A stretch of 28,969 bases of DNA from Planctomycetota bacterium (GTDB taxonomy: Bacteria; Planctomycetota; B15-G4). The notes beneath the pieces were generated by a model. That model ran no database searches. It saw only the letters and a program-made list of their open reading frames with translations, and was not told where the DNA came from. Location: positions 1 through 28,969 of the forward strand of contig JBBQUR010000033.1 in assembly GCA_038212275.1 (NCBI GenBank). The letters are read 5' to 3'. Position 1 is the stretch's first letter; every line of letters begins with the position of its first letter. This document shows positions 1-28,969 of the stretch, in pieces. Position numbers and translations under genes: made by a program.

Positions 1-199
1 AAGCCGGTCGCCGGCCAGCAGCCGGCGCGCTGAGCGACTGCCGCGGTCGAGGCGGCTGCGCGGAGATCTCGAGCCCTCCGGCGCAATCAACCCACCGAGC
101 GCAGATCAACCCGCTGCCGGAAGCTCGGTCGGACGCTTACCTTGCTCTCGGCGGCTTGGCGACACAATGCTCTGACTCGGCCGCATCCCGGAGTTCGCC

Positions 200-439
200 A
201 TGGAACCCGTCTTCACGTTGCCCTACCCGGAGTTCTGCGTCGCGCAGCGACTGCACAAGCTCTTTCCGACGGCCGAGGGCTACTCACTCTTTGTGCCCTT
301 GTCGAGACAGGAGAAAGGCGTGGACCTCATGCTCGCGCATCGGGGAGGCCGGACGCGTGCCGTGACGATCCAGATCAAGTCGTCGCGCACGTATTCAAGC
401 CCGCCGCCTGCACGGGAATCGATCCTCACTTCACTCTGA
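200..439 (+). pseudogene. Truncated PD-(D/E)xK-fold nuclease-like gene (N-terminal fragment)
   Basis: GGAG RBS before ATG 200. Translation has GVDL...TIQIKSSR, the D...(E/Q)xK pattern of restriction-endonuclease-like folds. It stops at 79 aa, shortly after the motif, which is too short for a complete domain. Confidence 0.55.
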
Positions 440-580
440 GGCTGAAGGAAATGAGACCCTCGCAGGAGCGGTAGGAAGCCCCGAATGAGGCACAGCCGCA
501 CGCCCGGATCCGCGAGGATGAAGCCGAATGGTGATCTACTCGACGCCAAGCATAGAAGGACTGAATCGGCGCGGATTAGG

Positions 581-685
581 ATGCCTCGTGCGAAGAAGGA
601 CAAGACGATTGGGAGATGGCGCACGACTCAATCCGTCAAATGGGATGGAAGTGGAATTCGGTGCGATCTGCGTGCTGGGCGCTGA
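581..685 (+). pseudogene. Possible N-terminal scrap of a small hypothetical protein (GRWR...WD motif)
   Basis: MPRAKKDKTIGRWRTTQSVKWD resembles the start of small GRWRI..M..WD hypothetical proteins found near mobile elements. Recognition from memory only. Confidence 0.25.
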
Positions 686-867
686 GCAGCGGTGAGCCGG
701 CGAGGCTGCCGGCACTTGGGAAGCCAAAGAGCGCGCTCAGCGGTCTAGCGCCGGCGTTTACTGTCGGAGACCGATCGCCAGACCGGCGCTGGGGAAAGAC
801 ACGCTGCGGGCGCTGAGGTAGGGTGGGGGGCGCTGATATTTGGCTCTTGTGGAGCGCCAGTGGTCGC

Positions 868-1479
868 ATGCCGAACCAGGAGACCCACGCATTCGTACGT
901 AACCTCCGGCGACAGTCCTTAGAAGGGAATCAAGCGGCGATGATGCAGTTGTGGCAGCTCTGCTGCGACAACTTGCGGCGCTTCGTACGCATACGCCTCG
1001 GTGCGGAGCTGCGGGACCGGTTCGAGGCGAGCCACATCTTGGGGCCCATGATCCGCGCGGCACTCCTCCAAGAGACACTCAGCGTACTGAGCAGTGAGCG
1101 GGCATTCATCGGGTGGTTTGCAATGATGTCGAACGAAGCCGACAGAGACGCCAGCGAGGATGTCGGCGTGCACCCGCGCGATCAAACGGACAATCTGCCA
1201 CCCTGGTTCAGGATCAATTGCAGGCCGCACGGCGTGAACCTCGTGGCGACAGACATGCTGCCGGATTACTCGCCCCGGGTGTCATGGACACCTGCGCGCC
1301 TGGTGGCTTGCCTCGAGACGTCGTCGAGGGGGTTTCGTGAACGGTTCATTCTTCGTGAATACATGGGACTTTCGTGGACGGAAGTCGCCGGGTTGACCGG
1401 GCAACCGAGTGGAGCCGCCGCGCGCATGATACATGCGTCGGAAAGTGATGAATTAAGGCGGCGGATGGGCGACCCGTGA
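868..1479 (+). CDS. Degenerate ECF-type RNA polymerase sigma factor (possibly a pseudogene)
   Basis: Region 2-like GNQAAMMQLWQLCCDNLRRFVRIRLGAELRDRFEA and AFIGW. Region 4-like RERFILREYMGLSWTEVAGLTGQPSGAAARM. The usual D(I/L)xQE motif is missing. ATG 868 chosen over GTG 823. Confidence 0.7.
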   Translation: MPNQETHAFVRNLRRQSLEGNQAAMMQLWQLCCDNLRRFVRIRLGAELRDRFEASHILGPMIRAALLQETLSVLSSERAFIGWFAMMSNEADRDASEDVGVHPRDQTDNLPPWFRINCRPHGVNLVATDMLPDYSPRVSWTPARLVACLETSSRGFRERFILREYMGLSWTEVAGLTGQPSGAAARMIHASESDELRRRMGDP

Positions 1480-1762
1480 CGAGGTCGTGCTTGCATAGCT
1501 TCGGAGTTGCGCGGGCAGGCCGCGTAGGCCGTGGTGAGAATCATGCGGTGCTCGAGATTGGGGATGGCCGCCAGGAACGTGAGCACGTCTTCCCGTGAAA
1601 GGACAGTGGGCAGACCCCGCGAGCGCCGCGGGAAGGGGATGTACTCGATGGCGAAGGTCGCGTGGAGCACAAAGCGGTAGAGGACCCGCAGCGCGCAGAA
1701 TGTCTGGACGAGGGTGCCCTCGCAGGCGCCGAGGCGCACGAGGTGGATCTGGTATTCGTGGA
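1480..1762 (-). pseudogene. Internal fragment of a tyrosine recombinase/integrase
   Basis: YQIHLV...QTFCALRVLYRFVL...IPFPRRSRGLPTVLSREDV...NLEHRMILTTAYAACPRNSEA matches the SAM-like-to-catalytic junction of XerD-like integrases (GLRxSE decayed to CPRNSE). Neither the start nor the catalytic C-terminus is present. Confidence 0.8.
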
Positions 1763-1892
1763 TGCTGTCGCGATCACGTAGCCGGTATTTCGGCTCGGTG
1801 CCGTCGCCGGGGAACGCTTTCCGGATCTGCCGCGCCGTCCACGCTGCCGTGGGGTGGGCCGTCACGGCGACATGCACGATGCGCCGACGGTC
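1763..1892 (-). pseudogene. Internal fragment of an rve (DDE) integrase-core transposase
   Basis: DRRRIVHVAVTAHPTAAWTARQIRKAFPGDGTEPKYRLRDRDSI is the typical H..VT.HPTA.W..QQ.REAFP...YL.RDRD segment of integrase-core proteins. Confidence 0.8.
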
Positions 1893-1958
1893 ACCCTTGA
1901 CGTGTACCTGCGGGCCGCACGGTCTCCCCGGAGGGCCATCCCGTCCGGGCCACTGGAT

Positions 1959-2030
1959 TCAGACCGCCGCCCTGTAACGATGGTGCAGCCCACCAAAGAT
2001 GGGCTGAGCCGACCGGATCGTGGACGCTGC
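1959..2030 (-). pseudogene. C-terminal tip of an rve integrase-core transposase
   Basis: Minus strand reads ...QPIFGGLHHRYRAAV*, the characteristic GGLHHRY..AA terminus of this family. The upstream boundary is approximate. Confidence 0.65.
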
Positions 2031-2104
2031 CACCCGGTGACGACCAGATCGTGGACACTGGCACCCGAGGGCATCAGCGGCGGCAGCGCCGGGGCACGGC
2101 CGCC

Positions 2105-3787
2105 TTACGGCGTCACAGCCTTCAGTGCATTGCTCAATGATGCGCCCTGCGGACCCGCCGCGTCCTTCACCGCACACTGGAAGAAAAGCGTGGTCAGCGG
2201 CGGGACGGCCGACGGCCACGTGAACGGCAGCGCGATCGCGCCCGAGGCGTCGGTCCCGAGGCCGAGCGTCAGCGCGACCGGGAAGGCCGCCAGCGAGCCG
2301 CCCTTGAACGGCACTGGCGCGCTCGAGAGGGACACGAACAGCAGCGCGGGCGACGAGGGGTTCGCGGCCGTCAGTGCAAGGCTCGCCGAAGTGCCGCGGA
2401 CCAGCGTGCCCGCGCCCGCGAGACTGGGGATGCCGCCGCTGCCGGCCAGGCCGGGCGCGAAGTCCGACCACGCCGAGTCCGGGTGGAGGTCGCGCAGGAA
2501 GGCGTCCACGGACGCGTTGGTGTCGTCGGGAACGAGGTTGCTCGACGCGCTCTCGAAGGTCACGAAGCGACCGTCGGCCGAGATCGCCGGCATGTCGGCC
2601 CAGTAGTCACCCTCGGTGCCGTCCGAAGCCACGCTGATCCGCTCCGTCGCGCCGGTGACGCGATCGTGCAGGAAGACGTCCGACCAGCCATTGCCGTCGC
2701 CCGGCACGAGGTTCGTCGCGGAACTCATGAACGCGACGAAACGGCCGTCGGGCGACAGCGCGGGATTGAGGCTGTCGAGATTGGCGGCGTGACCGGCCGA
2801 ATCCACGCTGACGAGGTCCGTGACGCCCGTGACGCCGTCGTGCACGAAGATGTCCCAGACCAGGTTCGTGTCGCCGGGCACGAGGTTGTTGGCGCTGCCA
2901 TGGAACGCGACGTAGCGACCGTCGGCGGAGATCGACGTGGGCACGCTGAGCCCATTCGCCTGCAGGCCACCTGCGCCGACGCTGACGCGCGTGGTCGTAC
3001 CGGTGACCAGATCGCGCTCGAAGGCGTCTCGCTCGTTGTTTGTGTCGCCGGGAACGAGATTCGTGGCCAGGCTCGCAAAGGCGACGTGATGGCCGTCGGC
3101 CGAGAGGAAGGCGGAGTAGCTGTTCTTGTTGGCCTGCACGCCGGCGGTGGTCACGCTGGCGCGCACCGTCTGGCCGGTGACTCCGTCGTGCACGAAGACC
3201 TCGTAGATCTGCGCGCTGTTCGTGTCTCCGGAGACGAGGTTCTTCGCCTGGCTGGTGAAGGCCACATATCTCCCGTCGGCCGAGATCGAGGGCGCCGTGC
3301 TGTTGTTATTCCCCTGGACGCCGTTGGAGCTGACGCTGAACCGCCGCGTCGCGCCGGTGAGGGAGTCGTGCACGAACACGTCGGAGAAGCCGTTCGTGTC
3401 GCCGGGGACGAGGTTGATCGCGAAGCTCGAGAAGGCGACGTAGCGGCCGTCGGCCGAAATCGACGTCACGCGTTCGTCGCCCGCGGTGCCGGGATTTCCA
3501 GCCGAGTCCACGCTGACCTTCCAGACCACGCCCGTGAGCCTGTCGCGCTCGAAGATGCCGCCCGCGCCGCTCACTTCGCCGGCCACGAGGTTCGTGGCGT
3601 AGCTCTGGAAGGCGATGTAGCGACCGTCCGCCGAAATCGAAGGCGGAGCACTGTCGCCGTCGCCCTGGATGCCCGCGAGGCTCACGCTGAGTCGCGTGGT
3701 CTCGCTGGACTGGGCGGAGGCTGGGTCGCGCGTGCATAACGCCAGCGTGAGGAAGGCGGCGGTCAGGAACGGTGACTTGTGGATCAT
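2105..3787 (-). CDS. Secreted TolB/WD40-like 7-bladed beta-propeller protein with an additional C-terminal beta domain
   Basis: GGAG RBS before ATG 3787. Signal peptide MIHKSPFLTAAFLTLALC...ASA. Seven (I/L)S(A/P)DG(R/H)xxxF repeats with NLVPGDTN...DVFVHD linkers, then a ~120-aa non-repeat tail. Confidence 0.9.
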   Translation of the reverse strand: MIHKSPFLTAAFLTLALCTRDPASAQSSETTRLSVSLAGIQGDGDSAPPSISADGRYIAFQSYATNLVAGEVSGAGGIFERDRLTGVVWKVSVDSAGNPGTAGDERVTSISADGRYVAFSSFAINLVPGDTNGFSDVFVHDSLTGATRRFSVSSNGVQGNNNSTAPSISADGRYVAFTSQAKNLVSGDTNSAQIYEVFVHDGVTGQTVRASVTTAGVQANKNSYSAFLSADGHHVAFASLATNLVPGDTNNERDAFERDLVTGTTTRVSVGAGGLQANGLSVPTSISADGRYVAFHGSANNLVPGDTNLVWDIFVHDGVTGVTDLVSVDSAGHAANLDSLNPALSPDGRFVAFMSSATNLVPGDGNGWSDVFLHDRVTGATERISVASDGTEGDYWADMPAISADGRFVTFESASSNLVPDDTNASVDAFLRDLHPDSAWSDFAPGLAGSGGIPSLAGAGTLVRGTSASLALTAANPSSPALLFVSLSSAPVPFKGGSLAAFPVALTLGLGTDASGAIALPFTWPSAVPPLTTLFFQCAVKDAAGPQGASLSNALKAVTP

Positions 3788-3981
3788 GGAACTCCGGCAC
3801 TGTGGATGGGCATCGAGACGGTTCGAATCATGAGTGAGCAAACGACGCGCCAAACCACGGCCGCGGCGCTGCAGCGCCGGGTTCGGCCGTCACGCGTGCC
3901 ACAGCGCGGGCTGGCACGGCCTGATTCACCGTACGCTCTCGGCCGCGGGCACTTTCCGCCTTCGACCACCTTTGCTGTCCC

Positions 3982-4394
3982 ATGAGTCAACCGCCCCGAC
4001 CGCCCGACGACCTGCTGCGCGATCGCTCACTGCTGACGGCCTGCGCCCGCAGCCGCGCGAAGCGCCGCGCGACGTCGTAGTCCCGGTGCCTCGTGGTGCG
4101 GTCGTCGAAGGCCAGATCCTGGATGCGGGAGGGCGGCCGGAAGGTGCGTGGGTGTTCCTGATCAGCGGTGGCGAGGCGCCGCATGCCGAGCGGCATGGGG
4201 TGCACGATGGCTACTTCCGCCCCGAAGGGCTGCCGCCGGGCCACGACAGAGTCGTGGTTGCCCATCCGAACTATGAATGGACGTGGGACGATCCCGAGAG
4301 CGCAGCAGAGGCCGCAGCAAGCGTGCAGTCGTCGCTCGAACTCGACCTGGAGCCGGGCGAGCAGCGCGAGGTGACGTTGCAGACCTCGCCCTGA
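3982..4394 (+). pseudogene. Remnant with a carboxypeptidase-regulatory-like (beta-sandwich) C-terminus; probable internal deletion
   Basis: The frame ending at 4394 reads RGAVVEGQILDAGGRP...GYFRPEGLPPGHDRVVVAHP...LDLEPGEQREVTL but has no convincing start. ATG 3982, in another frame, gives MSQPPRPPDDLLRDRSLLTACARS and soon stops. Confidence 0.55.
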
Positions 4395-4495
4395 CGGGAG
4401 CCAGCGCTGCCGTCCGCGCCCCCTGACGGACAACAAGGCTCTCCGCTCTCCCCGATGCCCCATCCCCGCAACATCCGGTTCAGCACGCTGCGCGC

Positions 4496-4501
4496 TACCA
4501 T
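4496..4501 (+). promoter_or_regulatory. Putative -10 box (TACCAT) for a leaderless transcript
   Basis: TAnnnT lies 7 nt before ATG 4509, which has no SD sequence. Confidence 0.4.
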
Positions 4502-4508
4502 GCCGCGC

Positions 4509-5642
4509 ATGACACGAGAGGCGATCGGCGACGGCACGGATCGACGCGAGTTCCTGACGCAGGGCGGCGCGTTGCTCGCGGCCGTCTCGCTCGGCGCCGC
4601 CTTGCCCGCCGCAGCGTGCGTGAGCACGGCGGCTCAGGACAGCAGGCCAGCCCGGCGCCCTCCGCCCGACCGACTCATCGTCTCGACCTGGAACTTCGGG
4701 CTCGCGGCGAACTCCGTCGCCTGGCAGCGCCTCGTGCAGGGCGCCGCGCATCCCCTCGATGCCTGCGAGGCCGGCGTCATGGTGCCGGAGGCCGACCCCG
4801 CCGTGACCTCGGTCGGCTACGGCGGCGCGCCCAATGCGGCGGGCATTGTCGAGCTGGACAGCGCCGTGATGCGCGGTGACACGCTCGACTGCGGCGCCGT
4901 GGCTGCGCTGCAGAACATCCTGCATCCGGTCTCGGTCGCGCGCGCGGTCATGGAGCGCACGCCGCACGTGCTGCTCGTCGGCGACGGTGCGCTGCAGTTC
5001 GCGCGCCGGCTGGGTTTCCACGAGCAGGACATGCTGGCGCCGGCGGCCCGCACGGCGTGGGAAGAGTGGCAGCGCGGACGCCCGCAGCAGCTCGAGCCCT
5101 GGGAGCAGCCGCGCTCGACGGCCGGCGCTGTCGGCGCTGTCGGCGCTACCGGCGCTGTCGGCGCCACGGCTCCCGCAGCGGCGGCCGCACCCGTCGCCAC
5201 GCCGGCGGATCACGACACCATCGGGATGATCGCGCTGGATCACGGCCGTCTCGCCACCGCCGTGACCACGAGCGGGCTGGCCTTCAAGCTGCCGGGACGC
5301 GTGGGCGACTCGCCGATCATCGGCGCGGGCAGCTACTGCGACGACGAGGTCGGCGCGGCCGTCTCCACCGGGCTGGGCGAGGAAGTCATTCGCGCCGGCG
5401 GCTGCGTCTCGATCATCGAGGCGATGCGCCACGGCAGCAGTCCGCAGCGCGCCTGCCTCGACGTGCTCGCCCGCGTGCGCCGCACGCTGGAGCGCACCGG
5501 CAAGCCGCGCGACACGCTCATCGCCTTCCTCGTCGTGAGCCGCAGCGGCGAGGTCTACGGCGCCGCGCTGCGCAGCGGCTTCCAGTATGCGTTGACCGAT
5601 GCTGGCGGCTCGCGACTGATCGACGCCGACGTCCTGCCATGA
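4509..5642 (+). CDS. N(4)-(beta-N-acetylglucosaminyl)-L-asparaginase (glycosylasparaginase, Ntn hydrolase), Tat-exported
   Basis: Tat motif DRREFL followed by a hydrophobic helix. STWNFG, SVGYGG.PN, HD|TIG autoprocessing site, TTSGLAFKLPGRVGDSPIIGAG, TGLGEEVIR. The start could alternatively be 4500. Confidence 0.93.
   Translation: MTREAIGDGTDRREFLTQGGALLAAVSLGAALPAAACVSTAAQDSRPARRPPPDRLIVSTWNFGLAANSVAWQRLVQGAAHPLDACEAGVMVPEADPAVTSVGYGGAPNAAGIVELDSAVMRGDTLDCGAVAALQNILHPVSVARAVMERTPHVLLVGDGALQFARRLGFHEQDMLAPAARTAWEEWQRGRPQQLEPWEQPRSTAGAVGAVGATGAVGATAPAAAAAPVATPADHDTIGMIALDHGRLATAVTTSGLAFKLPGRVGDSPIIGAGSYCDDEVGAAVSTGLGEEVIRAGGCVSIIEAMRHGSSPQRACLDVLARVRRTLERTGKPRDTLIAFLVVSRSGEVYGAALRSGFQYALTDAGGSRLIDADVLP
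5124..5168 (+). repeat. 5 x 9-bp in-frame tandem repeat (GGCGCTGTC; GAV/GAT)
   Basis: ggcgctgtc ggcgctgtc ggcgctacc ggcgctgtc ggcgccacg, read directly. Confidence 0.9.
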
Positions 5643-5719
5643 TCGAGCGGCCGCATGACGACGCGCGCCGCGACGACAGTCGCCATGAGCCAGGCTCCGG
5701 CGACCACGGAGGCCTCCCC

Positions 5720-6193
5720 ATGCCCGACCACACGCCGCACACCTTCCGCTCGGCGCAGCTGCAGCCCGGCGAGAGCTGCCGCATCAGCGAAGCCGAGTGG
5801 TATCACTTCCTGGAGCTGGTCGAACCGCTGCACCAGTGGGGCGCGGCCTTTCTCTTCGACGAGGAGCGCGCGCCGGCAGCCGCACGCGCCAGTGCTGGCG
5901 GCCCGCTGCGCCTCGTGCGCATCTACCTGCGCGACGATCGCGCCCGCTTCGGCGGCGAGAGCGGCACGGCGGTCGGCGAGCACTCGTGTGTGCGCCTTGA
6001 CGCGCTGCGCTCGGCGGCGGCGCGCGCGGGCGTGGAGCGCGTGGAGCAGACCTCGCGCGACGCGGCCGACATCATCACGGCCCTGCAGGACAAGGCCTCG
6101 CTCTCCGTGGCCGACATGGAAGCGCAGGAAGCGGCCAGCAACCGCTTCGTGCAGACCGCCGAGGCCCTCTACCGCGAGCTGCTCGCAAACTGA
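5720..6193 (+). CDS. Hypothetical protein (157 aa)
   Basis: GGAGG RBS before ATG 5720 and strongly GC3-biased codons. An alternative ATG at 5639 overlaps the upstream stop (ATGA). No family recognised. Confidence 0.7.
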   Translation: MPDHTPHTFRSAQLQPGESCRISEAEWYHFLELVEPLHQWGAAFLFDEERAPAAARASAGGPLRLVRIYLRDDRARFGGESGTAVGEHSCVRLDALRSAAARAGVERVEQTSRDAADIITALQDKASLSVADMEAQEAASNRFVQTAEALYRELLAN

Positions 6194-6289
6194 CCCGGAG
6201 CACTGGCCGGCCCAACCCTTGCGGGGGGGGAATAGCAGCTACGCTGCACCGGTCAGGGGGCATTGCAAGGAACTCGGAGAGGGTTTGCC

Positions 6290-6832
6290 ATGAAGCTTGC
6301 GGGATTGGTTCGTCTGCTGGGAGTCGTCGCGCTGGCCGGTCTCGCCACGGCGTGGGTGACGCAGGATGCGACGCTTCAGAAGGGCGCGGGCGCCGCTGAG
6401 CCGCAGCCATTCTTCATGAAGAACATCAGCGTCGCTCTCGGCGACGACCAGATGGTGAATCTCCACTTGATGGTCGGCCTCGGGCCGCTCTGCAGTGTCG
6501 AGGGTGTGGAGGGCGTCCAGCATCGCCCGCTCGTCATCTCGAGCGTCTTCGACTACGGCTGCGTGCTCACGAGCAGCAGCACCAGCTTCAGCATGGTGGA
6601 TGCAACCACGGCGGACGCCGTGCCGGTCAACGGCGGCGGCGCCGACCCGGTGGAGGCGAAGTGGTTCGCGAGCAAACTCCTCGGCGATTCCACGAAGTAC
6701 GTCGAAGGCGAGCCGCTGCCCTCGTGGCGCATCACGGTGCAGCCGAACGAAGGACTCACGTGGGGAGGCATCGCGAGCAAGGCCGATCTCTCCGTGACCT
6801 GGGAGCCGATCGCTCCCGGGGAAAAGAAGTAG
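6290..6832 (+). CDS. Hypothetical exported protein (180 aa)
   Basis: GGAGAGG RBS. Signal-peptide-like start MKLAGLVRLLGVVALAGLATA. Two Cys; the mature part looks beta-rich. Confidence 0.75.
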   Translation: MKLAGLVRLLGVVALAGLATAWVTQDATLQKGAGAAEPQPFFMKNISVALGDDQMVNLHLMVGLGPLCSVEGVEGVQHRPLVISSVFDYGCVLTSSSTSFSMVDATTADAVPVNGGGADPVEAKWFASKLLGDSTKYVEGEPLPSWRITVQPNEGLTWGGIASKADLSVTWEPIAPGEKK

Positions 6833-6902
6833 CCGCAGCATTCCCGGCCGACTGACCGGCCCGCCGAAGGACCGGCCCGCGGGCGGTCTGCGGCCGGCCG
6901 CC

Positions 6903-8720
6903 TCAGAGGAGGCTGCGCGACGGCGCGGTCTCGCCCGACATCGCGGCAAGCGTTGCCTCCGACGTCGCCTGGCTGGTGCGCGCGGACGTCGCTTCGCGCG
7001 GGGGGCCGGCCGCGCGGCCCGTCGCACCACGGCGCGGGCGTTGTTCGTAAGGCAGGCCCAGAGGCGGCAGCTGCGCCAGCGGCAACAGCGTGCGGCGCGT
7101 GAAGACCGACGCGGCGCGCATCTTCATGAATCGCAGGAAAAAGCGGGGAAAACGCGCCCAGCTCATGTCGTAGCCCTGGTGCGGGGCGGGCCAGCGCGAC
7201 AGGTTCCAGGCCTTGGTGAAGGCATACCAGACGCGCGCGGCACGGAACCAGCCCAGCCAGGACGGGATGCGCCAGAGCCCCGTGTCGTTCAGGAAGTTGG
7301 CCAGCACCGGGTGGAAGAAGTTGCGCACCTCGAGCCGCGCCGCGTAGGGCTTCGCGAAGCCCTTGTGATAGCGGCGCATGGTGGAGATGTCGCCGCTCTC
7401 GGCGACGCGCGAAATCGTGTCGGCCATCTCCTGCGAGATCGTGCCCGCGTTCACGGACTGCTGCAGGATGTCCGCGCCGGCCCAGATGTCCAGCCAGTAG
7501 ACCGAGACGACGTCCGGCGGATGCGCGCGATAGAAGCGCTCCATGTAGGCGCAGTCCGCTTCGGTCTCGCTGGGCAGGCCGAAGATCTGGTCCACGAAGA
7601 GGCCGATGCCGTGCTTGCGCGCCAGATCGATGGCGCGCGCGATCTGCGCCTCGCTGTTGGGGCGCCCGATGAGCTTTCGGATGTCCGCGTTGAGCGACTG
7701 CACGCCCATCTGGATCTGCGCGCAGCCGATCTGCTTGAGGTAGACGATCGTGCGCTCGTTGATGTTGTTCGGGATGGCGAAGCACTTGAACGGGATGCGC
7801 TCGGCATCCGTCATGCGCTCGGCCAGCTCCTTGAGCCACGGCTCGTCGCAGCAGATGTCGTCGTCGTTCACGCGCATGATGCGCGGGTTGTGGCGCGCCT
7901 TGATCTCGCGCAGTTCCTCCAGCACCTTGTCCACCGACTGGCTGCGCACGAAGTCCTTCGTGTACATCCAGTCCTTACGGTCGCCGTAGTACTCGCGCCG
8001 GTAGTAGTTGTTGCTGCAGAAGGTGCAGCCCCACGGGCAGCCGCGGCGCCACTCGACCATGTGGCCGGTGTCGAAGGGCACGCCGATCTGCAGGAAGAGG
8101 TCCTTGTCCGGGCGGCCGTAGCGGTCGAGGTCCGGCTCGTAGGGGCGCAGCGGGTTCTCCCGGTAGACGCGGCCGGCGGCGTCCGGGCTGGCCGTGCTGC
8201 CCGTGCTGCCCGTGCTGCCCGTGCTGGCCGTGCTGCCCGTGCCGCGCGCTGCGGGCTCCCTCCAGGCGAGGTTCGGGATGGAGGTGTCCACCGCGCCGTC
8301 GGCCAGGCTGTTGACGAGTTCCACGAAGGAGTCCTCGGCCTCGCCGCGGACGATCCAGTCGATGGTGCCTGTCTCGAGCACGGCCTGCGCGCTGGCCGTC
8401 GCGTGGTAGCCGCCGGCGACGCGCACGACGCCCGGCAGCCGGCGGCCGATCTCCGCAGCATATTTCATGCACCAGTCGGCGTTGGCGGTGAGCATCGAGA
8501 AGGCCACCACATCCGGGCGGAACTCCTCGACCCGCGCCAGCAGCTGGCTCTCGAAGGAGCACAGCCTGGCAAGCAGCCGGCTGTTGTATTCGTGCCGGAA
8601 GAAGTCGAACAGGCGCGGATCGAAGACCAGACCGGTGGTGTGGCCTGCGCGCCGGAGGGCTGCCGAGAGGTACTGGATGCCCAGACTCTCGACTTCGTTG
8701 TAGAGGAACAGGACGCGCAA
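6903..8720 (-). CDS. B12-binding-domain radical SAM protein
   Basis: N-terminal SLGIQYLSAALRRAGH...PDVVAFS...VAGGYHAT...RGEAE cobalamin-binding module, RGCPWGCTFC (CxxxCxxC), MGVQS and IFGLPSET. TTG start. Confidence 0.93.
   Translation of the reverse strand: MRVLFLYNEVESLGIQYLSAALRRAGHTTGLVFDPRLFDFFRHEYNSRLLARLCSFESQLLARVEEFRPDVVAFSMLTANADWCMKYAAEIGRRLPGVVRVAGGYHATASAQAVLETGTIDWIVRGEAEDSFVELVNSLADGAVDTSIPNLAWREPAARGTGSTASTGSTGSTGSTASPDAAGRVYRENPLRPYEPDLDRYGRPDKDLFLQIGVPFDTGHMVEWRRGCPWGCTFCSNNYYRREYYGDRKDWMYTKDFVRSQSVDKVLEELREIKARHNPRIMRVNDDDICCDEPWLKELAERMTDAERIPFKCFAIPNNINERTIVYLKQIGCAQIQMGVQSLNADIRKLIGRPNSEAQIARAIDLARKHGIGLFVDQIFGLPSETEADCAYMERFYRAHPPDVVSVYWLDIWAGADILQQSVNAGTISQEMADTISRVAESGDISTMRRYHKGFAKPYAARLEVRNFFHPVLANFLNDTGLWRIPSWLGWFRAARVWYAFTKAWNLSRWPAPHQGYDMSWARFPRFFLRFMKMRAASVFTRRTLLPLAQLPPLGLPYEQRPRRGATGRAAGPPREATSARTSQATSEATLAAMSGETAPSRSLL
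8191..8244 (-). repeat. 6 x 9-bp in-frame tandem repeat (GST/AST)
   Basis: (c/g)ccgtgctg units encode GTGSTASTGSTGSTGSTAS between the B12 and radical SAM domains. Confidence 0.9.
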
Positions 8721-8771
8721 GGACGGTCAGGCCGGAAGGGGGCGGGGAGCTGGCGCCGACGGCACGGCCGC

Positions 8772-8780
8772 AGAATAGCA
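8772..8780 (-). promoter_or_regulatory. Putative extended -10 promoter (TGcTATTCT) of the B12 radical SAM gene
   Basis: Reverse complement of agaatagca, about 50 nt upstream of the start. A near-identical context occurs at 23629-23637. Confidence 0.5.
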
Positions 8781-8924
8781 CGCCTCCTTCCCGCCGACCG
8801 GCCGGCGGACCTGCGTCGGCCACGCGCCGAGGGGTGCCGAAAGGGCGCCGATGGGCCGACGAAGACGCCCGGCGACACCCCGGCGAGTCGCCATCGAGCC
8901 GCGTTGCGGATGTCATCTCGTGCG

Positions 8925-8960
8925 TCACCGGTTGACAAGATGGCGCGCCGGTGATTTCGT
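8925..8960 (+). promoter_or_regulatory. Putative sigma70 promoter of the LysW-like gene with an inverted repeat around the -35
   Basis: Perfect TTGACA at 8932-8937, 17-nt spacer, weak TGa-TTTCGT -10. TCACCGG (8925-8931) and CCGGTGA (8948-8954) form an inverted repeat. Confidence 0.4.
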
Positions 8961-9032
8961 GCTGCGCAGAGTCCGGCCCCGTCCCGGACAACGGATCAGC
9001 AACAGCTCGGCAACAGCTCGTGGAGTGGCGCA

Positions 9033-9212
9033 ATGTGGGAGTGCATGGAGTGTTCCGAAGAGAACGATCTCGACCCCGACGCGGAGGAGGGTCAGATCGT
9101 CGAGTGCGTCGAATGCGGAACGGAGTTCGAGATCGTGCGCAAGGAGCCGCTCGCTCTCTCGCCGCTTGCGGCCGGTGACAGCGAGAGCGGCGGCGACGAC
9201 TGGGACGATTGA
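9033..9212 (+). CDS. lysW: LysW-like amino-group carrier protein (zinc ribbon, acidic), 59 aa; absent from the ORF track
   Basis: Translated by hand: MWECMECSEENDLDPDAEEGQIVECVECGTEFEIVRKEPLALSPLAAGDSESGGDDWDD*. Two CxxC pairs, G.IV.C..CG.E.E.V...PL.L pattern and GGAG RBS. The terminus DDWDD differs from canonical EDWGE, so the symbol marks family, not proven function. Confidence 0.8.
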   Translation: MWECMECSEENDLDPDAEEGQIVECVECGTEFEIVRKEPLALSPLAAGDSESGGDDWDD

Positions 9213-9273
9213 CGTCCGTCGGCGCGCGCGCGCACGCGCACGCATGCCGCCGCGCATGCCGGCGGGCGTGCCG

Positions 9274-9291
9274 CGGCCGCGAGAGCGGCCG
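9274..9291. terminator. GC hairpin with GAGA tetraloop between convergent genes
   Basis: cggccgc-gaga-gcggccg, a 7-bp stem. There is no U-tract, so terminator function is uncertain. Confidence 0.3.
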
Positions 9292-9306
9292 TCGCGCTGC
9301 GTGAGC

Positions 9307-10068
9307 TCAGAGCGGCTTGCGTGCCACCATCACCAGCGAGTGGCCCGCCGGTGAGCTCACGTGCCGCAGCAGCTTCGCCTCGCTGCTGAAGATTCCCGCG
9401 AGCATCTCGTTCGTCCAGTGCGGGATGCCGATGCCGACGTTGCTGCCAGCCTTGCTGTCATCGGGCTTGCGGATGGACTGCAGCGCCTTCAGCGCAAGCA
9501 CGGCGGGCAGGATCACGGGAAACAGCCACACGTTGATGTAGCTGCCCTTCAGGATCTCGAACCCCGCCGAACGCGCCTTGCCGGTCATCTCGCCCAGCGT
9601 GTAGCGGCGCACGTGGTGCGTGATGCGATCCTGCTGCGCGAAGAGAAACTGCCACGCAGGTCCTGACGCGATGAGGATCCCGCCCGGCTTGAGCATGCGG
9701 TGGATTTCCCGCATCGAACCGACGTCGTCCTCGATGTGCTCCAGTGCGTCGAAGGCCGTGACGCAGTCCAGCGTCGCGTCGCCGAAACAGCCGTCCGGCC
9801 CGTTGCAGGCGACGAGGCGCGGAAAGTTCCGCGCGGCGCAGTGCTGCAGCCCCTTGAGCGTGACGTCGGTGCCGATGACGCGCCCGTACTGCGCCATCGG
9901 CTCGAGCATGCCGCCCACGCCGCAGCCCAGGTCCATGAGCAGTCGGGGGCCGCCCGGGTCGCGCCGGACGTAGCTGTCCAGCAGGGACACGAAGATGGCG
10001 CGGCGCCCGCGGAACCACCAGTGCGTCTGCTCGAGTTCCAGGAACTCCTGGTAGACGGCGTCTTCCAT
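9307..10068 (-). CDS. Class I SAM-dependent methyltransferase
   Basis: MEDAVY...HWWFRGRR start, motif I LMDLGCGVG, AFDALEHIEDD, LKPGG, HHVRRY. This type is often found beside glycosyltransferases. Confidence 0.92.
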   Translation of the reverse strand: MEDAVYQEFLELEQTHWWFRGRRAIFVSLLDSYVRRDPGGPRLLMDLGCGVGGMLEPMAQYGRVIGTDVTLKGLQHCAARNFPRLVACNGPDGCFGDATLDCVTAFDALEHIEDDVGSMREIHRMLKPGGILIASGPAWQFLFAQQDRITHHVRRYTLGEMTGKARSAGFEILKGSYINVWLFPVILPAVLALKALQSIRKPDDSKAGSNVGIGIPHWTNEMLAGIFSSEAKLLRHVSSPAGHSLVMVARKPL

Positions 10069-10105
10069 GAACGGCAACCGCGAGGTGAGGTTCCAGCGCG
10101 GGCGG

Positions 10106-10142
10106 ATTCTAGAGGGCCGCCACGGCTGCCGGAAGATAAGTT
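10106..10142. promoter_or_regulatory. Putative back-to-back -10 boxes (TAGAAT minus, TAAGTT plus)
   Basis: attcta at 10106-10111 and taagtt at 10137-10142; the latter is 8 nt before GTG 10151. Confidence 0.4.
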
Positions 10143-10150
10143 TGGCGGCC

Positions 10151-13012
10151 GTGGGCGCGCCAACGCAGACAGCAGTCCCGGATGCCTCGCCGGATGGCGG
10201 GCGGCGCGAGCGGCGCGACGCCCCTCGTGACGAGGAGCCGCAGGCGGCGCGCCGCGCCTCGCTGACCTCGCTCGCGATCGTCGCGCTGCTGTCGCTGCTG
10301 CTCGTCGGCGAGGCGCTGCTTCCCGGCAGGCTCTTCCTGCCACTGACGCCGGACGACTTCCCGGAGTGGCAGGCCGGCCGGGACCCGGCCACGCTCCAGC
10401 ATCACCCGCATCCCGACTGGAGCATGTCGGACGTGCTGCACCTGCTGGTGCCTGGACTGTCCGTGAGCCAGTCGGCCGCGCGCGCCGGCCGACTGCCGCT
10501 GTGGGACGACAGCCAGGCGCTTGGCGTGCCGCACCTGCACGAGGTGCATTACGGCGTGCTGTATCCCCCGGCGTGGTTGGCGCTGGCCTTCGGTCTGAAC
10601 GGGCTGGCGTGGATGGCGCTGCTGCACCTCGTCGCCGCGGGCTCGGGCATGCTGCTCTACCTCACGGCAATCGGCCGCTCGCGCACGGCCGCGCTGGCCG
10701 GCGCGCTCTGCTTCATGGCAGGGGCGTGGGTGACGGCGCGGCTGCACAGCTTTCCCGTCGTGGGCGCAGCGGTCTGGCTGCCGTGGATGCTGCTCGGACT
10801 CGAGCGCGGCGCCGCTGCCGCCGCGCCGCGCACCCGCACGCGCTGGCGCATGCTCGCGGCGGCAAGCGTCGCGCTGTCGCTCTACGCGGGCTTTCCGCAG
10901 GTGTCGCTGCTGGCGCTGGCGCTGGCTGCCTTCGTGGAACTCTGCCGCACCATGGCGACACTCGGCAACAGGCGTCGCGGACTCAAACCGCGCATGGCGC
11001 GTGCACCGCTGCCGACGCTGGTGGCTGGCGCCCTGACGTTGCTGCTCGGCGTGGCCCTCGCGCTGCCGCAGCTGCTGCCGACGCTGGACTACCTGCGCGA
11101 CGACTCGGCCCGCAGCGAGCAGAGCACGGCCGCCCTCGCTGCCGATGCGCTGGAGCTGCCGCTTTTCTGGCAGCTCATCGTGCCGCACCGCTATGCGACG
11201 CCCGACCTGACCGGACCGCACCCGCTGGCGCTGCGTGACCTGCGCGCGGCCCAGATCCCGGCCTCGATCAACCACGCCGAGACGGCGATGGGCATCGGCG
11301 TGTCCGGCCTGCTGCTGGCGATCCTGGCCGTCGTGTTCGGACGCGGCTGGCGCACCCGGGCCTTCGCGCTCGTGCTCTGCGGCACGCTGCTGCTGCTCGC
11401 CATTCCCTGGCTGCTCGGCTTCACGGCGGAATGGCTGCCGCTGCTGCGCTTCGGCAGCCCGAAGCGGCTGCTGCTGCTGAGCAGCTTCGCGCTGGCGGTG
11501 CTCGCGGCCGGCGGTCTCGACCTCGCCCGCGGGAGGCAGCTGCGCGTGACCGTGACGGCCTGGGCGCTCGCGCTGGTCATCACCTTTCTGGGCCTGGTCG
11601 CGCGCACGACGGTGCCCTCGGTGGAACTGCCTTCGGACATCGACGCCTGGGCCGCGTCCATCGCCTCGTCCGCAGGCGGCGGACACACCGCTGCCGAAGT
11701 GCTCGCCGTCGTGCCGCTGGGCAATTTCCGCACGGCTGCCGAAGCGGCCTCGGGCGGCGCGATCACCTGCGTCCTCGCCGGCGTCTTCTGCATCCTCGTG
11801 TTCCGTCCGCGTCGCCGGCCGACCGTCGAGGGCTGGAGCACCATCGTGCGCTCGACACCTGCCGTCATCGTGGTGGCGCTGGCGATCGAACTCTTTCTCA
11901 CGGGCTGGACCTCGCTGCGTGCCGCGCCCACCGACGCCGTGACCGAGCGGCCGTCCGAGATGGGCGCGCTGAAGCGCCCCGAACTCGCCGAACTGGCGGC
12001 AGCGGCAGGCGCAGACGAGGCCGTGCCTCCGCGCGTGCTTCGCTACGGCAATGATCCGCCGTGGTTGCGTCCCAACCTGCCCGTGCTCTTCGGGCTGGCC
12101 GACGTGCAGTGCTATGCGCCGATGGCGCCGCGCCGCCTGTGCGAATTGCTCGACGCGATGGAACCCGGCATGGTCGTCTCCGGCTCGGCCATCGGCGGGC
12201 TGCTGAGACCGCAGACGCTGGCCTCGCCGCTGCTCGACCTGCTGGGCGTGCGCGCGCTTTTCACTTCCGATCCGGCGCTGTCCGAATCGCTGTGGCGCGA
12301 GGCCGGCTGGCGCCTGCTCGGCGCGGTGGGCGACGTGCGCGTGCTGGCCAACAGCGAGTCGCTGCCGCGCGCCTTCGTGGCGAGCCGCGTGGAATGCGTG
12401 CCCGACAGCGCCGCGCGCCTGGCGCGCCTGACGGCGCAGGACTTCAACCCGCGCACGACGGTGCTGCTCGAAGAGCCGCTCCCCGCATCGCTTGCCGCCG
12501 CGCTGGCGGCGCCGCCTGCCGGCGAGGCGCCCGGCGAGCCGCAGGACGAGCGCGCCACGAGCATCGTGGACTGGACACCCGGTCAGGCGCACCTGCTGGT
12601 CAGCGCCGGCCCTCCGGGGCTGCTCGTCGTCAGCGAGAGCTGGCACAGCGGCTGGCGCGCGCGGGTGCGTCCGGCGCACGCCTCACAGGGCGGGGACGGC
12701 GCGTGGGCGCCTCTGCCCGTGCTGCGCGCGGACCACGCGCTGCTTGCGCTGCCGCTGGAGAGCCGTGAGGATCTGGTCGTGGATCTCGCGTTCGACCCGC
12801 CGTTGGTGTCCTGGGCGCTGGGCTTCGGAGCTGCGGCGGGGCTGCTCTGGTTGCTGCTGCTGCTCTGGCCGGCGCGGCGCGTGCGCGACGGCCGGTTCGG
12901 CGCGACCCGCCCAATCGGCGCGAACAGCGCGGCCGGCGCAACCGGCGCAACCGGCGCGGCAAGCGCGACCGGCGACGGCCCGCCCTCGCCAGCGGGGGCC
13001 GGCGCGTCGTGA
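10151..13012 (+). CDS. YfhO-family polytopic membrane protein (GT-C-type glycosyltransferase)
   Basis: GRLPLWDDSQALGVP...YPP, many TM segments, PQLLPT, LPRAF, LVVSESWHSGWRA...VLRADHAL and a final TM. Start uncertain (10151 vs 10067). Confidence 0.85.
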   Translation: MGAPTQTAVPDASPDGGRRERRDAPRDEEPQAARRASLTSLAIVALLSLLLVGEALLPGRLFLPLTPDDFPEWQAGRDPATLQHHPHPDWSMSDVLHLLVPGLSVSQSAARAGRLPLWDDSQALGVPHLHEVHYGVLYPPAWLALAFGLNGLAWMALLHLVAAGSGMLLYLTAIGRSRTAALAGALCFMAGAWVTARLHSFPVVGAAVWLPWMLLGLERGAAAAAPRTRTRWRMLAAASVALSLYAGFPQVSLLALALAAFVELCRTMATLGNRRRGLKPRMARAPLPTLVAGALTLLLGVALALPQLLPTLDYLRDDSARSEQSTAALAADALELPLFWQLIVPHRYATPDLTGPHPLALRDLRAAQIPASINHAETAMGIGVSGLLLAILAVVFGRGWRTRAFALVLCGTLLLLAIPWLLGFTAEWLPLLRFGSPKRLLLLSSFALAVLAAGGLDLARGRQLRVTVTAWALALVITFLGLVARTTVPSVELPSDIDAWAASIASSAGGGHTAAEVLAVVPLGNFRTAAEAASGGAITCVLAGVFCILVFRPRRRPTVEGWSTIVRSTPAVIVVALAIELFLTGWTSLRAAPTDAVTERPSEMGALKRPELAELAAAAGADEAVPPRVLRYGNDPPWLRPNLPVLFGLADVQCYAPMAPRRLCELLDAMEPGMVVSGSAIGGLLRPQTLASPLLDLLGVRALFTSDPALSESLWREAGWRLLGAVGDVRVLANSESLPRAFVASRVECVPDSAARLARLTAQDFNPRTTVLLEEPLPASLAAALAAPPAGEAPGEPQDERATSIVDWTPGQAHLLVSAGPPGLLVVSESWHSGWRARVRPAHASQGGDGAWAPLPVLRADHALLALPLESREDLVVDLAFDPPLVSWALGFGAAAGLLWLLLLLWPARRVRDGRFGATRPIGANSAAGATGATGAASATGDGPPSPAGAGAS
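12933..12959 (+). repeat. 3 x 9-bp in-frame repeat (GAT)
   Basis: ccggcgcaa ccggcgcaa ccggcgcgg. Confidence 0.75.
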
Positions 13013-15969
13013 GGGCCGCGTGGCGCCGAGTCGTCGTGGCTGCGGCAGCCTGCGCGTCGCTCGTCGTGGCGTGCAGTGATCCGCCCGAGCCGCCGCCCGT
13101 CGTGCTGCGGCTGTGGCGCGGCCAGCCGGCTGAGGACGCGGCCGAGCGCGCGCGCCTCGCCGGCGAGGTCACGACCACGGGCCTGTCCGGGCCCGGAACT
13201 CTGGCCGGCACGACCGGCACGACCGGCACGACCGGCTCGCCGCGCCAGCCCGTGGCGGGCGAGTCCGCCGTCTTCGTCACGCACTTCGATGGTCACGACA
13301 CGCGGCGCACGCTGGACGAAGAGGCCGTCGGGTGGTGCCGTGTCGTCAAGAGCAAGGCGGCAGGCGTGCTGGAACTTCTGCCCTTCACGCCACCGAAGGA
13401 CGGCAAGTTGCCGCTTCAGCACATGCTTGCGTGGGCGGCCGTCACGCAACTGCGCGTGCACCCCGGCGAAGCGCTCTCCGTGAGCGTCGTCGCGCGCACG
13501 CCGGGCGGCGTGTCGCCGGCCGCCGTGCCCGTGGTCGCACTCGTCGAGTTGCGCGAGCCGCAGCCGCCCGGCAGCAGTCTCAGCGCCACGGAAGTTGCCA
13601 ACCTCATGGACACGCATCGGCACGCGACTCACGTGCTGGAGTCGCGGCTTGGCCCGCAGCCGGTGACGTTGCGCACGGACTTCGTCGTGGACGCCGACAG
13701 CCGCTATCTGGCGGTCTACCTGCTGGCGCCGCTGACGGAGACACCGAAGGTCGTGCTGGTCGAGTCGCTCGAGGTGCTCTCCCGGCCCGTCACCGCGCAC
13801 GTCGCGGCGGGCGGTGAGTTTCCGCGCCTGCAGCGCCTGAGTGCTCCCGGCGTCGTGCGCGTGGCCCTCGACCGAGACGAGCGCGAGGGCCTGCTTGCGC
13901 TGCCCGGCGCGCACTGGGCCTTCGATCTGGGGCCGAGCGCTTCGAGGCGCCGGCTCGATCTGGCGCTGGGCTCGGCGGGGCGCCAGGGCGGCGACGGCCC
14001 GCAAGCCGCGGCGTCCACGCTGGACATCCGGATCGTCGCGCGCGGCGAGGACGCGGAGGGCGAGGCCTTCCGGGTCGAGTTCAGCAAGTCCTTGCCGGGC
14101 ACCGCATCACCCGAGGACGCGGCCTGGCAGGACGTCTCGCTCGACCTGCCCGCGAGCCCAGAGGCTCCGCTGCTGCTCACGCTCTCCGCGACGGCCGGCG
14201 GCGAGCGGCCACCGCTCGTGGTCTTCGGTCACCCCACGGTGCGCGCGCCGCGTTCGCCAGGCCCGCGCGAACCGGCTGGCCCCTCGCCACAGCCTGCGCC
14301 TCCCGAGCCGCCGCGGCCGAACATCGTGCTCATCAGTCTGGACACGCTGCGCCCCGACCGGCTCGGCTGCTACGGCGGCGAGGCGGGCTTGTCGCCGCAC
14401 CTCGATGCGCTGGCGGCGTCGGGCATGCGTTTCACGCAGGCTGAATCCACCAGCAGCTACACGCTGCCGAGCCACGGCTCGATGCTCACCGGGCAGTACC
14501 CCGCCTTCCATGGCGCCGTGGCCATCACCGACAAGCTCGATCCTGCGCGCTCGCCCTTTCTCGCGCGGCTGCTCGCGGATGCAGGCTGGGTGACCGCGGC
14601 CTTCACGGGGGGCGGCTACGTCTCGCCGGAATACGGCTTCGCGGAGGGCTTCGATCGCTACTCGACCAATGACCCGGTCTGGGCGCTCGACGGTCTGCGC
14701 GGCAACCAGCTGTTGGTCACGCGGGCCTGGGAACGCACGCCGGTGCAACTGCCGCTGCTCCGGCGCTACGCGGCGCCGATGATCGCGCGCTGGATCGAGG
14801 ATCAGCAGGACGGCGTACCCTTCTTCCTCTTCCTGCACACTTACATCGTTCACAACTACGCACCCGATCACGAGTGGTTGGCGAAGCGCGGGTTGCTCGC
14901 AGCCGACGGCACCGAGGCTCCGTTCAACCATCAGGATCGCGTGGCCTTCAACACGGGCGCGGGCCTCGCGGCGGGCCAGCCGGGCCAGCCGGGCGAGTCG
15001 GGCGAGTCGGGCGAGTCGGGCGAGTCGGGCGAGTCGGGCGAGTCGGGCGAGTCGGGTGAGTCGGGCGGGCCGGGCGGGCCGGGCGAGGCGGGCAACTCGG
15101 GCGTGCCCGACGAGGCGCTCCGTGACAAGGTGATCGGTGAGTACATGCCGTACTACGACGCGACGGTGGGCATGGCCGACGAGTTCGTCGGTGGCGTGCT
15201 CGACGCGCTGGATCGCGCGGGGCTCGCCGGCAACACGCTCGTCATCGTCACCGCCGACCACGGCGAGGAGTTCGGCGAGCATGGCTTCTTCGGGCACGGT
15301 GAGACGCTGTTCGAGGCGAACACGCGCGTGCCGCTCCTCGTGCGCCTGCCGGCGGGGACTCCGGAGTCCGTCGGCGGCCGTTCTCCCGCCGTCGTCGACA
15401 CGCCGATCAGCCTGGTGGACCTTGCGCCGTGGATCCTGCGCATCGCGGGCGTGGAGCCCGACCGGCGCATGGCGGTGCGCGCGCCGCTGGCTCCCGACAG
15501 CCTTGCGCCGCCCGCACGCTCCCAGCTCTTCATCGAACTCGACACGCACATGAATCGCCTCTCCGCCACGCGGCAGGGAGCGCTCAAGCTGCACACGTTG
15601 ATTTCCGGCAAGGGGCGCGGCCTGCAGCCCGGCGAGTTGGAACTCTTCGATCTGGCCGCCGATCCAGGAGAACAGCGGGACGTTGCTGCCACGCACGCGG
15701 CACAGCGAGATGAAATGCTCGGCGTGCTGAAACGCCTGCACGATGCTGCGGAGGCCGTGCATCCGCGCGGCAGCAAGGCTGCGCTGGACCTCGACTCGCT
15801 GGATCCACAGACCATCGAGAATCTCATCCAGCTCGGCTATCTCGATGCGAGCGGCAGGCCGGCCAACACCGCACCTGTGCAGTCGGAGGAGCATGGAGTT
15901 CCGGCGGAGGACGCCGAAGGGCTGCCGGATGCACAGCCAGGGCCCGTCGGGCCGGACCATCTGAAGTGA
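13009..15969 (+). CDS. Sulfatase-like hydrolase/transferase (alkaline phosphatase superfamily), probable lipoprotein with large N-terminal extension
   Basis: GTG overlaps the upstream TGA. Lipobox-like LVVA-C. PNIVLISLDTLRPD, YTLPSHGSMLTG, FFLFLHTYIVH, TADHGEEFGEHG..GHG, and a C-terminal ENLIQLGYL. Confidence 0.9.
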   Translation: MRAAWRRVVVAAAACASLVVACSDPPEPPPVVLRLWRGQPAEDAAERARLAGEVTTTGLSGPGTLAGTTGTTGTTGSPRQPVAGESAVFVTHFDGHDTRRTLDEEAVGWCRVVKSKAAGVLELLPFTPPKDGKLPLQHMLAWAAVTQLRVHPGEALSVSVVARTPGGVSPAAVPVVALVELREPQPPGSSLSATEVANLMDTHRHATHVLESRLGPQPVTLRTDFVVDADSRYLAVYLLAPLTETPKVVLVESLEVLSRPVTAHVAAGGEFPRLQRLSAPGVVRVALDRDEREGLLALPGAHWAFDLGPSASRRRLDLALGSAGRQGGDGPQAAASTLDIRIVARGEDAEGEAFRVEFSKSLPGTASPEDAAWQDVSLDLPASPEAPLLLTLSATAGGERPPLVVFGHPTVRAPRSPGPREPAGPSPQPAPPEPPRPNIVLISLDTLRPDRLGCYGGEAGLSPHLDALAASGMRFTQAESTSSYTLPSHGSMLTGQYPAFHGAVAITDKLDPARSPFLARLLADAGWVTAAFTGGGYVSPEYGFAEGFDRYSTNDPVWALDGLRGNQLLVTRAWERTPVQLPLLRRYAAPMIARWIEDQQDGVPFFLFLHTYIVHNYAPDHEWLAKRGLLAADGTEAPFNHQDRVAFNTGAGLAAGQPGQPGESGESGESGESGESGESGESGESGGPGGPGEAGNSGVPDEALRDKVIGEYMPYYDATVGMADEFVGGVLDALDRAGLAGNTLVIVTADHGEEFGEHGFFGHGETLFEANTRVPLLVRLPAGTPESVGGRSPAVVDTPISLVDLAPWILRIAGVEPDRRMAVRAPLAPDSLAPPARSQLFIELDTHMNRLSATRQGALKLHTLISGKGRGLQPGELELFDLAADPGEQRDVAATHAAQRDEMLGVLKRLHDAAEAVHPRGSKAALDLDSLDPQTIENLIQLGYLDASGRPANTAPVQSEEHGVPAEDAEGLPDAQPGPVGPDHLK
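13205..13236 (+). repeat. 3.5 x 9-bp in-frame repeat (GTT)
   Basis: ccggcacga x3 followed by ccggc. Confidence 0.85.
14974..15108 (+). repeat. 15 x 9-bp Gly-X-Y repeat: (GQP)2(GES)8(GGP)2 GEA GNS GVP
   Basis: ggcgagtcg x7 plus ggtgagtcg, flanked by variant units, inside the sulfatase domain. Confidence 0.95.
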
Positions 15970-15988
15970 GCGGGCTGAAGTGAGCGGG
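15961..15988 (+). repeat. Exact 14-bp tandem duplication across the stop codon
   Basis: ctgaagtgagcggg x2. Confidence 0.9.
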
Positions 15989-16020
15989 CGATGCGAGCTC
16001 ACGCCGCGAGGTGCCGGTTG

Positions 16021-16899
16021 ATGGCGGGCTCCGCATCGGCCGGGGGCGGTGCGCCGCGGCGCATCGTCTCGCTCGTGCCGTCCACGACGGAGACGCTCGC
16101 GGCGCTCGGCGTGTCGGATCGCGTCGTGGGGCGGACTCGCTACTGCGTGCATCCGCAGCCGTGGGTGGCGGGCGTGCCGGTCGTCGGCGGCACGAAGGAT
16201 CCGGATCCTGCGGCCATCGCCTCGCTGTCTCCCGACCTCATCGTCGCGAACCGCGAGGAGAACAAGCCCGCGGACTTTCCGGCGCTGGAGGCGATCGCGC
16301 CGCTGCTCGTCGGCTATCCGCGCGACGTGGAGAGCGCGCTGGCCGACGTGCGAACGCTGGCCGCGCGTGTCGGTGCGGCCGCGGAGGGCGAAGCTCTCAT
16401 CGAACGCATCGAGCTGGCCAGGCAGCGCATGCACGCCGCGCTGAGGCCGGCGCCCGCCGCTACTGCCGCGCCGGGTGCTGGCGTGCAGGGTGCTGGCGCG
16501 CCGGGTGCTGGCGCGCCGGGTGCAGGCGCGCAGGCTGCTCCCCCTGCGCGCTTCCGCTACGCCTACCTGATCTGGCGCAAGCCCTGGATGTCTGTCAATG
16601 CCGACACCTTCATCCACGCGCTGCTCGCGGAGGCCGGCGGCGAGAATGTCTGCGCGGCGCGCGCCGAGCGCTACCCGGAACTCACGCTGGACGATCTGTG
16701 CGCCGCGGATCCCGACATCCTGCTGCTCGCCAGCGAGCCCTATTCCTTCGAGCCGGAGCACGCGCCGGAGTTCGGGCCTCTGGCGCCGCGCTGCCGCTTC
16801 GTGGATGGCGAACTGCTCTCGTGGCACGGCGCGCGGCTGGAGCACGCCTTTCCATACCTCGCGGTGCGGGCGCCGGATTGGGTTCGCGCCCGAGGTTGA
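16021..16899 (+). CDS. Helical-backbone metal receptor (BtuF/cobalamin-binding-like)
   Basis: RIVSLVPSTTETL, VVGRTRYCVHP, VGGTKDP, PDLIVANREEN, YLIWRKPWM, RYP, SEPYSF, VDGELLSWHG. No signal peptide evident. Start 16021 or 15991. Confidence 0.88.
   Translation: MAGSASAGGGAPRRIVSLVPSTTETLAALGVSDRVVGRTRYCVHPQPWVAGVPVVGGTKDPDPAAIASLSPDLIVANREENKPADFPALEAIAPLLVGYPRDVESALADVRTLAARVGAAAEGEALIERIELARQRMHAALRPAPAATAAPGAGVQGAGAPGAGAPGAGAQAAPPARFRYAYLIWRKPWMSVNADTFIHALLAEAGGENVCAARAERYPELTLDDLCAADPDILLLASEPYSFEPEHAPEFGPLAPRCRFVDGELLSWHGARLEHAFPYLAVRAPDWVRARG
16468..16527 (+). repeat. 4 x 15-bp in-frame repeat (APGAG)
   Basis: gcgccgggtgctggc-type units located between the two lobes of the receptor. 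Confidence 0.85.
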
Positions 16900-16908
16900 G
16901 CCGTCGCG

Positions 16909-17601
16909 TCAGGCGCGCCGGCGCGCGAGTCGGGCGCGCAGCGCCGGTCTGGAGAGATCGCGCACGACATCCTTGCCGACCCAGCGCGGCGCGGCGTCGT
17001 CCGATGCGGCGAGGCGCTTCGCGACGGCCATCGTCGCGTCGTGCAGCGCCCGGTTGCGACGGCCGACGCTGCGCAGCGCCCAGCTCACGCCCTTCTTCAC
17101 GAGGGCGCGTTCGTCGCGCGCGCCCTTCTCGAGCAGGGGCAGGAAGGCCAGGAAGGGCTTGTCCGGCGCCGCCTTGTCGTGGAGCGCGAGGCAGGCCATG
17201 AGCACGAAGCCGCCTCGTTTGACGAACTCGCGCGGAGAGGCGGCCCACTTCGGCGCCGCCTTCCACGCATGGGGCGAGCGGTCGAAGAGCTTGAAGCAGA
17301 CGGTGTCGCAGTCACCCCAGTTCTCGAAGCCGGCGGCCCAGGCATCCATCTGGCGGCGGGTCACGGCCGCGGCGTCGCCGATCAGCGACGCGAGCAGGCG
17401 CGCCTCGTACACGCCGCTGTCCCAGAGCGCGAGCGAGAGGGCCTGGTCCGTGCCGAGGCGCTTGCTCAAGGCCAGCAGCGCGCTCATCGGCACGCCGACG
17501 GCGTGTCGCGCGACGATGCCGTAGCGGGCCAGTCCGTCGCGGGTCTTCTTCGTGCCCTGCTTCTCGAGCAGGGCGAGGACTTCTTCGGTCTTCAGCTTCA
17601 T
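16909..17601 (-). CDS. DNA alkylation repair protein (AlkD-like HEAT-repeat family)
   Basis: ARYGI...GVPM, ALWDSGVYEARLLA, QMDAWA..FENWGDCDTVC, EFVKRGGF, DERALVKKGVSWALRSVGRR. Confidence 0.9.
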   Translation of the reverse strand: MKLKTEEVLALLEKQGTKKTRDGLARYGIVARHAVGVPMSALLALSKRLGTDQALSLALWDSGVYEARLLASLIGDAAAVTRRQMDAWAAGFENWGDCDTVCFKLFDRSPHAWKAAPKWAASPREFVKRGGFVLMACLALHDKAAPDKPFLAFLPLLEKGARDERALVKKGVSWALRSVGRRNRALHDATMAVAKRLAASDDAAPRWVGKDVVRDLSRPALRARLARRRA

Positions 17602-17614
17602 GGGAGCGTGCGCG

Positions 17615-19552
17615 TCAGGTGCCGGCGGTCGCGCCCGCCAGGTGCAGCCTGTAGAGCTTCCAGTAGAGGCCGTGCTGCTCCATGAGTTCGTCGTGCGTGC
17701 CCTGCTCGTGCACGCGGCCCTTGTGCATGACGAGGATGCGGTCGGCGTTGACCACGGTGGACAGTCGGTGCGCGATGACGAGGCTCGTCCGCCCTTCCAT
17801 GAGTCGCGCGGTCGCGTCCTCGATGAGCGACTCGGTCTCGCTGTCCACCGACGAGGTCGCCTCGTCCAGCACGAGGATGTCCGGATCGGCGGCGAGCGCG
17901 CGGGCGAAGGCGATGAGCTGGCGCTGGCCGGTCGAGAGGTTGCCGCCGCGCTCTTGCAGCACCGTGGCGTATCCGAGCGGCAGGCGGCGCACGAAACGGT
18001 CGGCGTGCACGGCCACGGCGGCTTGCGCGACGGCCTCGTCGGGCAGGCCGTCCTGGCCCATGCGGATGTTGGCGGCGATCGTGTCGCTGAAGAGGAAGAC
18101 GTCCTGCTGCACGACGGCGATGCTCCGGCGCAGTTCCTGGTGCGGGATGTCGCGGATGTCGCGGCCGTGCACGAGCACCGAGCCCTGCACGACCTCGTGG
18201 AAATGGCACAGCAGCGACACGAGCGTGGTCTTGCCCGCGCCGGTGTGGCCGACGACGGCGACGCGCTCGCCCGGCGCGACCCGGAAGGACACGTCCTGCA
18301 GCACCGGCGCGCCGCCGCCGTAGGCGAAGGACACGTGCCGGAACTCGATGGCCGGCGCCGGCCCGGCAGGCGTTGCGTGCGCGCCGTGGCCGGGCGCCGC
18401 CTCGGGCTCCGTCGCGACGCGCGCCGTCATGGCCGCGTCCATTTCCGTCGCGAAGAGCGCGGGCGAGGCGACCACCTCGATGGCCAGCGGCGGCGCGTCC
18501 TCGGTGCGCGTGTCGAGCACGCCGAAGATGCGCTCCGCGGCGGCCATCGCGGCCTGCAGCACGTTGTAGCGTTCCGCGAGTTCGCGAATGGGCTCGAACA
18601 CGAAGTCGAGGTAGAGCCAGAACTGCACGAAGACGCCTTCGTCGAGCCGCCCGTTCACGATGAGCCAGGCGCCGTAGCCCAGGCAGCCCAGCTTCACGGT
18701 GGTGGAGAGCGTGTCCACGGTGGGGAAGAACAGCGAGAAATGCTTCACCGTGAGCATGTTGTCGCTGTAGTACCGCGTGTTCAGCACGTCGAAGCGGCGC
18801 GCGCTGGCCTCCTCGCGCCGGAAGAGCCGCACGACCGCAAGACCCGACAGGCGCTCCTGCAGGTAGGCGTTGAGCCGTGCGATCGATGCCCGCGTGGCCC
18901 GGTAGGCGACGCGCGCCTTGAGGCGGAAGCGGAACGAGACCCACATCATCACGGGCAGCATGATGAGCGCGACGAAGGCGAGCTGCGGCGAGATCCAGAT
19001 GAGCACGCCGGCCACGACGATGATGGTGAGCACGTCATACGCCAGCGTCGCAACACCGGTGGTGAAGAGCTCGGAGAGGCTGTCCACGTCGGAGGTGGAG
19101 CGCGTGACCGTCCAGCCCACGGCATGCCGGTCGTACCAGCCGACGGGCAGGCGCAGCAGGTGCGCGAAGAGCTTGTTGCGCACCTCGAACACGATCTGCT
19201 GCCCCGTGCGGTTCATCAGCCATTCGCGCACGACGAGCACGCCCGCGTTGACGACGGCCAGCACGAGGAAGATCAGTCCGAGCCGCGTGACGTCATGCAG
19301 CGGCCCGACCAGCGAGAAGCCGGGATCGCCGACATGCTCGCGTGCGTCCTTCACCGGGCCGTCGATGACCAGCTGCACGATCTTCGGGCCGGCGAGCCGC
19401 AGCCCGAGGCCGATCACGAGCAAGCCGACGGTGGCAAGCAGCGCGTTGCGGTGCGGCCGCGCGAATTCCATCACGCGCGAGAGCAGCCGCGGGTCGAAGA
19501 TCGAGCCGAGGTCCTGCTCCGCGTCGTGGTGGTCCTTGCTGCCCGTGCTCAC
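17615..19552 (-). CDS. ABC exporter, fused permease/ATPase (second half of a heterodimer)
   Basis: GTG 19552 overlaps the upstream TGA. TM domain, Walker A GHTGAGKT, signature LSTGQ, Walker B LVLDEATS, AHRLST. Confidence 0.92.
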   Translation of the reverse strand: MSTGSKDHHDAEQDLGSIFDPRLLSRVMEFARPHRNALLATVGLLVIGLGLRLAGPKIVQLVIDGPVKDAREHVGDPGFSLVGPLHDVTRLGLIFLVLAVVNAGVLVVREWLMNRTGQQIVFEVRNKLFAHLLRLPVGWYDRHAVGWTVTRSTSDVDSLSELFTTGVATLAYDVLTIIVVAGVLIWISPQLAFVALIMLPVMMWVSFRFRLKARVAYRATRASIARLNAYLQERLSGLAVVRLFRREEASARRFDVLNTRYYSDNMLTVKHFSLFFPTVDTLSTTVKLGCLGYGAWLIVNGRLDEGVFVQFWLYLDFVFEPIRELAERYNVLQAAMAAAERIFGVLDTRTEDAPPLAIEVVASPALFATEMDAAMTARVATEPEAAPGHGAHATPAGPAPAIEFRHVSFAYGGGAPVLQDVSFRVAPGERVAVVGHTGAGKTTLVSLLCHFHEVVQGSVLVHGRDIRDIPHQELRRSIAVVQQDVFLFSDTIAANIRMGQDGLPDEAVAQAAVAVHADRFVRRLPLGYATVLQERGGNLSTGQRQLIAFARALAADPDILVLDEATSSVDSETESLIEDATARLMEGRTSLVIAHRLSTVVNADRILVMHKGRVHEQGTHDELMEQHGLYWKLYRLHLAGATAGT

Positions 19553-21465
19553 AGCGCCTCGATTTCCGCTTCGAGCTTCTGGCGCTCGTGGATCTCGGCG
19601 TAGAGACCGCCGCGCGCGACGAGCTCGTCGTGCGTGCCCGTCTCCACGACGCGGCCCTCGTCCAGCACGAGGATGCGGTCCGCGAGCGAGAGCGCGGCGA
19701 CGCGGTGGCTCACGATGATGGCGGTGCGCTCCTTGAGCGTCTCGCGCAGCCCGCGCAGGATGGCCTGCTCCGTGATCGAGTCCACCGCCGAGAGGCAGTC
19801 GTCCAGGATGAGCACGGGAGGGTTGGCGGCGAGCGTGCGCGCGATGGCGGTGCGCTGGCGCTGGCCGCCGGACAGCGTCACGCCGCGCTCGCCGAGCAGT
19901 TCGTCGTAGCCGCGCGGGAAGGCCTCGATGTCGGCGTCCACGTGCGCCGTGCGGGCCATCGCGCGCACGTTGTCCATGTCGGTGTCGTCGTGCGCGTAGC
20001 CGATGTTCGCGGCGATGGACTCGCTGAACAGGAAGCTGTCCTGCGGCACGACGCCGATGCTGCGTCGCAGGAAGGAGAGCGAGAGCCTGCGCACGTCGTG
20101 CCCGTCGAGGAAGACGGTGCCGGCCGGGGGCTCCACCTGCCGCGAGAGCAGCTGCACCAGCGTGCTCTTGCCGCAGCCCGTGCGTCCCGTGATCCCGAGC
20201 GTGCCGCCGGCCGGAACGTGCAGCGACACGTCGACGAGCACGTCCGTCGCGCTCCACGCGAAGGACAGGTGGCGCACCTCCAGCTCGCCGCGCACGCCGG
20301 ACGGCGTGATCGCATCCGGGGCTTCCTGCACGGAGGAACGGATCGCGAAGAGTTCGTTGAGGCGCACGGCGCCGGCGCGCGCGCGGTGGTACATGCCGAG
20401 CGTCCAGCCCACGGCAATGAGCGGCCACAGTGCCCAGTTGAGCATCGCGGTGAACAGCACGAAGTTCCCGAGCGTCAGGCGGCCCTGCACCATGTGCCAG
20501 CCGCCGACGAGCACGATGAGCAGCATGCCGAAGTCCTTGACCACGTTGATCGTGGCCGAGGTGATGCCGCGGATCGTGGCCAGCTTCACGTTGCTCTCGA
20601 GGAAGGCCTGGCCCATGCGCCGGAAGGCGCTGCCGCTGAAGGCCTCCGAGGCGAAGGCCTTCACGACGCGGATGCCGGAGAAGCTCTCCTGCGCCACGGT
20701 CGAGAGGTCGCCGATGCGGTCCTGGCTGATCTGGCTCCAGCGCTGCGTGGGCTTCGCGGCGAACTTCACGACGAGCGCGAGCCCGAGGAAGGGCAGCGTC
20801 ATGAGCGCGGTGAGCGTCGGGTCGATGAAGGCCATCGTGATGAGCGCCATCGGCATGACGACGACGGTCTGCACGTTGTACATGGCCGCCGGGCCGAGCA
20901 GCATGCGCACCGCCTCGATGTCCGACAGCGAGCGCGACATGATGTCGCCGGTGCGCAGGTGCGCGATGTCGCGCGGCGTCAGCGTGAGCAGGTGCTGGAA
21001 GAGGTCCTGCCGGTAGAGGCGCTCGAAGACGCGCGACGCGCCGGTGACCCAGTAGCGCATGCCGTACTTTGCCGCGCCCTTGACCAGCGTGATGAGCAGC
21101 ACCAGGCCGATCTTCCCGAGCACTGTATTCAGCGGCATGCGCTGCGCGAGGTCGCTTGTGGTGACGCCGTCGAAGATGTCGCGCACGATGAGCAGCGTGA
21201 TCAGGTCGAGCGCGGAGCCCGGGATCACGCAGGCCAGGCCCCACAGGAATTCCTTGCGCACCGCGGGCCAGTACTTGAGCGAGCCCGCGAAGGCGCGCAT
21301 CCCGCGCTGCGGATCGAGCACGGCCGCGCCCGCGGCTGTCGCGCCCGGCGAACCGGAGCCGCCCGGGGGCGTGGCTCCGGAGAGCGCGCCGTCCGGACCT
21401 CCGGATCCCTGATCGGCGGCGCGGCCGTTCAGCGCCGGGCGTGCTGCGCGCGCGGGCTCAGACAC
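19549..21465 (-). CDS. ABC exporter, fused permease/ATPase (first half of a heterodimer)
   Basis: RTGDIMSR, ESFSGIRVVKAF, GRTGCGKS, LSGGQRQR, degenerate Walker B ILDDCLSAVD, SHR. The start may be ATG 21300. Confidence 0.92.
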   Translation of the reverse strand: MSEPARAARPALNGRAADQGSGGPDGALSGATPPGGSGSPGATAAGAAVLDPQRGMRAFAGSLKYWPAVRKEFLWGLACVIPGSALDLITLLIVRDIFDGVTTSDLAQRMPLNTVLGKIGLVLLITLVKGAAKYGMRYWVTGASRVFERLYRQDLFQHLLTLTPRDIAHLRTGDIMSRSLSDIEAVRMLLGPAAMYNVQTVVVMPMALITMAFIDPTLTALMTLPFLGLALVVKFAAKPTQRWSQISQDRIGDLSTVAQESFSGIRVVKAFASEAFSGSAFRRMGQAFLESNVKLATIRGITSATINVVKDFGMLLIVLVGGWHMVQGRLTLGNFVLFTAMLNWALWPLIAVGWTLGMYHRARAGAVRLNELFAIRSSVQEAPDAITPSGVRGELEVRHLSFAWSATDVLVDVSLHVPAGGTLGITGRTGCGKSTLVQLLSRQVEPPAGTVFLDGHDVRRLSLSFLRRSIGVVPQDSFLFSESIAANIGYAHDDTDMDNVRAMARTAHVDADIEAFPRGYDELLGERGVTLSGGQRQRTAIARTLAANPPVLILDDCLSAVDSITEQAILRGLRETLKERTAIIVSHRVAALSLADRILVLDEGRVVETGTHDELVARGGLYAEIHERQKLEAEIEAL

Positions 21466-23587
21466 ACTCCGTCGCCCCGGGCGCGCGGTCGCTGTCGGCG
21501 TCGCGCGCGGCCTGTTCGTGCGGGCCTGATGCGGGAACGACTCGTGCGGGAGCGCTGATCGCCGTCGCGGCGTGGCGCGCCGCGCGCACCGGACCGGGGC
21601 TTGCGGCTCGCAAGCGGCGCGGTGCGTCGTCGGTGACGCCCTCGACGCCCTTGGTCACGCCGCTTTCGTCCATGGAGAGGATTGCGCGCTGCTTGCTGGG
21701 CAGCAGGCCCATGTCGCGCTTGATCGCGAAGCAGAGCGAGGGCGGCACGCCGCACACGTGGCAGACCTTGCCCACGCAATACTCGGTCTTGATCTCCTCG
21801 CGGGCCTTTTCGCGCTCGGCCCAGAGGTAGTCGCGGCTGGGGCCGATGTCGAGGTGGTCCCAGGGCAGCGCCTCGTCGCGGCTGCGCTCGCGCACGGCGT
21901 ACTTGTCCGGGTCGATGCCGCAGGCGTCGAAGGCGTCGAGCCAGCGCGAGATGTCGGAGTGCTCGCTCCACGCATCGAAGCGCGCGCCGCGGCGGTGCGC
22001 CTCGACGAGCCCCGGCGCGAGGCGACGGTCGCCGCGGGACAGGATGCCCTCGAGATAACTCTGGTCCGCATCGTGGAACTTCAGCTTCACGCGGCGATTG
22101 CGGTTGAGCTTGCGCATCCACGACTGCTTTTCGCGCACGACGTGGCGGTCCATCATACCGTCCCACTGGAAGGGCACGAAGGCCTTGGGCACGAACGTGG
22201 AGACCGTGACGTTCACCGCGGCGGGGCCCTGGCCCGTGACCTTCTGGCGCAGCTTGGAAAGCTCGTCGGCGAACTCCACGACGGCGCGCAGGTCTTCCTC
22301 GCGCTCGCCGGGAATGCCGATCATGTAGTAGAGCTTGATCTGCGCCCAACCCTCGGCGTACGCGGCGGCGGCCGACGCGCGCACGTCCTCGTTCTTGATG
22401 TCCTTGTTGATGATGCGGCGCAGGCGGTCCGTCGCGACTTCCGGCGCGAAGGTCATGCCGCTCTTGCGCACGCCGTGCATGAGCGCCGGCAGCCGGGAGA
22501 GTTCGCCGGTGACGCGGAGGCTCGGCAGCGAGACCGACACCCTGCGCGGCGTGAAGCGCTCGCTCATCGCGCGCAGCAGCTGTTCGATCCACGGGTAGTC
22601 GCCCGAAGAGAGCGAGGTGAGCGTGATCGAGTCGTAGCCGGTGTTCTTCCAGGTCTCCTCGGCCGCGTTGACGAGGTCTTCCACCGTGCGGTAGCGCATC
22701 GGGCGCGTGATCATCCCGGCCTGGCAGAAGCGGCAACCGCGCGTGCAGCCGCGCATGATCTCGATGGAGATGCGGTCCTGCACCGAGCGTGCGTGCGGCA
22801 CCACGGGTCGCGTCGCCATCGGCGCGGAGCTGAAGTCGAAGACGGACGCGCCCTTCACGATGCGGGGCACGTCGGCGAAGCGCGGCGTCAGCCCGCGGAA
22901 GGGGCCGTTGTCCGGGTCGAAGGCCGCGGTGTACATCGCCGGCACGTAGGCGTAGGCGAAGCTGCGCGCGATGTCATGCAGCAGCTCCTCGCGCGACATC
23001 GGCCCGCCCGGCCGGTCCGCGCGCCGTCGTTCCGCGACGAAGCGCAGGAAGGGCGTGATGGTTTCCTCGGCGTCGCCAGGCAGGAAGACGTCGATGAACT
23101 CCGCGAGCACCTCGGGCGAGTGCGCGCCGTGGCCGCCCGCGACGATGATCGGGTGCTGCGGCCCGCGCTCACGCGCCAGCAGCGGAATGCCCGCGAGGTC
23201 GATGGTCTCGAGGACGTTGCTGTAGGTCAGCTCGGTCTGCAGCGTGAAGCCGAGGATGTCGAAGTCCGTGATCGGCAGGTGGTTCTCGAGCGTGAAGAGC
23301 GGCACGCCGGCCGCGCGCATGGCGTCGGCCATGTCGGGCCACGGCGTGAAGCAGCGCTCCGCCGCGAGGTCGGGCTGGTCGTTCAGGAGCTGGTACAGGA
23401 TCTGCAGCCCGTTGTGGCTCGTGCCGACCTCGTACGTGTCCGGGTAGCAGAGCACCATGCGCCCGGCGAGGCCGTCCCAGCCGCCGAGGTCTTTGCGGAC
23501 GCTGTTGAACTCGCCGCCGATGTACTGCGCCGGGTTGGTCACGCCGCCGAGCAGCTCTCGGACGCGTGGAAGCAGACTCTCCGGCAT
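21458..23587 (-). CDS. TIGR03960-type B12-binding radical SAM protein
   Basis: PAQYIGGEFN, YPDTYEVGTSH.G, ERCF.PWPD, EIMRGCTRGCRFCQAG, SLSSGDY, SLPSLR, TFAPE, RGARFDAWSE, LPWDH and a C-terminal C...C..CG..C. Confidence 0.93.
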   Translation of the reverse strand: MPESLLPRVRELLGGVTNPAQYIGGEFNSVRKDLGGWDGLAGRMVLCYPDTYEVGTSHNGLQILYQLLNDQPDLAAERCFTPWPDMADAMRAAGVPLFTLENHLPITDFDILGFTLQTELTYSNVLETIDLAGIPLLARERGPQHPIIVAGGHGAHSPEVLAEFIDVFLPGDAEETITPFLRFVAERRRADRPGGPMSREELLHDIARSFAYAYVPAMYTAAFDPDNGPFRGLTPRFADVPRIVKGASVFDFSSAPMATRPVVPHARSVQDRISIEIMRGCTRGCRFCQAGMITRPMRYRTVEDLVNAAEETWKNTGYDSITLTSLSSGDYPWIEQLLRAMSERFTPRRVSVSLPSLRVTGELSRLPALMHGVRKSGMTFAPEVATDRLRRIINKDIKNEDVRASAAAAYAEGWAQIKLYYMIGIPGEREEDLRAVVEFADELSKLRQKVTGQGPAAVNVTVSTFVPKAFVPFQWDGMMDRHVVREKQSWMRKLNRNRRVKLKFHDADQSYLEGILSRGDRRLAPGLVEAHRRGARFDAWSEHSDISRWLDAFDACGIDPDKYAVRERSRDEALPWDHLDIGPSRDYLWAEREKAREEIKTEYCVGKVCHVCGVPPSLCFAIKRDMGLLPSKQRAILSMDESGVTKGVEGVTDDAPRRLRAASPGPVRAARHAATAISAPARVVPASGPHEQAARDADSDRAPGATECV

Positions 23588-23628
23588 GACCCTGGCACCT
23601 CGTGATGACCGCGCAGACGAAGGGCGCA

Positions 23629-23637
23629 AACATAGCA
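23629..23637 (-). promoter_or_regulatory. Putative extended -10 promoter (TGcTATGTT)
   Basis: Reverse complement of aacatagca, about 40 nt upstream of ATG 23587. Confidence 0.5.
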
Positions 23638-23768
23638 CGGCGGCCCCTCGCCGCGCGGCGCGCGGGCGAGGCGGAGCCCGTGCAGCGGACCCCGTGTCGC
23701 GACCCGGTGTTCCCGTCGAGAGTCCCGGTTTTCCGGGCTCGCATCGCGCGGTACGCCGGCTCGAGGGC

Positions 23769-25247
23769 TCAGCCTTCGCGCGGCATGTCCGGTTCGTCGT
23801 CGTCGTGGCTGTCGCGCAGCGGGTTGTTGAAGGCGTCGTCCGCGTCGCTGTCCATCGGGTGTTGCGGGCGTGCGGGGCGCGAGGCGCCAGGGCCCTGCTT
23901 GCCAGTGCTCGCGCGTGCGCCGCGCGGCGGGGCGCTCTCGCCCGGCGCGGGCCAGCACGGCGAAAGCGTCGTGAAGCGCCGACGGTGCGGGTGCAGTTCC
24001 TCGTTGCCGAGCAGCAGCTGGCTCGCGAGCGGCATGTAGATCGACTCGAATTCCTCGCGGGCGGTGCCGCCGTCGTCGGGCAGTGCACGCATCGCGGCGA
24101 AGAGTTCGGCGCCGATCTCGGCAGCCGGTCGCTCGTCGGCCGGTACGGGGCGCATCTGGCGCGTGCGGCTGTCCAGTGCGTAGCGCTCTTCCCAGGGCAG
24201 GAAGGCGCGGCGCGCGACGATGCCGACGACCTCCGGGCACACCGGCGCCTCGTGCTCCCAGTCGAGATTCACCGAGAAGAGGCGCATGTCCGCCGAGTGC
24301 TTGCCGAGGCTCGCGATGAGCGGCCCGAACTCCAGAGCGTTCGCCGCGACGAGCAGCGCCGAGCGCCCGCGCCGCTCGGTGAGCTCTTCCTCGCACGGCA
24401 CGCCCTGTGCGAGCGCCAGCGCATGCGCGAGCGGCGCCGACGCCGGGGACACGGGCATGACGAGCTGGTGCGAGAGTCCCAGCCGCTCGTACAGGTGCAC
24501 GAGCCGCTGCAGCAGGAAGGCCACCATGTCGGGGCGCAGATCGAGGATGTCGTAGCGGCCGAGGCGCGTGCTGTCCTCGAAGTAGCCGCCGGCCACCTTC
24601 AGGATCACGCCGGCATGCTGGATGAAGTGCCACTCGCGCAGTCCGAGGGCGTCGAGCGATGGCCAGCGCGCCCCGCGCCCGAGCAGACCGTGCAGCGCGT
24701 CGATGCGCTCGCGCTGGTCATCCTCCGGGACGCGTTCCTCGGCCTGGGCGAGGAAGCTGTTCGCGAGGTCCCGGCGGGTGGCGTAGAAGGCGGCCTCGGC
24801 CTGCACCAGCAGCACGTCCAGCGTCTCGGTTTCCGAGAGCGAGGCGTCGTCGTCCAGCGGGGCCAGCGTGCGCAGGCAGCCCGTGAAGTCCCGGCTCTGC
24901 AGGCGGGCGAAGGCCAGTTCGCGGCGCGTGGAGGTGTTGTCCGGGTTGGCCGCCAGGCTCTTCTCGAGCAGGGCGGCCGCCACCTCCGGGCGCCCCTCGT
25001 CCACCATGCGGTATCCCAGCGCGAAGAGCGCCTCGGCGTCGCCCGGCCGCGCACGCAGCTCGTCGAAGAGCATCGCATCCGACTCGCTGCCGAGGAGTCG
25101 GCAGATGCGGCTGGCGGCCTGCAGCGCACCCTCGTGTCCGGGGTCCACCGCGAGCGCCTGGAGCAGCGTTCCGAGGGCCGGCCGGAGCTGGCCTCGGCGC
25201 ACCAGGTCCACGGAAGTGTCGAAAAGTTGCTTGGCACTGGCGGGCAT
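23769..25247 (-). CDS. Tetratricopeptide-repeat protein with uncharacterised C-terminal alpha/beta domain
   Basis: TPR-like helices (QALAVDPGH, ALFALGY...AAALLEKSLAANPDN) in the first ~190 aa; codon usage is coding-like throughout. Confidence 0.8.
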   Translation of the reverse strand: MPASAKQLFDTSVDLVRRGQLRPALGTLLQALAVDPGHEGALQAASRICRLLGSESDAMLFDELRARPGDAEALFALGYRMVDEGRPEVAAALLEKSLAANPDNTSTRRELAFARLQSRDFTGCLRTLAPLDDDASLSETETLDVLLVQAEAAFYATRRDLANSFLAQAEERVPEDDQRERIDALHGLLGRGARWPSLDALGLREWHFIQHAGVILKVAGGYFEDSTRLGRYDILDLRPDMVAFLLQRLVHLYERLGLSHQLVMPVSPASAPLAHALALAQGVPCEEELTERRGRSALLVAANALEFGPLIASLGKHSADMRLFSVNLDWEHEAPVCPEVVGIVARRAFLPWEERYALDSRTRQMRPVPADERPAAEIGAELFAAMRALPDDGGTAREEFESIYMPLASQLLLGNEELHPHRRRFTTLSPCWPAPGESAPPRGARASTGKQGPGASRPARPQHPMDSDADDAFNNPLRDSHDDDEPDMPREG

Positions 25248-25255
25248 GGTTCGGG

Positions 25256-25281
25256 ATTCTAGCGGAGTCGGCCGCTACTCT
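25256..25281. promoter_or_regulatory. Divergent -10 boxes (TAGAAT minus, TACTCT plus) overlapping a short inverted repeat
   Basis: attcta at 25256-25261 (8 nt from ATG 25247) and tactct at 25276-25281; tagcgg/ccgcta inverted repeat at 25260-25277. Confidence 0.45.
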
Positions 25282-25301
25282 GACTGCCCGGAAACCACAG
25301 C

Positions 25302-27158
25302 ATGCGACGCATCGCGGTCATCAATCAGAAGGGCGGGGTGGGCAAGACCACGACCACCGTCAATCTGGGGGCCGCCCTCGCCCGCCTCGGCCAGCGCGTG
25401 CTGGTCTGCGACATGGACGCTCAGTGCAACCTCACGGTGCACCTCGATGCGGACCCGGCCAGCGATGCGCCCTCGATCTACGAACTGCTGCACGGCACGG
25501 CCACGCTTGCGCAGGTGTTGCGCAACACGACCGAGTCGAACCTGCAGATGCTCGCCTCCAGCATCGACCTCGCCGGCATCGAGCTCGAGCTCGTCAACGC
25601 GGTGGGGCGCGAGACGATCCTGCGCGACGCGCTGGCCGCCCATGTCGCGCAGCACGGCGACTCGTGGGACTTCCTGCTGGTGGACTGTCCGCCGAGCCTC
25701 GGACTGCTCTCGCTGAACGCGCTCGTCGCGTGCCACGAGGTCTTCGTGCCCATCCAGAGCGAGTTCTTCGCGCTGCAGGGCCTTGGAAAACTGCTGGAAA
25801 TCGTGGAGCTGGTGCAGCGGCGACTCAATCCGACTCTGCGCATCACGGGCATGGTCTCGGTGCGTCATGACCCCAGCACGAATCTCGGGCGGCAGGTGCT
25901 CGCCGACATCCGCAAGCATTTCGGCGACGTGCTCATGGCCACCGCCATCCGCCGCAACGTGAAGCTTGCCGAGGCGCCAAGTCACGGCAAGACCATCTTC
26001 GAGTACGACGCCGAGTGTCGTGGGGCACAGGATTATCTGGCCCTCGCGCGCGAGGTGCTCGGCGTGACGGCGCCTGCCGAGGTCGCTGCCGTCGCTGCCG
26101 TCGTCGCGGCCGCAGCCCGGTCGTCCGCTGCGCCGCGCGTCGCACTCTCCTCGGGATCGCAGGCCAGCGCGGCACCCGCGGCGTCCGCGGCGTCCGCCAG
26201 GCTTGTGGCGAGTGCCGCGCCCGCACCGAACGCTGCACCCGCCGCGGCCCGCGCGCGTGCCACGTCTGCGCCGGCTCGTGGCAGGAACGGGACCTTCGTC
26301 AAGGCCGGCGAGGCGACGCATCCGACTCCCACCGTTGCGGAGCGGTCCACACCAGCTCCGGCGGAAGCGCCCGCCGCCTCGGCGAAGACGCCGCCCCCCG
26401 CGCCAGTCCCGGTGCCGAGCACGACACCGGCGGCCGGGACGATGCACGCGTCAGGGACGCTGCCGACAGCCAGGACGCTGCCGACGGCACGGAGTCGGTC
26501 GGCGGTCGAGGCGCGGCGTGATGCACCTCGGCAGCCTGCGGCGCCCGGGAACGCGCCGCCGCCTGAGCGGCCGGCGCTGCGCGGAAAGCGGCCGGCCTCG
26601 GCCGCACTGACTGCGCTGGCACACCTGACGGCCGCGCCGAAGGCTGCCGGGCCGTCGAAGGCCGGCCGACCGGCGAAGCTGCCCGCGCCCGCAACAGCCC
26701 ACAAGGCGGCAACACAGGTCTCGCCAGCGGTCGCGAGGCAGCCGCGCGCTCCCGTTCCCGCGGCGCCTGCCGATCAGACGGCGGCGCCGCAGGCCGACAC
26801 GGCCGCTCACCAGCCCGTCGGGAAGCCGGAGCCAGAGCCCGCGCGCAAGCCGAGCCCTAAGCCGACGGACAGATTGGATCCGCGCCTCGTGGCGCGCGCG
26901 GCGACCCGTGCCGGCGCGGCGATCGCGTCCCCGCGCACGGCCCACGGAACTTCTGCCGCCGCGAAGGGCGCGGCGCCAAAGCCCGCCGCCCCCGCGCCGG
27001 TGCGTGATTCGGCCATCGGGATCAGCGAACCTGTCGCGCCCATCGAACGTCCCTCGGCGCTGCAAGGCGCACCCGCCTCGTCGGCACGACGCCCGGTCAA
27101 GTCCGCCCCCAAAGCGGCTGCACCGGGCGCACCGCCCCTGAGTGAAAGCAACTCATGA
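25302..27158 (+). CDS. ParA/Soj-family ATPase with long Ala/Pro-rich C-terminal extension
   Basis: NQKGGVGKTTT deviant Walker A, DMDAQCN, DCPPSLGLL, EFFALQG, IRRNVKLAEAPSHG. The domain ends near 26065, followed by a ~360-aa low-complexity tail. Confidence 0.9.
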   Translation: MRRIAVINQKGGVGKTTTTVNLGAALARLGQRVLVCDMDAQCNLTVHLDADPASDAPSIYELLHGTATLAQVLRNTTESNLQMLASSIDLAGIELELVNAVGRETILRDALAAHVAQHGDSWDFLLVDCPPSLGLLSLNALVACHEVFVPIQSEFFALQGLGKLLEIVELVQRRLNPTLRITGMVSVRHDPSTNLGRQVLADIRKHFGDVLMATAIRRNVKLAEAPSHGKTIFEYDAECRGAQDYLALAREVLGVTAPAEVAAVAAVVAAAARSSAAPRVALSSGSQASAAPAASAASARLVASAAPAPNAAPAAARARATSAPARGRNGTFVKAGEATHPTPTVAERSTPAPAEAPAASAKTPPPAPVPVPSTTPAAGTMHASGTLPTARTLPTARSRSAVEARRDAPRQPAAPGNAPPPERPALRGKRPASAALTALAHLTAAPKAAGPSKAGRPAKLPAPATAHKAATQVSPAVARQPRAPVPAAPADQTAAPQADTAAHQPVGKPEPEPARKPSPKPTDRLDPRLVARAATRAGAAIASPRTAHGTSAAAKGAAPKPAAPAPVRDSAIGISEPVAPIERPSALQGAPASSARRPVKSAPKAAAPGAPPLSESNS

Positions 27159-28351
27159 CCCAGACCTTCACGAGCCGGCTGATCGGTACCGACAACAACC
27201 CGATCATCTTCCTGATTCGCCTCGCGTTGCTGCCGCTCTCGCTGCTCTATTACGCGGCCACGCTGGCGCGCAACGCGGTCTACGACCTCGGTCTGCTGGG
27301 ATCGGTGCGCGTGCCCGCCGCGGTCGTCTCAGTCGGCAATCTCACCGTGGGAGGCACCGGCAAGACGCCCCTGGTCATCCTGCTCGCGAACCAGGCGGTG
27401 GCTGCGGGGAAGCGAGTCGCCATCGTGGCGCGTGGCTACGGCGCGGTGGCGGACGCACACGGGGCGACGGATGAGGTCGTCCTCATGGCGGCGCGCTGCC
27501 CCGGCGCACGCCTCGTGGTTTCCCCGGACAAGCTGCTCGGTGCGCGTCAGGCTGCTGCCGAGGGTGCGGAACTCATCCTGGTGGACGACGGCATGCAGCA
27601 CAGGCGGCTGCATCGCGACTTCAACATCGTGATGCTCGACGCGCGCGCGCCGTTCGGCAACGGCATGGTGCTGCCGGCGGGATCGCTGCGCGAGCCGGCT
27701 GCCGGCCTGTGCCGCGCCGACCTCCTGGTGCTCACGCACGGAGAGACGTTGCCCGATTCCGAGCGCGTCACCGTCGAAGCCAGCGTGCGGGCTTTTCATC
27801 GCGCGGTGCCGCTGGTGTGGGCGCGCCACGCGCCTGTTGGCGTGCGCTCCGTGAACGGCGTCACGATGCGGCCCGCCGAGTCGCTGCGCGGGCGCAGCGT
27901 CTTCCTCTGCTGCGGCATCGCGTCGCCCGCAGGTTTCCGGCAGACGGTCGAGAACCTCGGCGCGCACATCGCCGGCCTGGTGGCGTTCGGAGACCATCAC
28001 GATTTCTCGGCCACGGATCTCGCCACGGTGCGCAGCCAGGCGCGGGACAATCTCATCGTGTGCACCGAGAAGGATGCCGCGAAACTCGCGCGGATCCCCG
28101 GCAGCGACGACGTGGAGTGCCTCGTCATCGACCTGCAGATCGAGGGTGGCATGCCGCTGATTCCCGGCCTCGATGCGCCGTGGTCGCCGCCGCCTGCCGA
28201 AGTGGACGAGCATGCCGTGCATGCCGCACACGATGCCCACGCGCCGGCCGGCGCGCACGACCACGGGCACGACCACGGGCACGACCACGGGCACGACCAC
28301 GGCGCCCACGGCGCCCATGACCACGGCCAGCCTCACGGCGGCCATCACTGA
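27155..28351 (+). CDS. lpxK: Tetraacyldisaccharide 4'-kinase with His-rich C-terminal tail
   Basis: SVGNLTVGGTGKTP, RGYG, DE, VDDGMQHRRLHRD, LPAGSLRE, GIASP..F, FGDHH.F, TEKDAAK. ATGA overlap with the ParA stop. Confidence 0.95.
   Translation: MTQTFTSRLIGTDNNPIIFLIRLALLPLSLLYYAATLARNAVYDLGLLGSVRVPAAVVSVGNLTVGGTGKTPLVILLANQAVAAGKRVAIVARGYGAVADAHGATDEVVLMAARCPGARLVVSPDKLLGARQAAAEGAELILVDDGMQHRRLHRDFNIVMLDARAPFGNGMVLPAGSLREPAAGLCRADLLVLTHGETLPDSERVTVEASVRAFHRAVPLVWARHAPVGVRSVNGVTMRPAESLRGRSVFLCCGIASPAGFRQTVENLGAHIAGLVAFGDHHDFSATDLATVRSQARDNLIVCTEKDAAKLARIPGSDDVECLVIDLQIEGGMPLIPGLDAPWSPPPAEVDEHAVHAAHDAHAPAGAHDHGHDHGHDHGHDHGAHGAHDHGQPHGGHH
28256..28303 (+). repeat. 4 x 12-bp in-frame repeat (HDHG)
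   Basis: cacgaccacggg x3 followed by cacgaccacggc. Confidence 0.9.
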
Positions 28352-28372
28352 GCCAGGCGTGCGTCCCGCGCT

Positions 28373-28512
28373 TCAGCGAAAGCGCGCGCGGAGCAGCGTC
28401 GGCAGTGTGTCGGGGCGGTGCTCGTCGAGCAGGCGCGCCAGCGCGCGGGCCAGCGAACGGGCCTCGGCCTGCTCCGCATGGATGCCGGCATCGCGGCTGT
28501 CCGTGTCGCGAA
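28373..28512 (-). pseudogene. 3' end of an unidentified gene interrupted by the group II intron
   Basis: Minus frame ...RDTDSRDAGIHAEQAEARSLARALARLLDEHRPDTLPTLLRARFR* has GC3-rich codons. The coding character ends exactly at the intron boundary. Confidence 0.65.
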
Positions 28513-28969
28513 GTGCGCCACGAACGGCGCTGATTGGAAGTCGATGTAGACCGACAAACAGTGTTGATGCTGCATGAGAGATGGAGGCAGACCCTCCGGG
28601 GACGGGTTGCAGGACCAGTCCTCAAACCGCCCGACGCTGCGCGGGGACAAGCTCCCGGGTAGTGAGCGGATCGGGAAACGACAGGGACGACCTGTCAGGT
28701 ACGGATCAGGAAGGCGAACGCAAGTGAACCGTCGACGAGCTGTCGAAAAGGATCCAGACGTCATCGAAACCAAGTCACTTCGCGGGGCTTGGGATGAAGT
28801 TCAGCGGAAACCTGTTTACTGGCTGGGCGATGACCGGCAGAAAGACGGCGCGATCCTGATTCAGGCTTTCATGCGGAACGTGGGAACCTGGCGCTCCGAT
28901 GCCAAGGGAGACGTCCAAGAGGTTGGAACCTCAAGGGCCAGAGTACCGAAGCGGAGCGCAGGGGCGGAT
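28513..28969 (+). mobile_element. Group II intron (IIB-like), 5' portion: domains I-II and start of III; the rest, including any RT ORF, lies beyond the window
   Basis: Starts GTGCG. EBS1 TTCGCG (28779-28784), in the loop of stem CCAAGTC/GGCTTGG, pairs with exon IBS1 CGCGAA (28507-28512). EBS2 TACGGA (28700-28705) pairs with IBS2 TCCGTG (28500-28505). GGAACGTGGGAACC junction and a CCTGGCGCTCCG/CGGAGCGCAGG DII stem. Abrupt shift to lower-GC, purine-rich sequence. Confidence 0.92.

Follow-up and report, generated by a model that had tools for sequence, protein, structure and literature searches.

The closest described relatives of the protein considered here are the LysW and ArgW carriers and the LysW-like AmCPs of natural-product pathways. 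In the true carriers the last Glu is essential, with the substitution E54A abolishing function, and the ligase LysX reads the EDWGE motif, according to the accessible part of PMC10433800; docking of AmCPs is described as electrostatic in the accessible part of PMC11726168. We analysed a window of 28,969 nucleotides, the whole stretch of DNA under study, from a Planctomycetota contig in which a first-pass annotation had picked out a LysW-like carrier ending in DDWDD as a candidate for an undescribed system. By the tests run, the protein is a member of the LysW family that stands outside the carrier system, and there is no self-contained system at its locus. Most likely, it is a paralogue of LysW that no longer takes part in carrying amino groups.

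The LysW-like gene (9033..9212, + strand) runs from ATG to TGA behind a GGAG Shine-Dalgarno-like site (9022..9025, +) and encodes 59 amino acids, with 20 Asp/Glu against 2 Lys/Arg, CxxC pairs at residues 4/7 and 25/28 and the C-terminus DDWDD. That this small acidic reading frame is a real gene, as had been supposed, is confirmed: it is called by a codon model trained on its own genome, it is matched by the Pfam model PF21344 (Zn_ribbon_LysW) at 45.1 bits (cut-off 27), and its domain shows a pN of 0.010 and a pS of 0.40 against the nearest syntenic relative (locus L037). It is the sole PF21344 match above cut-off in the genome. The supposed LysW-like identity was borne out by this HMM search, although the equivalog TIGR01206, a model of the whole LysW protein, gave 28.3 bits against a cut-off of 53.2, which the true LysW of a relative (G014) exceeds with 59.2 bits. 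Close homologues fall in Planctomycetota by their source names, and an Atlas search with the protein returned PF21344 clusters only.

PF21344, an AlphaFold2 model and Foldseek all support a zinc-ribbon domain at residues 3-44 (9039..9164, +; Cys4, Cys7, Cys25 and Cys28), followed by a flexible acidic tail (9165..9209, +) with the end D-W-D-D. The model has a pLDDT of 82-93 for residues 1-40 and 60-66 for the tail. The best solved relatives by phmmer are the LysW structures 3wwl and 5k2m (E 6e-5); the top five Foldseek rows are LysW chains with probabilities of 0.91-0.99, yet with E values of at least 0.045 (none at E 0.001), and in a wide fold search the LysW chain 3vpb_F was matched with a Z of 3.8 and an rmsd of 1.2 over 38 residues. 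The acidity of the surface is LysW-like as judged by composition alone, and the median net acidic charge of the domain is 12 in the LysW-like clade versus 8 in true LysW. Judged from 14 pairwise comparisons (domain pN 0.01-0.17, tail pN 0.18-0.49), the zinc-ribbon domain is under purifying selection and the tail is relaxed. The four cysteines form the conserved core of the domain, and many of its surface acidic residues are invariant across 24 close sequences.

No LysX was found, either near the gene, as the first-pass annotation had stated, or anywhere in the window or its own genome, where the best match to TIGR02144 is a RimK-like protein at 85 bits against a cut-off of 275.6. The LysX proteins of three relatives gave 0, 1 (68 aa, 46 bits) and 0 matches to this genome by tblastn. 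Because the genome is 91% complete, the case for the absence of LysX is strong but falls short of proof. Of 42 genomes of the class, only the four that have a LysW ending in EDWGE give LysX-level matches (219-321 bits, with two above cut-off), and 7 of the 9 family genomes bearing the LysW-like gene have no such match. Two of these four, G007 and G014, carry the LysW-like gene together with a true lysW-lysXYZJK operon; since the two genes lie at separate loci, the LysW-like gene is a paralogue and not a variant orthologue.

The biosynthetic genes of the own genome are those of the DAP and acetyl routes: matches over cut-off were obtained for DapF, DapD, ArgC, ArgB and N-acetylornithine carbamoyltransferase, and a lysA-like decarboxylase, under cut-off, lies beside dapA-dapD. 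The LysZ, LysJ and LysK models found nothing over cut-off in this genome, where the nearest kinase, reductase and transaminase homologues sit in the arg operon. The same operon contains, between argG and argC, a gene for a 347-aa protein (L074:3399-4442, G000:C19) that has no Pfam or NCBIfam match.

The C-terminal end was compared among 23 homologues and across 24 syntenic loci, the latter being that of the window, those of 8 family genomes and 15 taken from 20 metagenome loci; the five left out were one duplicate, two partial matches and two loci from another lineage, and a second set of 8 loci added none (six duplicates, one acidobacterial locus and one non-homologue). The 24 loci are kin and not independent, and all the genomes are incomplete assemblies. 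The DDWDD end is no private mutation or error, given that none of the 23 homologues ends in EDWGE: they end in DWEE (8), DWED (6), DWDE (5), DWDD (2), DLDE (1) or DDEE (1), so that the last residue is Glu in 15 and Asp in 8. The two nearest relatives (95% and 90%) end in DWDE. Acidic ends recur among them, D-W-D-D itself is restricted to 2 of 23, and no ligase is linked to the gene. At the 24 syntenic loci the last residue is E in 12, D in 10, G in one and Y in one (acidic in 22), and the Trp is third-last at 16 loci, at another position in 4 and absent in 4, with the Gly and Tyr ends and the shifted Trp in deeper branches.

Along a tree built from the neighbouring methyltransferase, the last residue has switched between Asp and Glu at least four times among the 15 rows whose small protein ends in D-[WL]-acid-acid. 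Length drifts as well. From the conserved Pro (Pro39 in the 59-aa protein) to the end there are 19-38 residues in 23 rows of the clade and 21 residues in 14 of these, including the protein studied here, which form one subclade; the distance is 16-17 residues in 21 of 22 true LysW (EDWG[EQ]) rows, the remaining row having been mis-anchored by the length-measuring pattern. Across these alignments the tail is conserved in charge and not in length or last residue, and Asp-Glu swapping on a tail of drifting length is a poor fit for LysX-type carrier chemistry. The fixed length and Trp register within the subclade nevertheless show that something still reads the tail end.

The gene appears to have a promoter of its own. 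A predicted sigma70-like element (8932..8960, +) consists of TTGACA at 8932-8937, TG at 8952-8953 and the -10 box TTTCGT at 8955-8960. TTGACA is found 77-129 nt upstream of the gene at all 24 loci and the full motif, TTGACA-N14-TG-N-T-N4-T, at 23 of them; in the own genome the full motif occurs once among 199 TTGACA sites, namely here. The A that drives promoter opening from the second position of the -10 box is replaced at 23 of 24 loci (by G in 19, C in 3 and T in 1), and comparable upstream sites of the own genome have it in 31 of 53 cases, versus 9 of 30 in an antisense control. A standard promoter and terminator scan gave no match at the gene because it demands A at this place. An in-frame ATG lies 7-8 nt 3′ of the -10 box in 9 of 24 loci, as it would in leaderless transcripts, which supports the placement of the promoter. 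Transcription would then be weak or activator-dependent. The motif was absent from 44 loci upstream of Acidobacteriota paralogues or true lysW, and no conserved operator-like palindrome was seen by eye upstream of the LysW-like gene. In one branch (L026, L042, L044-L048, L051, L053) the protein has become longer at its N-terminus by about 21-29 residues, the added part beginning 7-8 nt 3′ of the -10 box; this may be a 5′ leader turned coding or a leaderless start.

LysX-independent paralogues are not confined to Planctomycetota. In a sample of 101 genomes of Acidobacteriota (the phylum of locus L063), PF21344 is passed in 34 and LysX is present in 12, and 19 of the 20 genomes in which a copy not ending in EDWG[EQ] was read are without LysX. 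The tails of these paralogues are polyacidic and 16-47 residues long, and their neighbourhoods differ between lineages, with a VWA protein, a rhomboid or LarE in some and a small CarboxypepD_reg protein in others. This last, a conserved 85-130 aa protein with a CarboxypepD_reg domain, follows or flanks the paralogue at L075, L090, L093, L095, L097, L098, L100, L101 and L055, where a divergent rhomboid often joins. A profile search gave 5995 matches, true LysW included, among 8000 scored candidates; the best 120 comprise 94 acidic tails, 11 DW-acid-acid ends, 3 canonical-like and 12 other ends. Proteins of the acidobacterial genera Edaphobacter and Granulicella, which have cultured members, are among those named in this search. 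Tandem LysW-like zinc ribbons (two, three or seven) occur in the distant matches P0026, P0031, P0033, P0034, P0035 and P0045. In a tree of 66 rows and only 45 columns, the Planctomycetota copies form one clade (100/97) confined to one family, and a branch (97/90) places them beside the acidobacterial paralogues and separates both from 22 true LysW rows; the same 45 columns do not reject the alternative that they arose from the lysW of their own family (p-AU 0.19). Some 55-residue forms that end in DWEE, DWSE or DWNE have retained the canonical length and could bridge EDWGE to the ends seen in Planctomycetota; in one LysX-free genome such a form immediately precedes larE.

Two further variants were observed. 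Genome G190, in which LysX scores nowhere above cut-off, encodes a LysW-like protein of canonical length that ends in EDWSE (L148:5411-5587) and is followed by a class I/II aminotransferase and GTP cyclohydrolase I. The other variant, found in 4 of the 12 LysX-positive Acidobacteriota genomes, is a LysW of canonical length that ends in EDWGQ, with Gln in place of Glu (L085/L149 in G046, L086 in G052, L103/L150 in G094, L104 in G118). Two of these clusters were read, and both encode, between lysY and lysZ, an EgtC-like Ntn amidohydrolase starting MCR; the two proteins are 42% identical to each other and match 4zfj by phmmer with E 2e-6. No LysK over cut-off was found in the four EDWGQ genomes, nor in the EDWGE-bearing G054, and the amidohydrolase is a candidate LysK replacement or Gln deamidase. 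No literature on it in EDWGQ lysW clusters was found. A search of freely accessible literature for LysX-independent LysW paralogues likewise found no description; the lysW of PMC5584792 is, in the accessible part of that paper, a different gene, a transporter. The database label 'lysine biosynthesis protein LysW' for such paralogues would wrongly imply an aminoadipate pathway in DAP-route genomes.

What might such a protein do? We give an even chance to a role as a non-covalent acidic docking module whose cytoplasmic partner is encoded in trans. A single-gene transcript, at a low or activator-dependent level, would yield a protein whose four cysteines bind one Zn and which attaches non-covalently to a basic surface on that partner. 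The contacts would be made by the acidic face of the ribbon and the aromatic-acidic tail end, as by LysW on its enzymes, and the protein would be an accessory factor, i.e., an adaptor, chaperone or competitive regulator, for which LarE would be the best lead as partner. We count the electrostatic docking of AmCPs as support, the protein being in this sense a zinc-stabilised polyanion that reuses such docking. The fallback offered by the first-pass annotation, a repurposed metal-binding protein, agrees with a LysW-family zinc ribbon that has no LysX. Against non-covalent docking, the fixed 21-residue tail of the subclade, the EDWGE-like Trp register and the acidic ends at 22 of 24 loci would also fit a relaxed covalent carrier.

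Such a covalent carrier, serving a carboxylate-activating enzyme in trans, is unlikely, the most plausible enzyme being the PP-loop protein LarE or a RimK-like ligase. Activation of the C-terminal carboxylate or of either acidic side chain may be how Asp or Glu is tolerated. LarE adenylylates a carboxyl group, in the accessible part of PMC9283937. Of the 101 Acidobacteriota genomes, 5 encode a LysX-independent paralogue immediately ahead of larE (L091, L092, L094, L106/L143; G136:C7:63048-64104), with stop/start overlap at L091, L094 and L143; the L091 paralogue has a tail of canonical length ending in EEDWNE, and the DWEE, DWSE and DWNE ends of this type overlap with those of the Planctomycetota clade. 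LarE is also enriched in paralogue-bearing Acidobacteriota (19 of 20 genomes versus 57 of 81 others; nominal p 0.02, the genomes not being independent). A LarE match is present in 16 of 16 family genomes, and the own LarE retains the CxxC...C motif. However, the same distribution includes all seven family genomes without the LysW-like gene, so that LarE does not discriminate within the family, and larE adjoins the gene at none of the 24 Planctomycetota loci. The own larE is on another contig behind larB- and larC-like genes, an arrangement explained without a carrier. The Gly and Tyr ends and shifted Trp of the deeper branches also speak against covalent loading. A complex prediction for the 59-aa protein with the own LarE scored 0.01 against a mark of 0.32, with controls that did not fold, and counts neither for nor against this pairing. 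RimK-like ligases (one of the own genome at C5:168685-169395) and cyanophycin synthetase were rejected as partners, the former not tracking the LysW-like gene and the latter being present in 4 of 9 gene-bearing versus 2 of 7 other family genomes. Cyanophycin synthetase is followed by a second, partial CphA-like gene (G000:C20:32017-36747), a pair found in 5 of 16 family genomes.

A more specific proposal, which we regard as quite doubtful, is that LysX-free LysW paralogues constitute an undescribed carrier class for LarE-type PP-loop enzymes, in which the terminal carboxylate would be adenylylated and would carry sulfur or another group, with larE coupled in some Acidobacteriota and, in the Planctomycetota family studied here, a carrier that acts in trans and is expressed from a promoter of its own. 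If covalent cargo or a LarE partnership proved true, it would amount to new carrier chemistry.

It is rather unlikely that the protein is a stand-alone metal-handling or redox mini-protein, a buffer or donor of Zn, Fe or Ni or a rubredoxin-like protein, with the tail serving solubility or cation binding. The cysteines as the conserved core, a single gene with a promoter-like element of its own, and a tail kept across phyla in composition and not in sequence (94 of the best 120 profile matches acidic-tailed) are all in keeping with it. The invariant acidic residues of the domain surface, though, fit a partner interface better than metal storage, and the loci have neither a constant metal-transport or redox neighbour nor a visible operator-like palindrome. 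It is improbable that the protein mimics nucleic acid or binds RNA polymerase, perhaps to tune its own unusual promoter. RNA polymerase zinc ribbons do appear weakly among the fold and sequence rows, and the -10 box is conserved in a non-consensus form, but those rows are generic to zinc ribbons, lying far below LysW or tied with it (Foldseek at most 0.23 versus 0.97-0.99), and no link to transcription genes was found.

The neighbouring genes are as the first-pass annotation had them: a divergent B12-binding radical SAM gene (6903..8720, -), with an extended -10 element of its own at 8780-8772, and a convergent class I methyltransferase gene (9307..10068, -) with an orthologue in 16 of 16 family genomes. 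Further upstream are an Asparaginase_2 gene with a twin-arginine-like leader (4455..5642, +) and an unnamed conserved gene (5639..6193, +), the usual upstream neighbours where the radical SAM gene sits elsewhere. The common order is Asparaginase_2, unnamed gene, radical SAM (other strand, optional), LysW-like gene, convergent methyltransferase, YfhO-like membrane protein and sulfatase. The unnamed gene overlaps the asparaginase stop in most loci; its product, of about 135-180 aa, has invariant HQWG, RD and RxxVxxxE motifs, no Pfam or NCBIfam family and Atlas matches under 0.9. Ahead of its core domain (8194-8230 region) the radical SAM has an insertion of low-complexity Gly-Ser-Thr repeats, at which alignments of the relatives break.

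An Asp-specific carrier, or a substrate or partner of the radical SAM or methyltransferase, is very improbable, despite a radical SAM gene next door at 11 of the 21 loci for which upstream sequence is available and at any position in 8 of the 9 family genomes that bear the LysW-like gene, a methyltransferase convergent in 23 of 23 loci where called, and a beta-aspartyl-peptidase-like gene close by. The Asp beta-carboxyl, which the first-pass annotation had proposed as the site of attachment, is contradicted by the predominance of Glu as last residue, by the repeated switches and by the two Gly and Tyr ends. Its alternative of a radical SAM substrate or partner does no better: both enzymes are on the opposite strand, the radical SAM gene has its own -10 element, and at 10 of 21 loci, that of the nearest relative L037 among them, it is not next to the LysW-like gene. 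The radical SAM is found in 14 of 16 family genomes, among them 6 of the 7 without the LysW-like gene, which indicates that the enzyme does not need the small protein, and the methyltransferase is kept in 7 of 7. A dependence of the small protein on the radical SAM in trans would still be compatible with this distribution. The beta-aspartyl peptidase was rejected as a release enzyme, its twin-arginine-like leader pointing to export while the small protein has no such leader, and the peptidase being present also where the LysW-like gene is missing.

The LysW-like gene is present in 9 of 16 family genomes, and its losses are scattered over the tree (6 changes). Six gene-less relatives have an assembled site from which both the gene and the promoter motif have disappeared; a profile search found no remnant in the seven, G006 being uninformative as its contig ends at the site. 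The locus reads as an inherited gene order with repeated loss of the LysW-like gene. Such scattered absence might suggest a functionless relic of a lost lysine operon, which is highly improbable in view of the purifying selection, the conserved promoter-like element and the retention of the gene beside an intact true lysW in G007 and G014.

Finally, we compare the protein with known systems. LysW/ArgW of Thermus, Thermococcus, Sulfolobus and Natrinema (3wwl, 5k2m, 3vpb; TIGR01206; PF21344) share with it the four-cysteine zinc ribbon, the size, the acidic surface and an Asp-Trp near the end, the Trp being third from last in the 59-aa protein; it differs in having no EDWGE, a last residue that is Asp or Glu, a tail at least 5 residues longer, a TIGR01206 score under cut-off, no LysX in locus or genome, and a single gene in place of an operon member. 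ZitP (2nb9) ties with LysW as a fold match in the wide search (Z 3.5 versus 3.8) but is a weaker sequence match (E 0.53); zinc ribbons of the ZitP type have a protein-binding role and are domains of larger proteins. The natural-product AmCPs (vazabitide, ficellomycin and a Serratia cluster), as far as the accessible part of PMC11726168 describes them, are likewise acidic LysW-like proteins outside lysine synthesis; theirs are clustered with a ligase and tailoring enzymes, whereas none stands at the Planctomycetota locus. The acidobacterial LysX-independent paralogues are not a characterised family. They fall on the same side of the 45-column tree and share the lack of LysX, the acidic tails and the DWEE-type ends, and the Planctomycetota clade is set apart by its restriction to one family, its distance from larE and its unusual promoter element. 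The locus is a further, enzyme-free instance of this recurring uncharacterised group, a clean single-gene unit in which the protein is separated from its neighbours, and, together with the acidobacterial copies, it shows the LysW scaffold put to use in two phyla or more where the ligase is lacking.
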